This document shows, piece by piece, positions 1-64,000 of a stretch of 64,000 nucleotides of DNA. The notes under the pieces are model-generated. The model was not told the origin of the DNA. It did no database searches and was given only the letters and a program-made list of their open reading frames with translations. The position numbers and the translations under genes are program-made. The DNA is from Smithella sp. (GTDB lineage Bacteria > Desulfobacterota > Syntrophia > Syntrophales > Smithellaceae), in contig DATKPG010000007.1 in NCBI GenBank assembly GCA_035524255.1, positions 3,270 through 67,269 of the forward strand. Direction: 5' to 3'. Within the stretch, counting starts at the first letter, position 1, and each line of letters starts with the position of its first letter.

Positions 1-21
1 TGATTTTTAAACCGGATGGAT

Positions 22-55
22 AAAAAAAGGTAAGCCGTCCGGAGGACGGCTTACC
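22..55 (-). terminator. Rho-independent terminator for the Big_1 adhesin gene
   Basis: Perfect 12-bp stem GGTAAGCCGTCC/GGACGGCTTACC (29-40/44-55) with a 3-nt loop. On the minus strand it is followed by T7 (plus-strand A-run 22-28). It lies 26 nt past the stop at 82-84. Confidence 0.8.
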
Positions 56-81
56 TGAAGTTACATTGTCTGGCAGATTTC

Positions 82-2871
82 TTATGGCGCTGTCACGGTG
101 ATGTTGACACTGTCTCCCATATGCACACCATTGTAGGTGGCCGTAGCGCTGACAGAATCCGAGGTCGATCCGGTGGTTCCCGCCTGATAAACCGCGGTGG
201 CCACTCCATTGCCTTGAGTCCTGCCCAAGTTAATGGGGGTTACAGGTGGTGCTCCGCTGTTATTTACTGTTAGCGCAAATGTTACAGTCACGCCTTCTAT
301 AATTCCGCCATTTCCATCATTAACAGTTGCTGATAGGGTGCTTGTCCCACTCGGTGCCACAGAAGTTGGATTAGCCACTAAAGTCAGGTAGGGGAACGTT
401 CCTTCCCAGTAAACGATACTGGCGGCGTCACCGCCATTGGTTGTTCCTCCAATCTGCGCTCTGACAAGCGTGTCACTCTGGCCGACACCCGGCCTTTGAA
501 AGTCAACGTAAGCCTGGCCGTTATTGTCGGTATTAACGACCAGAGGAGTATCTCCGGAAAATGCAACGTCATCATTGGCGCCTACGATACTCCCTTCTCC
601 GGCAATAATGGAGAAGTTCACGGGTACGCCCGCAACCGGTGTTGATAAATCATCTGTTGTCACCGTTGCCAGCATTGTAACATATTTATCGGGTGCCTTG
701 ACGGGATTAGCCGCCGTGGTTGACGGCGTTTGGGTAAAGGATATGATTCTGTTTCCCGTGCCCGCCTGGGGCAGAACAGAAATGATCGCCGCGTCCGCCG
801 CGCCGCTGGTCAGAGACGCCTGAACAGCGTCCTCAAGACTGACGGAAGTATTAAACGTTCCGGCTATGTAAACTGCCACGGCCTCGCCGGTGGCGTCTGT
901 TGTTGTATTAACATCGCTTATGGATGCTCCGCTGTTATTGGTTACTAATGAGAAGGTTACGGTTTGACCGGATACTTTATTCCCGTTTTGATCGACAACC
1001 GAAGCGATAAGAACGCTCATGGCTCCGGCAGGCAGAGAAACCGGCGTTGGCGTGAGCGTTATATTATAGCCGGAAACGGTGCTGCCTGACGTTCTGGTAA
1101 TGACAGCAGCGGCCGCGGTGCTGTATGTGCCGTCGGTGGCAGTCGCGCTGACGGTATCCTGCACGGTGGACGTAAGCGAACCCGTTCCTGCCGTATATTG
1201 CGCAACAGCTCTTCCGGCCGCGTCGGTTGTCGCGGTAACTGTTGTTCCGGTAACGATTGTTCCGGTAACGGTTGAAAGGATCGCGGTGCTGTTATTGGCC
1301 ACTAAAGTGAAGGTTACCGTCAATCCGCTGACGGGATTGCCCGAACCGTTCGTTACTTCCGCTGTAAGGATGCTTTGACCTCCCGCCGCCAGAGAAGACA
1401 CGCTGGGTGTTAAGGTCATCTTATATCCTGACGCCACAGTCGTCGAACTGGACCCTGTTCTGGTAATGACGGCAACTCCCGTGGAGCTGTAAGAACCGCT
1501 TGTGACAGAGGCCTGTATGGTATCCTGAACGTCCGCGGAGGGGTTTGTCGACCCCGCTGTGTAAACGGCGACGGCATTGCCGCTGGCATCGGTGATGCCG
1601 CTGTTGAGAGTTTGCAGACCCATGGTGCTGTTATCGATGAGTTTTGTGAATGTGACTGTCAATCCCTGAATCGGATTGTCCGAGGCGTCGGTCACCGTTG
1701 CTTTTACGATACTGATCTGCCCTTGATTCAGGGAGGTCGGGACCGCGTTTAAAGTCAAATTTATTCCACTGGAGGCTGTTCCCGTTACGGAGATGACCAC
1801 AGCTCCCGCGGCGCTGTACGAACCACTGGTGACAGAAGCCTGTATGGTATCCTGCACATTGCCGGATGCGCCCGTTCCCGCCGTGTAAACAGCTATGGCA
1901 TTGCCGCTGGCATCCGTTGTTCCGCTGTTGAGAGTTTGCAGAACCATGGTGCTGTTATCGATTAGTTTTGAGAATACGACGGTCAATCCCTGAGCGGGAT
2001 TGCCCGACCCATCCGTGACATTTGCCGTGATAATGCTGGTCTGACCCGCGCTCAGGGATGAAGCGGCTGACGTCACGGTCATCTTGTATCCTGATGCCAC
2101 GGTGGACGAATTTGTCGTTCCCGCTCTTGAGATAATAACAACTCCATAAGAAGAGCCGCCGGATATTTGCGCTTCGATCGTATCCTGAACATAAGTAGTC
2201 GGGTTTGTTGATCCCGCCGTGTAAACCGCTATGGCTTTGCCGCTGCCATCGGTGGTTCCGCTGTTGAGAGTTTGCAGAACCATGGTGCTGTTGTCTATAA
2301 GTTTTGTGAAGGTTACGGTCTGCCCCTGGACGGGATTGCCCAGGTTGTTCGTTACGGTTGCCGTGATGATACTGCTTTGCCCCGCGCCCAGAGAGGTGAT
2401 GCTCGCGGACATGGTAAGCGTATTGGATGTGGTGGCTATTCTGGTAATGATCAGGGCTGACGATGATGCCCCTGTGCAGGTTGCCTGGACAGTGTCTTCG
2501 AGGCTCAAAGATGTCGTGGTTGAACCGGCTGTGTAAATCGCTACGGCCTGACCGTTGGCATCGGTGATTCCGCCGTTGAGCGTGACCAGGGCGGGTGCGC
2601 CGCTATTGTTAGTCACAAACGAGAAACTTACAGTCTGACCGCTGACGGCAACGCCCGTACTATTGGTGACTTTAGCCGTAAGGATACTGCTTTGCCCTGC
2701 TGCAAGCGATGTTGGCGATCCTGAAAATGAAGAGATGGTAATACTGCTGGTTGACGGAGTGGGAGTTCCGGTACTACCGCTATTACCGCAGGCGATCAGA
2801 CAACAAAGCAGTGTAAGAGAAATCAACAGACTGAACAATCTAAATAATTTTACGTTCATTGATTTTATCAT
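82..2871 (-). CDS. Surface lipoprotein built of about nine tandem bacterial Ig-like (Big_1, invasin/intimin-type) repeats; putative adhesin
   Basis: 929-aa ORF with signal peptide and lipobox (LIAC|GNSG). Units of ~95 aa repeat the pattern 'L.AGQ.SI.TA.VT...G.P..GQTVTF...N.S....L..G.TD..G.A.A.YTAG....QDT.QA'. Three central units are nearly identical ('KLIDNSTM.LQTLNSG.TD.SG.A.AVYTAG'). Confidence 0.85.
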   Translation of the reverse strand: MIKSMNVKLFRLFSLLISLTLLCCLIACGNSGSTGTPTPSTSSITISSFSGSPTSLAAGQSSILTAKVTNSTGVAVSGQTVSFSFVTNNSGAPALVTLNGGITDANGQAVAIYTAGSTTTSLSLEDTVQATCTGASSSALIITRIATTSNTLTMSASITSLGAGQSSIITATVTNNLGNPVQGQTVTFTKLIDNSTMVLQTLNSGTTDGSGKAIAVYTAGSTNPTTYVQDTIEAQISGGSSYGVVIISRAGTTNSSTVASGYKMTVTSAASSLSAGQTSIITANVTDGSGNPAQGLTVVFSKLIDNSTMVLQTLNSGTTDASGNAIAVYTAGTGASGNVQDTIQASVTSGSYSAAGAVVISVTGTASSGINLTLNAVPTSLNQGQISIVKATVTDASDNPIQGLTVTFTKLIDNSTMGLQTLNSGITDASGNAVAVYTAGSTNPSADVQDTIQASVTSGSYSSTGVAVITRTGSSSTTVASGYKMTLTPSVSSLAAGGQSILTAEVTNGSGNPVSGLTVTFTLVANNSTAILSTVTGTIVTGTTVTATTDAAGRAVAQYTAGTGSLTSTVQDTVSATATDGTYSTAAAAVITRTSGSTVSGYNITLTPTPVSLPAGAMSVLIASVVDQNGNKVSGQTVTFSLVTNNSGASISDVNTTTDATGEAVAVYIAGTFNTSVSLEDAVQASLTSGAADAAIISVLPQAGTGNRIISFTQTPSTTAANPVKAPDKYVTMLATVTTDDLSTPVAGVPVNFSIIAGEGSIVGANDDVAFSGDTPLVVNTDNNGQAYVDFQRPGVGQSDTLVRAQIGGTTNGGDAASIVYWEGTFPYLTLVANPTSVAPSGTSTLSATVNDGNGGIIEGVTVTFALTVNNSGAPPVTPINLGRTQGNGVATAVYQAGTTGSTSDSVSATATYNGVHMGDSVNITVTAP

Positions 2872-3364
2872 ATTGCTCTCCTCGTAAGAGTACAGATGAT
2901 ATTTTTTACATTTAAGTTAATTTTCTCCGGGGCATTTCATTCCTTATCATGTTAACAAAAAATTTAATTTTCCCTGTTGTTGCTTACATATTTAAGGAAC
3001 AAATCCCTGGATGTTGTGGCCACGGAGTGTTTCTTTATAATCTTTATCTAAATTTGCGAGTGCAGATGGTATTTGCAATATTGTTTATGATTACCAGATA
3101 CGATAATGATTTTCAACCTTTTTTTACGTTGTCTTTCTTTCAGACAAATTCCTGCCCGGCATTTAAATAACGGTCATGCCGGCCGGGGCATTAAAATTTT
3201 CATGTTTGTCATGCTCAACGAACAGGTAAATATAAACGAAAGAATTCACGGATACGGCGTCCCGGGGGCATTTTACGTTTTTTGCCTGCGATAAGCAATA
3301 AAACATTCCGGAAGCGCCATTAAAAATGATGTTAAAAATATGAAGGCCTGCGCGATTAGCGCGA

Positions 3365-4855
3365 TCAGATAATCTCTCTGAATATTTTCCAGTCGTCGCC
3401 TGTTTTTCTTAATTCGAGTATCTTCCTGCCCTTGCTTCTGAGTCTTGAGGAACTGTAATGCTGAATAAATACCGCCTTCGCGATGTTTTCATCCGCGGAT
3501 ATCTGCAGATTATCAATGTGAATACTTATATTTTTATCGTTTTGATGGACATCGGATTTATGAGATATCCAGGCGTCCAAATTCATGTCTCTCGATTGAA
3601 AGTCTGCCGCGTAACAATCGCGGTAGGTTTTCATATCGCCTGATTCCCAACTGGTCAGCCATTTGGTTATCAAATCCCGTATGTCTTTCGAGGCGGAGGT
3701 CTTTGTTCCGCTTTGAACGCTCTCGGCCGCGGCAAGGTTCTTGCCGGTGACACGCGGCGGTGTCGCGTCATCCACGACATACCATTTGTTGTTGGCCCGC
3801 TCCAAAATCAGTTTATTGTAAAATCCCTGAAAATTATTGTCGCTGACCGCAAAGATTTGATCAAAAATAATAACGGCATTATTTTCTTCCTGTAAAATGG
3901 ATATATCCCGCGGCTGTAAATCAAAATGATTGTTGATGAATTTCATCTGTCTGATTTTATTGTAGAGCTCTTCGCGTCTCTTGCCCTTGATTTCCGAGCC
4001 TTGCCTGTACAGGGAATCAATCTTTTTAAAATCCTTTTCGGTAAAAGCCCTGTTCCAGGACAGCAAAATTTTTTCTAAATCATTTTTTGAGGGAAGAACA
4101 TAATTTTGGGGAACCCATTTTATGGACTCGGAAATAACGACCGGCGTTCTGTTTAAATAGATAAAATTGGCAAGCCGCTTCAGATCGCTGTCGTGCAAAA
4201 CGACACATCCGCTTGAATGTTTGGGCAACAGCTGCTTTGTCGTGCCGTGAATCCAGATGTTATTGCCGTACCGTCCCGCTCTTTTGTCGGAGAGTGTCGG
4301 ATAATCCAGAGGAAAAGCCATGGAGCCGTAAATTTCGGGCGGACCGGGGTTGTGCAGAATTTTTGTCGTAAAGAAAATGCCATTGGGAGTTTTCGCGTCT
4401 CCGGCAACCCGCTTGGAACCGGAATTTTTTCCGGTGGAACAGGGAACCTCGAATACTTTGGAAAAGGTTTCATCTTTATGAAAAACGTACAGCTTTTGAT
4501 ATTTCTTGTCCACGACGATAATGTAACCGGAAGACAGGTCAACTATCGAATCCGGTATTTTTCTGGCGCCGGAAGAAACCGCCGGATTCACTGTTTTGGG
4601 GGATTGCAGTGAGGCTGCCGGATCGGTTATTTCCGCGGAATCGCCTGCGGGTGCCGTATCCGGTGTTTTCTCGGAATAGGGGGAAATTGCCGTATCGGAA
4701 ATATTTTCGTTTTCGGGGGAAACCATTGATAAAGCGCAAAGCGGATAACAGAAAAATATAAATGATAATAAAATGATACAGCAAGCAGTAATTTTTATTT
4801 TGATCGTCATGACTATTACGAACCTCAGAAATCTTAATGAAAAAGTAAAGCTCAC
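3365..4855 (-). CDS. L,D-transpeptidase (YkuD domain) with two C-terminal NTF2/SnoaL-like modules
   Basis: 496-aa ORF with catalytic signature 'NIWIHGT...HSSGCVVL' (His ... Ser-x-Gly-Cys) and a hydrophobic N-terminus. The C-terminal halves read 'LLSWNRAFTEKDFKKIDSLY' and 'WLTSWESGDMKTYRDCYAADF', typical of NTF2-like folds. GTG start at 4855; an alternative ATG at 4810 gives MTIKIKITACC... Confidence 0.8.
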   Translation of the reverse strand: MSFTFSLRFLRFVIVMTIKIKITACCIILLSFIFFCYPLCALSMVSPENENISDTAISPYSEKTPDTAPAGDSAEITDPAASLQSPKTVNPAVSSGARKIPDSIVDLSSGYIIVVDKKYQKLYVFHKDETFSKVFEVPCSTGKNSGSKRVAGDAKTPNGIFFTTKILHNPGPPEIYGSMAFPLDYPTLSDKRAGRYGNNIWIHGTTKQLLPKHSSGCVVLHDSDLKRLANFIYLNRTPVVISESIKWVPQNYVLPSKNDLEKILLSWNRAFTEKDFKKIDSLYRQGSEIKGKRREELYNKIRQMKFINNHFDLQPRDISILQEENNAVIIFDQIFAVSDNNFQGFYNKLILERANNKWYVVDDATPPRVTGKNLAAAESVQSGTKTSASKDIRDLITKWLTSWESGDMKTYRDCYAADFQSRDMNLDAWISHKSDVHQNDKNISIHIDNLQISADENIAKAVFIQHYSSSRLRSKGRKILELRKTGDDWKIFREII

Positions 4856-5130
4856 ATAGCAAAAACTTAAATATCATTCAAGCACTTTAATCGAAAAATC
4901 CACAAGTCCTTTAAACGATAGACTCTAAAAATTATTTTAAAAAAAATAAAAAAATGATTTACAAATGGGTAAATAGCTATTATAAAAAATAGCCAGATAC
5001 AACCTCCAAAGGCCATCATAAAAAAAATTGTTGCAATAAGTCAAAAACATTGATAAATTTACCATTAGTTTTCTTGTCCAACCCAAAAAATGACGTAAAA
5101 GATACTTAAAAAAACACGAAGGGGAGTGTC

Positions 5131-6960
5131 TTGTCAGATTTGAAGAATGATATAAATTCAACCGAGAAACTTCTTAACGTCATACGCGGTAAGAATGAAG
5201 AATCTTTTGCCGCGCCTCGCGAACCGGAAGTTTCAGTGTCCGCAAACAAGCGGGCAACAAACATCAAGGTCGTCTCGCCCAAACGTTTTTTCGATAAAAA
5301 AAATTATACCGTGGGCGTTGATGTCAGCAGGGAATTTATTTGTCTGGTTAAGACATCTGATAATTCCGACGGCCCCCCGGTCCTGGTCGACAAAAAAATT
5401 ATCAAATACGGCTCCAAAATATCCGGCGATTCTCCTGAATTCAGCGCATTTTTAAAATCTTCCATTATTTCCTTTTGCGGTCAAATGGCCAATTGCGACA
5501 TCTGGACCAAGATATCAACGAGCGAGGTTAATGTCCATTTCCTGAAAGTTCCCCGGGTGCCGAAAAATAAACTGGATAATGTTGTTTACTGGACGGCGAA
5601 AAAAGAAGGGTTTATTGATGAAGAAAAATTAATTTTTGATTATGAACTGCAGAGCGAAATTGTTGAACAGGGAAATTCTAAATATTCCATCATGGCTTAC
5701 ACGGCGCCTAAATCGGAAATTGAAAGAATAAAATCCCTGTTTTTCGACATGGGCATAACGCTTGCCGGAATTACAACCGTTCCTTTTGCCATTCAGAATA
5801 TTTTCAGGTCAAAATGGATGCCGGTGACGGAAGAAATTTTTGCCAGTCTGTTTATCGGCAATAATTTTTCCCGGATTGATGTTTACGATAAAGACAATCT
5901 GGTAATGAGCCGGGGCATCAAAACGGGCAGCGGCAGCAGCATGGCGGAAGCCATTATCGCGTCTGTTTCGGAGAAAACAGGCAATATCAGGCTGACGTAT
6001 AATGAAGCCATGAAAATTCTTTTAAGTCTTAGTCCTGATTCGGAAAAGTTAACGAGTAAAGATGCCGGTTACGATTTAACAAAAGCGGAAATTCTGGAAA
6101 TGATTTCACCCGTATGGGAAAGACTGGCCCGTCAGGTGGACTTAACTTTAAAAACATCTTCCATCGGATACCAGAAGGTTGAAAAGATATATATCAGAAG
6201 TTCGGTGAATGTCGATAATTCCATTCTGGCATACATGAGTGATCAATTAGGAACTAAAACCGAATTTTTTGATCCCTTTAAACAGCAGTCATCCTATCGG
6301 TCCATGGAATCTTTAAGCGTTCAGGAAGCAGTGCTGCTGTCTCCCGCTTTGGGTTTTTCGCTGTCGAACAACAGTGACACGCCGAATGTTATTTTTACTT
6401 ATGTCGAAAAAAATAGAGAGATCCGGACGAAACGGATCGATAGAACGGTTTTTATGTCCTTCCTTGCGGCTTTAGTCATTTGCCTCTTGACGTTAATATA
6501 TCAGGTTTCGGAATTGAAAATTATTAAAGATAAGCGGGTAAAACTGGAAAATGAATTATCGCTCTTTAGTCCGTTATTATCCATGGAATCCGTAAATAAT
6601 ACGGCTGACAGGGCAAGGATACAGAAAATCATTATCCATCAATACGCGCAGAAGTACCTGGGTCTTGCGGCCATGGGGGAAGTTTCCGATCTTACGCCGT
6701 CCAATGTGCGCCTGCTCAGTTTTAAAATGACAGCGGGAAGCGCTGCTTCGAAAAACGAACCCGCGGGCGACGGTATCGCGATAGAGGGAATTATTTTTGA
6801 CAGCAAGGACAAGCTTGATTCGGATTTGTCGCAATATGTGATCAAGCTGGAAAATTCACCCATGTTTAAGCAGGTGTCGGTACAGAAAAACAGCATTATT
6901 ACTTTCAAAAAAGATGAAGTTCTTAATTTTATTTTAAGCGCTAAAACGGGTAAATCGTAA
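5131..6960 (+). CDS. Type IV pilus assembly protein, PilM (actin-like ATPase fold) fused to a PilN-like TM/periplasmic segment (MshI-like)
   Basis: 609 aa. 'YTVGVDVSREFICLVK' and 'VNVHFLKVPRVPKNKLDNVVYWTAKKE' are PilM-like. A single TM (VFMSFLAALVICLLTLIYQV) is followed by a coiled-coil/PilN-like tail. TTG start preceded by GAAGGGGA; first gene of a co-oriented pilus operon. Confidence 0.75.
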   Translation: MSDLKNDINSTEKLLNVIRGKNEESFAAPREPEVSVSANKRATNIKVVSPKRFFDKKNYTVGVDVSREFICLVKTSDNSDGPPVLVDKKIIKYGSKISGDSPEFSAFLKSSIISFCGQMANCDIWTKISTSEVNVHFLKVPRVPKNKLDNVVYWTAKKEGFIDEEKLIFDYELQSEIVEQGNSKYSIMAYTAPKSEIERIKSLFFDMGITLAGITTVPFAIQNIFRSKWMPVTEEIFASLFIGNNFSRIDVYDKDNLVMSRGIKTGSGSSMAEAIIASVSEKTGNIRLTYNEAMKILLSLSPDSEKLTSKDAGYDLTKAEILEMISPVWERLARQVDLTLKTSSIGYQKVEKIYIRSSVNVDNSILAYMSDQLGTKTEFFDPFKQQSSYRSMESLSVQEAVLLSPALGFSLSNNSDTPNVIFTYVEKNREIRTKRIDRTVFMSFLAALVICLLTLIYQVSELKIIKDKRVKLENELSLFSPLLSMESVNNTADRARIQKIIIHQYAQKYLGLAAMGEVSDLTPSNVRLLSFKMTAGSAASKNEPAGDGIAIEGIIFDSKDKLDSDLSQYVIKLENSPMFKQVSVQKNSIITFKKDEVLNFILSAKTGKS

Positions 6961-7493
6961 TGAATAAAAATAATGCCAGTGTAAATCAGAATAGTATCTT
7001 GCGTTTACTAATTTACGGCGGGATAATTTTGATTGTTATATTGGTCGGGATACTTCCTTTATATCTGAAAATTGCGAGTAACATTAAGGAAAATGAAAAA
7101 TTAACCTATCAAATTAAAGAACAAAATGAATTGAGACCTGTTTATGTATCCTTATTAACCGCGATGAAGGATAAGGATTTGCTTGTCCTGCCCAATCCCG
7201 AGAAAAAGCCCCTGCCCCGGCTGGACGCCGGAAAATTCCGGGATGATTTCCGCGCGGTGGCGAAGAAATCCGGGGTAACGATCGTTTCCTTTGTGCCGGA
7301 TACAAGCACATCGGCGGGTTCTTCAACCTCCCTTTTGCACGATATAGTGCTCAGGGGGGAATTTTCTGATTTTCGAAAAATGTTAATCGGACTGGGAGCC
7401 GTTCCTTATGTGGACAGGATTGAGGAAATTAGCTGTCTGCAGGGCAATTCTGCCATGGAATTTAAAATGAAAGTATGGATAGCGCTTAAGTAG
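6960..7493 (+). CDS. PilO-like pilus assembly protein (MshJ-like)
   Basis: 177 aa with an N-terminal TM (LLIYGGIILIVILVGILPLYL), a coiled-coil segment and an alpha/beta C-terminus. The start overlaps the upstream stop (TAATG). Position between PilM/N and the secretin. Confidence 0.6.
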   Translation: MNKNNASVNQNSILRLLIYGGIILIVILVGILPLYLKIASNIKENEKLTYQIKEQNELRPVYVSLLTAMKDKDLLVLPNPEKKPLPRLDAGKFRDDFRAVAKKSGVTIVSFVPDTSTSAGSSTSLLHDIVLRGEFSDFRKMLIGLGAVPYVDRIEEISCLQGNSAMEFKMKVWIALK

Positions 7494-7510
7494 TCAATCA
7501 AAAGGTATTT

Positions 7511-7999
7511 ATGGCCAGGTTAAAAACAAGGGAAATTGTCATTATAGTCATTGCCGTCTTATTTGTTTTGTACGCGGGCGTTGATTACTTCATTATTGGA
7601 CCGGCAAGTCATAAAAAAGTTAAATCCGGCGCCGAGGCCGTGAAAATCGAAACATTTACGAGCGGAATAACCGGTGATTTAAATAAAAATAAATTATCCG
7701 ATTTTGACAGATATGTTGTGAAGCGGGCGGGCATTGACATCGGGAACAATCCTTTTTTGAAAAGGGATGTGTATAGAGCCTGGGCGGCAAGAGATAATAA
7801 AGGCATTACGTCTAAATTCATTTATTCCGGCTTTGTGGAATCAGGAAAAAATAGAATGGCTGTGCTTAACGGCCTGGAATATAGAGCAGGGGAGCAATTG
7901 GTAGAGGAAGGCTATACCTTAAAACAGATTACGCCTTCGAAAGTTTTGATTTTTGATAAACGTACGGGAAATAGCTTCGAGGTTCCCATACAAGAATAA
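7511..7999 (+). CDS. PilP/GspC-like small pilus assembly protein (MshK-like)
   Basis: 162 aa with an N-terminal TM. The C-terminal 'MAVLNGLEYRAGEQLVEEGYTLKQITPSKVLIFD' matches the PilP/GspC homology-region pattern. Lies immediately upstream of the secretin. Confidence 0.55.
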   Translation: MARLKTREIVIIVIAVLFVLYAGVDYFIIGPASHKKVKSGAEAVKIETFTSGITGDLNKNKLSDFDRYVVKRAGIDIGNNPFLKRDVYRAWAARDNKGITSKFIYSGFVESGKNRMAVLNGLEYRAGEQLVEEGYTLKQITPSKVLIFDKRTGNSFEVPIQE

Positions 8000-8001
8000 A
8001 A

Positions 8002-9618
8002 TTGCAATTGGAGGTTGTCGATTTGAAATACTCTAAAAATATCTTAATGGCAGGCCTAAGTCTTTTAGTGCTGATATTTTTCTGCGGTTGTGCCGATGAA
8101 TTCAAGATGGAGAAAAAAGATCCTTTTTTTGAAAAATGGGGCACTCTTTCCGAGAATTCCGAGGGGCACTCTCCTAAATCCAGAGAAATTAATGAATCAG
8201 CAGTTTTAGCCAAGAAGCAGGTGACATCTTCTGAAGCGTCCGTGAAAAAATTGCCTACCGGGCCGATCAATTTAACCATGCGTCAGGCGGATCTCAAAGC
8301 GGTATTGAGAGCGATGGCCAAGTCGGTTGGTTTGAATCTCCTGGTGAAAAACGAACTCAAGGGCGAGATCAGCGTGGATTTCAAGGGCGTTCCCTGGGAT
8401 AAGGCATTTACCGGATTGTTGAGCACCTATGGTTTGTCTTATGTCTGGGAAGGCAATATCCTCAGGGTCATGACGATTGATGACGCGGAACAGGATTTGA
8501 AACGAAAGGTGCAATTGCGGGATATTCAGTGGGTTGAACCGCTTCTGGAGCCCGTGGTGATAGGCATTGATTACACCGATCCCAGGAAACTGGCGGACAC
8601 GCTTCAGGATTTTATAACGAAAGATAAGGATGGAAAACCCCGCGGTTCGGTCAAAGTTGACGAACACAGCAATTCACTGGTTATTTCCGCCCTGCATGAT
8701 GATTTGAAGAAAATGCTGCCGATTATTGAAAAGCTGGATAAACCTACACCTCAGATTCTCATTAAGGCCAATATCGTGGAAACCACAAAAACCGTGGCCA
8801 GAGATTTGGGCATTATGTGGGGAGGATACAATAAAGGGACGAATGTTTCCGGCAACAACGATCTTATTTTCTCAGGCGGCGGAACCACATCACCCACCGT
8901 AACGGGTGTTACTCCAACGGCAAATGGTCCTTTGGGTATAGGTGGCCAGGGTTTTGGTGTGAATATGCAGGCTAATAATCTGACATCCACGGCTGCTTCT
9001 TCTTTAGCTGTAATATTCGGGAAGGTTAGCGGAAACTTTTTAGAAGTGCAACTGCAAGCCCTGGAGAGTGATTCCAAGCTGAATATTCTTTCCAGTCCGT
9101 CCATTACAACTTTGGACAACCAGAAAGCCTTTACGGAAAACGGCGAAAGAGTTCCCTATGTAACCATTCAGTCTACCAGCGCCACTACCAGCGCTACGCC
9201 GACGTATACGACCAACTTTGTCGATGTCGTCATGCGTTTGGAGATTACGCCGCATGTCATTGACGGTAAACATTTAAAAATGACAATTTTTGTGCAAAAA
9301 GATGACATCGATCTGACGAGGAAAGATTTATTGGGAGATCCTTATATTATCAAGAAGCAAACGCAGACGGTGTTAATTGTTAAAGACGGAGAAACCATTG
9401 TTATTTCCGGTTTAACGAAACAAACCAAGTCCGCCTCGGGAAACGGCGTGCCGTGGTTACAAGATATTCCCGTTTTGGGTTGGGCTTTTAAATCGGATAG
9501 CAAGAGCGATGAAAAGGATGAAGTACTTATATTTATTACGCCTCACATACTGCCGGCGATCAGTAATAACCAGTCTTCATCAGACACTGGAAAATATAGT
9601 CTAAGTGAACAAAATTGA
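8002..9618 (+). CDS. Type IV pilus / T2SS-family secretin (PilQ/MshL-like), probable lipoprotein
   Basis: 538 aa with canonical secretin C-terminus 'VPWLQDIPVLGWAFKSDSKSDEKDEVLIFITPHIL' and N-terminal 'LLVLIFFCGC|ADE'. The likely true start is TTG at 8023 (GGAGG at 8010-8014), giving MKYSKNILMAGL... Confidence 0.9.
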   Translation: MQLEVVDLKYSKNILMAGLSLLVLIFFCGCADEFKMEKKDPFFEKWGTLSENSEGHSPKSREINESAVLAKKQVTSSEASVKKLPTGPINLTMRQADLKAVLRAMAKSVGLNLLVKNELKGEISVDFKGVPWDKAFTGLLSTYGLSYVWEGNILRVMTIDDAEQDLKRKVQLRDIQWVEPLLEPVVIGIDYTDPRKLADTLQDFITKDKDGKPRGSVKVDEHSNSLVISALHDDLKKMLPIIEKLDKPTPQILIKANIVETTKTVARDLGIMWGGYNKGTNVSGNNDLIFSGGGTTSPTVTGVTPTANGPLGIGGQGFGVNMQANNLTSTAASSLAVIFGKVSGNFLEVQLQALESDSKLNILSSPSITTLDNQKAFTENGERVPYVTIQSTSATTSATPTYTTNFVDVVMRLEITPHVIDGKHLKMTIFVQKDDIDLTRKDLLGDPYIIKKQTQTVLIVKDGETIVISGLTKQTKSASGNGVPWLQDIPVLGWAFKSDSKSDEKDEVLIFITPHILPAISNNQSSSDTGKYSLSEQN

Positions 9619-9692
9619 AAAAAACCGGAATAAAAAAATAGAGTTGGACTTTGAGCAATAGCGGATGTTAAAAAGCAAGATGGCGTTTAAAA

Positions 9693-11309
9693 ATGAATTA
9701 TTACAACATTCTCAATTTAAAAAAAGAGCCATTTTCCAACTCTCCGGAACCGGAATTTCTTTTTCAACTGCCACAGCATAGCGATTGCTTACAAAAGCTG
9801 GAACTGGCCGTCCGCCTGCGCCGCGGGATTAACGTTGTCATAGGGGACATCGGCACAGGGAAAACCACTTTATGCCGGAAACTTATTCAAAGCTTATCTT
9901 CCACATCGGCAGATTCCACTGAAATTGAGACTCATCTTTTGCTGGATCCCGCGTTTGACGGCGCTGTTGAATTTTTGCAGACGATTGCTTTAATGCTGGG
10001 CATTAAAGATTTAAAGGATTGCAAAAGCGAATGGACTTTAAAGGAAAGAATCAAGGATTATCTCTTTGACAAGGGGGTGGACGAAAAAAGAATCGTCGTC
10101 CTGATTATTGACGAAGGCCAGAAAATTCCGGAGAATTGCCTGGAAATCCTGCGGGAATTTCTTAATTACGAAACCAATAAATTCAAACTGCTGCAAATAA
10201 TCATATTTGCTCAAAAAGAATTCCAGACCATTCTTAAAAGGAAGGCCAATCTTCTTGACCGGGTTAACATCCTCTATCATCTTCAACCGCTCAATTTCAG
10301 GCAAATGCGGGCGATGGTAAATTATCGTTTAAGTGTCGCCAGAGACTTTGAAACAGCTCCAACTCTTTTCAGCTTTTTGGGTTTCGCGGCCATGTATATG
10401 GCGACCGGAGGCTATCCGCGCAGAGTGATATTTCTGTGCCATCATGTTGTTTTAAAGATGATCGTTCGCGGCCAAAAGAGGGCGGGCTGGTTTTTAGTCA
10501 GAAGCTCGCTTAGCGAAATGGCAACGCCGTTATTTAGAAAATTAAGATGGGCGCTGGCCAGTATTTTAATTATGGCTGTGCTGGGAATATCGATTGGCGC
10601 ATTGATCATGCAAAGCCGGAATGCCGACGCGTATAAACAAATAGCGACCATTATGGTCACAACCTCAACACCGGCGGCCCCGGCAGCGCCCGCGACCCCG
10701 GTGGTAACTCCGGCAACTCCGGCAACGGCTGTTGTTCCTGAAATTAAACAAGCGGAGCCAACCGGCCCTGTTGCCAATGCGCCTGTCGCCGGGGAAAATA
10801 AGAATCAGAATGTTAAAATGCCCGATAATATCGGATCGATACCCATGACAAAAAGAAGAACCCTTTGGTGGACAATGCACAACATATACGGCGACGTAAA
10901 TTCCGATATTACGAACGCGGTGTTTGCGGCTAATCCCCGCATTAAAGACAAAGACAGGGTCACGGAAGGAAGTATCATAACGCTTCCGTCAATCCCGGCG
11001 GCGATAAAGCCGATTGGCAGGGGCGATATCATTGTTGCCATAAAGAGTGGAAAAGATTTGGAAACGATGTATAATATTTACCGTAACAATCCTGACGAGA
11101 GGAAATTGCCTCCGCTGATGTTCCTTTCTTACTGGAATAAAAAAGAAGGCATGGAGTTCGCGATTGTTATCGATAAAAGTTTCAATAATAAATACTCGGC
11201 CGAAGAAGCAGTCGGCAAATTACCGCCGGTGATTGCCGCCAAAGCAAAAATCTTAGCTCAATGGGACGCGGATACCGTGTTTTTTAACCGTCAGGCGCTG
11301 CGTCATTGA
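9693..11309 (+). CDS. ExeA/GspA/MshM-like AAA ATPase with TM, Pro-rich linker and C-terminal LysM-like and SPOR-like segments
   Basis: 538 aa. N-terminus 'KKEPFSNSPEPEFLFQLPQHSDCLQKLELAV...VVIGDIGTGKTTLCRKL' (Walker A) and 'VVLIIDEGQ' (Walker B). TM 'LASILIMAVLGISIGALIM', then linker 'TPAAPAAPATPVVTPATPATAVVPE'. 'TLWWTMHNIYG...AANPRIKDKDRVTEGSIITLP' is LysM-like, and 'FAIVIDKSFNNKYSAEEAVGKLP' is SPOR-like. Confidence 0.75.
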   Translation: MNYYNILNLKKEPFSNSPEPEFLFQLPQHSDCLQKLELAVRLRRGINVVIGDIGTGKTTLCRKLIQSLSSTSADSTEIETHLLLDPAFDGAVEFLQTIALMLGIKDLKDCKSEWTLKERIKDYLFDKGVDEKRIVVLIIDEGQKIPENCLEILREFLNYETNKFKLLQIIIFAQKEFQTILKRKANLLDRVNILYHLQPLNFRQMRAMVNYRLSVARDFETAPTLFSFLGFAAMYMATGGYPRRVIFLCHHVVLKMIVRGQKRAGWFLVRSSLSEMATPLFRKLRWALASILIMAVLGISIGALIMQSRNADAYKQIATIMVTTSTPAAPAAPATPVVTPATPATAVVPEIKQAEPTGPVANAPVAGENKNQNVKMPDNIGSIPMTKRRTLWWTMHNIYGDVNSDITNAVFAANPRIKDKDRVTEGSIITLPSIPAAIKPIGRGDIIVAIKSGKDLETMYNIYRNNPDERKLPPLMFLSYWNKKEGMEFAIVIDKSFNNKYSAEEAVGKLPPVIAAKAKILAQWDADTVFFNRQALRH

Positions 11310-11327
11310 GTTGATAGTGGAGGATCA

Positions 11328-13031
11328 ATGAGAATCAAACAACGTCTTGGAGAAATACTTGTAAAACAAGGGGTTTTGACCGAAGAAATGCTCGCGAAAA
11401 TCCTGAATGATCAGAAGAAAACCAATTTAAAGATTGGCCAGTTTTTAATACGCCAGGGGATTCTTCAGGAAAAACAGATAATCGATTTATTATGCGAACA
11501 GCTCAATCTTCAGAAATATCAAGTAAACAAGTACCCTCTGGATCTGAATCTGGTCCGTTATATCCCCATTGATTTCGCGCAAAAAAATCAGGTTGTCCCT
11601 TTAAAATTGCAGGGGAATCTTTTAACCGTCGCGGTTGTTGATCCTCTGGAGACTAAAATTTTCGATTCCATTGAGAAATTAACCAACATGGAAGTTGAGC
11701 CCGTCATTTGTTCAGAAATGGAAATCAATCAGCTCATCAACAGCATGTACGGCATGCAATCCGATCTGGGCGATATCATGGAAGACATGGAGATAGAATC
11801 CAAGGAGAAGGAAGACTCCGAAACCCAGGAAGAAATCCAGATCACATCCCTGCAGGATCAGGCGGGAGAGGCGCTGGTTATCCGTTTGACAAATTCTATT
11901 TTCGCGCAGGCCGTTCGCAGCAGGGCAAGTGATATTCATATCTCTCCGCAACTAAATACCGTGCAGCTGCGTTTTCGCATTGACGGACGGCTGATTGAAA
12001 TGCCCTCGCCTCCCAAATCCATATTTTTATCCGTCATTGCCCGTCTCAAGATTATAGCCAACATGGATATCACCGTATCCAGAGTGCCTCAGGACGGCCG
12101 GTTCACGCTGAAACTGGAGAAAAAGGAAATTAATGTCAGGGTTTCCTCGATTCCCACCATATACGGAGAAAATATTGTCATGCGTCTCCTGGATATGAGC
12201 GCGGGTATTTATACCCTGGATAGTTTGGGCATGGATGCCGACGATATGGCTAAAATTGAAAGAATGAGCAATAAGCCTTACGGAATGATCTTAAGCACGG
12301 GACCGACAGGAAGCGGCAAAAGCACCAGTCTCTATGCGATCCTGAATTCCATCAACAAACCGGATATCAATATCATCACGCTGGAAGATCCGGTGGAATA
12401 CAGGGTCAATGATATCCGGCAGGTTCAGTTAAACACGAAGGCGGGTATGACTTTTGCCAGCGGTTTGCGTTCGATTCTCCGTCAGGATCCCGATGTCATA
12501 ATGGTCGGTGAGATCCGGGACGCGGAAACGGCCGCCGTATCGGTACAGGCGGCTCAAACAGGGCATAGAGTTCTCAGCACCGTTCATACGAATGATGCCG
12601 CGGGTGTCATCACGCGATTTATCGACATGGGCATTGAGCCTTTCCTGATCGCATCTGTTTTAATCGTTTCTTTCGCTCAAAGATTGGTGCGCACGGTTTG
12701 TCCTTATTGCAAGGAAAATTATGATCCACCCGTAAAAGCTCTTGAGCTTTTTGGAATAACGGAAAACGAAACAAAAAATGCTAATTTCCAGCGCGGTAAG
12801 GGCTGCAGCCAGTGCAAGAATACCGGCTACAAGGGAAGAACAGGCGTTTTTGAGGTTTTGGCTATTGATGAGATGATTCAGGATATGATTGTGAATCAAA
12901 GGTCGAGTCCCGAAATCACGCGTGCCGCGATAGCCGCCGGGAAATTAAAAACATTACAAAAACACGCGGCCCAAAAGGTTGTTCAGGGAATTACAACTCT
13001 GGAAGAAGCGGCTTCCGCCGTTATGACTTAA
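11328..13031 (+). CDS. GspE/PilB/MshE-family pilus extension ATPase with N-terminal MshEN-type domain
   Basis: 567 aa with Walker A 'GPTGSGKST', Asp box/Walker B 'DPDVIMVGEIRD', His box 'GHRVLSTVHTND' and a tetracysteine motif (CPYC ... CSQC). The N-terminal double 24-residue motif is described in the findings. Confidence 0.92.
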   Translation: MRIKQRLGEILVKQGVLTEEMLAKILNDQKKTNLKIGQFLIRQGILQEKQIIDLLCEQLNLQKYQVNKYPLDLNLVRYIPIDFAQKNQVVPLKLQGNLLTVAVVDPLETKIFDSIEKLTNMEVEPVICSEMEINQLINSMYGMQSDLGDIMEDMEIESKEKEDSETQEEIQITSLQDQAGEALVIRLTNSIFAQAVRSRASDIHISPQLNTVQLRFRIDGRLIEMPSPPKSIFLSVIARLKIIANMDITVSRVPQDGRFTLKLEKKEINVRVSSIPTIYGENIVMRLLDMSAGIYTLDSLGMDADDMAKIERMSNKPYGMILSTGPTGSGKSTSLYAILNSINKPDINIITLEDPVEYRVNDIRQVQLNTKAGMTFASGLRSILRQDPDVIMVGEIRDAETAAVSVQAAQTGHRVLSTVHTNDAAGVITRFIDMGIEPFLIASVLIVSFAQRLVRTVCPYCKENYDPPVKALELFGITENETKNANFQRGKGCSQCKNTGYKGRTGVFEVLAIDEMIQDMIVNQRSSPEITRAAIAAGKLKTLQKHAAQKVVQGITTLEEAASAVMT

Positions 13032-13050
13032 AAGCAGATAAGGATAAGAA

Positions 13051-14271
13051 ATGCCCAAATATACTTACCGTGCCATTAATCAGGTTGGAGAGGAAGTTTC
13101 CGGGAATATAGAGGCGGAATCATCTGAAATCGCGAATTTCATGCTGATTTCCCGCGAACTTATTCCATCAAAAATTACGGAGCGGCAGGGGGGCAGTAAT
13201 TGGTTGGATGCCGTATCGGTGATGGGCAAAGTTAAAACGACGGATCTGATCATGTTTACAAAACAGTTCCATTCCATGCTCGTCGCGGGGATACCGATAT
13301 TAAGAATTTTGTCCATTCTGGAAGATCAGACAGAGAGCAAAATTTTGAAGCAGGGGATTACGCAAATTATTAAAGATATCAATCAGGGTTTGTCCCTTTC
13401 CGATTCCATGCAAAAACACCCCAAAATATTTGACCGCCTTTACTGCGATATGATCAGGGCGGGTGAAGTCAGCGGAAATGTGCCGGTTGTTTTAGAGCGG
13501 CTGATTTACATTGTTGAACATGAGGCAAAAGTCAGGGCGGATATAAAATCGGCGCTCAGGTATCCCATGATAGTGCTTATAGCCTTAACCGGCGCGTTTG
13601 TTTTTCTTTTAACTTTTATCATACCGGTATTTGCCACGATGTTCTCCCACACCGGTTTGGAGCTGCCGTGGCCGACAAGAATTTCCATGATGCTATCCAA
13701 TTTTATCCACAACTACTGGTATTTGATTATTGGCGCAATAGCCATCATTGTTTTTAGCTTGCGTTTATATTTTAAAACAAGCAACGGCAAATTCGTAAAG
13801 GATTCTCTTTTATTAGAATTGCCGATCATAGGGCCGGTATTCAAAAAAGCGGCTTTATCACGTTTTGCCAGTATATTTGCTATCTTACAAACAAGCGGCG
13901 TTCCCATTATGCAATCATTGACCATCCTTTCGGCTACCATGGGCAATGAGGCCCTGACGCGCACGTTTGATAGTATCCGTGAGCGCATTAAAGAAGGGGC
14001 AGGAATTTCAGCGCCGTTAAAATCGTCCAAATATTTTACCCCGATGGTTATTGATATGATAGCGATTGGCGAAGAATCCGGAAAAATTGACGAAATGATG
14101 AGGGCCGTCGCCATGCATTATGATAGTGAAGTTGAGTACGCGGTTAAAGCGCTTTCCGACGCGATTGGCCCTATTCTGATCGTTGGTTTAGCCGCGGTTG
14201 TGGGATTTTTTGCTTTATCCGTATTTATGCCGATGTGGGATCTTATGAAACTGGCAACGCATCAATTCTAA
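13051..14271 (+). CDS. PilC/GspF/MshG-family inner-membrane platform protein
   Basis: 406 aa with two GspF-type repeats ('FTKQFHSMLVAGIPILRIL', 'FASIFAILQTSGVPIMQSL') and three hydrophobic segments. Follows the ATPase gene. Confidence 0.92.
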   Translation: MPKYTYRAINQVGEEVSGNIEAESSEIANFMLISRELIPSKITERQGGSNWLDAVSVMGKVKTTDLIMFTKQFHSMLVAGIPILRILSILEDQTESKILKQGITQIIKDINQGLSLSDSMQKHPKIFDRLYCDMIRAGEVSGNVPVVLERLIYIVEHEAKVRADIKSALRYPMIVLIALTGAFVFLLTFIIPVFATMFSHTGLELPWPTRISMMLSNFIHNYWYLIIGAIAIIVFSLRLYFKTSNGKFVKDSLLLELPIIGPVFKKAALSRFASIFAILQTSGVPIMQSLTILSATMGNEALTRTFDSIRERIKEGAGISAPLKSSKYFTPMVIDMIAIGEESGKIDEMMRAVAMHYDSEVEYAVKALSDAIGPILIVGLAAVVGFFALSVFMPMWDLMKLATHQF

Positions 14272-14274
14272 TTG

Positions 14275-14384
14275 CCGGTCTAATCACCGGTCTAATCGCC
14301 GGTTCAGCCGCGGTTGTGGGATTTTTTGCTTTATCCGTATTTATGCCGGTATGGGATCTTATGAAACTGGCAACACATTATTAA
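14275..14384 (+). pseudogene. Fossil duplicate of the pilC/gspF 3' end
   Basis: 14298-14384 aligns by eye with 14196-14271 ('...gccgcggttgtgggattttttgctttatccgtatttatgccg.tgggatcttatgaaactggcaac.ca...'). It would encode ...AAVVGFFALSVFMPVWDLMKLATHY*. It is preceded by the tandem 11-mer ccggtctaatc(a/g) x2 and has no upstream coding body. Confidence 0.7.
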
Positions 14385-14421
14385 TGTAAAAACATTGATC
14401 AATGAAATAAGCTGATATTTG

Positions 14422-14450
14422 TTGACTTTTTACGCGGAAATAATTAAAAT
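14422..14450 (+). promoter_or_regulatory. Sigma-70-type promoter for the pilin array
   Basis: TTGACT (14422-14427), a 17-nt spacer, then TAAAAT (14445-14450), about 80 nt upstream of the first pilin ATG. No comparable motif was seen in front of pilin copies 2 and 3. Confidence 0.55.
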
Positions 14451-14529
14451 AAAAGATATTAATTTTGTAAATGAAGTCTTAATAAGTGATCACCAAAAAA
14501 ACTAACGGGCATGAAGAAAGGAGAGGAAT

Positions 14530-14907
14530 ATGTTAAAAAATGAGAAAGGTTTTACGTTGATTGAAATCATCGCGGTTCTGGTTATTTTAGGAATTTTGGC
14601 CGCGGTAGCCGTTCCGAGGTATTTAAGTCTGCTGGACCAGTCAAGAATCTCCGCGGCGCAGGGCGCTATTGCTGAATTAAAATCACGCGCGAGCGCTGAA
14701 TACGGCAAATTGCTTCTGTCGGGCTCCGGTGCGGATCCCGGAGAAGCCGCGGTTCAGGCTTCAATAAGCACGGATGTCGGCAGTGATTTTTCGGGTATTT
14801 CAATGGCCGCCAGCGGCAGTAATATCGCCTTTACAATTACAACTGTGAAAGGCGCCACTTTAAGCACAAACGCTACCGGAACCTGGTATTATCCGACCCA
14901 GAGTTAA
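14530..14907 (+). CDS. Type IV major pilin, copy 1 (class III signal peptide, N-methyl-Phe type)
   Basis: 125 aa with leader MLKNEKG|FTLIEIIAVLVILGILAAVAVP (Gly-1, Phe+1, Glu+5). RBS AAAGGAGAGG. No Cys; C-terminal ...WYYPTQS. Confidence 0.92.
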   Translation: MLKNEKGFTLIEIIAVLVILGILAAVAVPRYLSLLDQSRISAAQGAIAELKSRASAEYGKLLLSGSGADPGEAAVQASISTDVGSDFSGISMAASGSNIAFTITTVKGATLSTNATGTWYYPTQS

Positions 14908-14926
14908 GTAAATAAGCATTTATAGA

Positions 14927-14960
14927 AAATAGCGCGAATAGAAATTCGCGCTATTTTTTT
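14927..14960 (+). terminator. Rho-independent terminator after pilin copy 1
   Basis: Stem AAATAGCGCGAAT/ATTCGCGCTATTT with AGAA loop, followed by a T-run to 14960. Confidence 0.8.
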
Positions 14961-15011
14961 GCCGGCATTTCAATACACCTTGAAGCGTTTCTTTAAGAAA
15001 AAGGAGGAAAA

Positions 15012-15389
15012 ATGTTAAAAAATGAAAAAGGTTTCACGTTGATTGAAATCATCGCGGTTCTGGTTATTTTGGGAATTTTGGCTGCGGTGGCTGTTCCGAG
15101 GTATTTAAGTCTGCTGGACCAGTCAAGAATCTCCGCGGCGCAGGGCGCTATTGCTGAATTAAAATCACGCGCGAGCGCTGAATACGGCAAATTGCTTCTG
15201 TCGGGCTCCGGAGCGGATCCCGGAGAAGCCGCGGTTCAGGCTTCAATAAGCACGGATGTCGGCAGTGATTTTTCGGGCATTTCCATGGCCGCCAGCGGCA
15301 GTAATATCGCGTTTACTATTACCACGGTGAAAGGCGCCTCTTTAAGCACAAACGCCACCGGAACCTGGTATTATCCGACCCAGAGCTAA
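15012..15389 (+). CDS. Type IV major pilin, copy 2
   Basis: 125 aa, identical to copy 1 except residue 110 (Ser vs Thr). RBS AAGGAGG. Confidence 0.92.
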   Translation: MLKNEKGFTLIEIIAVLVILGILAAVAVPRYLSLLDQSRISAAQGAIAELKSRASAEYGKLLLSGSGADPGEAAVQASISTDVGSDFSGISMAASGSNIAFTITTVKGASLSTNATGTWYYPTQS

Positions 15390-15406
15390 ATAAAACCATT
15401 CAGGAG

Positions 15407-15435
15407 AAAAAAGCGTGATAACTTCACGCTTTTTC
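15407..15435 (+). terminator. Weaker terminator-like hairpin after pilin copy 2
   Basis: Stem AAAAGCGTGA/TCACGCTTTT with TAACT loop. The T-run is short (5) and is followed by CCCC. Confidence 0.55.
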
Positions 15436-15488
15436 CCCTGCTGATTTTATAGTTCATTAGAAGCATTTTTTAGCGACCAGGAGGAAAA

Positions 15489-15866
15489 ATGTTAAAAAAT
15501 GAAAAAGGCTTCACGTTAATTGAAATCATCGCGGTTCTCGTTGTTTTGGGAATTTTGGCCGCGGTGGCCGTTCCGAGGTATTTGAGTCTGCTGGATCAGT
15601 CAAGAATCGCGGCGGCACAGGGCGCCATTGCGGAATTTAAATCGCGCGCGAGCGGCGTGTATGCCAACCTGCTTCTGTCGGGCGCCGGTGCGGATCCCGG
15701 AGAAGCCGCGGTTCAGGCTTCAATCAATACGGATGTCGGCAGTGATTTTGCGGGTATTTCAATATCCGCCAGCGGCAGCAATATCGTGTTCACAATTACA
15801 ACCGTGAAAGGTTTCTCTTTAAGCACAAATGCCACCGGAACCTGGTATTATCCGATACAAAGTTAA
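15489..15866 (+). CDS. Type IV major pilin, copy 3 (diverged paralog)
   Basis: 125 aa with the same leader and length. It carries about a dozen substitutions (e.g. AEFKSRASGVYANLLLSGAG, ISISASGSNIVF, KGFSL, YYPIQS). RBS AGGAGG. Confidence 0.92.
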   Translation: MLKNEKGFTLIEIIAVLVVLGILAAVAVPRYLSLLDQSRIAAAQGAIAEFKSRASGVYANLLLSGAGADPGEAAVQASINTDVGSDFAGISISASGSNIVFTITTVKGFSLSTNATGTWYYPIQS

Positions 15867-15892
15867 ATTATTATAATGCACTTATGGAAAAG

Positions 15893-15923
15893 TAGCGTGA
15901 ATAGAAATTCGCGCTATTTTTTT
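15893..15923. terminator. Terminator between the convergent pilin array and the GT-C gene (possibly bidirectional)
   Basis: Stem TAGCGTGAAT/ATTCGCGCTA with AGAA loop, then T7. The same hairpin family follows copy 1. It sits 9 nt from the stop of the minus-strand gene at 15932. Confidence 0.75.
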
Positions 15924-15931
15924 GCTTGTTT

Positions 15932-18055
15932 CTAATTAAGATAGGAACATCTTGCGGCAATCGATAAATAATTTTCAATTCTGGGAACGTAAACGTGCAA
16001 ATTTTCATCCTTATTCAATTGCCGGATATATTCTTTTAAATTTAAAGAACCTTTTAAATACAGCAGGAAGCGAATTTCCTGACTTTGCATTTTTGCGTCT
16101 TTGATTTTTCCGTATAATTCAATGAGGGCCAGATTGGCATAAGCATTTTGAGGGGCAAGCTCTCTTACGGATTTCCAGTAATAGATGGCCTGGGCATAAT
16201 TATTTTTCAGGCGGCAGACCTCGGCCATAATTTCCAGCGCGTTTAGTGAATCCGGATCTTTCGCGAGAATTTTTTGGGCGAAATTTTTAGCGGCATCAAT
16301 TTTACCGTCTTTTAACAGAATAAAACTGTATAAATCCATTAGTTTGGAATTATCGGGATATTCTCTGAATTTATTTTCGATAATTTGTCCCGCCTGGCTG
16401 ATTTGATCATGACGGAGCTTTATCTTGGCCATATAGATATAATTGGGAATATGTTGAGGATTTGTTTTAGAGGATTTTATAAAGTAGTCCATGGCCAGAT
16501 CATCCTGCCTTTGGGTAAAATATAAAAGGCCCAGATTATATTCCTGAAGCGATAAAGATATATTGCTTCCTCCAAAATTATTCAGGCTCATCGCTTTTTC
16601 ATACTCTTTTAATCCTTTTTCATTTTCATGATAATTGCAGTAAATGCTGCCCAGCATGGCATGCGGCCTGCTCAATCCCGGAGACTTTTCAGCGTTATCA
16701 AACCACAGGGAAAAATCGTCGGAGAATATTTTATTGCGGCTGTAGGTAATGTCGCCCAGGCCGAATATGATGATGGCTATTCCAAAGGCGACGATAATCT
16801 GCATCAGCTTTTTGTAGGAGAAGTAATCAATAACATAAATGATAAACTCCGTGCAGGGAACAAACAAAAGCATGGACGGCAGGTAATTGCGGTAGTCGTA
16901 TATTAACTCCAGATTAAAAATGGAGCCTTCAATAATATGATTCAAAAAAAAGAAAATAACGCAAAAAGACGAGAGCGGGCGCTTACGGGATATATAAAGG
17001 GCAAATCCGATGATTAAAAATATCGTTAAAATTGACGGAATGGTCGTCCAGGGATGGATTAAGGAGCGGGAGACTTCAAAATCGTAGAGAAAAGTCAAGC
17101 GCGAACTGACCGGATAAAAAAGCAGTGAAAGATAAAACAGGATGACGCGGGGTTCGGTTAAAAGCCTTTGCATCATCGTGAAGCCGCGTATTTTATATCC
17201 GGCTGATAAATCGCGGAAACCCAGGAAATTGGAAAAACCGCTTGTATAAATAAATCCAATCACTAAAATCAGCAACAAAGGCAGCGCGGAAATCCTGATA
17301 CATTTTTTAATGTTTTCTTTAGTTACGCCCTGAATTAAGAATAAATCGAATAATAGAATACTGACCGGAAGCATCGCGGCGTTTTCTTTGGAAAGCACTC
17401 CGGCTAAACCCGCAGCCACGCACAGGATAAAAAACAGGATGGAAGAAGTTTTAGTTTTAGATAGTTGCGCGGATGTCCGGCCTTTGAGATAAAAATACAT
17501 GGACATGATATAAAACAGTCCAGCCATGGACGTATATCTCTGCACTATGTAGGTAACACAGGTAACGTGAAGGGGATTTAATGCCCATAAAAACGAAGCC
17601 AGCAGCGACACGGGGTAGGCAATATTTTGATATTGATCTTTCAGCCGCGGAAGCTTCAGCATGTTGTAAATAAATAAAAAAAGAAATACTGAAGTGAGGT
17701 AATGGATGATAAAATTAACCACATGAAATCCGAAGACATCCATTCCGCCCAATTTATAATTCAGGGCGAAGCTCAAAACCGGCAGGGGCCGCCATAATCT
17801 GTTCTGGCTAATATCATGTACATATTGTTTTATTTCCGGCCAGGAAAATGATTTTATCTGAGTATGCGGATTATTAACGATGTTGCCGAAATCATCAAAA
17901 TGCCAGTCGCCGTGAAAACTGTTGGAGTAAATAATAAATAATGCCGCGAACAGCGCGATAAACGTGAAAATATATTTATGGGATTCAGGGAAGTTTATAT
18001 TAACAGGCGGGGCAAAACCATTTTCTTCGGATGGCATGATAATCTCCTGACTCAT
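15932..18055 (-). CDS. TMTC/PMT-like GT-C-fold membrane glycosyltransferase fused to C-terminal TPR repeats (paralog type A, copy 1)
   Basis: 707 aa with many hydrophobic helices in the N-terminal ~450 aa. The first-loop motif 'SNSFHGDWHFDDFGNIVNNP' has an acidic DD as in PMT/TMTC loop 1. The C-terminal ~230 aa are TPR-like. Collinear with and clearly alignable to 22201-24288. Confidence 0.7.
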   Translation of the reverse strand: MSQEIIMPSEENGFAPPVNINFPESHKYIFTFIALFAALFIIYSNSFHGDWHFDDFGNIVNNPHTQIKSFSWPEIKQYVHDISQNRLWRPLPVLSFALNYKLGGMDVFGFHVVNFIIHYLTSVFLFLFIYNMLKLPRLKDQYQNIAYPVSLLASFLWALNPLHVTCVTYIVQRYTSMAGLFYIMSMYFYLKGRTSAQLSKTKTSSILFFILCVAAGLAGVLSKENAAMLPVSILLFDLFLIQGVTKENIKKCIRISALPLLLILVIGFIYTSGFSNFLGFRDLSAGYKIRGFTMMQRLLTEPRVILFYLSLLFYPVSSRLTFLYDFEVSRSLIHPWTTIPSILTIFLIIGFALYISRKRPLSSFCVIFFFLNHIIEGSIFNLELIYDYRNYLPSMLLFVPCTEFIIYVIDYFSYKKLMQIIVAFGIAIIIFGLGDITYSRNKIFSDDFSLWFDNAEKSPGLSRPHAMLGSIYCNYHENEKGLKEYEKAMSLNNFGGSNISLSLQEYNLGLLYFTQRQDDLAMDYFIKSSKTNPQHIPNYIYMAKIKLRHDQISQAGQIIENKFREYPDNSKLMDLYSFILLKDGKIDAAKNFAQKILAKDPDSLNALEIMAEVCRLKNNYAQAIYYWKSVRELAPQNAYANLALIELYGKIKDAKMQSQEIRFLLYLKGSLNLKEYIRQLNKDENLHVYVPRIENYLSIAARCSYLN

Positions 18056-18152
18056 GAAATATCGTTTGGACTGTATGTTTTTCTTTCATGATGATCCGTC
18101 CCCGGAAAGAGGGGCCGCGATCGAGGTACAGTTACATAATTTCATTCGAAAA

Positions 18153-20249
18153 TCAACGGCAGTATTTTCTTTCTTTAGCCCATGCAAGCGCTGTGCAGTT
18201 TCCCATTTTACACGCCATCCGCGCGTCATAACAGCCGGGCTCTTTGTCGCCCAGATTAAAGTAAGCGCCCCCCCGGTTATTATAGGCGTCGGCATAGTCC
18301 GGTTTCAGACGGATGGCCTCGTTAAAATCCTTAACGGCGCTCTGATACCGGCGAAGTTTAAAGTAAACGCCCCCCCGGTTGTTAAAAGCTTCGGCATAGT
18401 CCGGTTTGAGGCGCAAGGCCTGGTTGAAATCATCAATGGCGCTTTGAAACCGGCTCATTTTGAAATACGCGATTCCCCTGTTGTAGAAAAAACCCGCGTC
18501 ATTTGGTTTCAGGCGCAGGGCTTCATTAAAATCATTAATGGCATCCTGGTACCGGAAAAGACTTTGGTTGGCAGCCCCCCTGATATTATAGAAATCCGCG
18601 TCAGCCGGCTTAAGTCGTATGGCCTGATTATAATCTTTCAGGGCAAGTTCGTATTGGCCTAGCTTTGCGTAAGCAATCCCTCTATCCGAGTAGTAAGAAG
18701 GATCGTCCGGCCTTAAATGTATCGCTTTACTAAAATAATCCACGGCCTTTTGGTTCAAACCGAGTTTGATATGGATAATTCCCAGATTGTAATAAGCCTC
18801 GGCAAAATCAGGATTCAGGCGGATCGCCACATGATAGTCTGCAATGGCAGGCTTGTACTGGTCCAGCGCGGCATAAGAATTTGCCCTGTTGTTGTAGAAA
18901 AGAGCATTGTCCTGTATCAGGACAATGGCTTTATTATAATGATCAATGGCCTCTTTTATTTTTCCATCGGTAAAGAGGGCCAGACCTAAATTGTTATGCG
19001 CCAGAGCGTTATTCTTTGTTATCCGCAAATTATAATTCCAAAGCTTGATGCTGTTTTGCCAGTAAGAGCACTGCTGCCAGGTTATACATGACAAAACGGC
19101 AATGAAAAGCGCTCCCAGTGGAAATAAAATCTTTTTGCGCAGATTTTGGTGTGTGAAGAAAAGGGGGAAGCCCCACGCAAGCATTACGGCAATACCTATT
19201 GCGGGCAGATAATGGTAGCGGTTGGCCATGGCCTGTTCGCCTGATTGAACGATGCCGATAACCGGCAGAAGGGTTATCGCGTACCACAGCCATCCCACAA
19301 AAAGATACGGCCGACGTTTAACCGCCGCGATAACCAAAACGCTGATAACGATAATCAGAAGCGCGGCTCCAAGGAATTGCCCCGGTGAAATATAAGCAGG
19401 ATACGGATAGAAAACGGCAAGATCGCGGGGCCATAATGTTTTCTCCAGATAAGATACAAAAGAAACAGACGCGTTGGCGATCCGCAAACTAAAAGGAAAA
19501 TGTTTTACGGATGGATTGTACTGCGTATAAATCGTGATGACGGAAAAAAGCGCCGACAGGATAAAGAAGGGTATTTTTTCTTTCAGTTGCCATGAAAAAC
19601 AATGGCCGTCCCCAAACTCAAAACGTTTCAGCGGCCAATAATCCAGAAGGATCATCACAACGGGCAGGGTGACAACCATGGGCTTGCTCATAAGCGCGCA
19701 CGCAAAGGACATCAAAACCGGCAGATATCTTCTGGTGATGGGTTTTTCCGTGTAATAGACATACAGGCACAAAGTCAGCATCCAGAAAAAGGCGCTTAAG
19801 ACGTCTTTACGCTCGGCTATCCAGGCAACCGATTCCACATGCATAGGATGCACGGCGAAAAACGCGGCGACAAACGCGCTTTTCCAGATCGTTCCTGTCA
19901 TGCGGCAAAATAGCCAGAAGAGTAATAGCGTGCTCAATATATGCAGGATAAGATTGGTGATATGATAGCCGCCGGCGTTTAGACCGAATAGCTGATGATC
20001 CAGCATGAGTGACAGCCATATCAGAGGATGCCATAACGAATCGGCATACGTTGTGGCAAACGCCCAGCAAATTCCGGAAAGTGTTATCCCGGACTGGATA
20101 TGGCTGTTGTCAGTTACATAAAGCGGATCATCGAAATTGATAAAGTCATAAAGATTGACCTGCCAGAAAACGGCAAAGGTGATAACGGTCAACGACAGAT
20201 AAACGATTAGTTTCTGTCTGTCGGAACTTATATTTATCCTGCTTAACAT
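18153..20249 (-). CDS. TMTC/PMT-like GT-C-fold membrane glycosyltransferase with long TPR array and Cys-rich C-terminal tail (paralog type B, copy 1)
   Basis: 698 aa with loop-1 motif 'WQVNLYDFINFDDPLYVTDNSHIQSG' and a polytopic N-domain. About 8 TPRs ('A..DYN.AI.L.P..A.AYNNRG.AY'). Tail 'GCYDARMACKMGNCTALAWAKERKYCR'. Confidence 0.7.
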   Translation of the reverse strand: MLSRINISSDRQKLIVYLSLTVITFAVFWQVNLYDFINFDDPLYVTDNSHIQSGITLSGICWAFATTYADSLWHPLIWLSLMLDHQLFGLNAGGYHITNLILHILSTLLLFWLFCRMTGTIWKSAFVAAFFAVHPMHVESVAWIAERKDVLSAFFWMLTLCLYVYYTEKPITRRYLPVLMSFACALMSKPMVVTLPVVMILLDYWPLKRFEFGDGHCFSWQLKEKIPFFILSALFSVITIYTQYNPSVKHFPFSLRIANASVSFVSYLEKTLWPRDLAVFYPYPAYISPGQFLGAALLIIVISVLVIAAVKRRPYLFVGWLWYAITLLPVIGIVQSGEQAMANRYHYLPAIGIAVMLAWGFPLFFTHQNLRKKILFPLGALFIAVLSCITWQQCSYWQNSIKLWNYNLRITKNNALAHNNLGLALFTDGKIKEAIDHYNKAIVLIQDNALFYNNRANSYAALDQYKPAIADYHVAIRLNPDFAEAYYNLGIIHIKLGLNQKAVDYFSKAIHLRPDDPSYYSDRGIAYAKLGQYELALKDYNQAIRLKPADADFYNIRGAANQSLFRYQDAINDFNEALRLKPNDAGFFYNRGIAYFKMSRFQSAIDDFNQALRLKPDYAEAFNNRGGVYFKLRRYQSAVKDFNEAIRLKPDYADAYNNRGGAYFNLGDKEPGCYDARMACKMGNCTALAWAKERKYCR

Positions 20250-20316
20250 AATCGAATTCAGTTTCCCTTATAATAATGTCCCGCATCCCATGCTGCACGT
20301 TAAACCCTGAACCGGT

Positions 20317-22158
20317 TTAACGGCAGAGGCCTTTAACTTTCGCGGCTTCCAGCGTTTTGCAATTTCCCAGTTTACACGCCAATTGCGCGTCATAACAGCC
20401 CTGTATTTTATCGCCCCGGTTTAAGTAAGATTCTCCCCGGCCGTTGTAAGCGCAGGCATTGTCCGGATTCAGTCGGATCGTTTTATTAAAATCATCAACG
20501 GCGCTTTGATACCGGTGAAGGCTATTGTAAACGGTTCCCCTTTTGCAGTAGGCATCGGCGTAAACCGGTTTCAGAGCAATGGCTTTATTGTAATCTTCAA
20601 TGGCCTGTTGAACCTGCCCCGTGAAAGCATAAGCATCTCCCCTGAAGGCGTAGGAATCCGCGTAGTCCGGTTTCAGAGCTATGGCTTTATTAAAGTCCGT
20701 AAGCGCCGGTTGATATCGGCCGAGCTGGGTGTACGCTCCGCCCCTGTTGTTGTATAAAACATAACCCACGTTGTTTCGCACCGTATCCGGCATCAGGCGG
20801 ATGGCTTCGCTGTAATGATACACAGCTTCTTCGATTTTGCCTTCACGGGCAAAAGCCGGAGCGATGTTGTTATGCGCGAGATAATTATTCTGTGTCACCC
20901 GCAGGGCATGGTTAAAGAGCGTGATGCTGTCCCTCCAATAACCGCATTGCCGCCACGCCATCAATGACAACAGGCCGATGAAAATCAATCCCGCCGGGAA
21001 TAAAATCCTTTTGCGCGCGTTTTCGCTTTTAAAAAAAAGCGGTATGCCCCACGCGAGCATTACGGCAATGCCGATAGAAGGCAGATATTGATAGCGGTCG
21101 GCTCCTGCGAAGCCTCCCACCTGAAGGATTCCGATGACCGGCAGAAGCGTTATCGCGTACCACAGCCATCCTACAAAAAGATACGGCAGGCGTCTCCTCA
21201 TCATAATGACGGCGGCGCTGATAACCAGAATCCCAAGGGCGGCGCCTGTGACCTGCCAGTGGGGAAGTTGTTCAGAAAATGGATAGAAAATTGTCAAATC
21301 ATAAGGCCATAATGTTTTCTCCAGATAGGTCATCAAAGAAACAGGCATGTTAGCCAGACGCGAAGCCAGGGGAAAAACTTTTACAGATTGACTGTCCGGA
21401 GAATAAAGTGTGATGATAATAACGGCTGACGACAAGATCAAAAAAGGTATTTTTTCCCATAGCGGCCATAATGAAACTTTAACCGGCAAAATTTCCTTTA
21501 AATTGTTTTCGGTTTTTTTTGCTTCAAAACGTCCAAGCGGCCAGTAATCCAGAAGAAGCATAACAACGGGCAGGGTGACAACCATGGGCTTGCTCATAAG
21601 GGCGCAGGCAAAGGAAATCACAACCGGCAGATATCTTCTGAGGAGGGGTTTTTCCGTGTAGTAGACATAAAGGCACAAAGTCAGCATCCAGAAAAAAGCG
21701 CTTAATACATCTTTGCGCTCGGCAATCCACGCGACCGATTCCACATGAAGCGGGTGAAGCGCGAAGAGCGCGGCGACAAAAGCGCTCTTATATATCGCTT
21801 GGGTCATGCGGTTAAAAAGCCAGAAGAGCAAAAGCGCGCTGAAAATATGCAGGATAAGGTTGGTGATATGATAGCCGCCTGCATTTGGGCCTGCCAGTTT
21901 ATAATCCAGCATAAAAGACATCCACACCAGAGGATGCCATAAATCGAAATACTTTGTGCCAAACGCCCAGCGAATACTGTCCGGCGTTATTCCGGACTTA
22001 ATATGGCTGTTCCCCGTTACATAAACCTGATCGTCGAGATTAACAAAGTCATAAAGATTTACCTGCCAGAAAACGGCAAGCGTAATAATCGTTAAAGCGA
22101 TATAAATAAACAGAGTGTTTGTCTGATGATCAGAGCCGATATTTATCTTCTTTAACAT
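20317..22158 (-). CDS. TMTC/PMT-like GT-C-fold membrane glycosyltransferase with TPRs and Cys-rich tail (paralog type B, copy 2)
   Basis: 613 aa with loop-1 'WQVNLYDFVNLDDQVYVTGNSHIKSG', collinear with 18153-20249 but with fewer TPRs. Tail 'GCYDAQLACKLGNCKTLEAAKVKGLCR'. Confidence 0.7.
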   Translation of the reverse strand: MLKKINIGSDHQTNTLFIYIALTIITLAVFWQVNLYDFVNLDDQVYVTGNSHIKSGITPDSIRWAFGTKYFDLWHPLVWMSFMLDYKLAGPNAGGYHITNLILHIFSALLLFWLFNRMTQAIYKSAFVAALFALHPLHVESVAWIAERKDVLSAFFWMLTLCLYVYYTEKPLLRRYLPVVISFACALMSKPMVVTLPVVMLLLDYWPLGRFEAKKTENNLKEILPVKVSLWPLWEKIPFLILSSAVIIITLYSPDSQSVKVFPLASRLANMPVSLMTYLEKTLWPYDLTIFYPFSEQLPHWQVTGAALGILVISAAVIMMRRRLPYLFVGWLWYAITLLPVIGILQVGGFAGADRYQYLPSIGIAVMLAWGIPLFFKSENARKRILFPAGLIFIGLLSLMAWRQCGYWRDSITLFNHALRVTQNNYLAHNNIAPAFAREGKIEEAVYHYSEAIRLMPDTVRNNVGYVLYNNRGGAYTQLGRYQPALTDFNKAIALKPDYADSYAFRGDAYAFTGQVQQAIEDYNKAIALKPVYADAYCKRGTVYNSLHRYQSAVDDFNKTIRLNPDNACAYNGRGESYLNRGDKIQGCYDAQLACKLGNCKTLEAAKVKGLCR

Positions 22159-22200
22159 AGACAGTTTTAGTTCCTCTGATTTTGGAGAAAAAAGCCCGAA

Positions 22201-24288
22201 TCAATGCGCGCTGTTTCCCCGGTTAATGTATTCGCATTTTTTAATAATATCTGAATAATGCTCAATTTTGGGAACGTAAGCCATTAACTTTTCATCCCTG
22301 TTTAACTTATCAATATATTCATTTAAATTTAAAGAATCCTGCAGATAAGACAAGATGCGGATTTCCTGATCAAGCATCTTTTTGTCTTTCATTTTATCAT
22401 ATAATTCAATAAGCGCCAGATTGGCATAAGCATTTTGCGGGGCAAGCCCCCGGACGGATTTCCAGTAATAGATGGCGCAGGCGTCGTTATTTTTCAGGCG
22501 GCAGCCCCCGGCCAGAATTTCGAGCGCAAAAAGAGAATTCGGATTTTTTGCCAGAGTTTTTTTGGCGAAGCGTTGAGCATCATCAATCCTGCCGTCTTTC
22601 AGCAGAATTAAACTGTATAGTTCCAACAATTCAGAATTATCAGGATATTTTTTTAATTTATCTTCGATGATTTGTCTGGCTTCTTTCATTTTATTTTGTC
22701 TGAGTTTAATTTTCGCCATATGAATATAATTGGGGGGATATTCAGGAATTATTTCAGAAGATTTTTTAAAGCAGTCCAGAGCCTCGTCATCCCGTGTTTT
22801 TTCAAAATAATAAAGACCCAGATTGGATTCCTGAATCGCGAGCGCTTCCCGGCTTCCAAAATTATTTAATGTCATCGCTTTTTGATATTCATGATAAGCC
22901 TTTTCTTTCTCGTTATTCATATAATAAATTCTACCCGCGTTGGTATGCGGTCTGCTGAGTCCCGGGGACTTGTCAATGTTGTCAAGCCAAAGGAGCAAAT
23001 CGTCAGAAACCGTTTTATTGCGGCCATATGTAATATCGCCTTCTCCAAACAATATTAAAGCTATTCCGAGAGCGATCATAAATCTGATGATTTTTTTATA
23101 GGAGAAATAATCCATGGCGTGAATAATGAATTCCGCGAAGGGTACAAACAAAAGCATGGACGGCAGATAGTTGCGATGTTCATAAATCAGTTCAAGAGAA
23201 AAAAAAGAACCTTCAATGATATGATTCAAGAAATAAAAAATAATGCAAAAAGACAGCATCGGCCGCTTTCGGGCAATATAAAAGGCAAAAACGATTATAG
23301 CCGGTATCAATAAAATTGAAGGAATGGTCGTCCAGGGGTGCAGCAATGACCTGGAAACCTCTACATCATAGAGAAGCGTCAGGCGCGAACTAACCGGATA
23401 AAAAAGCAGGGAAAGATAAAAAAGGATGACGCGGGGTTCGGTTAAAAGCCTTTCGCCCATTGTGAAATCACGTATTTTATAGTCATGGATTATTTTGGAG
23501 AAATCAACGTAAATAAATGCCGCGATGATCATAATAATGACGGGCAGGATGGCAATTTTGACACATTTTATAATATTTTCTTTTGTGAAGCCCTGAATTA
23601 AAAATAAATCAAACAGCAAGATGCTCACCGGGAGCATGGCCGCGTTTTCCTTGGTGAGTATCGCGGCCATACCGGAGACGATGCACAGGGTAAAAAACAG
23701 GATAGATGAAGTCAATCGGCCCGACATTCGGCCTTTGAGATAAAAATACATGGACATGATGTAAAATAATCCGGCCATGGAAGCCATCCGCTGAACGATG
23801 TAAGTGACGGAAGTCACCCAAACGGGATTTAACGCCCAGAAAAACGAAGCCAGCAGCGCCACCGGATAGGCTGTATTTTCATATTGATCCCTCAGCCGCG
23901 GAAGCCTGAGTGTGTTGTAAATGAATAGAAAAAGAAACACGGCCGCGAGGTAATGGATGATAAAATTAACCGCGTGAAATCCGAAGACATCCATGCCGCC
24001 CGATTTATAATTCAGGGCGAAGCTCAAAAATGATAACGGCCGTGAAGGTCTTGCGTGTTCAATCCCGTAAATGCAATGTTTTATTTCGGGCCATGAAAAA
24101 GAGTTTATCCGGATATATTGATTGTCAACAATATTGGCATAGTCGTCAAAATGCCAATCGCCGTAAAAACTGTTCGAATAAATCAGAAACAGCGTGATGA
24201 AAAGAGCGATAAACGTGAACGCGTATTTGCCGGAAGCATCTGTTCCAAAATGAAAGGGAAACGTAAATCCGTTATTTTTGTTTAACAT
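22201..24288 (-). CDS. TMTC/PMT-like GT-C-fold membrane glycosyltransferase fused to TPR repeats (paralog type A, copy 2)
   Basis: 695 aa with loop-1 'SNSFYGDWHFDDYANIVDNQ'. Same architecture as 15932-18055. Confidence 0.7.
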   Translation of the reverse strand: MLNKNNGFTFPFHFGTDASGKYAFTFIALFITLFLIYSNSFYGDWHFDDYANIVDNQYIRINSFSWPEIKHCIYGIEHARPSRPLSFLSFALNYKSGGMDVFGFHAVNFIIHYLAAVFLFLFIYNTLRLPRLRDQYENTAYPVALLASFFWALNPVWVTSVTYIVQRMASMAGLFYIMSMYFYLKGRMSGRLTSSILFFTLCIVSGMAAILTKENAAMLPVSILLFDLFLIQGFTKENIIKCVKIAILPVIIMIIAAFIYVDFSKIIHDYKIRDFTMGERLLTEPRVILFYLSLLFYPVSSRLTLLYDVEVSRSLLHPWTTIPSILLIPAIIVFAFYIARKRPMLSFCIIFYFLNHIIEGSFFSLELIYEHRNYLPSMLLFVPFAEFIIHAMDYFSYKKIIRFMIALGIALILFGEGDITYGRNKTVSDDLLLWLDNIDKSPGLSRPHTNAGRIYYMNNEKEKAYHEYQKAMTLNNFGSREALAIQESNLGLYYFEKTRDDEALDCFKKSSEIIPEYPPNYIHMAKIKLRQNKMKEARQIIEDKLKKYPDNSELLELYSLILLKDGRIDDAQRFAKKTLAKNPNSLFALEILAGGCRLKNNDACAIYYWKSVRGLAPQNAYANLALIELYDKMKDKKMLDQEIRILSYLQDSLNLNEYIDKLNRDEKLMAYVPKIEHYSDIIKKCEYINRGNSAH

Positions 24289-24313
24289 GTGTTCGCCTGA
24301 AAATAATTATGAA

Positions 24314-25249
24314 TTACCCTTTCCGGGATTTGGAAAAATATTCGATCATGGGAAATAATGCGGCCAGGATTATTTCCACAAAGGTTATCAAAAAACGGGT
24401 CAGGATGGTTCCGAAAATAACGACCGGTTGCGCCATAAATGCCGGAAGAATGAGGAGGGCAAAGCCCTCACGGACGCCGATGCCTGCAGGGGCAAAAAGG
24501 GCGGCTACGCCGATAAGCGATGCGGCATAGTAAACGCCGGTTAACGTGAGAAAAAGATTCCAGCCGACAGGGTGGAAACAATTAAAGGCAAAATAAATTC
24601 CCAAACCGTAAGGCAAACCGATTATAATATTGGCAAGGACAAATTTAATCAGCAATCCGTAGGTGGGCAATTCAGTAAGCGGTTCTTTATGGATCAGCTT
24701 AAAAATAACGGCGGAAATCTTTTTCAGAACGGGAGGATATAATATCAGCAGAAAAAATATAACAAAAGAGACCGCGGCCGTTCGCACATAACCCGGCATG
24801 GTTTTAGGAAGAAAGGCGATGGAAATTAAAACAATAATAAACGCCGCCGTCATCGAAGTAATGAATTCGACTCCGGTCGCGAAGGCGACAACCCGTTTGC
24901 TCACGTTGCCGTACAAATCCATTCGCACAAGAAATAAACCGACTTTGCCCGGTATGTATTTCCCCAGTTGAGATAAACTCCAACATTTGGCCGTCGGCAG
25001 AAAAGAAGCTTTGAGGCCGAACGACGCGGCCAGACGAAACCAGATGAATATCTGCAACAGATAAGATATAAGAAAGGATAATATGCTGTAGAATAAATAG
25101 ATCCACTCTAAATCATATTGGAAGCGGCGTATGTCCGAAAAATTTAAATATATATAATAGCCGACGAAAAAAAATACCAGAAGCAAAAGCAGTCTGCTGT
25201 ACCATTTTCTGATATTCGGAGAAATGATTAATCGTTTAAGCTTCATCAT
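24314..25249 (-). CDS. Flippase-like polytopic membrane protein (UPF0104 / LPG_synthase_TM-type domain)
   Basis: 311 aa with ~8 hydrophobic segments and the motif 'LSQLGKYIPGKVG', characteristic of the MprF-flippase-like family as I recall it. No soluble domain. Confidence 0.55.
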   Translation of the reverse strand: MMKLKRLIISPNIRKWYSRLLLLLVFFFVGYYIYLNFSDIRRFQYDLEWIYLFYSILSFLISYLLQIFIWFRLAASFGLKASFLPTAKCWSLSQLGKYIPGKVGLFLVRMDLYGNVSKRVVAFATGVEFITSMTAAFIIVLISIAFLPKTMPGYVRTAAVSFVIFFLLILYPPVLKKISAVIFKLIHKEPLTELPTYGLLIKFVLANIIIGLPYGLGIYFAFNCFHPVGWNLFLTLTGVYYAASLIGVAALFAPAGIGVREGFALLILPAFMAQPVVIFGTILTRFLITFVEIILAALFPMIEYFSKSRKG

Positions 25250-25339
25250 GGATGCCTTCGCTCTCTTCGCATTATTTGTATATATTGAACTCCGCAGAAT
25301 TTTTTACAAGCATCAATCCGGCTCTGTTAGCCTGTTCTA

Positions 25340-26140
25340 TTATTTTTGGATCAGATAGAATAACCATAACGTCGGGAGCCTGTATTTTTTCAGAAGATGA
25401 TCCATTAAATTCAGAGGACGGAAAAAAAACGCGGCAATTTTTTCAGGCAATAACTTTCCCAGGATGTACATGGGGAGAAAGAAAAAAGTTGTCGCAGGTA
25501 TCCGTTCCTCTTTGATAATTAATCCTCCTGAGGCTTGAATCAGATTAGTCAGTTCGGCAGACGAAAAACACCGGCCTCCCGTATGAATATTACCGGATGA
25601 AGCATTATTTTTTAAATAATTTAAAATGCCGAAACCAGTTTGATAATTTATTCCTGAAATGTCGGGTTCGATGAGGATTAATTTGCCGCCGGAATTCAAT
25701 TTTTCTAAAAGATTTTTTATGACGATGGGGCGCTGATTTCTTTGAACATACATCATGACCGTAACCGATATAATCAGATCGAACAGGCCTATATCTTCAG
25801 GGATTTTTTCCAGGGAACCCACAAAAGCATTCTTCCCGGTATTTTTTTTATACAGGGATACATAAGCGGGGCTGATATCCATTCCGATAATTTCAGCTTC
25901 TGGCAGTTTTTGCGCCACAGGCATGGTTATCCTGCCCCAGCCGCAGCCGACATCTAAAATTCTGCAGTCTTTTTTTACAGGATGAATACTGTCAAATATA
26001 AAATTAAGATGAGCAAAATGGAAATGCCTGTTGGCCGCCTCCGGCATGTTTTTAAATAACACACTTTTGCAGGAGCTGCCGTATAAAATGCCGCGTTTTT
26101 CCCATTCCTCCATGTTGACGTCATGACAGGTCACAAGCAT
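25340..26140 (-). CDS. Class I SAM-dependent methyltransferase
   Basis: 266 aa with motif I 'ILDVGCGWGRIT', post-I 'IIGMDIS' and motif II-like 'FDLIISVTVMMYV'. Confidence 0.8.
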   Translation of the reverse strand: MLVTCHDVNMEEWEKRGILYGSSCKSVLFKNMPEAANRHFHFAHLNFIFDSIHPVKKDCRILDVGCGWGRITMPVAQKLPEAEIIGMDISPAYVSLYKKNTGKNAFVGSLEKIPEDIGLFDLIISVTVMMYVQRNQRPIVIKNLLEKLNSGGKLILIEPDISGINYQTGFGILNYLKNNASSGNIHTGGRCFSSAELTNLIQASGGLIIKEERIPATTFFFLPMYILGKLLPEKIAAFFFRPLNLMDHLLKKYRLPTLWLFYLIQK

Positions 26141-26157
26141 ATCTCCATCCGGCGCGT

Positions 26158-27300
26158 TTATTTTTCGAAATACTTCAGTAAAAAATTAATGACACTTTCC
26201 TGCTGGTATCCGGTGATGCCCGGGTACATGGGAAGTGTCAGTTCGTGCAGTCCAACGTATTCCGTAAGCGGCAGTTCATGATTAAAACTAAAATTCTTAT
26301 AAAAACTGAATTGATGGATAGGCGGGTAATGGATGCTTGTTTGAATGCCATTTTGCCGAAGATACGTCATCAAATCATTCCTGTTAACGCTTTTGTCTAA
26401 AAGAACGGGGAAGATGTGATAGTTGGCTTCATCGGCCCTGCCGGTAAAAGGAATCGTTATTTGATCAATTTTACTTAATCCTTTTTTATAGATTGCGGCC
26501 GCTTTTAGACGTAAATGATTACCATCCTGCAGTTTTTTTAGTTGAACCCTTGCCAGGGCGGCGTGAATTTCATCAATGCGATAGTTATATCCCAGGGAGA
26601 CGACGTCATAATTGTAAGCGTGACCCCTATGGCGATCCAGTGTCTGGCTGGTCATGCCGTGCGACCTCATCAGCCTGATCTTTTCGGCGTATTCGCCTTC
26701 ATTCGTGCAGATCATGCCGCCTTCACCCGTGGAAATATTTTTATTGGAAAAAAATGAAAAGCATGAAATATCGCCCAGAGACCCCAGCGGCCTGCCGCTG
26801 CAGGTTGCGCCGGGCGCGTGAGCCGCGTCTTCGATGACTGGAAGAGAATGTCGATGGGCAATGCGCGCGATCTCATCCATATCGCAGGCAAAGCCTCCGT
26901 AATGCATAACGATAATCGCTTTTGTCCGATCCGTTATTTTTCTTTCGATACCGGAAGGCGATAGGGTCCAGTCGTTCAAAGATTCAATATCGGCAAAAAC
27001 CGGCGCTCCCCCCGCGTACAGTATCGAATTCGACGTGGCGACAAAGCTCAAAGATGGGCAGATGACCTCATCGTTTTGTTTGACGCCGACGACAAGGTTC
27101 GCCAGATGCAGGGCCGTTGTGCAATTGCTTACGGCTATCGCGTGTTTGACTTCGCAGAATTCCGCGAACTCTCTCTCCAACGCCTCCGTTTCCGGCCCCA
27201 TGGTTAACCATTTGCCGCGCAACACCCGCAGCACGGCTTCCTCTTCTTCCTTTCCATAATTAAGATCGAAGAGAGGTATCGTCGGATTCGAGCCGCTCAT
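26158..27300 (-). CDS. DegT/DnrJ/EryC1/StrS-family PLP-dependent sugar aminotransferase
   Basis: 380 aa with 'AVSNCTTALHLA', 'VIEDAAHA' and 'SFFSNKNISTGEGGMI' (PLP-lysine context). The start overlaps the downstream gene by 4 nt. Confidence 0.88.
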   Translation of the reverse strand: MSGSNPTIPLFDLNYGKEEEEAVLRVLRGKWLTMGPETEALEREFAEFCEVKHAIAVSNCTTALHLANLVVGVKQNDEVICPSLSFVATSNSILYAGGAPVFADIESLNDWTLSPSGIERKITDRTKAIIVMHYGGFACDMDEIARIAHRHSLPVIEDAAHAPGATCSGRPLGSLGDISCFSFFSNKNISTGEGGMICTNEGEYAEKIRLMRSHGMTSQTLDRHRGHAYNYDVVSLGYNYRIDEIHAALARVQLKKLQDGNHLRLKAAAIYKKGLSKIDQITIPFTGRADEANYHIFPVLLDKSVNRNDLMTYLRQNGIQTSIHYPPIHQFSFYKNFSFNHELPLTEYVGLHELTLPMYPGITGYQQESVINFLLKYFEK

Positions 27301-27995
27301 AAAACGTCCTTCATTTTTTCATAATCATCGATAGCCTGTTCGTAATCTTCCGGACGGCCGATATCCATCCAGTATCCGTTATAGGCGTGACAATGGACAG
27401 GCCTGTTGAGCAATAGAAGTTTCTGAACCAGATCGGGAAAATCAAACCGGCCTTTAGCCGGAATAAGAGGCAAAACCCTGCTCGAAAGAATATAAATTCC
27501 CATGCTGACATTGAAATCAAGGGAGGGTTTCTCCCGAAATCCGGTGAGTCTCCCGTCTTTGGAGTAATTAAGCGTTCCGTAATTCACGTTTTGTGTTCGT
27601 TTATGGGTGGCGATGGTTAAGTCGGCTTTTTTGTCTTTATGAATTTTAAAAAGTTTTTTTAATGACAAATCCGTCAGAATATCGCCGTTCATCATCAGGA
27701 AGTCATCATCAAGATTTTTCATGTGCCTGATCGGCGCGGCCGTGCCCAGCGGTTCTTTTTCAATATAATACTCGATGGGTATTCTCCATTTTTCGCCGCT
27801 TCCGAAAAAGGCGACAAAAAGATCGTGTTGATGCCCGATGGCCATCGTTATTTTTTTAAATCCGTTTTTCTTCAATTGCTTTACAACGACTTCCAAAATC
27901 GGACAATCGCCGATGGGCATGAGCGGTTTGGGCAATACGGTCGTGTAGGGTTTTAATCTTGTGCCTCTTCCTCCAGCCAGAATAATCGCCTGCAT
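27297..27995 (-). CDS. Sugar-1-phosphate nucleotidyltransferase (NTP_transferase family)
   Basis: 232 aa with N-terminal 'MQAIILAGGRGTRLKPYTTVLPKPLMPI' signature and '...YWMDIGRPEDY'. Confidence 0.88.
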   Translation of the reverse strand: MQAIILAGGRGTRLKPYTTVLPKPLMPIGDCPILEVVVKQLKKNGFKKITMAIGHQHDLFVAFFGSGEKWRIPIEYYIEKEPLGTAAPIRHMKNLDDDFLMMNGDILTDLSLKKLFKIHKDKKADLTIATHKRTQNVNYGTLNYSKDGRLTGFREKPSLDFNVSMGIYILSSRVLPLIPAKGRFDFPDLVQKLLLLNRPVHCHAYNGYWMDIGRPEDYEQAIDDYEKMKDVL

Positions 27996-28002
27996 AAGTC
28001 AC

Positions 28003-28983
28003 CTATTTAATGTAAAGTTCCGTTTTGTAATGATGCAGATTGTCTTTTATCCAGTCAATGGTTTGTTTGAGCCCCTGCCGCAGCGTAAACCGCGGCTGCC
28101 ATTTTGTGTTTTGCGCGAGTTTGCTGTTGTCGCAATACAGTCTTTCGACTTCGCTTTTTGGGGGCCGCTTGCGGTCTTTGGAGAGATGAAAACCGATTTT
28201 TACCCCGCAAATATCCGCTATTTCCAGCGCGAGATCTTTTACGGATATTTCAAATCCGGAGCCGATGTTCGTGACGGAGCCGCTCAGTTTTTTGCAGCGG
28301 GAAATTTTAATCATGCCATCCACCGTATCCGTTACATACGTCAGGTCCCTGGTGGGAGAAAGATTGCCCAGATTTAACGATCTCCTCCCTGCCAGAATCT
28401 GGCCCGCGATGGTGGGAATAATCGCTCTTGATGACTGGCGCGGGCCGAACGTATTGAACGGCCTGGCGATTTTGACAGGTAGTCCGAAAGATAACCAGTA
28501 ACTGAGCGCCAGTTGATCGGCGGCAACTTTGGACGCGGAGTAGGGCGATTGTCCGACGAGGGGATGATTTTCGGTTATGGGAACGAACTGCGCGGTTCCA
28601 TAAGTTTCACTGGTGGATGTGACCATGATATTGCCGATATTTAAATCACGGGCATTTTCCAGCACATTATAGGTTCCTTCAATATTTGTTTTAATATAGG
28701 CCAGCGGCGAATCGTAGGAATAGGGGATGCCGATCAACGCGGCGAGATGAAAAACTTCCCGGCAGCCTTTCATGGCCCTGCGGACGGAATCGAAATCCCG
28801 TATATCGCCGCTGAATATTTCCATATCTTTGATGAATGGAGAATGCTCCAGCCAACCCCAGTCGCTTTCGGAATTATAGCGGACAAAAGCCCGGACGTCA
28901 TATCCCAGCTTTGTGAGTCTCTCCGCCAGATGGCTGCCGATGAATCCTCCCGCGCCTGTAACCAGTATTTTTTTCGCGCTCAT
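28003..28983 (-). CDS. NAD-dependent sugar epimerase/dehydratase (extended SDR)
   Basis: 326 aa with 'KILVTGAGGFIGSHL' Rossmann motif, 'TSTSETYG' and the catalytic 'YSASKVAADQL' (YxxxK). Confidence 0.88.
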   Translation of the reverse strand: MSAKKILVTGAGGFIGSHLAERLTKLGYDVRAFVRYNSESDWGWLEHSPFIKDMEIFSGDIRDFDSVRRAMKGCREVFHLAALIGIPYSYDSPLAYIKTNIEGTYNVLENARDLNIGNIMVTSTSETYGTAQFVPITENHPLVGQSPYSASKVAADQLALSYWLSFGLPVKIARPFNTFGPRQSSRAIIPTIAGQILAGRRSLNLGNLSPTRDLTYVTDTVDGMIKISRCKKLSGSVTNIGSGFEISVKDLALEIADICGVKIGFHLSKDRKRPPKSEVERLYCDNSKLAQNTKWQPRFTLRQGLKQTIDWIKDNLHHYKTELYIK

Positions 28984-30146
28984 CTCTTATGCAGTAGCTC
29001 CTTTATTTTTTCATAAATGGTTTTCGCGCCATTCTCAACAGACAGGATGGTTGCCAGCTCTTCATATCTTGCTTTATCGTAAAACGAATCCCGCGTTTTT
29101 GAATCGCTCATGGAAACCAGAGCCTCCGCGAGTTTATCATAATCTTCCGGCGGAATAATATAGCCTAAATTATACTTTCGCGCAAGAAATCCCATGTCTC
29201 CCACATTGGTTAATATTAAAGGTTTCCCGGCATTTACAGCTTCCAGCATGATCATGGGGATGCTCTCCGAGCGAGATGGTATGACAATACTGTCAACTTT
29301 TTGCAAAAGATACGTTATGTCTCCGTCTTCGAGATGTCCGGTTAATATCACATCGTTTTGGATGGAATAACGCTCGATGAGCCCTGCCAGATTATTTTTT
29401 TCATCGCCCGATCCCACAAGATAACAGCGAAACGCCGCTCCCTTACGGCGCAATATATCGCAGGCCCTGATAAGAATGTCCTGTCCCTTAACAGGATGAA
29501 GACGGCCGACTAAGCAGAAGGTAAAGCGGTTGGAATCATCGGCAAAAGAGAAATCCGATCTTTTGTCATCCGGATATCTCGCGGTTGCCGCGAAATGACA
29601 GGGTTTGCCATCCGCCAGAGCGGACGTCCTTTCGCACAAATCAAGTCCGTCGGCAAATAAAAGAGAACTGTTTTTCGCGACATTTTTGATGATTGGCATT
29701 AGCAAAGCATTTTCGGCCGCCACGTAGACATCCGAGCCTAACGCGCGGCAACAGTAAGGCGTCTTTGTCGCGAAAGACAGCAATCGCGCGAGGAGTCCCG
29801 CTGGAATCAGCCACTCTGCAAATAGAATATCGGGCTTCCACTTGCGGCATATAGACCTGCCTGCCCTAAAACCGCGCAGAAAATACTGGAGCGCAAGAAT
29901 AAGTCCGTAGGGTCCGCGATTCTTAAATAACGATACAAGAGGGGTATCGCCTCCGCCCCATCCAAAATAGGTCACCCGGCAGCCGGGCCATAATTCTTCG
30001 TGATGCGTCTTGGGGGAGTCACAGTTTTGAGTTAAGACATGGACATCTACACCCAGTTTATTTAAATGGCGGATTGTATCGGGAATGAACATGCCGCTGA
30101 TTCGTCCGGACCGGGGGAAACTGCTTGTCAGCAGCAGCATCTTCAT
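28980..30146 (-). CDS. GT-B glycosyltransferase (GT4-like)
   Basis: 388 aa. The C-terminal half, '[11 protein letters not shown]...[32 protein letters not shown]', is the typical GT4 E-x7-E region. 4-nt overlaps on both sides. Confidence 0.8.
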
Positions 30147-31732
30147 TTTATTTTACCCAGTGTTTTTTTATGGTTGAATTTATAACGGGTGCCGCAGGAG
30201 GGGCATTCGAATTTTTTATTGAGTTGATAACCGCAGGCGCACATCCAGCCCTTCTGGAGGGCGGGATTGCCTATCATTAAAGCGTGATCGGGAACATCCT
30301 TTGTAACGACGGCGCCGGCGGCGATAAAAGCATAACTTCCGATAGTGTGTCCGCAGACGATGGTTGAATTGGCGCCAAGGGACGCGCCCTTTTTGACCGA
30401 TGTGGGCCTGATCTCATCCATCCGGCGAATTTCGGAGCGCGGATTTATCACATTGGTAAAGACGGCCGAGGGTCCGCAAAATACAAAGTCTTCAAGCGTT
30501 ACGCCCTTATAGACCGAAACGTTATTTTGAATTTTACAGCCGTTACCGATGACGGCGTCGGGGCCGATCACAACATTCTGGCCGATCGAGCAGTTTTTGC
30601 CGATGCGTGAACCGGAAATGACGTGTGAATAATGCCATATCTTTGTTCCCGCGCCGATTTCGACGTCATCGTCGATTTCCGACGTCGGATGAACCGATAC
30701 AGAATCATCACCGGTTTTATCAAGAGCGCCGTTTTGCAGCCTTATTCTCGTCGCGTTTTCGTTTAAAGAATGCTGGGCGGCATTGAGAACTTTAAGCACC
30801 CGCAATCCTTCCTTGCCATTCGTTACAGGTTGTTTTTTCCCCGCGATGCAGTCAAGAAAATGCTGGCATTCCACCTTCAGGGGTTCCGCGTAAGGCACAG
30901 ACACTTTTTCCGGCACTCCGCGAGCCGGTATGGGAAGATTATTTTCCCAGTTGACGTGATGAGGATAGACGAGCAGTTTTTCTTCCCAGGGAAGCGTGTC
31001 GTCAAAAACAGCCATTTTCTGATCTCCGACAATCACCAGTTTTTGATCTTTAAAGGGGTGAAGCCAGGACACAAAAACATGCGCTTTGAGGCCGGAAGAA
31101 AATTCCAGATGGGTGGTGGTGACATCGGCTATTTTCTTATGCAGGTAATAACCGCCTGTGGCCAGGACACTTTCCGGTTCTTCGTCCGCGAGAGCAAGAA
31201 TCATCGATATATCGTGCGGCGCGAACGACCATAGAATGTTCTCTTCTCTTCTGATTTTACCGAGGTTGAGTCTGTGGGAATAAATATAATTGATGCGCCC
31301 TAAATCGCCCGCGGATGCCATTTGCTTGATTTTTATAAAAGCCGGATGATACTGGAGGAGATGTCCGACCATCAATATCAACTTATGTTTCGCGGCCAGG
31401 GCAATCAGTTCTTCCGCGTCTTTCTCGGTCAGCGTCATCGGTTTTTCCACAAAAACATGTTTGCCGGACAGCAGAGCTTCTCTCGCCTGTAAAAAATGAG
31501 TTTCCGCGGGGGTGGCGATGACGATTCCATCGATGTCTTTGCGGGAAATTACATCTTTGATAGACGTTCCGGTGTCGCAGGAGGGATAGAGCGTTTTGAT
31601 TTGTTGCAACGCCTGCGCGTTCTTATCGATGACAGCCTTTAACGAACCCAGTTCAAAAAAATTCCGGATTAAATTTTTCCCCCAGTAGCCCGCGCCGGCA
31701 ACGGCAATATTTTGTTTTGTTTTTTTCGTCAT
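30143..31732 (-). CDS. Fusion: Gfo/Idh/MocA NAD(P) sugar oxidoreductase + left-handed beta-helix (hexapeptide) N-acetyltransferase + C-terminal 4-Cys ribbon
   Basis: 529 aa. N-terminus '[17 protein letters not shown]...VFVEKPMTL' is Gfo/Idh/MocA-like. Residues ~350-490 show hexapeptide periodicity ('[49 protein letters not shown]'). The tail '[22 protein letters not shown]' has CxC...CxxC. Confidence 0.8.
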
Positions 31733-31756
31733 TTTAAGCTCTTCCCCCGGGCGTGT

Positions 31757-32857
31757 TTAAGATTTGTAAAGCCGTTCGTTATCCTGAATATCCATCCACA
31801 TGGCAAACAGAAGCGACTGAAAGCTGCTGGTAAACAGAAAGAAAAAAGCAAGCATGGTGGCCGGTGAAACGGAGCCGCCGGAGATCATGATGGAAATTAT
31901 TTTACAGGCGTAGGGTATTGTAAAAATACCTATGAAAAAGGAAAAATGATAAAGCAAAAAAAGCGGATGAAAGTCACGGAAAAGATACTTTATCCACAGC
32001 CTTTTGAAAAAAGATTTAAAAAGCAGCCATGCAATGCGGGGAATCACCTTATGCACTTTCATTTTGGACGTTTCGCCGATGTTGTAAACCGGTTTTATTT
32101 TAACTTCCTTCAGGGTGCAGAAGGCTATATTTAATTTGACGAGCATATCATTGGGCATGCCGTACCGGGGATAAATATCATGGATCGTAATCGCGCTTAA
32201 TGCGGAAAGGGAAATGGCGGTATAACCGGTTTGAGTGTCGGACACGTGCCAGAAACCGGAAGCAATTTTGGTCAATATGGACAAAATTGAATTGCCGAAG
32301 AAGCGGGTTTTGGGCATCACAAGCCTCGCGCCGCCGTGAATAAGACGGTTCCCTTTTACATAATCAATATCTTCGGTCAGAACGGGTACGCAAATCGATT
32401 TTAACTCAGCCGGATCCATTTGACCGTCACCCGCCATAACGGCCGTGCAATCGATTGCGTGATCCAGGCACCATTTGTAGCCGCGGGCGATTGCCGCGCC
32501 CACGCCTCCGTTTTTCAGATTATTGATTAAAATGACGCGATCGGAATCAGGATTTTTATTGGCTATTTCCGAAGGGATATAATAGCCCATGTCCGTTTGC
32601 TGTTTTTCTTTGAGCATATTTTCCGCGCGATCATACTTGCTTTGGCAGGCAATCCCCTCGTTATTATTAAGAATTGATTGAACGGGCCCCTGCCTACTGA
32701 TATAATCCAGAACCACCGTGGCTGTATTATCGCCGGAACAATCGTTGACAACGATTACGCGATCGACAAAATCAGGCATGGTTTCCAAAACCTGCCGGAT
32801 TTGTTTTTCTTCATTATACGCGGGAACGACAACGGCAACAGTTTTATTAAGTAACAT
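31757..32857 (-). CDS. Membrane-anchored GT2 (GT-A) glycosyltransferase, polyprenyl-phosphate-sugar synthase-like architecture
   Basis: 366 aa with 'VAVVVPAYNEEKQI', 'VIVVNDCSGDNT' and 'MAGDGQMDP' (DxD-type), plus C-terminal hydrophobic helices ('LFLLYHFSFFIGIFTIPYACKIISIMI', 'MLAFFFLFTSSFQSLLFAMWM'). RBS GGGAG. First gene of the minus-strand block. Confidence 0.75.
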   Translation of the reverse strand: MLLNKTVAVVVPAYNEEKQIRQVLETMPDFVDRVIVVNDCSGDNTATVVLDYISRQGPVQSILNNNEGIACQSKYDRAENMLKEKQQTDMGYYIPSEIANKNPDSDRVILINNLKNGGVGAAIARGYKWCLDHAIDCTAVMAGDGQMDPAELKSICVPVLTEDIDYVKGNRLIHGGARLVMPKTRFFGNSILSILTKIASGFWHVSDTQTGYTAISLSALSAITIHDIYPRYGMPNDMLVKLNIAFCTLKEVKIKPVYNIGETSKMKVHKVIPRIAWLLFKSFFKRLWIKYLFRDFHPLFLLYHFSFFIGIFTIPYACKIISIMISGGSVSPATMLAFFFLFTSSFQSLLFAMWMDIQDNERLYKS

Positions 32858-33207
32858 CGAATACGGCTCCCATTTTCAGGCGTGTATGCAACTTACTATT
32901 TTTATGATCATTTGTCCAAAAAAATTTCACGATTATCTTTCTTTAAGGGATTGATATTCAACTTTACGGGTATTATATTAAACCGGCGTTCCAAAGGTGG
33001 AGGCGGCAAGTAATCGTAAATCGGGCAACCGGCCCCCGGCCTTGCGCGGGTGCCATTATGAGCCCGGGGTGGCCTGTAGACGATGAAATATCATCGAAAA
33101 ATGTCCTTTGAACAGATGGCGGAGTTGCCGCAAATCTATGGGCGCGTTAAAATGAGCCTCTGCTTTGGAGTGGAGTATTTGAAAAAAATGGTTAAAAATT
33201 AAATATT

Positions 33208-33239
33208 TTGTAACTTTTTTTTCAAAAAAGTTGTATAAT
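33208..33239 (+). promoter_or_regulatory. Possible promoter of the minor-pilin operon
   Basis: Perfect -10 TATAAT (33234-33239) immediately preceded by TG. The only -35-like hexamer, TTGTAA (33208-33213), sits at a non-optimal 20-nt spacing. Confidence 0.3.
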
Positions 33240-33301
33240 AACGTATCAAGAAAAAATGTAGTGCTTGTCCTTATCAAAAAGAGATTGGAATTGAGACCGG
33301 T

Positions 33302-33778
33302 ATGATAAGAAGAAGACAAATCGTTAAAAACAGACTGAAAAATAATAGTGGTTTCACAATGATTGAGACTATTGCCGTAATGGTCATTCTCATCATTTTA
33401 GCCGCCATCGCCGTCACCCGCGGCCTGTCCACGCAAAATGATCTTATTCCTCAGGCGGATACCGTGAAAACGCACCTGAGATTTGCCGAGATGAAAGCGT
33501 TGAATGATGATGTCAATACCTGGAGCGTGGCTTTTACACCCACTAACTATACCCTGTCCTGCACGGGTTCAAACTGCCCTACAAAGGCAATACAACTGCC
33601 GTCTGAAAGTTCCAACACCCATACTTTCCCAAGCGATGTTACGGTAAATACGGCTGCGAACGTTACTTTTGATAGTTGGGGGAGCCCCGGCGGTAGCAAT
33701 GTGGTCATCAATCTTGTGCAGGGCTCTCAGACCATTCCCATTACTATTGCCGCAAATACAGGATATATAACGCCATGA
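33302..33778 (+). CDS. Minor pilin / pseudopilin (GspH/FimT-like size class)
   Basis: 158 aa with prepilin leader MIRRRQIVKNRLKNNSG|FTMIETIAVMVILIILAAIAV (Gly-1, Phe+1, Glu+5). Confidence 0.85.
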   Translation: MIRRRQIVKNRLKNNSGFTMIETIAVMVILIILAAIAVTRGLSTQNDLIPQADTVKTHLRFAEMKALNDDVNTWSVAFTPTNYTLSCTGSNCPTKAIQLPSESSNTHTFPSDVTVNTAANVTFDSWGSPGGSNVVINLVQGSQTIPITIAANTGYITP

Positions 33779-34686
33779 AAACAATGAAAAATATTTTAGA
33801 GCGCGGGTTCACTCTGATAGAAGTGATCATTACCCTTGTCGCGATCGCGCTTGTCGCGGCCATGATGGCAGTCTATTTCGGAACATCAATTGAGCAAAGC
33901 TCTTCACCCATTGCCAAATTAAAAGCGGCAGAAAACCTGAATAAGATTATGGAAAAAATAACTGCCAACTATAATAATACTCCCGCGACCTGGAGCCCCA
34001 GCACCGCCTACACGTTGAGTTCCAATACGGATCCCCCCACCGTCGTTCTTCCCACGGAGGCCAATAGAAACGGAGTTCAGTATATTTGCACAACGCAGGG
34101 TACCAGCGGCGCCACTGAACCCACGTGGCCCATAACGGTCGGTTCTACGGTAAACGATGGCGGTGTAGTATGGACTTTCAGCGGCCCCACGCCGCCAAAT
34201 CTTTGGACGTCGGGTGCGTCATATACCTTAAATCAGATTATTTATCCTGCCAACGGGTATCAGTATATTTGCACCGTCGCCGGAACCAGCGGCACCACTG
34301 AACCCACGTGGCCTACAACGATAGGTTCAACAATTACCGAAACCACAGGGTCCACTCCCAAGGTGCAATGGAAATGCTACGGTCACCAGCCGCTGACTGC
34401 CTTGCAGACCAGAATCGGCGCGGAAGTAACGGGGGGGCAGGATTATACGCAGACCTTTAACGGCGTTTCCATAAGCTATCGCGTGATTCAGAACAGGTTC
34501 ATCACATTCGATGCCGGTGCGAACATCACGGAAGATGACACTTGCACGTCGAGTTCATGCAACATGGTAATATCCGGAGTGAATACTAACGTATATGGGA
34601 GATATCTCAAGGTTACTATTGGACTGCCGCTCACGGCATCTCCCAGAACGACGGATACCCTGACGACTTTATTTGTAAGGCGGTGA
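33775..34686 (+). CDS. Minor pilin with two internal carbohydrate-binding-like repeats
   Basis: 303 aa with leader MKTMKNILERG|FTLIEVIITLVAIALVAA. Two ~60-aa repeats end in 'YICT..GTSG.TEPTWP...GST'. Start overlaps the upstream stop (ATGA). Confidence 0.85.
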   Translation: MKTMKNILERGFTLIEVIITLVAIALVAAMMAVYFGTSIEQSSSPIAKLKAAENLNKIMEKITANYNNTPATWSPSTAYTLSSNTDPPTVVLPTEANRNGVQYICTTQGTSGATEPTWPITVGSTVNDGGVVWTFSGPTPPNLWTSGASYTLNQIIYPANGYQYICTVAGTSGTTEPTWPTTIGSTITETTGSTPKVQWKCYGHQPLTALQTRIGAEVTGGQDYTQTFNGVSISYRVIQNRFITFDAGANITEDDTCTSSSCNMVISGVNTNVYGRYLKVTIGLPLTASPRTTDTLTTLFVRR

Positions 34687-34689
34687 AAA

Positions 34690-35244
34690 ATGGTTCGTGA
34701 AATTACCGGGCGCCTGTTGGATGAGAAGGCATTCACACTGATTGAAATGATTGTCTCCCTGGTCCTGATCAGCATTTTTGCCACGGCTGCGGGGTTGGGC
34801 ATTGCTAAAATCAGTCAAGGCTATATTTTCGCGAAACAGGACACGGAAACCCAGCAGAAAGCGCAGGTCGCCATGGCCAGAATGGTCAAGGAACTGGGCT
34901 GGGCTGCGCCGCAGACCAGTACGGCAACCGCCATCACGGCAGCCACGGCATCTTCGGTTACTTACACACGGCCGCAATCCATAGGTTCAAGCACATTTGT
35001 GACAAATACTCTGACTATCTCCGGCTCTTCAGTCCTACTAAGCGGAAACGCCAGCGGAACCCTCGTTAACAATGTTGTAAGCGGCTCTTCCTCATTTGCT
35101 TATTATGATACCAACGGCGCGACGCTGGCCACGCCGGTGGCGCTTTCCAGAATCCGGCGGATTGATATCACGCTAAGTCTGACCGGCGCGGACAATTTAA
35201 CATCCCAGTTTACAAACAGCGTGTGGATAAATGAATCCTATTAG
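34690..35244 (+). CDS. Minor pilin (PilW/GspJ-like)
   Basis: 184 aa with '...LLDEKA|FTLIEMIVSLVLISIFATAAG'. It has Ala rather than Gly at -1, with Phe+1 and Glu+5 present. Confidence 0.75.
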   Translation: MVREITGRLLDEKAFTLIEMIVSLVLISIFATAAGLGIAKISQGYIFAKQDTETQQKAQVAMARMVKELGWAAPQTSTATAITAATASSVTYTRPQSIGSSTFVTNTLTISGSSVLLSGNASGTLVNNVVSGSSSFAYYDTNGATLATPVALSRIRRIDITLSLTGADNLTSQFTNSVWINESY

Positions 35245-35262
35245 CCATTAAGGGAGAATAAT

Positions 35263-37299
35263 ATGTGCCTTAAAAATAACAAAGGGAGTATCCTGATTAC
35301 ACTCATCGTTACCATACTTATTATGGCGGTGCTTGGTCTGGGCATCTACGGTCTGTTTTCATCCTCCACCATCAGTGAATTTCTGTCCAACAGAAACGAT
35401 AACGCGTATCAACTCGCGAAAGCCGGCATTCGTTACGCCGTCAACACCAACGGCGCCAACCTGGGCAACTTTTTTATGCCCGATGCCAAGCATGTATTTA
35501 ACCTTGCCAGAAACGGCCAGGTCATTACATCCACGGGTATCGTGAATGCGGGCACTTTTCTGGAGGCCAGGAGAGTGCTTACCTATACTCTTACGGGAGC
35601 ACTATACGATCCTCGTATTCATCAGAATGATCTTGTCGTCCCAACCAATAACAATATTGTCTCCAATCCAACGGGCGCGATCGCGATCAGCGGAACAACG
35701 ATCACGCTGGGCGGAAGCCAAAGCCCCGGCGTCTCTCAAAGTTATGCCGCCATCTGGTATAACGGGAATAATGCCAATGCCAGCTGCAACTCAGGCAACT
35801 GCTTATTCGGCACGGGCCTGCGAGCGTATTTTGAATTCCAGTTTCCCGGTACTACGGGTTCGGGCGATGGATTTACTTTCGCGATTATGAGCGCGCTGAC
35901 CAATACAAATACCCGCGTAGGGGGGTTTTCTAAAAATGACTTCCCCGGCACTTATACGCGTACAGACGGCACCCAAACATCGGTTGCCGGCGGTGAATTA
36001 CAGGGGTATGCCGGACCGGGCAATACGTATCTGTCGAATGGAACCGATGGCCAGGGGCTCCGGCCGCCGAAAATGGCCCTGCAGTTTGATACCTTTACAA
36101 ATTTGACCGGTTCACCCATATATCTCGCGGGGACCAGGAATGATCCGTCCTGTACGGCGACTTACGGCGATTATGTGGCCCTCCAGTTCTGGGGCGATTA
36201 TTTAACCGGCCAAAATACGCCAGCGCTTAATTATTCCGGAGGCGGGACGCGTATTTTCCCCTTGAGCAGTTTTGACGACAATATCCATGGCGCATATCCG
36301 GCAAGCGCCTATGGATCGTCCACCTCCTGTGTCAACGCGACGGCAAACGTAACCACAACACCCGCGACATCAATATCATGTCCGCCTGTAAATGGTCTCG
36401 GCGCGATGTGTTATTTACTGGAAGATCATCAGGTTCGTAGTTGCAGGATAGAAATTACCCGTCCGACGAGCGTTTCAAACAGCGGCGCCTGCGCGGGTAT
36501 GTACGCGTATCAAATCAATGTCTGGATCGAAGTTACAGGCAGTCTTTCCGGTCTTACGTTAAGCCATCTCCAGGATGTGCTTGTGCCGTTTGTCGATCCT
36601 AATACTCCCGCTATTTCTAAAAAAATCAGCCAGACGGTCTGCTTTACCTCGGCAGACAACTCTAACCTGGCAACCATCATTTGGGGTTTTACGCAAGGCA
36701 CGGGCGATGCCGTTCAGCAGGTGCCGATTACAAACTCCGATGTCTTTTTCCCGAATGCGGGGTCGTCAACATGCACTTATTCAATTAACCCCTCGAACGC
36801 GTATTTTCCGGTAGCGGGCGGATCAGGAACCGTTGCCGTGTCGTCTTCAAGCAATGTTTGTTACTGGGCGGTATCGAGCCTTGCCAGCTGGATCACCATT
36901 ACCTCAACTCCGTTATTCGGCTTAGGCAATGGAACGGTCAGCTATACCGTCGCCGCCAACAATACAGGAGCTATCCAGATCGGTGTTATGAACATAGCCG
37001 GACAGACCTTCACCGTCACACAATGCGGGTCTCTCTCCAGTTACACGATAACGAATAGTACAGGAGCGACAATTTACAGGCAGTCAGGAGGGAATTGTTC
37101 AAACGGAAATGCTATCTCTAACGGCAGCACGTATACACTATCTTCCAGTGGTACGGTTACGTTTTATCAAACCAGGGGCGGCGGTAACAGCTGCCAGGGC
37201 AATACAATTACCGTAACCGGCGCTCAGGCTCAGGCCGCGGATACTAATTGCGACGGTAACGTACAGATAAATAGTTCCTGGAGTTTGGTAGACAAATAA
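35263..37299 (+). CDS. Large PilX/GspK/MshQ-like pilus-associated protein with lectin-like (ConA-fold-like) and BACON/Ig-like modules; candidate tip adhesin
   Basis: 678 aa. The N-terminus MCLKNNKG|SILITLIVTILIMAVLGLG is a pilin-like helix lacking Glu+5, as in GspK/PilX. 'YFEFQFPGTTGSGDGFTFAI...ALQFDTFTN...NDP' is legume-lectin-like. 'CTYSINPS...GGSGTVAVSSSSNVCYWAVSS.ASWITIT...GNGTVSYTVAANNTG...GQTFTVTQ' follows. Confidence 0.7.
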   Translation: MCLKNNKGSILITLIVTILIMAVLGLGIYGLFSSSTISEFLSNRNDNAYQLAKAGIRYAVNTNGANLGNFFMPDAKHVFNLARNGQVITSTGIVNAGTFLEARRVLTYTLTGALYDPRIHQNDLVVPTNNNIVSNPTGAIAISGTTITLGGSQSPGVSQSYAAIWYNGNNANASCNSGNCLFGTGLRAYFEFQFPGTTGSGDGFTFAIMSALTNTNTRVGGFSKNDFPGTYTRTDGTQTSVAGGELQGYAGPGNTYLSNGTDGQGLRPPKMALQFDTFTNLTGSPIYLAGTRNDPSCTATYGDYVALQFWGDYLTGQNTPALNYSGGGTRIFPLSSFDDNIHGAYPASAYGSSTSCVNATANVTTTPATSISCPPVNGLGAMCYLLEDHQVRSCRIEITRPTSVSNSGACAGMYAYQINVWIEVTGSLSGLTLSHLQDVLVPFVDPNTPAISKKISQTVCFTSADNSNLATIIWGFTQGTGDAVQQVPITNSDVFFPNAGSSTCTYSINPSNAYFPVAGGSGTVAVSSSSNVCYWAVSSLASWITITSTPLFGLGNGTVSYTVAANNTGAIQIGVMNIAGQTFTVTQCGSLSSYTITNSTGATIYRQSGGNCSNGNAISNGSTYTLSSSGTVTFYQTRGGGNSCQGNTITVTGAQAQAADTNCDGNVQINSSWSLVDK

Positions 37300-37323
37300 T
37301 AAAAAAATCAAGCTTTACACAAA

Positions 37324-37365
37324 AGAAGTCCGGCCGGGTCAGAAAGGCCCGGCCGGACTTCTTTA
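37324..37365 (+). terminator. Terminator after the minor-pilin operon
   Basis: 15-bp GC-rich stem AGAAGTCCGGCCGGG/CCCGGCCGGACTTCT (37324-37338/37348-37362) with a 9-nt loop, followed by a short TTT. Confidence 0.65.
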
Positions 37366-37578
37366 TGGCGTTTGAAAAACACACTTTACGGAGCGCTCAG
37401 GGATAATCTGTGAAAGCCCGTGCGCGACCCGAATCCATCAACTGCCTTGGTCGCCGCAATCCGCGAAAAACACGTAAAAATTAATTACTGTGAAACATTT
37501 GACTTTTTTGTTTATATGATATTTAAAATAATAAATCGGGCCTGAACAAGGCGATTTTTTTAAAAGGGGGATGGTGGC

Positions 37579-39078
37579 GTGAATATACTTGTCAAAAAAG
37601 GAGTGCTTGCCGATACAAAAAGCGAGGCCGTTATACTGACGTTGTTTGAAGACAGCAAGAAACTGACTGGGGCGGCGCTGGAAATTGATAAAAAAAGCGG
37701 CGGATTGATAAGCGATTTGATCGCCAGCCGCGATTTCGAGGGTAAGCCGTCTCAAATATCCGTCATTTATACGAGAGGAACGCTTCCCGCGAAAAGAATA
37801 GCATTGCTTGGCCTGGGAAAACAAAGTGAATTCAATCTGGAGAAGCTTCGCGCGGCCTTCGCGATGGTCTGCGGGTATCTGCGGGATATGAACATTCAGG
37901 AGGCGGCAACGTCCGTCAAATTGAATCTTGTCCCCGGGAAAAAAGATCAGGCTGCGCAGGCGGCGGCGGAAGGCGCTTTGCTTGGGCTCTACCAATATAC
38001 GCCGTATAAAACGGTTGATCGTGAAGATTTAAAAGACATGAAAGAATTAAATATCATTGCCGACGGGAAAGATTTTGCCCTGATTGAATCGCAGGTTAAA
38101 AAAGCGCGGATCATTGCCGATGCCGTTTGTTTCGCGCGCGATCTGGTTTCCGCTCCCGCCAACGAAATGACGCCGACGATGATGGCGCAAAAAGCGCGGG
38201 AACTTGCTAACAGAAAAAATGTGACCAGCACAATCCTGGATAAGAAAAAAATGAAAGAATTGGGGATGAACGCGCTGCTTGGCGTAGCGTCGGGGAGCTG
38301 TGAGGAACCGAAGTTTATTATTCTGGAATACGCGGGCGGCCCCAAAAACGCCGCGCCTATAGTGCTGGTGGGGAAAGGCCTGACTTTCGACAGCGGCGGA
38401 ATTTCCATCAAACCGGCCGATAAGATGGATGAAATGAAAACGGACATGTCCGGCGGGGCGGCGGTGATGGGAGCCATCATGGCGGCAGCCGACCTGAAGC
38501 TTCCCCTGAATATTACCGGACTTATTCCCGCCACGGAAAATCTGCCGGGCGGCTCCGCTTTAAAACCGGGGGATATCTTAAAATCGTATTCCGGAAAAAC
38601 CATTGAAGTGATTAATACGGACGCCGAGGGCCGCCTGATTCTGGCCGATGCCCTGGCGTACGCGTCCCGATACAAGCCGGAGGCGGTTATTGATCTGGCA
38701 ACCCTGACCGGGGCCTGCATTATCGCTCTGGGCGATGATGTCATCGGCATGCTGGGAACGGACGATAAACTCAAAAAAGAAATAGACAGGGCCGCCCAAA
38801 ATACGGGCGAGAGGGTGTGGGAACTGCCCCTGTGGGAGAGCTATCACGAACTCATCAAGAGCGATATTGCCGATTATAAAAACAGCGGCGGCCGGGCGGC
38901 AGGCACCATTACCGCCGCCGCGTTCTTAAGCAAATTTGTAGGAGATTATCCCTGGGTGCATCTGGATATCGCGGGACCTGCCTGGATTAACAAAGACAAG
39001 GCTTATATCCCCAAGGGGGCATCGGGCGTCGGTGTCCGGCTGCTTGTGGATTTCCTGCGCAATCGTGTCCGAAAATAG
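37579..39078 (+). CDS. pepA: Leucyl aminopeptidase (M17)
   Basis: 499 aa with signature 'NTDAEGRLILADAL', 'VGKGLTFDSGGISIKP' and 'MKTDMSGGAAV'. GTG start. Confidence 0.93.
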   Translation: MNILVKKGVLADTKSEAVILTLFEDSKKLTGAALEIDKKSGGLISDLIASRDFEGKPSQISVIYTRGTLPAKRIALLGLGKQSEFNLEKLRAAFAMVCGYLRDMNIQEAATSVKLNLVPGKKDQAAQAAAEGALLGLYQYTPYKTVDREDLKDMKELNIIADGKDFALIESQVKKARIIADAVCFARDLVSAPANEMTPTMMAQKARELANRKNVTSTILDKKKMKELGMNALLGVASGSCEEPKFIILEYAGGPKNAAPIVLVGKGLTFDSGGISIKPADKMDEMKTDMSGGAAVMGAIMAAADLKLPLNITGLIPATENLPGGSALKPGDILKSYSGKTIEVINTDAEGRLILADALAYASRYKPEAVIDLATLTGACIIALGDDVIGMLGTDDKLKKEIDRAAQNTGERVWELPLWESYHELIKSDIADYKNSGGRAAGTITAAAFLSKFVGDYPWVHLDIAGPAWINKDKAYIPKGASGVGVRLLVDFLRNRVRK

Positions 39079-39081
39079 AAT

Positions 39082-40083
39082 ATGCCGCCGCTTCTGGAAA
39101 TAAAAGATTTAATGACGGTATTTGATACCGTCCGGGGAAGAATCAGAGCCGTTGACGGAGTTTCGTTAAGTATCGATTGCGGCGAAACGCTGGGGATTGT
39201 CGGCGAATCCGGCTGCGGAAAAACCATGCTGGCCCTGTCGGTCATGCGTCTGATTCCCGCCAGCGGCAAAATCATCAACGGTGAAATTCTGTTTTCCGGC
39301 AGTGATCTGTTAAAAATATCAGAGGAACAAATGCGGGCGCGCCGCGGCAGTGAAATCTCCATGATCTTTCAGGAGCCGATGACCTCCCTGAATCCCGTTT
39401 TTCGCGTGGGCGACCAGGTAGCCGAAGCCATCCGGCTGCATCAAAATCTTCCGGCAAAACAGGCGCTGGATCTGAGCGTTTCGCTGCTTAGTGATGTGGG
39501 AATTACCGATCCGCAAAAACGGGCGCGGGATTATCCGCACAACTTAAGCGGCGGCATGCGGCAGCGGGTCATGATCGCCATGGCCATGTCCTGCAACCCC
39601 AGGCTGCTTCTGGCCGATGAGCCCACAACGGCGCTGGATGTGACCATTCAGGCGCAAATTCTGGATTTGATCTCCGCGCTCAAGCAGAAAAATAATATGG
39701 CGGTTATTCTCATCACGCATGATTTGGGCGTGGTGGCTCAGGCCGCCCAAAAAGTCGCCGTCATGTACGCGGGCAAAATCGTGGAGAGTTCGGAAGTGGA
39801 AGAAATATTTGCCCGTCCCCTGCATCCCTATACGCAGGGGCTCCTGGAATCGATACCGGCACGATGCGTGAAATCGCGGGAGCCGGAAGATCATCTGAAA
39901 ACGATTCCGGGTTCTGTTCCCAGTTTATATGATCTGGCGCCGGGATGCCGTTTTCGCGACAGATGCCCCTACGCGGAGGAAGTTTGTTCACGGATAGAGC
40001 CGCCGCTGATGGAAACGGGGGCCCGGCATCTGGTTGCCTGCTGGAGGTACAACTCCAAAAAAAATAAAGAGGTCTGTGAGTAG
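39082..40083 (+). CDS. Oligopeptide/dipeptide-type ABC transporter ATP-binding protein (OppD/DppD-like)
   Basis: 333 aa with Walker A 'GESGCGKT', signature 'LSGGMRQR' and Walker B '[12 protein letters not shown]', plus the Opp-type C-terminal extension containing Cys residues. Confidence 0.9.
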
Positions 40084-40086
40084 ATC

Positions 40087-41055
40087 ATGCCCGATGTCCT
40101 TGTAGAAATCAGGGAGTTGAATAAAAAATTTTCTTTGAGTAGCGGTTTTTTTAATTCTGCAAAAAGAATTATTTACGCGGTTAACAATATTAACCTGCAG
40201 ATTTTTAAAGGCGAGACGCTGGGCTTGGTCGGCGAATCCGGCTGCGGCAAATCAACGCTCGCGCGTCTGATCACGAGGCTGGAGAAGCCTACCTCCGGCA
40301 TCGTGAATTTTAAAGGTGAAAACATTTACGCCTACGATAAAGAAGCGCTAAAATCTTACCGCCGCAATGTTCAGATCATTTTTCAGGATACGTATTCTTC
40401 GCTCAATCCCAGAAAGTCCGCGATAAGCACGATTAAAGAACCCCTGACGATTCATCATCTGGGCGATAAGGCAGGCCGCGCGGATAAGGCGCTTGAAATC
40501 ATGGCAAAAGTCGGCCTGAATAAAGAGCAGGCCAACCGTTATTCGCACGAGTTCAGCGGCGGGCAGCGCCAGCGTATCGGAATCGCGCGGGCGCTTGTTT
40601 TGAATCCGGAATTGATCATTGCCGATGAGCCGGTTTCGTCCCTTGACGTTTCCATCCAGGCGCAGATTCTGAATCTGCTCAAGGATTTAAAAAAAGATTT
40701 TCATTTAACCTATTTATTTATTTCGCATGATCTCAATGTTATCCGGTTTATCTCCGACCGCGTGGCCGTCATGTATCTGGGTAAAATTGTCGAGCTCGGC
40801 CCGAACCGCGATATCTATAACCGGCCGCTCCATCCCTATACCCGCATGCTGCTTTCGGCTGTGCCGTCCTGCGATCCGGGCCAAAAAGAAAGAATCGAAA
40901 AAATAAAAGGGGAGGCCGGATTTGAAAATGATCAGGGTTGTCCTTTTCAAAACCGCTGCCTTTATAAAATTGATATTTGCGCGAAAGTTGAACCGAAGCT
41001 GGAAAAATCGGATGAACACAACTTTTGCGCCTGTCACCGGGCGGGATCAATTTAG
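40087..41055 (+). CDS. Oligopeptide/dipeptide-type ABC transporter ATP-binding protein (OppF/DppF-like)
   Basis: 322 aa with 'GESGCGKST', 'FSGGQRQRIGIARAL' and 'LIIADEPVSSLD'. Confidence 0.9.
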   Translation: MPDVLVEIRELNKKFSLSSGFFNSAKRIIYAVNNINLQIFKGETLGLVGESGCGKSTLARLITRLEKPTSGIVNFKGENIYAYDKEALKSYRRNVQIIFQDTYSSLNPRKSAISTIKEPLTIHHLGDKAGRADKALEIMAKVGLNKEQANRYSHEFSGGQRQRIGIARALVLNPELIIADEPVSSLDVSIQAQILNLLKDLKKDFHLTYLFISHDLNVIRFISDRVAVMYLGKIVELGPNRDIYNRPLHPYTRMLLSAVPSCDPGQKERIEKIKGEAGFENDQGCPFQNRCLYKIDICAKVEPKLEKSDEHNFCACHRAGSI

Positions 41056-41066
41056 GGGAGATTGTC

Positions 41067-41690
41067 ATGCCGGAAGAAAGGATCAACATTCAAAACGGCC
41101 GTGAAATCATCGAAGGACTGTTAAGCTTGGCATCGGCGGAAAAAGGCGTTGTGATTTGCCATCCGCATTCCCTGATGGGCGGTTCCATGCATAATAATGT
41201 TGTTGAAGCCCTGCAGAGCGCTTTTGCCGCTGAAAAATTTTCGACTCTAAGATTCAACTTCCGGGGAGTGGGCGCAAGCACTGGCTTATACGATGAAGGA
41301 AGGGGCGAGAAAGAAGATATTCTTGCCGTTTGCGCCTATCTGAAAAACATCGGGCTGAAAGAATTGATTTTCGCGGGTTACTCATTTGGCGCCTGGGTCG
41401 GATCTAAAATTCTTCAGGAGAGCGATAATCCTTTTAGCTTTAACATCTGCGTTTCGCCTCCCGCCGATTATTTTAATTTTGAATGGGATCAGTTAAAAAA
41501 TAAAATTAACTTATTGATTTGCGGAGATCGCGACCAGTTTTGCGCACTGAATGTTTTGAGGACAGCCGCGAAAAAAATCAGCGCGCCCCTGGAAATAATA
41601 TCCGGCGCGGATCATTTTTATATGGGGAAAGAAAAAGAACTAATAAAAATTTTGCAAAAATATATAATTGACATACCAAGTAAAATGTAA
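41067..41690 (+). CDS. Alpha/beta-fold hydrolase (small, single domain)
   Basis: Nucleophile elbow 'GYSFGAW', 'CHPHSLMGGSMHNNV' and a late 'GADHFY'. I prefer ATG 41067 (RBS AGGGGAG at 41054-41060) over the listed 41025 start, which overlaps the upstream gene. Confidence 0.75.
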   Translation: MPEERINIQNGREIIEGLLSLASAEKGVVICHPHSLMGGSMHNNVVEALQSAFAAEKFSTLRFNFRGVGASTGLYDEGRGEKEDILAVCAYLKNIGLKELIFAGYSFGAWVGSKILQESDNPFSFNICVSPPADYFNFEWDQLKNKINLLICGDRDQFCALNVLRTAAKKISAPLEIISGADHFYMGKEKELIKILQKYIIDIPSKM

Positions 41691-41785
41691 TAGTTACAAT
41701 AAAACAATCATTTCAAAACAGCAATATTCATAAAAAGATAATGTTTATATAGTAATAATAATTATATATTTATTTTAAAAAAAGC

Positions 41786-41813
41786 TTGATTTTGATAAAA
41801 AAAGTGATATGAT
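41786..41813 (+). promoter_or_regulatory. Sigma-70 promoter (extended -10) for the cold-shock gene
   Basis: TTGATT (41786-41791), a 16-nt spacer, then TGaTATGAT (TG 41805-41806; -10 41808-41813). This predicts a ~200-nt leader, typical of csp genes. Confidence 0.5.
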
Positions 41814-41921
41814 TTGCCAGCAGGGTAACAAAACCGCAGATTTATTGTGTATTTCCACACATGAAAAGAGCGGTATTTATCAGGAAGTAGTTAGTGTTAA
41901 GTTTTATAAAAAAGAGAAATT

Positions 41922-41997
41922 AACCGCAAAGAAATATTCTATTTATGATAGAATTCGTGCGGTTTTTTTTGTTCCTTGATGACTATTATCATGGAAC
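41922..41997 (+). promoter_or_regulatory. Structured csp leader: terminator-like two-tier hairpin + T8, then a second hairpin just before the RBS
   Basis: AACCGCA (41922-41928) pairs with TGCGGTT (41958-41964). Inner stem ATTCTAT/ATAGAAT (41936-42/41948-54). T8 at 41963-41970. Second hairpin GTTCC..GGAAC at 41971-41997. Confidence 0.4.
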
Positions 41998-42026
41998 AAA
42001 ATACATTTTAAAGGAGGGTTTTAGCT

Positions 42027-42227
42027 TTGGCAGAAGGAAAAGTGAAGTGGTTCAATGAGAAGAAGGGGTTTGGTTTTATCGAAAACGATGAGGGTGGAGA
42101 TGTGTTTGTACATTATAGTGCTATTGCCGGAACAGGATTCAAGACACTTTATGAGGGTCAGAAGATCCGTTTCGATATTGAACAGGGAAATAAGGGGCCC
42201 AGCGCAACAAATGTTCAGCCGCTATAA
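42027..42227 (+). CDS. cspA: Cold-shock protein (CspA family, CSD)
   Basis: 66 aa '[32 protein letters not shown]' with RNP1/RNP2 motifs. TTG start with AAGGAGGG 8 nt upstream. Confidence 0.93.
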
Positions 42228-42258
42228 TAATCTCGATTAATCAAGAATTCTTCAACTA

Positions 42259-42291
42259 AAAATGCCTCGTTAAACCGGGGCATTTTTATTT
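42259..42291 (+). terminator. Rho-independent terminator after csp
   Basis: Stem AATGCCTCG/CGGGGCATT (42261-69/42276-84) with a 6-nt loop, followed by TTTTATTT. Confidence 0.75.
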
Positions 42292-42375
42292 CTACTCTTT
42301 TTAAACATTTCTTACAGCATCCGATGGCGCGTCTCGCGTCTTTACATTCAAGGACAAATCATCTAATAGAAGAAC

Positions 42376-43287
42376 ATGACCAATAAACTCATTGTAATTC
42401 TGGGGCCGACGGCATCCGGTAAAACGCAACTGGCGGCGCGGCTTGCCCATGACCTGCAAGGCGAAATAATTTCCGCCGATTCCCGCCAGGTTTATAAAAA
42501 TATGGATATCGGCACCGGCAAAGACCTGAATCAATATATTATCGAAGGCCGGCAGATTCCTTATCATCTGATCGATGTGGCGGGGCCGGAAGATGAATTT
42601 AACCTGTTTGAATTTCAAAGCAGATTTTACAAAATATTCAGCGATCTTACAAAGAGGAAAATTCTGCCCATTCTGGCCGGGGGGACAGGCCTTTATCTGG
42701 AATCCGTGCTCAGAGGGTATGAACTGCCCCACGCTCCGCTTGATGATGCATTCAGGGAAAATCTGCGCCGAAAATCAAAAGCTGAACTGCAAAAAATACT
42801 TCTTGATTTAAAACCGCGTCTGCATAACAGGACCGACCTCGAAGATTCCGAGCGACTCATCCGGGCCATAGAAATCGAACAGGCGAGGACTTCAAAAAAC
42901 AGGGCAGCGCGCGAAAATCCCCCCATCGACGCTCATGTGTTCGGCATCCGCTGTGAAAGATCGGTGCTAAGGCAGCGCATCGCGGCGCGGCTTTCGGAGA
43001 GGCTGCAAAACAAGATGGTGGAGGAGGTTGTTAGTCTGCATGCCGCGGGAGTTGGTTACGAAAGACTGGAGAGCTTCGGGCTGGAATACCGGTTTATCGC
43101 CCGATATCTGCAGGGGAAAATTACCTTCGATGAAATGAAAAACAGATTATATACCGCCATCTGCCAGTTTGCCAAAAGACAGGAAACGTGGTTTAGGCGC
43201 ATGGAGAGAAACGGGATAGAAATTCACTGGCTGGGGATCGATGACTATCCCATCCTGAAAGAGAGCGTGATAAATTTTCTGCGATGA
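42376..43287 (+). CDS. miaA: tRNA dimethylallyltransferase
   Basis: 303 aa with 'LIVILGPTASGKTQLA', 'IISADSRQVYKNMDIGTGK' and 'PILAGGTGLY'. Confidence 0.93.
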   Translation: MTNKLIVILGPTASGKTQLAARLAHDLQGEIISADSRQVYKNMDIGTGKDLNQYIIEGRQIPYHLIDVAGPEDEFNLFEFQSRFYKIFSDLTKRKILPILAGGTGLYLESVLRGYELPHAPLDDAFRENLRRKSKAELQKILLDLKPRLHNRTDLEDSERLIRAIEIEQARTSKNRAARENPPIDAHVFGIRCERSVLRQRIAARLSERLQNKMVEEVVSLHAAGVGYERLESFGLEYRFIARYLQGKITFDEMKNRLYTAICQFAKRQETWFRRMERNGIEIHWLGIDDYPILKESVINFLR

Positions 43288-44648
43288 AAAGAGATTCTTT
43301 AATTGACACGTATCTGCAAAATTATTCCGCCGGGGAAAAATGGAAATTAACCGCCAATGACACGGAGAATATTTCTCAGGTGGTTGTCATCCCGGCTTAC
43401 GCGGAAAAAGAAATGCTTTTTCACACCCTGGCATCTTTAGCGCAGAATCCGCCCGCGTCTCTGGAATATTCGTTGATCCTGTGCGTCATTAACAATAAGG
43501 ATGATTCCCCTCGCGAGGCAAAAGATAATAACCTGCAGACCCTTGAATATCTTGACGCGCTGGTGAGAAAAACTTCCTTAAAAAAATTCAGTGCCGATAA
43601 GGAATTGCATCCGCTGTTGACCGGCGTGTCCGGCGCGGGGATGAAACTCGGCTACATCGATGCCGCATCCGTTGGATGTGAAATGCCGCGAAATACAGCA
43701 GGCGTAGGTATGGCGCGAAAAATCGGCATGGATATGGCTTTGCGCCTATTGCGAAACAGTTCCGCTTCGCACCCTCTGATTTTGAGTCTTGACGCCGATA
43801 CGCTGGTCCAAAATAATTATCTTGCCGCGGTAAAAAACTATTTTAAGCGGGGCGTCAAAACCGCGATTGTGGCTTATGAACACCAGATGCCTTCGGATGA
43901 AGCTCAACGGGCCGCGATCTGCTGTTATGAAATTTTTCTGCGTTACTGGGTGCTGGGACTGACATACGCGAAATCCCCCTGGGCGTTTCATTCCATAGGT
44001 TCAACTATTATTACATCAACCGAAGCGTATCTTGATGTAAGAGGTATGAACAGGCGCGCGGCGGGCGAAGATTTTTATTTTTTAAGCAAACTCGCCAAGA
44101 CCGGTAAAATTCATTATATCAGGGATACCTGCGTTTATCCGTCGGCGCGATCTTCGAGCCGTGTTGCCTTCGGGACGGGAAAAAGGATACAAAGATTTCT
44201 CGCGGGCCATTCGGCCGGCCGTCACAGGGAAGAATATTGCCTGTACGATCCGCGGATATTTGAAGTACTGGCCGGTTGGCTGCAACTTATGAAAAGTCCG
44301 TTTATCCGCTCTGAGGATGAAATTTTAACAAAAGCCAGGCGAATCCATCCCCGGTTGAGGACTTTTTTGGAAGATTGCGGCTTTCCCGCCATCTGGACAA
44401 AAATATGCCGCAATGTAAAAGACGAAAAAACCCTCGCGCGGCAGTATCATGACTGGTTTGACGGTTTTAAAACCTTAAAATTGATTAATTATTTTACGGC
44501 CGAAGTTTATCCCCAGATTAATATGTTCGAAGCTCTGGGGCGGATTCTTTCCATGTCGGGGAAGCCTATGAAATTCAATGCGGATGGGGAAATTCCTACG
44601 CTTTCCGAACAATTCAAAATTCTTCAATATTTACGCGAGATAACATAA
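43284..44648 (+). CDS. Soluble GT-A-like glycosyltransferase of unknown specificity
   Basis: 454 aa with 'VVVIPAYAEKEMLFHTLASL', 'LSLDADTLV' (DxD) and 'AGEDFYFLSKL'. No TM segments. The start overlaps the miaA stop (ATGA). Confidence 0.55.
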   Translation: MKRDSLIDTYLQNYSAGEKWKLTANDTENISQVVVIPAYAEKEMLFHTLASLAQNPPASLEYSLILCVINNKDDSPREAKDNNLQTLEYLDALVRKTSLKKFSADKELHPLLTGVSGAGMKLGYIDAASVGCEMPRNTAGVGMARKIGMDMALRLLRNSSASHPLILSLDADTLVQNNYLAAVKNYFKRGVKTAIVAYEHQMPSDEAQRAAICCYEIFLRYWVLGLTYAKSPWAFHSIGSTIITSTEAYLDVRGMNRRAAGEDFYFLSKLAKTGKIHYIRDTCVYPSARSSSRVAFGTGKRIQRFLAGHSAGRHREEYCLYDPRIFEVLAGWLQLMKSPFIRSEDEILTKARRIHPRLRTFLEDCGFPAIWTKICRNVKDEKTLARQYHDWFDGFKTLKLINYFTAEVYPQINMFEALGRILSMSGKPMKFNADGEIPTLSEQFKILQYLREIT

Positions 44649-44773
44649 CGGGTTGGGGCGCTTTTTCAACATCCCCCGTTGAAACAATATTCCTTGACGT
44701 AGAGAGTGCTTTTACATATACATATAACCCACAAAACAGACAAAAAAATAAAAATATTTTCGGGAGAATATTC

Positions 44774-45535
44774 ATGAAAAATCAAATTAGTAAAATCTGT
44801 ATGGCTGTTTTTGTTTTATTGGTTTTTGCGCTGGTTTCAGGCTGCTCGAATAACGATAAAAACAAACAGGCATCTTCCGCGCCGGCAATTGGCGCGAACC
44901 AGACCCAGCTTCCGGCTTCCAACGTTACGCCCGCGGTTAACGCGCCGCAGGTTGATATGAGCAATCTTGTTGTCAGTGTTGATGGAAAAGTATTGACAAA
45001 ATCGGAACTGGAAAAAAACATTAACGCGAGAATGGAAATGTTCAAAGATAAAATACCGGCCGATAAACAAAAAGAAGCCCGGGAAACCGTGAAGAAGCAG
45101 TTGACGGACGCGTTTGTCGCGCGCACCCTCCTGACGGATGAATTCGCGAGAAGAAAAATTGAGGTAAGCCCCCAGGAAATTAAGGCAGCCACGGATCAAA
45201 TAGCGGCCCAAATGCCCCCGGGTAAAAAATTAGAGGATTTCTTAAAAGAAAATAAAGTGTCTCAGGATGATATTGTATTTGAAGCTAAAGTACAAAAGTT
45301 CGTGAAAACGGAAATCGGTGAAAAAGCAAAGCCGACTCAAAAAGAAATAAAAGAATTTTATAAAACAAATCGTGAAAAATTGTTCACAGACCCGAAAAGC
45401 GGAAAAGTAATGACTTTCGATGAAGCTAAAGCCAGAATATCCGCTTATTTGCAGCAGCAAAAAACTCTGCAAGCCTTCAAGACTATTTTGATAAATTTGC
45501 AGCAAAAAGCAAAAATAATAGTCAATAATAAATAA
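44774..45535 (+). CDS. SurA-N/PpiD-like periplasmic chaperone lipoprotein
   Basis: 253 aa with lipobox 'LVSGC|SNN'. 'VSVDGKVLTKSELEKNI...' and a Lys/Glu-rich helical body resemble SurA N-terminal domain proteins. No parvulin motif was recognised. Confidence 0.6.
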   Translation: MKNQISKICMAVFVLLVFALVSGCSNNDKNKQASSAPAIGANQTQLPASNVTPAVNAPQVDMSNLVVSVDGKVLTKSELEKNINARMEMFKDKIPADKQKEARETVKKQLTDAFVARTLLTDEFARRKIEVSPQEIKAATDQIAAQMPPGKKLEDFLKENKVSQDDIVFEAKVQKFVKTEIGEKAKPTQKEIKEFYKTNREKLFTDPKSGKVMTFDEAKARISAYLQQQKTLQAFKTILINLQQKAKIIVNNK

Positions 45536-45587
45536 AAACGGTTAATTTTTGTTATCTAAAAACAAAAGCTCTCCATGGGTATAAAAG

Positions 45588-46671
45588 AGGGACACCCTTA
45601 AATAATTAAGTTGACAGATTAGTCGGTTTCAGACATAAGATAACGCATGCCGAGATCAGCACGAATAGACGCGCCGGGCGCCCTTCATCATATTATGATC
45701 CGGGGAATGGAGCGCAAACAGATATTTCGGGACAACAGCGACCGGGAAGACTTTCTGGTGCGACTGGAGAAACTTCTGCCTGCAACTCAGACATCCTGTT
45801 TTGCCTGGGCTATGATTCCCAATCATGCCCATTTTCTCTTCCGCACCGGTAACGTTCCTGTCGTCACCCTGATGAGCAGACTTCTGACCGGTTACGCCAT
45901 GCATTTTAATATGCGGCACAAACGGAGCGGCCGGCTTTTTCAGAATCGTTACAAATCCATCCTCTGCCAGGAAGATACTTATTTGACTGAACTGGTGCGA
46001 TACATACACTTGAATCCGCTCAGGGCCGGACTAGTAAAGACGATGGGTGAGTTGAATCGCTATGCCTACTGCGGCCACAGTGTTCTCATGGGGAATAAAA
46101 AGCGGGACTGGCAGGATACAGATTATGTGCTGAATTATTTCGGAAAACATCGCGCTGGGGCAATCAGGCATTACAATGAATTTGTCACAGCGGGAATCGA
46201 GCAGGGACGTCGCACCGACTTAACCGGCGGAGGACTTATCCGCAGTCTGGGCGGGTGGAAAGCAATCAACAAGAGAGAATTAACAGATACGTTCATGAAG
46301 AGTGATGAGCGGATTTTGGGCGATAGTGATTTTGTAGACGAGGTGCTTTCTTCGGCAAATGAAAAATACGAACGTTTTCATAAAATAAAGCGTTTAGGTT
46401 ACGATATCGATAAGACTGCCGCACGTGCCGCAGGTGTTTGCGGAATTGCACCAGAGGACATCTTTTCCAGAAGCAGACAGAAAACAAAAGTCAGGGCAAG
46501 AAGTGTTTTTTGTTACTGGGCATCCCGGGAATTGGGCATTTCCTATGCAGAGTTGGCCCGACGACTGGATATCAGCATGCCGGCGGTCAGTTATTCGGTT
46601 GATCGTGGAGAGAAAATTGTGAAAGAACAGGGGTATAAACTTCCAGATACTTAAATACTTAAGGGTGTCCC
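45588..46671 (+). mobile_element. Compact Y1(HUH)-transposase-like unit bracketed by 24-bp inverted repeats (RAYT/REP-style)
   Basis: Left AGGGACACCCTTAAATAATTAAGT (45588-45611). The reverse complement of the right copy (46648-46671) is AGGGACACCCTTAAGTATTTAAGT, so 22/24 match. The core GGGACACCCTTAA is perfect. The right repeat overlaps the stop codon. Confidence 0.6.
45647..46654 (+). CDS. IS200/RAYT-like Y1 (HUH) transposase-family protein with C-terminal DnaA-C-like HTH
   Basis: 335 aa with 'GALHHIMIRG', HUH 'PNHAHFLF', 'FQNRYKS' and catalytic-Tyr context 'LVRYIHLNPLRAGLV'. C-terminal 'RSVFCYWASRELGISYAELARRLDISMPAVSYSV'. Confidence 0.8.
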   Translation: MPRSARIDAPGALHHIMIRGMERKQIFRDNSDREDFLVRLEKLLPATQTSCFAWAMIPNHAHFLFRTGNVPVVTLMSRLLTGYAMHFNMRHKRSGRLFQNRYKSILCQEDTYLTELVRYIHLNPLRAGLVKTMGELNRYAYCGHSVLMGNKKRDWQDTDYVLNYFGKHRAGAIRHYNEFVTAGIEQGRRTDLTGGGLIRSLGGWKAINKRELTDTFMKSDERILGDSDFVDEVLSSANEKYERFHKIKRLGYDIDKTAARAAGVCGIAPEDIFSRSRQKTKVRARSVFCYWASRELGISYAELARRLDISMPAVSYSVDRGEKIVKEQGYKLPDT

Positions 46672-46746
46672 TTTAACTGTTTTTAATCGAATCCTTTTTC
46701 GAGCCTGACTGGAATAATAGGCCGCTGTCCCTGTTATCCCAATCCC

Positions 46747-47565
46747 TTATTTGAAGCTGTGTTCGGCGTCCGGGAAGGCGCCTGTTTTTACTTCCTGGAT
46801 GTAACTCTTCACGGCGTCTCTGATTTGCGGGTTCAGATTGGCATATTTTTTTACAAACTTCGGCGTCATTTTATCGTACATTCCCAGCATGTCGTTTACG
46901 ACCAGAACCTGTCCGTCGCACTGCACGCCGGCTCCGATGCCGATGGTGGGGATGGACAGCGCGCCGGTAATTTCCCCGGCCAGTTTCTCCGGCACGCATT
47001 CCAGCACCACCGAAAAAGCGCCCGCTTCTTCCAGGGCCATGGCGTCCTGCATCATCTTTTGGGCCGCGTCTTCTTTTTTGCCCTGCACTTTAAAACCGCC
47101 CAACTGGTGGATCGATTGCGGCGTCAACCCCAGATGCGCCATAACGGGAATTCCCGCCTGGGTGATTTTGCGGACGGTTTCAGCCTGTTCAATGCCCCCT
47201 TCGAGTTTAACGGCCTGCGCGTCGGCTTCTTTTAAAAAGCGTCCGGCATTGGCAACCGCCGTCTCCGGAGAAACATGATACGATAAAAACGGCATATCCG
47301 CGACAATCATCGATTTATGCGCGCCGCGCGCCACCGCCTTCGTGTGATGCAGCATATCTTCCATGGTGACAGGCAGGGTCGTGTCGTAACCCAGAACAAC
47401 GTTGCCCAGCGAATCGCCGACCAGGATGATGTCGATGTCGCATTCGTCGAGGATTGAGGCTATACCGTAATCATAAGCCGTCAACATGGAGATTTTTTCT
47501 CCCTGCGTTTTCATTTTTTTAATGTCGAGAATGGTTTTCCGGGTGATTTTAGTTTGAGCGCTCAT
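46747..47565 (-). CDS. panB: 3-methyl-2-oxobutanoate hydroxymethyltransferase
   Basis: 272 aa with 'MLTAYDY', 'ILVGDSLGNVVLGYDTTLPVTMEDMLHHTKAV' and 'VKLEGG'. Confidence 0.93.
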   Translation of the reverse strand: MSAQTKITRKTILDIKKMKTQGEKISMLTAYDYGIASILDECDIDIILVGDSLGNVVLGYDTTLPVTMEDMLHHTKAVARGAHKSMIVADMPFLSYHVSPETAVANAGRFLKEADAQAVKLEGGIEQAETVRKITQAGIPVMAHLGLTPQSIHQLGGFKVQGKKEDAAQKMMQDAMALEEAGAFSVVLECVPEKLAGEITGALSIPTIGIGAGVQCDGQVLVVNDMLGMYDKMTPKFVKKYANLNPQIRDAVKSYIQEVKTGAFPDAEHSFK

Positions 47566-48452
47566 GATTTTTTATCTCCTTTCAAGATAGCGTTGATTTT
47601 TTTCGCCCCCGCGGCGCTCAGCGTTCCTTTCTGACGCGCGATCTTAACGGTTGTTAATCCCAGCGACGCGTACAGCGAAGAATACTGCGGCAGATTTTTA
47701 TGAAGGGCCGTGACATGTTTTTTTATCGTGCCCGCATCGCCGCGGGCGATGGGGCCTGTCAGGGATGAAACCGAACCTGACTTTTCTATATTTTTCAGAC
47801 AGCCGTAAACCAGAGGCAGAAACGCCGCCCTGGCGTCTTTTTCATTTAATCCGATGGCCTGATAAATGGATTCAACCACATTCATCAAAGACACCAGATA
47901 ATTGGAAGCAAAGCACGCGGCCGCGTGATAAAGCGGTTTTTGTTCAGGGGAAATGACAAGAGGAATCCCTCCCAAATCGCGGACGATATTTTTCGCGGAG
48001 CCTTCAGCTTTTTTATCCGCCGTCACTCCGAAGTAACTGCCGGGAATATTTCCAATCGCCTGATCGATGGATGAAAAACTCTGCAGGGGATGAATGCTGG
48101 CGACCGAAGCGCCCGCATTTTGCGCGGGCGCCAGTAAATCCAGACCGCCCGCGCCGCTCATGTGGAAAACGAATTTTCCTTTTATATCGGCTGCGGCGGC
48201 GATTTCCCCGCAGGCTGATAAAATAAGGTCGTCGGGAGTGGTTATTAAAACGCCGTCGGCATTTTGCAGAGCCTCGCGGAGGGTGGGGGAAGCTTTTGCC
48301 CCGATATAGGAATGCGCTCTTTTTGCGGCGGCGGAGGATTTGTCGTAAACAGATACGACTTTATAGCCGGATTTATTCAGAAGGAAACCGATTGCCGTTC
48401 CCACCATGCCGGTCCCGATGATGGCAAAGTTATTCAAGCGCCGTTTTTTCAT
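47562..48452 (-). CDS. Rossmann-fold NAD(P)-binding oxidoreductase coupled to panB (possible PanG-type ketopantoate reductase)
   Basis: 'NFAIIGTGMVGTAIGFLL' dinucleotide-binding motif. The stop overlaps the panB start (ATGA). I prefer ATG 48452 (MKKRRLNN...) over the listed 48551. Confidence 0.6.
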   Translation of the reverse strand: MKKRRLNNFAIIGTGMVGTAIGFLLNKSGYKVVSVYDKSSAAAKRAHSYIGAKASPTLREALQNADGVLITTPDDLILSACGEIAAAADIKGKFVFHMSGAGGLDLLAPAQNAGASVASIHPLQSFSSIDQAIGNIPGSYFGVTADKKAEGSAKNIVRDLGGIPLVISPEQKPLYHAAACFASNYLVSLMNVVESIYQAIGLNEKDARAAFLPLVYGCLKNIEKSGSVSSLTGPIARGDAGTIKKHVTALHKNLPQYSSLYASLGLTTVKIARQKGTLSAAGAKKINAILKGDKKS

Positions 48453-48778
48453 AATCAAACCACGGGCATCTTCAAAATTTTCCGCCCCGCAAATATTACA
48501 ATCCCGTGCCGGTAATATCTGCGTCCCGAAAATAAAAAAGGCCTTCCGCAAAATAGTAGAAGACCTTTGTTCGACATTTTATTTAACAACTATACCGTCT
48601 CAGTCGAGTAAAAGGGATCCAAGCGGTTTCGTTATATGTAGCACCGGGCGGACATTTAGTCAAACAATATTTGATTTTATGGCCGCACAATTATATAAAA
48701 GACCAATTCTGAAGGAAGTTTTCGCCCAAAATGCGCTCTGGCAAACTGCCCTGCATGCTATAATAAAAAGGTGAGTTG

Positions 48779-49423
48779 ATGAAAGAACTGGATTTAATGA
48801 TATTTGATTTTGACGGCACCCTTGTCACAACAGGCACCGATCTGGCCTTAAGCATTAATCATACATTGGAGGCGCTGGGCCTTGAAAAAAAACCGGAAAA
48901 GGAGATTATCAGTTTTGTCGGCGACGGCATAGCCACGCTGATTCAAAGGGCGCTGGGGCCGGATCATGTTCAATTTCAGGATCAGGCCCTGATCATCTTT
49001 GTCGATTATTACAGCAAGCATCTTCTGGATAACGCGGCATTGTATCCGCACGTGGAAGACGTCCTGAAGCATTTTGAAAATAAAACAAAAGTTATTCTCA
49101 CCAACAAAAGTTATGATTTTACGATGATGATAGTCAGGCGATTAAATATCGAAAAATATTTTACGGAAATCGTCGGCATCGATTCCACGCCCTTTGCGAA
49201 ACCGGATGGCCGCGTCATTGACTATCTGCTAAATAAGTATGGAGTTGTTAAGGAAAAGGCGCTGATGACAGGCGACGGCAAAAATGATATTCTGGTTGCC
49301 AGAAATTCCGGAATACTAAGCATGGCTTATTTAAACGGCTTGGGCGGCAGGGAGGATTTGCTGAATCTTCATGCCGATTATTATTGCGAGGATCTTCTGG
49401 AGATCAATTCTTTATTTAATTAA
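48779..49423 (+). CDS. HAD-superfamily phosphatase (phosphoglycolate phosphatase-like)
   Basis: 'LMIFDFDGTLV' (DxD motif I), 'ILTNKS' (motif II) and 'GDGKNDILVARNSG' (motif III/IV). Confidence 0.85.
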   Translation: MKELDLMIFDFDGTLVTTGTDLALSINHTLEALGLEKKPEKEIISFVGDGIATLIQRALGPDHVQFQDQALIIFVDYYSKHLLDNAALYPHVEDVLKHFENKTKVILTNKSYDFTMMIVRRLNIEKYFTEIVGIDSTPFAKPDGRVIDYLLNKYGVVKEKALMTGDGKNDILVARNSGILSMAYLNGLGGREDLLNLHADYYCEDLLEINSLFN

Positions 49424-50805
49424 TGATGATTAAAAAAGTCCGCAAAACTATCGAAAAATATCAACTGCTTGCGCGGGGCGAGCGGGTTGTTGTGGCTCTC
49501 TCCGGCGGGCCCGATTCCACGGCGCTTCTGGCGGCTCTGGCCTCCATGGCTGAAGAACTGGATATTAACCTGATCGCCGCGCATTTCAATCATGGATTGC
49601 GGGGCGCCGAATCCGATGAGGATGAAAAATTCTCCCGCGATTTGGCCGAGGGTCTGGGGCTGATTTTCTGCACCGCGAAAATGGAGCGGAATAACCATAA
49701 AAAGGGAATTTCGCCCGAAGATTTTTACCGGCGGGAAAGATATGCTTTCTTAAATCAAGTTGCCGCTGATTATCAGGCGCAAAAAATCGCGCTGGGGCAT
49801 AATCTGCAGGATCAGGCCGAAACGGTTCTGCTCAATCTTTTACGCGGCAGCGGCCTCGAGGGCCTCAAAGGTATTTTACCCAAACGAGACGGCAATATTA
49901 TCCGGCCGCTGATTGAAACCTCCCGGCGGGAGATCATTGGTTACCTGAATAAAGCCGGTATTTCATATCGCGAGGATAGTTCCAACAAAAGCAAAATGTA
50001 CCTGCGGAATCAAATCAGGACTGACCTGATTCCGTATCTGAAAGAAAAGTATAATCCCAAAATCGAAGAAAATCTGGCCCAAATGGCGGAAATACTGCGC
50101 GCGGAAGATGAATTCATCAGGCAGCACACGGTCCAGGCCCTGCAATCGTCGTTTATTCAAAAACAGCCAAATCGTGTTTTATTAAATATAGCGTATATCA
50201 ATAAATTGCCTTCTGCCGTAAGACTTCGGTTATTTAAAACAATTTTAGAGGATTTCAGTCCCGAAAAAAACGGATTCTCCTATATCCATATAAAATCACT
50301 GGATAATTTATCGAAAATGAACGGATCGGGCAAAAGGCTAATCTTGCCTCTGGGGATTGAAATAAGGCGCGAATATGAGAATTTAATTATCGAGCGCAAA
50401 AAAGCCCGGATAAAACAGACTCTGTATGAATATCCCATGACTATTCCGGGATCGGTTCATGTAAAAGAGAGAAATGTTACCCTCCGCGCGGAACTCACGC
50501 CAAGAAAAGGTATTGATTTAAAAAGCAAAAATGAAGTTTATCTGGATTTGGATAAAATTCAGCAGCCTGTAGTGGTACGCAACAGAAGGGATGGGGATAG
50601 ATTTCAGCCCCTCGGCATGGCGGGACGGCAAAAAATTAAAGATTTTTTCATCGACCGCAAAATTCCCCAAGGCAAACGTAATGATATCATGCTGCTTGCG
50701 GATCGTGTTTCTGTAATATGGATTGAAAATATGCATTTAAACGACCGGGTCAAAATAACCAAAGATACAAAAAACGTTCTGAAACTGGAAATTACGAACC
50801 CGTAA
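49423..50805 (+). CDS. tilS: tRNA(Ile)-lysidine synthetase
   Basis: 460 aa with PP-loop 'VVVALSGGPDSTALL', 'HFNHGLRG' and the C-terminal TilS substrate-binding region 'VRNRRDGDRFQPLGM..RQKIKDFFID'. Confidence 0.92.
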   Translation: MMIKKVRKTIEKYQLLARGERVVVALSGGPDSTALLAALASMAEELDINLIAAHFNHGLRGAESDEDEKFSRDLAEGLGLIFCTAKMERNNHKKGISPEDFYRRERYAFLNQVAADYQAQKIALGHNLQDQAETVLLNLLRGSGLEGLKGILPKRDGNIIRPLIETSRREIIGYLNKAGISYREDSSNKSKMYLRNQIRTDLIPYLKEKYNPKIEENLAQMAEILRAEDEFIRQHTVQALQSSFIQKQPNRVLLNIAYINKLPSAVRLRLFKTILEDFSPEKNGFSYIHIKSLDNLSKMNGSGKRLILPLGIEIRREYENLIIERKKARIKQTLYEYPMTIPGSVHVKERNVTLRAELTPRKGIDLKSKNEVYLDLDKIQQPVVVRNRRDGDRFQPLGMAGRQKIKDFFIDRKIPQGKRNDIMLLADRVSVIWIENMHLNDRVKITKDTKNVLKLEITNP

Positions 50806-50946
50806 ATACCGGCAAATTTGCATTGTTTTATACGTAATATTATTATAAAGGCTATATAAATTAGCTTTTTACTGATGACATTATCCGCTTCATGGTTATC
50901 TTATAGAAGCAAAACGACTTATAAGGATACATAAAGGAGAAAAACA

Positions 50947-52767
50947 TTGAATCAGTTCCAGAAAAACATAGCTCTTGTTCTCACGGTCGCGCTAGTGGGC
51001 CTGCTTGTCTGGCAACTCTATAACCAGCCCAAAGCCGGGACAAAAGAAATAATTTACAGCGATATGACGTCCTATCTGGATAAAGGCGAAATCAGTGAAG
51101 TAACCATTCAGGGCGACAGCATTACCGGAAAATTCACAAACGGCAATCTTTTTAAGACATTCGCTCCCAAAGACGATAAACTGGTGGCGCAGTTCAGGGA
51201 AAAAGGCGTCAAGATTACGGCCAAACCCAACGATGATTCGCCCTGGATTACGGTTTTGATTTCGTGGGTTCCGATGATTCTTTTGATAGGCGTCTGGATA
51301 TTTTTTATGCGCCAGATGCAATCCGGCGGAGGCAAAGCCATGGCCTTCGGCAAGAGCAGGGCGCGTTTGATGACCGATAAAACCAAGCGGGTCACGTTTG
51401 CCGACGTAGCCGGCATCGATGAGGCCAAGGCCGAGCTCGAAGAGATTATCGATTTTTTAAGGGATCCTAAAAAATACACAAAACTCGGCGGCAGAATTCC
51501 CAAGGGACTTCTGCTTGTCGGCCCTCCCGGCACGGGTAAAACACTATTGGCGCGCGCCATAGCCGGTGAGGCGGAGGTACCGTTTCTCAGCATCAGCGGA
51601 TCGGATTTTGTGGAAATGTTTGTCGGCGTCGGAGCGTCCCGCGTGCGGGATCTTTTCAGCCAGGCCAAAAAGAACGCCCCCTGCATCGTTTTTATCGACG
51701 AAATCGACGCGGTGGGACGTCACCGCGGCGCGGGTTTAGGCGGCGGTCATGATGAAAGGGAACAAACGCTCAATCAATTGCTTGTGGAGATGGACGGATT
51801 CGAATCCAACGAAGGCGTGATTTTAATTTCCGCGACCAACCGCCCCGATGTTCTTGATCCGGCGCTTCTGCGTCCGGGCCGGTTTGACAGGCAGGTTATC
51901 GTGCCGCTGCCCGATGTAAAAGGCAGGGAAAAAATATTTGAAGTTCACGCGCGCAAAGCGCCGATTGACACGGACGTTGATTTTTCGGTTCTGGCGCGGG
52001 GAACGCCCGGCACTTCCGGAGCCGATATCGAAAATCTGATTAACGAAGCCGTGCTCAACGCGGCCCGCGCCAATAAAGAAAAAGTCAACATGAGCGATTT
52101 CGAGTTCGCCAAAGACAAGATTTTAATGGGCACGGAAAGAAAAAGCATGGTGATCAGCGATGAAGAAAAACGCAACACCTCTTATCATGAAACAGGCCAC
52201 GCTCTGGTCGCGCGCCTGATGCCGGGAACCGATCCGATTCACAAGGTGACCATTATTCCCCGCGGCAGGGCGCTGGGCTTAACCCAGCAGCTGCCGATTG
52301 ACGAAAAGCATACCTATCCCCGCGAGTATCTGGAAAACAACATCGCTATCTTGCTGGGCGGACGCGCCGCCGAAGATATCGTTTTGCATGATTTCACCAC
52401 CGGCGCGGGCAATGATATCGAACGGGCGACCAATCTGGCCCGGAAGATGGTCTGTGAGTGGGGCATGAGCGAAGTCATGGGACCGCTGAGTTACGGCAAA
52501 AAAGAAGAGCAGATTTTCCTGGGACGTGAATTTGCCACGCACAAGGATTACAGTGAAGAAACGGCAAAAAAAATTGACGAGGAAGTTGTTTCCATCGTCA
52601 AGACAAACTATGAAAAAGCGAAAAAGCTCATCAATGACCACATAGAAATCCTGCATAAGATTGCCGGGGAACTTCTCGAAAAGGAAGTTTTAAACGGAGT
52701 GGAAATAGACGCCATCATCGGCGATGCTTTGCCCGAATTTAACCGGGCTGAAAAAGCATTGGCTTAA
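50947..52767 (+). CDS. ftsH: ATP-dependent zinc metalloprotease FtsH
   Basis: 606 aa with two TMs, '[11 protein letters not shown]', 'IVFIDEIDA', SRH '[19 protein letters not shown]' and 'HETGHAL'. TTG start after AGGAG. Confidence 0.95.
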
Positions 52768-52826
52768 CGACTTCATTTTTCTTCTTAAAAGATATTTATT
52801 TTCACTTTTTATATCGGTGTTGCCGC

Positions 52827-54035
52827 GTGAGAACCATCAAAATTAATAATCCGGAAGACGCTTCGGCGATCTTCAGAAAAATAGGCGTTGATCCTTACGG
52901 GATTGACGCTATGGCGCGAAAAACTATTAACGTTAACCTGCTGCTGGAGAAACAACCCTGCAAAATTGCGAACATCATCAAGCAGGAAATGCTCTCCATC
53001 GGCGGGGACGCCGCCGTCGCCCGCGGCAGCGTTGCCTGCAGTGTGCCCGCGAGCGATATTTTAATTATGGGCACGGTAAAGCAGATCATCGCCCTGGCTA
53101 AAAAAATCGAGAAACAGCCCTTCGGCCTCAACCTTATCGCCCGTGAAATCTTTGATACATTAAAAAACATACACATGAGCGTTTATGTCTGGAGGACATC
53201 CCGCCGCAAAATAATTCTGGGCGGAAAAACAGCGGTGATGGGCATTTTAAATGTGACTCCCGATTCGTTTTCCGACAGCGGCCAATATTTTCCGCCCCAA
53301 AAGGCCATTGATCATGGACTTCGCATGGCGGACGAGGGGGCGGATATGATTGACATCGGCGGCGAATCCACGCGGCCGGGTTCGCGCTCTGTCCCGGCTA
53401 AGACTGAATTAAAAAGAGTGCTTCCCGTCATTGAAGGTCTGGCTAAAAAAATAAAGATACCCCTGTCGGTTGATACCAAAAAAGCGGAAGTCGCGAGGCT
53501 TGCCGTTGATTTCGGCGCGGAAATCATCAACGACATAAGCGCCCTGAAAGGCGACAAAAATATGGCCGAAGCTGTAAAGAGCACGCGCGCGGCGGTCATC
53601 CTTATGCATATGCGGGGCAAACCCAAAAACATGCAAAAGGGCGATCTGGCGTATGATGATCTGATGGGGGAAATTTCGGATTGCTTAAAACAGGGCTGTG
53701 AAAAAGCTCTGAAGGCCGGTATAGAAAAAGACCGCATCGCCATCGATCCCGGAATCGGATTTGGAAAAACGCCCGAGGACAATTATAAAATTATCAGGGA
53801 TCTTTGTGAATTAAAGGCGCTGGGGATGCCGATACTGATCGGAACATCCCGGAAATCTTTTATCGGAAAGATAACCGGCGGCGAACCGGATGAAAGAATG
53901 GAAGGCACTGCGGCGACGGTGGCCGCGGCCATCATGAACGGCTGCCATATTATCCGGGTGCATGACGTCGCGGCCATGAAAAAAGTTGCCGCCGTCACGG
54001 ACGCCATTGTTCACGCGGCGCGGGTGAAATCATGA
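52827..54035 (+). CDS. folP: Dihydropteroate synthase with ~125-aa N-terminal extension
   Basis: 402 aa with 'VMGILNVTPDSFSDSG', 'DIGGESTRPG', 'IINDISA' and 'GTSRKSFIG'. Residues 1-125 lie upstream of the pterin-binding barrel. Confidence 0.9.
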   Translation: MRTIKINNPEDASAIFRKIGVDPYGIDAMARKTINVNLLLEKQPCKIANIIKQEMLSIGGDAAVARGSVACSVPASDILIMGTVKQIIALAKKIEKQPFGLNLIAREIFDTLKNIHMSVYVWRTSRRKIILGGKTAVMGILNVTPDSFSDSGQYFPPQKAIDHGLRMADEGADMIDIGGESTRPGSRSVPAKTELKRVLPVIEGLAKKIKIPLSVDTKKAEVARLAVDFGAEIINDISALKGDKNMAEAVKSTRAAVILMHMRGKPKNMQKGDLAYDDLMGEISDCLKQGCEKALKAGIEKDRIAIDPGIGFGKTPEDNYKIIRDLCELKALGMPILIGTSRKSFIGKITGGEPDERMEGTAATVAAAIMNGCHIIRVHDVAAMKKVAAVTDAIVHAARVKS

Positions 54036-54412
54036 TTTACGGCATTGGAATAGACCTTGTTGAAAACAGCCGTCTGGATAAAATCATCGCCAAATGGGGT
54101 CCGAAATTTTTAGACAGAATTTATTCCGAAGGGGAAATTCAGTACTGCGGGAGGCACGCGCAAGCATCACCGCATTACGGAGCCAGATTCGCGGCCAAGG
54201 AATCTTTTTTGAAAGCCCTGGGTCTTGGCCTGGGCATGGGCGTTCATTTAAATGATATTGAAGTTGTGCGTGATGAAAACGGCAAGCCCGCTTTGTCGCT
54301 TTACGGGGAAGCGAAAGCTCAGATTAAAAAAAGAAAGATTACAAAAATTCATTTGAGTTTGACGCATACGAAAAAATACGCTACAGCTTTGGTTGTGCTG
54401 GAGACAAAATAA
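54032..54412 (+). CDS. acpS: Holo-[acyl-carrier-protein] synthase
   Basis: 126 aa with 'MIYGIGIDLVE', 'FAAKESFLKALG' and 'SLTHT'. Start overlaps the folP stop. Confidence 0.92.
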   Translation: MIYGIGIDLVENSRLDKIIAKWGPKFLDRIYSEGEIQYCGRHAQASPHYGARFAAKESFLKALGLGLGMGVHLNDIEVVRDENGKPALSLYGEAKAQIKKRKITKIHLSLTHTKKYATALVVLETK

Positions 54413-54439
54413 ATACTAAGCCCATAGCCGCTTTGTTAG

Positions 54440-54928
54440 ATGACTAAGAAAAAGACAAAGATTGAAATTATAACCGATAGCGCCGCAAAGACGTCAGATA
54501 CAGCCTGCCTGATCGGCGGGCGGTTGAAAAAAGGCGATATCCTGGCGTTATCGGGGGAACTTGGTTCCGGCAAGACCTGCTTTACCGGGGGGCTCGCTCG
54601 CGGCCTGGGAGTGGATGAAAAATACCGGATTACGAGCCCGACGTTTACCCTGATTAATGAATATCCGGCAAGGTGTAAGCTTTATCACTTCGATGTCTAC
54701 CGGCTGAAAGACTATTCCGAATTCGAAGATCTGGGCTACGAGGAATATTTTGGGGGCAGCGGCGTTGCCGTCATCGAATGGGCGGAAAAAATCGCCAGGG
54801 TTTTGCCGCCGGACGCTTTATTTATAAATTTTGAATATCTGGATGAAAATAAAAGAAGAATCATCATTCAAGGACCGGAAAAAAGGTTACGGGAAGTAAC
54901 AGAAGATATAAAAATGGAGGTTGTTTAA
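54440..54928 (+). CDS. tsaE: tRNA t6A biosynthesis ATPase TsaE
   Basis: 162 aa with 'LSGELGSGKTCFTGGLARGLG', 'SPTFTLINEY' and 'YHFDVYRL'. Confidence 0.9.
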   Translation: MTKKKTKIEIITDSAAKTSDTACLIGGRLKKGDILALSGELGSGKTCFTGGLARGLGVDEKYRITSPTFTLINEYPARCKLYHFDVYRLKDYSEFEDLGYEEYFGGSGVAVIEWAEKIARVLPPDALFINFEYLDENKRRIIIQGPEKRLREVTEDIKMEVV

Positions 54929-54929
54929 G

Positions 54930-56150
54930 ATGGCTTTAATTGTTCAAAAGTTCGGTGGAACATCGGTCGCGGATATCGACAAGATAAAGAACGTGGCCCA
55001 GAAGGTAATCAATGTTAAAAAAGCCGGCAATAAGGTGGTGGTGGTTCTGTCGGCCATGGCGGGGGAGACCGACCGGCTCATTGACATGGCGCACAAGGCC
55101 GCCGACACGCCCAATGAAAGAGAATACGATTCCCTGATTTCAACGGGCGAGCAGGTGACGATCACGCTTCTTTCGATTGTCTTGAATTCCATGGGTCACG
55201 CGGCAAAATCGTTTTTGGGATTTCAGGTTAAGGTATTAACGGATAAATCGCACAAAAAGGCGAGAATCTCGCTGATCGATACGGATGTCATCAAGAAGGA
55301 ACTCAAAAAAGGAACCATTATCATCGTGGCCGGTTTTCAGGGCGTTGACGAACACAACAATATTACGACGCTGGGGCGCGGCGGTTCCGATACAAGCGCG
55401 GTGGCGCTGGCCGCGGCATTAAAGGCGGATCAATGCGACATCTTTACGGACGTGGACGGCGTTTACACCACCGATCCCAATGTCTGCAACAAGGCGCGGC
55501 GGCTGGATAAAATATCCTACGATGAAATGCTGGAAATGGCCATGACAGGGGCCAAGGTACTGCATCCGCGTTCGGTGGAAATGGCTAAAAAATATAATGT
55601 GCGCGTTTATGTTAAATCAACATTTTCTGATAAAGGAGGAACTCTTGTGACCAAAGAAGATAAAGATATGGAGAGGGAAATAATTTCAGGCGTAACTTAT
55701 GACCGCGATCAGGCTAAAGTAACGGTCGTCTGCGTTCCGGACAAGCCGGGCGTGGCCGCCGATATATTTTCGCCTTTGTCGGATAAAAATATTTTCGTCG
55801 ATATGATTATTCAAAATTCGAGCCTGCAGGGACATACCGATCTTACGTTTACCGTATCCAAAAAAGATCTGAAGGAAGCGCAAAAGATAGTTGAAGGCAC
55901 GGCCAAAAAAATCGGAGCCAAAAAAGTCGAAATCGACGATCAGGTCGCCAAGATTTCCGTCATCGGCGTGGGCATGGCCAGCCATTCGGGCGTGGCGGCA
56001 AAGATGTTCAAGACACTGGCGAAAGAGGGTGTGAACATCATGATGATCAGCACATCGGAAATTAAAATATCCTGCGTCATAGAGCGAAAGTATATGGAGC
56101 TTGCGGTATCGGTGCTTCATGAGGCTTTCAATCTGGCGAAGAAAAAATAG
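54930..56150 (+). CDS. lysC: Aspartate kinase (monofunctional, two ACT domains)
   Basis: 'ALIVQKFGGTSV', 'VVVLSAMAGETDRL', 'GRGGSDTSAVALAA' and a C-terminal ACT pair. ATG 54930 sits 9 nt after GGAGG; the listed TTG 54921 is less likely. Confidence 0.93.
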   Translation: MALIVQKFGGTSVADIDKIKNVAQKVINVKKAGNKVVVVLSAMAGETDRLIDMAHKAADTPNEREYDSLISTGEQVTITLLSIVLNSMGHAAKSFLGFQVKVLTDKSHKKARISLIDTDVIKKELKKGTIIIVAGFQGVDEHNNITTLGRGGSDTSAVALAAALKADQCDIFTDVDGVYTTDPNVCNKARRLDKISYDEMLEMAMTGAKVLHPRSVEMAKKYNVRVYVKSTFSDKGGTLVTKEDKDMEREIISGVTYDRDQAKVTVVCVPDKPGVAADIFSPLSDKNIFVDMIIQNSSLQGHTDLTFTVSKKDLKEAQKIVEGTAKKIGAKKVEIDDQVAKISVIGVGMASHSGVAAKMFKTLAKEGVNIMMISTSEIKISCVIERKYMELAVSVLHEAFNLAKKK

Positions 56151-56154
56151 CTTG

Positions 56155-56712
56155 ATGACCATATCCGAAAATAAACTAAGGGGACTGATCGCCGTTTGTT
56201 TGATACTAGCGATCATCCCCTTTATTATTTTCGGTTATCGAACGTTGCACAAATACAAAATCCCCCCTTTGGCCGATCAGTGCGACGGCTGCCTCGCGAT
56301 AGAAGTTTTTAAGGGCGATCAAAACACCGGAGTATATTTTGCCCCGCCGGGAACCACCGCAAACGGGTTATTGAAATCGGCAGGTATCGGAGGGCCTATC
56401 AATACCGACTTCCCGCTTATGACGGGCATGAAATTAATTTTGAATTCCGCTTCGGGTGATAAGGATATTGTCGTCGCGGAGATGCCCGCGGCTGATAGAT
56501 TATCCCTCGGATTGCCTATTGATATTAATCGGGCGACTGAAGACGATTTGCTTTTGATAAAAGGGGTTGGTCAGGCAACCGCTCAAAACATTCTGGATTT
56601 CCGCAAAAAAATAAACCGCTTTAAAGATATCAGGCAATTGATGGAAATCAAGGGAATCAAAGAAAAGAAATTGGCGGAGCTACAGAAATATTTGTACGTG
56701 GAGAAAAAATAG
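56155..56712 (+). CDS. comEA: ComEA-like helix-hairpin-helix DNA-binding membrane protein
   Basis: N-terminal TM 'LIAVCLILAIIPFIIF' and C-terminal HhH 'INRATEDDLLLIKGVGQATAQNILDFRKK..F..I.QLMEIKGIKEKK'. ATG 56155 is preferred over the listed 56101, which overlaps lysC. Confidence 0.85.
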   Translation: MTISENKLRGLIAVCLILAIIPFIIFGYRTLHKYKIPPLADQCDGCLAIEVFKGDQNTGVYFAPPGTTANGLLKSAGIGGPINTDFPLMTGMKLILNSASGDKDIVVAEMPAADRLSLGLPIDINRATEDDLLLIKGVGQATAQNILDFRKKINRFKDIRQLMEIKGIKEKKLAELQKYLYVEKK

Positions 56713-56713
56713 C

Positions 56714-56835
56714 ACCGCTCCCGCATCAAAGCGCTATTTTTGTTGGCGTCGTCGTCGGTCTCCTCAACGTATAACTAATACGCCTCGTCGCCTCCTCCTA
56801 GCCGCCTCAATATCATCTTTGATGCAGAAGCGGTA
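56714..56835. repeat. Long-range 18-bp inverted repeat enclosing an ~86-nt pyrimidine-rich core
   Basis: ACCGCTCCCGCATCAAAG (56714-56731) versus CTTTGATGCAGAAGCGGT (56818-56835), 16/18 complementary. The interior has direct repeats CGTCGTCGGTCTCCTC / CGCCTCGTCGCCTCCTC around the small palindrome CGTAT-AACTA-ATACG. It is followed by TATATTATTTTT. Confidence 0.5.
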
Positions 56836-56902
56836 TATTATTTTTATCAAGGATTTGTTGGCCCGATTATCATCTCATATTTCATATCAATATTTACTTT
56901 AG

Positions 56903-57115
56903 CTAATCCCTCGAAAGAGGGATATATAATGTCTTAATATCTATAATCATTTCTCTTGCAATATTTTCAAAAAAGGTTTTAATAATTTCGTCCCACATTA
57001 TGCGGAGGGTGTCGCTGACACCTTTGGTTCCGCATGTTTCATGAAAATATAAATTTGTAATATTAATGAACACTGATGAATGATATTTCAAGACCTCATC
57101 CCAATTACACATCAT
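56903..57115 (-). CDS. Small hypothetical protein in the AT-rich island (doubtful)
   Basis: 70-aa ORF divergent from the KAP NTPase gene, with AT-rich codon usage like its neighbour. No recognisable motif. Confidence 0.25.
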   Translation of the reverse strand: MMCNWDEVLKYHSSVFINITNLYFHETCGTKGVSDTLRIMWDEIIKTFFENIAREMIIDIKTLYIPLSRD

Positions 57116-57189
57116 TATTGATGAATACTTCGTCTTCGAAATATCTCAAATTATTTGTGCATAACTTATATGAATATTCTTAAATAATT

Positions 57190-59844
57190 ATGATGAATGC
57201 TTTTTTTAAAAAAGAATTATTAACGTCAAAGAAGTACGTGCTGAAAAATTGGCGGATACTTTTTCTTTCAGTAGCAATAGGTCTATTTTTATTCTGGATA
57301 CTTTCTGTGGTTGAACAGACGATCGAAGCGAAAACATTTAATTTCACAAATTATCTACCAAATATAAATTATTTTTTGATCATGATATGGTTATTACTAA
57401 TTACGATTTTCAATATAATATCTAATCTTTTTGTCCGTTATCGAAATTCCTATTTCTTAAATCAACCTGATTTTCTGCTTATTGACGCATTATTAATCAT
57501 TACAATCACAATTCTCTCTCTTTGCTATGTTTCTCATACTCTTCCCAGTAGGGCATCAATATATTTTTGGCGTCCCATGATCTCTATTTGTGTATTTATT
57601 TTTTTTACGTATATCTCAGCAACATTTCCTCTCATTAAAAAAGAGCTAAATAAATATTGTGCTCACGAAAATGATACATTTCCTGAACAAATTAAACTTT
57701 TTTCTGATGAACCGATAAACGACGAAATGGATGATTTAATCGGACGACGAAACTTTGCTAGTACTTTAAAGGAGCATATCTATGATCTTTCCATAGAAGA
57801 ATCATTTGTTATGGCATTATATGGTAGATGGGGTGAGGGTAAAACTTCTATATTAAATCTGCTAAAAAAAGAAATGAGGGAAGAGCCACATTTGTTAATT
57901 TATGAGTTCGATCCATGGTATTTCGGAGACAATGAAGCTTTAACAGCAAATTTTTATTATGGGCTAAACGACTTATTGGAGGAAAAATATTTTCTCTCGA
58001 AGAAAATTAAGAATGCGCTGACCTTTTACCCAGAGGTACTCTTGAAAGGGTTTGCTATTCGTTTTCATAAATCAGTAACAGATGAGCGGCCATTAGAAAT
58101 CAAGAAAGATATTGAACAATTCATTGCATCTATCGATAAAAAAGTTTTGGTTGTTATTGATGACATTGATCGTTTGCAACGAGAACAGATATTAGCTGTA
58201 TTTCAGTTAATAAAATTAACAAGTAAAATTAAAAATATGATTTTTCTTTTAAGCTTTGACCCAGACAAAGTTGCAGCAGCCATAAAATGTACACAAGAAA
58301 TGCGTGATTCGCACGACTATATTGAAAAGATTGTGCAACTACCAATAAATATTCCCATGACTGATCAAAGTATAATAGACAAATTTATATATTATTCTTA
58401 TCCAGAAACTGGTCATATATCAGAAATTGATAAACTATTTGATAGATGAAAAATTGATAAAAACAGAATAAAAGATTTCGATGAACAATTTGGTCCACTC
58501 TATCAATCAGAATTGAGACAAATATTTTCTACATTTAGGGCAGCAAAACGTTATCTAAATAGCATATATTTTAGATTGCCACCTATATTAGAAGAAGTTT
58601 ATCTTTTTGATTTTTTTATAGTAGAAATATTTCAAACTTTCTTTCCCGAAATTTATGGAGATATGAAAAAAGCACCTTGGTATTATGTATCAAAATGGTC
58701 CTTTGAGACCCTTTTAAGTTCACCATTGCCTCATGATGCCAAACAAAAATATCAAGCAATTAAAGAACATATTGAGGGACTAACTAAAACTAATTCCTTC
58801 AGAAACCTTATTATTTCACTCTTAGGATGTATTTATCCAGAAGTAGAGAAGGCTTTTTCTACCAGTGGATATGGTAGTGATCATGAATCATCGGCAAGAG
58901 ATTATAGGATCAAGCATAGAATCGCGCATGGGGATTGTTTCCTTAAATACTTTATGCTCGGTGTCCGCAAAGGCGTTATATCCGACTCTGAATTTGATAC
59001 CATGATAAAACTTTGGAAGGATGCGGAATCTACAGAAGATGAAATAAGAAAATCTCTAATCATGAAATATCAGAAAGAATTCAAATTACTCGAAATACTT
59101 AAACGTCTAAAAATATATTCAGATTTTCTTGATGCGAAATTAGTTTTACCGTTAATTAAAACACTTTATAAGAATTGTGACAATTTTCGCCGCGAAGGTG
59201 ATTTATGGGATACTGAACTTGATCAAGCTGAAATGCTGATTATGATTTTAATAGAGAACAATAAGGGGATAGCGGATAATAAAATAAATGATATTCTTCA
59301 CGAAGTTGTTAATAATGTAGTACGTTTTGATCTTGCTTCCAAAATAGTTTTATATTCCAATAGGGTGAGAAATAATTCTTTTTATAGAATAAGAAATAAC
59401 GTGAATATTGACAGTTTAAGAAATAGTCTTGCTGATAGATTGAATAAATATTTTATAGAAGGGGAAAGAGACATTTTTGATGAATATAAGCAAGCGAGGG
59501 AATTTGGTTTTATTCTTTATCAGTGGGCTACACGATGGGAGGATGAAAATAAAAATTATAAAGAAGAAGTAACAGATTATCTAATAAAGATATTTAAAAA
59601 GAAAAGTAATAAAATTGGATTTTATTTACTTCATTTTATGAAAAATAGAATGCATACTTATGATATTGATAGTTTTGATTATAGCGATTTTATTAAAGCT
59701 TATAATGCAGATAAGTTTGCACAGTTTCTAGATACTTTAGAAGATAAAGAAGCAGCATATTCTACAATAAACGAAAAAGAAGCTATTGATTTGTTTTTGA
59801 AGGCACATGCTGAAGCTTCTAAAAATTTACCAATTTCTTCCTAA
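57190..59844 (+). pseudogene. KAP-family (Kidins220/ARMS-PifA) P-loop NTPase with N-terminal TM helices, interrupted by a single in-frame TGA
   Basis: ORFs 57190-58449 and 58513-59844 share one reading frame. The only interruption is TGA at 58447-58449 (..KLFDR*KIDKNRIKDF..). Walker A 'GRWGEGKTS' (from 57823), Walker B 'VLVVIDDIDRL', the KAP hallmark 'FRAAKRYLNSIYF' after the stop, and ~4 N-terminal TM helices. Confidence 0.75.
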
Positions 59845-59929
59845 TAGAACGAAAAAAAGATTTAGTTAAAAGATTTAGAATTCTGGGGATAGTTTACTTA
59901 ATTAATCATAAGAATGTGAATTTTTAAAT

Positions 59930-60108
59930 CCGGCTATTCGGTCGATTGAAGGCCTCCCAAGGCAAGCCTTGGGAGAGACTTCGATTCTCGGGGAAAGTAA
60001 TAGTTTATTAAACGCTTGCTTACCCCTGTGCAGGCTGCGGTGGGTGCACTCGCTGCCGAATTCAAAAAGACTCGACCTAACTTGGCAATGACAGTGGGGC
60101 AGGGTTGG
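59930..60108. repeat. REP-like hairpin cluster
   Basis: Contains the perfect hairpin CTCCCAAGG-CAAG-CCTTGGGAG (59954-59975) within a longer imperfect palindrome, a GGCTGCG..CGCTGCC hairpin (~60032-60056) and a 'GGCAATGACA' motif shared with the 62.3-62.6 kb repeats. Confidence 0.6.
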
Positions 60109-60150
60109 CCCTCCCCCGTCGCTTTGCGACACCCCCTCCAAAGGGGGACA
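60109..60150 (+). repeat. 42-bp double-hairpin repeat, copy 1
   Basis: CCCTCCCCCGTCGCTTTGCGACACCCCCTCCAAAGGGGGACA, with hairpins GTCGC-TTT-GCGAC and CCCCCT-CCAA-AGGGGG. It lies 50 nt upstream of the 60201 ATG. Confidence 0.85.
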
Positions 60151-60200
60151 TTTGAGGAAATCCGGCGGCGGTATATTGGTTTTTCAGGAAAGGAGTTCAA

Positions 60201-61361
60201 ATGAATCCAGACGTGATCATCTCTGGCGCGGGTCCGGCGGGGCTGGCCTGTGCCATCTTCTGCGCCAGATCCGGACTCAGCGTTTTAGTTCTGGAGAAAG
60301 CAGACCGGCCGGGGCCTGAGCCCAGAGGCGAAACTGCTCGGCCGCACGAGATATTCGAGGATCTTCTCGGCAAAGACTTCATGAGCTCTATCAGCCTGCA
60401 CCGCACCTCCGCGCGGCGCTTTAACAGTCCGGGGGCCGAAAAAAGTTTCGAAATACAACGAAAGCATTCGTCCTACATTTTTGACTGGCATGTATTCATT
60501 GCCAGGCTCTTTGAAGAAGCCCTTAAGGCCGGCGTCAAATTCAGCATGGGCACCTCAGTCGCCGGGGCGATTATTGAAAACGGCATCTGCCGTGGCGTTG
60601 TGACCGCAAACGGCGAAGAGCTCATGGCGCATACCATTCTGGACTGCATGGGGCATACATCGGTGCTTGGCAAAAAAGCGGGAATCGATTATCGACGCCT
60701 CAACAATCCCATGATCAAGAGCCTGATCTCGAATTTCAAGGGTGAATACCGTGGAATGGAGTTTTTCTTCATTCCGGCGGGCTCGCTTCATTACGCGCCG
60801 TCTTTTCCGCCCTGCCTGACCTTCATTTTTCCGCGAAACGATGACAAGTGCGAAATAGGACTGATGATCATGAGCGGCCCGGCCGCCAAACTGGGACTGC
60901 GCCTGCCGGATAGCGCCGAACAGCTCAGGGTCTGGCACGAGCTCAAATCCGGCTATCCTCGTTTCAGCGGGCAGATCAAAGGTTCAAGGGTGGATTACGA
61001 AGGTCTGACCTGCCTGACCATGGCAGGGTTGCAGCCTGAGGGCGTAATCATTCCGGGTCTGATTCATCTGGGCGACGCGATCGGCTTTGTGGAAGCATCC
61101 GGAGGCTGCGGCCTGGCCTCGTCCCTCCAGAATGCCCGTTTCGCCGCCGATTTCGCGGCCTGCAACCGCGCACATGCTTGGAATGCCGAACGGCAGGACG
61201 CTTACAACCGGTCGTTTCGGGCCTCCCTCATCTACAGGCATATCCGGAAGGTTTACAGACTGGTGCTTCCGGCGCTTAATTTCATCTTCGCCCGCCTCAA
61301 AACTCCCGGACGCGTCAATCGCCACTGGTGGCTGGTGAAACTCTTCTACAAGCTGGGCTGA
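60201..61361 (+). CDS. FAD-dependent oxidoreductase (geranylgeranyl-reductase/UbiH-like class)
   Basis: 386 aa with 'DVIISGAGPAGLACAIFCARSGLSVLVLEK' (GxGxxG + acidic end) and 'GDAIGFVEASGGCG'. RBS AAAGGAG. Confidence 0.85.
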   Translation: MNPDVIISGAGPAGLACAIFCARSGLSVLVLEKADRPGPEPRGETARPHEIFEDLLGKDFMSSISLHRTSARRFNSPGAEKSFEIQRKHSSYIFDWHVFIARLFEEALKAGVKFSMGTSVAGAIIENGICRGVVTANGEELMAHTILDCMGHTSVLGKKAGIDYRRLNNPMIKSLISNFKGEYRGMEFFFIPAGSLHYAPSFPPCLTFIFPRNDDKCEIGLMIMSGPAAKLGLRLPDSAEQLRVWHELKSGYPRFSGQIKGSRVDYEGLTCLTMAGLQPEGVIIPGLIHLGDAIGFVEASGGCGLASSLQNARFAADFAACNRAHAWNAERQDAYNRSFRASLIYRHIRKVYRLVLPALNFIFARLKTPGRVNRHWWLVKLFYKLG

Positions 61362-61481
61362 CAGTCTGAAGTTCAACAATAAATTTACCGCGTCCTGAAA
61401 CTCGCACTTTTATAATTTCAATTTTATGCTAGAGTAAAACGCGCGGGGATAGAATTGCCCGCGTGATAAGGGGATTCCGAT

Positions 61482-62273
61482 ATGGCCGGACATACAACGG
61501 TGGGAACAGTGGCATGGGAGGCGCAGGGCGGACCGCCTCTTTCGCTTTATCAAAAAGCCGGGCTTCTGCTCGGCTACGGTTCTATCTTAACTGCAAATCT
61601 CATGACCCGGTTTTGGCTGCTTGTCAGTCGAAGATTTCCGCTTGAAGGCAAAGACGCCGCGAGGCATTTAGACCTGGAGGCGTGGGCTCCTCCCGATAGT
61701 CAGATAGCGCGTGATGCCGAAGAGTACGCGCGTGAATTTTCCAGCATCGCTATGGTGAATCACTGCTATCGGACGTACTATTTTGCCGCCCTGATGTATG
61801 AACAAAGCAAAACAAAAACGCGCATGGATAAAGAAGCCCTGTACGTCGCCTCAATCCTGCACGACGTGGGCCTCTTTCAATCGAAAAGACCGCAAGGCGA
61901 ACATTGTTTTACCGTGGGGAGCGCGAGCGTTGCCAGGCGGATCGCCAAATCCGCGGGTTGGGATAGCGCGCGCGTTGACGGCGTCGCGGAGGCGATAATG
62001 CTGAATCTGAATCCATGGGTTCCCCTGCAAAAATACGGGCCGGAGGCTCATTTTATGAGTGTCGGCGGACAACTGGAGGTCCTCGCGCAATACTGGAAGG
62101 TACCTCCGGATGATTCTCGGGAAATCCTCGCCCGGTATCCGCGCGCCGATTTTGCATCCGACAGCAGCCTCCATGTTAAAAATGAAGCCAGGCAAAACCC
62201 GGGAAGCCGCTTCGGCTGTCTGTGTCCGCTGTATACTTTTTTTGTGCCGAAGTTAGCCTTTAAAGTAACATGA
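61482..62273 (+). CDS. HD-domain metal-dependent phosphohydrolase-like protein
   Basis: 263 aa with 'NHCYRTYYF' (His) and 'ASILHDVGL' (HD dyad). RBS AAGGGGA 8 nt upstream. Confidence 0.7.
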   Translation: MAGHTTVGTVAWEAQGGPPLSLYQKAGLLLGYGSILTANLMTRFWLLVSRRFPLEGKDAARHLDLEAWAPPDSQIARDAEEYAREFSSIAMVNHCYRTYYFAALMYEQSKTKTRMDKEALYVASILHDVGLFQSKRPQGEHCFTVGSASVARRIAKSAGWDSARVDGVAEAIMLNLNPWVPLQKYGPEAHFMSVGGQLEVLAQYWKVPPDDSREILARYPRADFASDSSLHVKNEARQNPGSRFGCLCPLYTFFVPKLAFKVT

Positions 62274-62281
62274 GCGGCGCA

Positions 62282-62323
62282 CCCTCCCCCGTCGCTTCGC
62301 GACACCCCCTCCAAAGGGGGACA
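62282..62323 (+). repeat. 42-bp double-hairpin repeat, copy 2
   Basis: CCCTCCCCCGTCGCTTCGCGACACCCCCTCCAAAGGGGGACA. Starts 9 nt after the HD gene stop. It differs from copy 1 only in the first hairpin loop. Confidence 0.85.
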
Positions 62324-62372
62324 GGTAAGGAAGCTTCGCTTTTATCCTTGCAAAGAGGGACAGGTAAAGGAA

Positions 62373-62459
62373 GAGATTGCCACGGAACGCGAGGCGTTCC
62401 TCGCAATGACAAAAACGAGTAAGCTGTCATTGCGAGAAGCGAAGCGACGAAGCAATCCC
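62373..62459. repeat. Inverted pair of 'GATTGCCACG...CTCGCAATGACA' REP-like hairpin elements
   Basis: GAGATTGCCACGGAACGCGAGGCGTTCCTCGCAATGACA (62373-62411) and the inverted relative TGTCATTGCGAGAAGCGAAGCGACGAAGCAATCCC (62425-62459). Each is internally palindromic. Confidence 0.8.
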
Positions 62460-62466
62460 TACGATA

Positions 62467-62508
62467 CCCTCCCCTGTCGCTACGCGACACCCCCTCCAAA
62501 GGGGGACA
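62467..62508 (+). repeat. 42-bp double-hairpin repeat, copy 3
   Basis: CCCTCCCCTGTCGCTACGCGACACCCCCTCCAAAGGGGGACA. Confidence 0.85.
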
Positions 62509-62519
62509 TTTAAAAGTAG

Positions 62520-62627
62520 GGCGCGTTTCCCAAACGCGCCGCTTCGGATTGATCGGGGATCAATCCCCACATTATAAAAAATTAAAAGAGAGATTGCCAC
62601 GACTCGCAAGGCTCGCCTCGCAATAAC
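62520..62627. repeat. Further REP-like hairpins
   Basis: GGCGCGTTT-CCC-AAACGCGCC (62520-62540), GGATTGATC-GGG-GATCAATCC (62546-62566), and a third copy of the GAGAGATTGCCACG..CTCGCAATAACA element (62588-62627). Confidence 0.8.
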
Positions 62628-62714
62628 AAACCGTCGATAAGAGACGGTGCGCAATGAAAAATTCTTTTTCAGTTCGAGTCAATAAGACTCGGCCTGACAA
62701 AGATTTTAGTTGGT

Positions 62715-63098
62715 TTAAGGGGTTTGGGTTTCGCCGATACTTCTTTGTGATCCTGCTGCTATTTCCGAAATCCGGTGATTTTTGACAACACCCGATTCAT
62801 CAAAAACAATGCTCAATTGATTTATATACGTTGTTTTTCCTTTATATAAAGGAATTTTCATTTCACTTTCTTCAGTCCATTCATAGAAAAACATCTTTTC
62901 ATTATCAACAGTTTTTGTCGGAGCGCCAAACTCAAGCAGAACTTCCTGCTTCGTTGTCTTGCCATCAATGATACTGCGGGCAATTCTATCATCGCTGATT
63001 GATACACCGTGTTTAATTGTTGTGTATCCGCAGGCGGAAATCAGCAGCAATAAAGTGCATAAAACAAACAATGGATAAAGATGTCTTTTGGTATTCAT
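62715..63098 (-). CDS. Small lipoprotein, BamE/SmpA-OmlA-like
   Basis: MNTKRHLYPLFVLCTLLLLISAC|GY lipobox. 'IIDGKTTKQEVLLEFGAPTK' resembles the SmpA/OmlA motif. ATG 63098 is preferred over the listed 63137. Confidence 0.55.
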   Translation of the reverse strand: MNTKRHLYPLFVLCTLLLLISACGYTTIKHGVSISDDRIARSIIDGKTTKQEVLLEFGAPTKTVDNEKMFFYEWTEESEMKIPLYKGKTTYINQLSIVFDESGVVKNHRISEIAAGSQRSIGETQTP

Positions 63099-63304
63099 AA
63101 TTGTGCCTTTATGTGAGTGTGCAAAAATTTTGTACATATATAAACCTTTCCAATCTTTTCAGCAAGCCTCAAAGTCCAAAGGAGGACAATAGGGGGTTTT
63201 CAGAAATCATCATTTGCAAAATTATGCTTTTATGATAGATTATAGCCGGTAATGGTGATGTGAAGATTCAGGGTATTATGCCGCAATCTTAAGGGATGCA
63301 TTTT

Positions 63305-64000
63305 ATGCCGCGCGAAAAAATCGCCGCACTTGTTATCTTTTCCGCTTTTGTCTCTACCTTCCTTTGCGCACTGCCCGTCCGGGCCGATGTAGAAGTGTTC
63401 GAACGGGAATACACCTATCAGGCAACCAAAATCGACACCAAAGAATCCTCCAGGGCAATTGCTCTGGAGCAGGTCAAGAATCAACTCCTGGATGAATTGG
63501 GCATTTACGTGGAAAGCACGTCGGTTGTGGAAAATGATCAGATACAAAAAAATGAAATCAAGGTCCTGACCGCGGGAATTGTCAAGACGGATATTCTGGA
63601 TGAAAAGTGGGACGGCTCCAAGTACTGGATCAAAGTAAAGCTGGAAGCCGATCCGAACGACGTGGCAAAATCGATAGCCGAACTCCGCAAGAATCAGGAG
63701 ATGGTCAAGGAGCTCGAACAGACCAAAAAGGATAAAGAAAGCGCTCTTCAGGAAATCGATAATCTGAAAGCCCAGCTTGCCTCTTCGCAGGAGGATATCA
63801 CCGCGCAGAAACAGCAATATAACACCGCGGTCAATAATCTGGTTGCCGCCGATGTGAAGGGAAACGGCGACACGGCAATGATCTACGGCGATTATGATGC
63901 CGCCGCGGCTTCTTATACGCAGGTCGTTGAAATGCAGCCCACTAATGCAGTCGCCTTTTATAACCTGGGCATTGTCTATATCTATCTGGGAAACTACACC
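63305..64000 (+). CDS. Secreted coiled-coil/TPR protein, 3'-truncated by the window edge (absent from the supplied ORF track)
   Basis: My translation from ATG 63305 (AAGGGA 8 nt upstream, in-frame TAA at 63290) runs 232 codons to the window end without a stop. It reads MPREKIAALVIFSAFVSTFLCALPVRA|DVEVFEREYTY...KELEQTKKDKESALQEIDNLKAQLASSQEDI...AFYNLGIVYIYLGNY, i.e. signal peptide, coiled coil, then TPR start. Confidence 0.7.
   Translation, partial: MPREKIAALVIFSAFVSTFLCALPVRADVEVFEREYTYQATKIDTKESSRAIALEQVKNQLLDELGIYVESTSVVENDQIQKNEIKVLTAGIVKTDILDEKWDGSKYWIKVKLEADPNDVAKSIAELRKNQEMVKELEQTKKDKESALQEIDNLKAQLASSQEDITAQKQQYNTAVNNLVAADVKGNGDTAMIYGDYDAAAASYTQVVEMQPTNAVAFYNLGIVYIYLGNYT

Follow-up and report, generated by a model that had tools for sequence, protein, structure and literature searches.

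We analysed a 64,000-nt stretch of a Smithella metagenome-assembled genome (hereafter the window), in which an AT-rich island of ~3 kb carries a gene for a membrane-anchored KAP P-loop NTPase that is interrupted by one in-frame TGA. The locus is most likely an ordinary young pseudogene. More specifically, the data make it probable that a defence gene from the mobile pool landed in a variable intergenic site of Smithella and was recently inactivated by one nonsense substitution. We conclude that the window gene is a recently inactivated member of an already known defence family.

Anatomy of the interrupted KAP gene

The open reading frames at 57190-58449 (419 aa) and 58513-59844 (443 aa) occupy the same frame, and the 884-codon frame to which they belong is broken solely by the TGA at 58447-58449. 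This arrangement, two halves in one frame with a single TGA between them, is the one that the original prediction had described. It had also held that the 21 codons between the stop and the second listed start read as normal protein. Consistent with this, the 21 codons 3' of the TGA translate as KIDKNRIKDFDEQFGPLYQSE, a stretch that retains F430, D431, F434 and Y438, all of which are invariant in the family. The features of the locus are summarized in Table 1.

Table 1. Features of the island and its boundaries, in window coordinates.
Feature	Position	Strand	Remarks
Left boundary, hairpin-type dispersed repeat of ~130 nt	56713..56845		Immediately 3' of the comEA stop; AT-rich DNA begins next
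AT-rich non-coding leader	56846..57189	+	No Shine-Dalgarno motif ahead of ATG 57190
70-aa ORF	56903..57115	-	No Pfam, PADLOC or NCBIfam match
5' part, codons 1-419	57190..58446	+	Four membrane helices, linker and P-loop core
Membrane helices, codons 17-150	57238..57639	+	
Pfam KAP_NTPase (PF07693) extent, residues 186-460 of the read-through protein	57745..58569	+	TGA inside
Walker A, GRWGEGKTS, residues 212-220	57823..57849	+	Intact; invariant among 25 aligned family members
Walker B, LVVIDDIDR, residues 320-328	58147..58173	+	Intact; invariant among 25 aligned family members
In-frame TGA, codon 420	58447..58449	+	Falls in a short loop that joins model helices 412-419 and 424-440
3' part, codons 421-884 and TAA stop	58450..59844	+	End of the NTPase helical region and all-helical C-terminal domain
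AT-rich tail 3' of the KAP gene	59845..59934		
Right boundary, two GC-rich host dispersed repeat families	59935..60160		~145 nt; REP-like, ~60 nt

According to Pfam, the read-through protein matched KAP_NTPase with 153.8 bits (cut-off 20; E 7.9e-45). The match covered positions 1-287 of the 293 in the profile, and that of the 5' half alone ended at position 237. A profile search of the genome returned KAP_NTPase at 154.2 bits with one TGA inside the match. The profile score and the presence of both a Walker A (GxxxxGK[ST]) and a Walker B (hhhhDD) motif place the protein in the KAP family. Four hydrophobic segments were detected at residues 17-150, with none elsewhere and none between Walker A and Walker B. 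The AF2 model has long helices in the same region, and in eight relatives, too, hydrophobic segments are confined to the region ahead of Walker A. The predicted helices and the Pfam match thus bear out the earlier assignment as a membrane-anchored KAP P-loop NTPase. KAP NTPases as first described by Aravind et al. in 2004 reportedly possess two or four transmembrane helices inside the P-loop domain; by contrast, the anchor of the window protein is N-terminal.

The PADLOC PifA model (PDLC02361) matched with 191 bits (E 9.8e-57) over profile positions 161-638, and the best-matching stretch crosses the TGA. The model also matched the 3' part alone (residues 26-363; E 2.6e-14). No Pfam family matched the C-terminal helical domain, and a sequence search of the PDB with the KAP protein returned no match.

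The intact ancestral product would have been an inner-membrane protein of ~885 aa, comprising four N-terminal transmembrane helices, a cytoplasmic KAP P-loop NTPase that may act as a STAND/AAA+-like switch, and a helical C-terminal domain of ~400 aa. With codon 420 changed from Leu to TGA, the gene is predicted to encode a membrane-anchored NTPase core of 419 aa, without the last part of the NTPase domain or any of the C-terminal domain. This core is most likely non-functional for defence.

Composition and genomic setting of the island

The island at window positions 56850-59900 has a G+C content of 30.0%. In a windowed calculation, G+C was 0.26-0.33 over 56750-59999 versus 0.45-0.59 in both flanks. 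Across the 3.28-Mb genome, which has a mean G+C of 45%, the minimum among 6303 3-kb windows (mean 0.450, sd 0.038) falls on the island, at 30.7%. What had been described from the letters as an AT-rich island is, by this measure, the 3-kb stretch with the highest A+T content in the genome.

No orthologue of the KAP gene was found in 35 congeneric species. The island's site, flanked by comEA and a lutC-like gene, is variable: relatives carry 0.7-1.5 kb of different cargo there, and synteny returns 10.9 kb further on in the window. The island accordingly has the deviant composition, the absence from close relatives and the position between conserved syntenic genes that characterize a horizontally acquired islet. 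Together with the PADLOC PifA match and the restriction-modification (R-M) context of the relatives, described below, the composition, the absence from congeners and the variable site support the original proposal of a horizontally acquired candidate defence gene.

The host genome's own dispersed repeats flank the island on both sides. The left-boundary repeat has 40 BLAST matches in its own genome, about half of which span most of the element. An orthologous copy occupies the same position in congeners G021 and G010, and the similarity to G021 stops at ~56845. The same repeat family also occurs 85 nt upstream of homologue P0003. The island's Logan contig ends within the boundary repeats, at window positions 56794 (left) and 59966 (right). 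Neither an integrase nor a target duplication was found at the island, and no tRNA genes lie within 50000-64000. A 10-nt direct repeat, GCGGTATATT (56830 and 60168), was considered as a target duplication and rejected: a repeat of this kind is expected by chance in 8 kb, and its right copy lies beyond the host repeats.

Upstream of the KAP gene, the leader at 56890-57100 is ~78% identical to an intergenic stretch on another contig of the same genome (C42). The leader has no homology to the upstream DNA of the closest homologues, with which similarity begins at 57170. We also rejected the upstream 340 nt as the remnant of an R-M gene, as tblastx against four homologue loci matched only the KAP gene. 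The 70-aa minus-strand ORF is probably not a gene. As a candidate partner it was discarded, having no profile match, not being open in the C42 copy and being unlike the equally placed ORF of locus L046. Apart from one chance-level match, no Rfam families were found at the locus, and promoter and terminator scans gave uninformative counts, equal to the shuffle level. PADLOC returned no matches among the eight neighbouring genes, indicating that the locus does not encode a multi-gene system.

Authenticity of the TGA

The same TGA is present in an ENA contig of 110.3 kb and a Logan contig of 3.2 kb, both of which match the window at 100% identity. Records of the split products in exactly this form also come from JGI and NCBI contigs (125.3 and 139.9 kb), and the exact 419-aa product is called in the JGI, ENA and Logan assemblies too. 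We consider it very unlikely that the TGA is an assembly consensus error, or the minority or majority allele of a mixed Smithella population that also contains an intact allele. Such an explanation draws on the genome being metagenome-assembled and on the identity of the TGA-bearing assemblies, which at 100% over 3-9 kb probably reflects common reads; the four assemblies may derive from a single read set. However, at least three assemblers or pipelines, represented by the contigs of 139.9, 125.3, 110.3 and 3.2 kb, agree on the base. Moreover, no intact near-identical protein was found among 5.8 billion clustered proteins, the best match being 71% identical. Consensus-level substitution errors are also rare in short-read assemblies, which further argues against an error.

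Decoding of the TGA and translation signals

In this genome, TGA closes 385 of 1414 long open frames (27%), in agreement with the earlier view that the codon is not reassigned. It is hardly conceivable that the TGA is meant to be read as sense, either as selenocysteine or, in an imported gene, under a donor code in which TGA stands for Trp or Gly. Some Patescibacteria lineages reassign TGA, one family member occurs in a Patescibacteria MAG, and the island is very AT-rich. By contrast, the nearest relatives sit in Smithella-like DNA, all 12 Trp codons of the KAP gene are TGG with TGA occurring once in 884 codons, and the aligned column in homologues contains Leu, Met or Ile and in no case Trp, Gly or Cys. 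Neither a tRNA-Sec nor a suppressor tRNA was present among the 44 tRNAs found (1% of the genome is missing). No SECIS-like fold follows the UGA, the RNA being less stable than its shuffles (z = +1.5). Selenocysteine, a suppressor tRNA and an alternative code were thus rejected on the basis of the tRNA set, the Trp codons, the RNA fold and the homologue column.

It is unlikely that the KAP gene is still functional, whether because low-level UGA read-through supplies a little of the full-length protein and so throttles a costly or toxic effector, or because the two parts are produced separately and assemble. Read-through would be helped by the A that follows the UGA, a comparatively leaky context in work with E. 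coli, but neither a read-through-promoting structure nor a suppressor tRNA was found. For assembly from two parts, the position of the TGA is of interest: it lies in an inter-helix loop, 10-17 residues past a family-wide insertion hot spot. Inserts of 40-120 aa occur at profile positions ~403-411 in ~20 of the 150 best family representatives. The break is therefore near a structurally tolerant hinge, and two-piece assembly is conceivable. The second part, however, has no Shine-Dalgarno start. No properly spaced motif precedes TTG 58513, TTG 58576 or ATG 58663, the in-frame candidates, and three gene callers made three different choices of start. Initiation at TTG 58513 or any later candidate would lose the invariant residues 430-438 or more. 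Even the first ATG (57190) has no ribosome-binding site, a lack that we attribute to the gene no longer being coupled, as is usual, to an R-M gene upstream of it.

Homologues and the date of the break

Homologues that are intact as one protein number at least 17, with identities of 46-71% and lengths of 856-973 aa. The check on homologues proposed with the original prediction gave a clear result: the 17 aligned full-length proteins pass through the site unsplit, with Leu in 13, Met in two and Ile in two at column 420. More broadly, of the 150 best cluster representatives, 117 reach a length of 700 aa or more. The closest intact homologue reads GAT CGA TTA AAA ATT, as compared to GAT AGA TGA AAA ATT in the window. 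The TTA and TGA codons at this position indicate that the stop originated in one step.

The dN/dS ratio 3' of the TGA was 0.18 (versus homologue P0002), and that of two intact relatives versus each other was 0.27. The low value after the TGA indicates that the break is recent. Taken with the retention of all conserved motifs, it is also a point in favour of continued function, as a low ratio is equally expected if the downstream part is still translated. Private changes at otherwise invariant columns number only seven and are conservative (family range 0-10). Amino-acid changes on the gene's own lineage are approximately twice those of its sisters in both halves (76 vs 30). This excess fits relaxed constraint, but also a stronger AT bias (GC3 of 0.23 vs 0.34).

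Copies of this family decay often. Breaks in other loci occur at residues ~110-150, 315, 340, ~370, ~401, ~650 and ~750, and are due to frameshifts, IS insertions and truncations. An apparent clustering of breaks at residues 315-420 disappeared once all loci were scanned, which added those at ~110-150, ~650 and ~750; it was partly due to ascertainment bias, as half-length fragments score best. Orthologues split at the same codon, which the original prediction had named as the sign of a two-gene system, were not found: the breaks in the other copies differ from it in both position and cause, which argues against a functional split. Similarly, the unsplit homologues and the absence of a Shine-Dalgarno start 3' of the TGA set the locus apart from a genuine two-gene KAP system. 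The original prediction had left open whether the gene was freshly inactivated, expressed by read-through or functional as a split pair. Fresh inactivation is the best supported of the three, based on the intact homologues with Leu at the site, the dN/dS of 0.18, the lack of a shared split and the lack of a restart.

Relatives and their restriction-modification context

The family comprises at least 150 clusters (50% identity) that match over most of their length, and these are mostly metagenomic. Viral contigs yielded only one distant match, so phages are no notable carriers of the family in that collection. An R-M gene of type I, IIG, ISP, III or II lies directly upstream in 13 of 28 relatives, and a BrxL, SIR2 or Schlafen gene occupies this position in three further relatives of the 28. 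In three loci, the KAP gene overlaps the upstream R-M gene by 14-17 nt. R-M genes are absent next to the window copy, which is an orphan.

These arrangements suggest how the intact system may operate. In relatives, the KAP gene sits after, and often overlaps, the terminal gene of an R-M operon, and would be co-expressed with restriction-modification as an extra anti-phage layer. By analogy with PifA, enterococcal KAP defence proteins and Tmn, NTP-driven switching or oligomerisation of the NTPase could activate the C-terminal or membrane part. The window copy has been stripped of this context, being left with neither an R-M partner nor a ribosome-binding site. A bolder proposal, which we judge quite unlikely, is that the four-helix-anchored KAP NTPases are a distinct R-M-coupled module. 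Translation of its gene would depend on that of the final gene in R-M operons of several types, and the module would provide a membrane-based second line of defence, comparable to PrrC with its place inside a type I R-M locus. Copies that have lost their R-M partner, including the window copy, would soon be disarmed owing to the cost of the uncoupled protein, and the TGA would be a snapshot of this process, possibly with residual read-through.

Comparison with known defence systems

The original prediction termed the protein PifA-like. The PADLOC match agrees with this description, as does the architecture: in PifA of the F plasmid, which excludes phage T7 in response to phage proteins, a KAP P-loop NTPase is likewise followed by a long helical C-terminal region, and each of the two is a defence candidate encoded by one gene on mobile DNA. 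Direct similarity, however, is limited to the NTPase part. In BLASTP, IncF PifA (the gene after pifC) aligned at 22% identity over 366 aa (E 5e-22), involving residues 173-489 only, and the C-terminal halves gave no pairwise alignment. F PifA begins at the NTPase, its residue 14 aligning with residue 173 of the window protein, and has no strongly hydrophobic segment, whereas the window family has a four-helix N-terminal anchor. The spacing between Walker A and Walker B is 146 aa in PifA and 108 aa in the window protein. Finally, pifC is directly upstream of pifA in the IncF locus, whereas the 340 nt upstream of the window gene contain no pifC and the partner in relatives is R-M.

The enterococcal KAP defence protein EF_KAP and KAP proteins of gut metagenomes (10.1101/2025.10.07.681051) are also membrane-anchored KAP NTPases with a large C-terminal region that lacks known domains, and like the window family they occur near recombinases or defence genes. 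Phage defence by EF_KAP requires Walker B and the C-terminal region, and does not act through abortive infection (10.1101/2025.10.07.681051). The need for the C-terminal region is relevant to the likely effect of the truncation in the window copy. The suggestion that the window gene is an abortive-infection gene is unproven. The EF_KAP model places one helix at the N-terminus and a second within the NTPase domain, whereas the window protein has four N-terminal helices and none inside; the two are likened by architecture. Moreover, EF_KAP is intact and tested, whereas the window copy is broken and known from sequence alone.

Other defence ATPases are less close. The YobI-like membrane-embedded P-loop NTPase is reported to be a single-gene anti-phage protein as well, modelled as affecting the membrane through ATP turnover. 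It belongs to a different family with helices after Walker A, and showed no sequence match to the window protein. Structurally, the AF2 model came closest to RdrA of RADAR (PDB 8hra, 8hr8 and 8fnu; Foldseek E 2.5e-5, probability 1.0), although the TM-score was only ~0.28-0.29 and the identity 12%. The likeness is to defence ATPases that form rings and whose C-terminal part is helical. RdrA is soluble and has a partner deaminase, RdrB, whereas the window locus has no such partner. QatA is a KAP-type ATPase, but the matches to it were weak: the PADLOC QatA model gave 1.3e-13 and the NCBIfam QatA model 49.8 bits, far below its cut-off of 600 bits. According to PADLOC, there were no qatBCD-like genes among the eight neighbours.

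Implications

In annotation, the locus should be represented as one pseudogene, rather than as two hypothetical proteins, and flagged as foreign DNA. For this genome, little is at stake; the family behind the gene is of more interest. Experimental evidence that KAP NTPases act against phage is very recent (10.1101/2025.10.07.681051). The present family is a candidate defence family, consisting of membrane-anchored KAP NTPases encoded behind type I, II, IIG/ISP and III R-M genes. Cooperation between such proteins and restriction could reasonably be studied in an intact relative that is accompanied by its R-M partner.

Composition and reading frame of the island

An AT-rich island of ~3 kb carrying a PifA-like gene in two halves had been proposed from the sequence of the window, and calculation bore this out. 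The genome containing the window is a Smithella MAG of 3.28 Mb (46 contigs, 98.8% complete) whose 3-kb windows have a mean G+C of 0.450 (sd 0.038). The composition of the island is far beyond this range: the lowest-G+C window of all 6303 is located there, and G+C is 0.26–0.33 over ~56750–59999 and 0.45–0.59 in both flanks. The two ORFs also agree with the original prediction, in that they share a frame and are separated solely by the TGA. The 21 codons following the TGA are KIDKNRIKDFDEQFGPLYQSE, and the gene contains no additional stops or frameshifts.

Contigs of 125 kb (JGI), 110 kb (ENA), 3.2 kb (Logan) and 140 kb (NCBI) are on record with the exact 419- and 443-aa products, and the ENA and Logan DNA was 100% identical to the window. 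The occurrence of the same products in these four contigs excludes an artefact of a single assembler. A read-level problem common to them, or a mixed population, could still account for the TGA but is unlikely.

Features of the island and of broken family copies (window positions, or residues of the protein for the copies in other loci)
Feature	Position	Description
10.9-kb interval	56713 to about 67620	whole interval missing in nearest congeners; ends past window (locus L041)
Left repeat	56713–56845	~130-nt hairpin element after comEA; 40 BLAST matches in the genome
AT-rich segment proper	56846–59934	bracketed by host dispersed repeats
Upstream AT-rich stretch	56890–57100	~200 nt; ~78% identity to contig C42:17600–17800 (L053 5600–5820), reverse orientation
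5′ ORF	57190–58449	419 aa
Family insert loop	~58396–58422	profile positions ~403–411
TGA	58447–58449	codon 420
3′ ORF	58513–59844	443 aa
Right repeats	59935–60160	GC-rich; ~145-nt and ~60-nt families
Further REP-like repeats	62282–62517	GC-rich
L176	~110–150	5′ truncation adjoining IS integrase
L146	315	frameshift (metagenome contig Ga0209638_1019595, 1210–3247)
L198/L199	340/341	DDE_3 transposase inserted (L198 1897–3029; L199 7972–9104)
L142	~370	frameshift
L140	~401	ends
L177	~650	ends
L169	~750	ends

Domain architecture and known systems

The read-through product comprises 884 aa and matched Pfam KAP_NTPase (7.9e-45, residues 186–460). The PADLOC PifA model matched it (9.8e-57) in one aligned stretch that crosses the stop; matches to the QatA and PDC-S20 models were weak. 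By itself, the 5′ half ends at position 237 of the 293 in the Pfam profile, so the TGA lies within the Pfam-defined domain. The Walker A (residues 212–220) and Walker B (residues 320–328) motifs are both intact, and the four hydrophobic segments all occur within residues 17–150. According to an AlphaFold2 model (input, 25 family members; mean pLDDT 80.6), the protein has an N-terminal helical bundle, an alpha/beta NTPase core and an all-helical part from ~residue 400 to the end, with codon 420 in a short loop between helices 412–419 and 424–440. Inserts of 40–120 aa are present just upstream of this site in about 20 of the 150 best family representatives, in a loop that marks the hinge joining the NTPase core to the helical C-terminal region. 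A sequence search of the PDB matched no solved structure. The closest PDB neighbours of the model by structure were RdrA from the RADAR defence system, followed by ORC/Cdc6 and NLR-type ATPases. As their TM-scores were low, about 0.28, the predicted fold may be likened to an oligomerising STAND/AAA+-like switch and to nothing finer.

F-type PifA, encoded after pifC on an IncF plasmid, aligned with the window's protein over the NTPase region only (22% identity, E 5e-22). Unlike the latter, it has no N-terminal anchor, and its Walker A–B spacer is longer. In its original definition, the KAP family has transmembrane helices inside the NTPase domain; these are absent from the window's protein, although the profile match and motifs are present. 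The gene is a broken additional member of this already known KAP/PifA-like family.

Enterococcal and gut KAP NTPases were recently shown to protect against phage by a mechanism other than abortive infection, requiring Walker B and an uncharacterised C-terminal region (10.1101/2025.10.07.681051). By analogy, the 419-aa truncation should be inactive. Tmn offers a model for the stopping of phage by a membrane NTPase, via ATP turnover and ion export (10.64898/2026.03.01.708804).

The stop codon and its intact counterparts

Of the 1414 long open frames in the genome, 385 terminate in TGA, in keeping with the earlier view that it is not reassigned. ARAGORN identified 44 tRNAs in the genome and, among them, no selenocysteine or suppressor tRNA. 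Compared with shuffled sequence, the 74 nt 3′ of the UGA form a less stable fold, and TGG encodes each of the gene's 12 Trp residues. On these four findings, recoding of the TGA is rejected, as is import of the gene from a donor that reads TGA as sense.

Among 5.8 billion clustered proteins, the search yielded 42 matches and no intact near-copy, the best match having 71% identity. All 17 aligned homologues (46–71% identity, 856–973 aa) are uninterrupted at the stop site, where 13 have Leu, 2 have Met and 2 have Ile. In the closest intact relative, codon 420 is TTA and the surrounding context agrees codon for codon with the window. When 1.84 billion representatives were searched with a profile, 6964 proteins were returned at E ≤ 1e-30; 117 of the best 150 were at least 700 aa long, and most match end to end.

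Selection on the gene and decay of the family

According to Nei–Gojobori comparison with the closest intact relative, dN/dS was 0.32 in the membrane part, 0.10 in the NTPase core and 0.18 over all codons after the stop. Two intact relatives gave 0.27 for the same post-stop segment. Private changes at otherwise invariant columns numbered seven, all conservative (family range, 0–10). The low post-stop dN/dS, the few private changes and the lack of other lesions show that purifying selection acted on the post-stop part through almost the whole period since divergence (dS about 1.1). This means that the break is recent, unless the part is still translated. The best-supported explanation, which we consider probable, is that a single-base nonsense mutation recently struck an orphaned PifA-like membrane KAP NTPase gene that circulates horizontally; fresh inactivation, one of the options first proposed, is favoured by the post-stop constraint, the intact homologues, the lack of a usable restart signal and the lack of orthologues split at codon 420. 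A relative-rate test assigned 76 amino-acid changes to the window's branch vs 30 to its sisters, about twice, with a somewhat greater excess after the stop (48 vs 18), but is confounded by the AT bias of the window's copy (GC3 0.23 vs 0.34 in sisters).

Residual function, by UGA read-through or as two pieces, would also fit the low post-stop dN/dS, yet we regard it as rather unlikely. Of the in-frame restart candidates for the second part (TTG 58513, TTG 58576 and ATG 58663), only the ATG is preceded by GGAG, at a spacing of just 2 nt, and starting there would lose invariant residues 430–491. The NCBI, JGI and ENA gene callers placed this start differently (422, 393 and 443 aa). No Shine–Dalgarno motif was found upstream of the first ATG (57190); the neighbouring native FAD-oxidoreductase gene, for example, has a clear motif. 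In relatives, the KAP gene overlaps the preceding gene by 14–17 nt or starts 4–53 nt after it, which suggests translational coupling. This coupling is lost in the window's copy.

Orthologues split at the same point had been named as a sign of a genuine two-gene system. No such split was found among the broken family copies, none of which is interrupted at codon 420. The L146 copy, the closest relative of all (70–74% identity), is frameshifted just ahead of Walker B and has a SIR2-domain gene upstream; the transposase gene within L198 and L199 encodes 365 aa. As these lesions show, decay is frequent in the family, a trait typical of defence genes.

Origin and insertion site

No orthologue of the gene was found in 35 congeneric species genomes, in which the best match was a KAP protein of 33% identity. 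Synteny with the nearest congeners extends to the comEA stop (56712) and returns 10.9 kb on, at a lutC-like gene past the window end. The comEA–lutC interval is 0.7 kb in one congener (G010) and 1.5 kb in another (G021), where it contains a DUF3800 gene and an XRE/HigA-like HTH gene (L038 2856–4276). Given this differing content, the site is a variable spot of the genus and acts as a hot spot for cargo. The proposed horizontal acquisition is thus upheld by the lowest G+C, the missing orthologues and the variable site. The hairpin element, which had no Rfam match, has orthologous copies behind comEA in G021 and, with an internal insert, in G010; a further one precedes the L054 homologue of the KAP gene. 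The Logan contig ends within the bracketing repeats. Searches at the island for an integrase, a tRNA or a convincing target duplication were negative. PADLOC, suggested as a check for defence genes, recognized the KAP gene through its PifA model but matched none of eight neighbouring genes, so the gene stands alone.

Besides the KAP island, the 10.9-kb cargo holds an FAD-oxidoreductase (relatives in 2 of 35 congeners only, 36–43% identity), an HD-domain protein, several lipoprotein-like genes, a TPR protein and a fumarylacetoacetase-family gene. The two tracts of REP-like repeats flank the FAD-oxidoreductase/HD gene pair. Their families, the ~60-nt one containing CCCCCTCCAAAGGGGG, have tens of copies in the genome and yield spurious minus-strand ORFs beginning MEGVS.SDGGG. 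The C42 counterpart of the stretch upstream of the KAP gene is intergenic, in a different AT-rich patch where it precedes a TetR-family gene, and the 70-aa ORF of the window's stretch is not kept there. Contig C23 has a second KAP_NTPase match (79960–80283, L225), a weak one of 20.3 bits in a 573-aa open frame, close to another patch that is among the most AT-rich of the genome.

The three nearest relatives (70–74% identity) occur in Smithella-like DNA at other loci, and the gene therefore circulates in the accessory pool of the genus. It remains AT-rich, with 30–36% G+C. One of these contigs begins with a gene 86% identical to one on contig C12 of the window's genome, and another has a copy of the hairpin element ahead of its KAP gene. 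On L046, which carries the closest intact homologue, a MoxR-like gene (86% identity to C12:107371–107853) has its 3′ end duplicated (1–483 and 1916–2028). The ~117-nt duplication flanks a Schlafen/AlbA_2-HATPase_c_4-wHTH gene on both sides and looks like the footprint of its insertion.

Association with restriction-modification

The neighbourhoods of relatives were surveyed at 6 loci using precomputed Pfam tables and at 22 by Pfam scan of the same-strand gene directly upstream. The upstream neighbour was a restriction-modification gene at 13 loci (type I hsdR/hsdS, M-S fusions, Eco57I/MmeI-like IIG, type ISP, type III res and HinfI-like type II), a BrxL, SIR2 or Schlafen/AlbA_2 protein at 3, a gene without a Pfam family at 8 and an unrelated gene at 4. 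This is guilt by association with no control set, but the pattern recurs consistently with different R-M types. It fits an old suggestion that KAP NTPases of prokaryotes participate in the restriction of foreign DNA (quoted in 10.1101/2025.10.07.681051).

Overall, the finding is real and the original prediction was essentially right. The R-M-linked, N-terminally anchored KAP subfamily would be a sensible target for defence assays.
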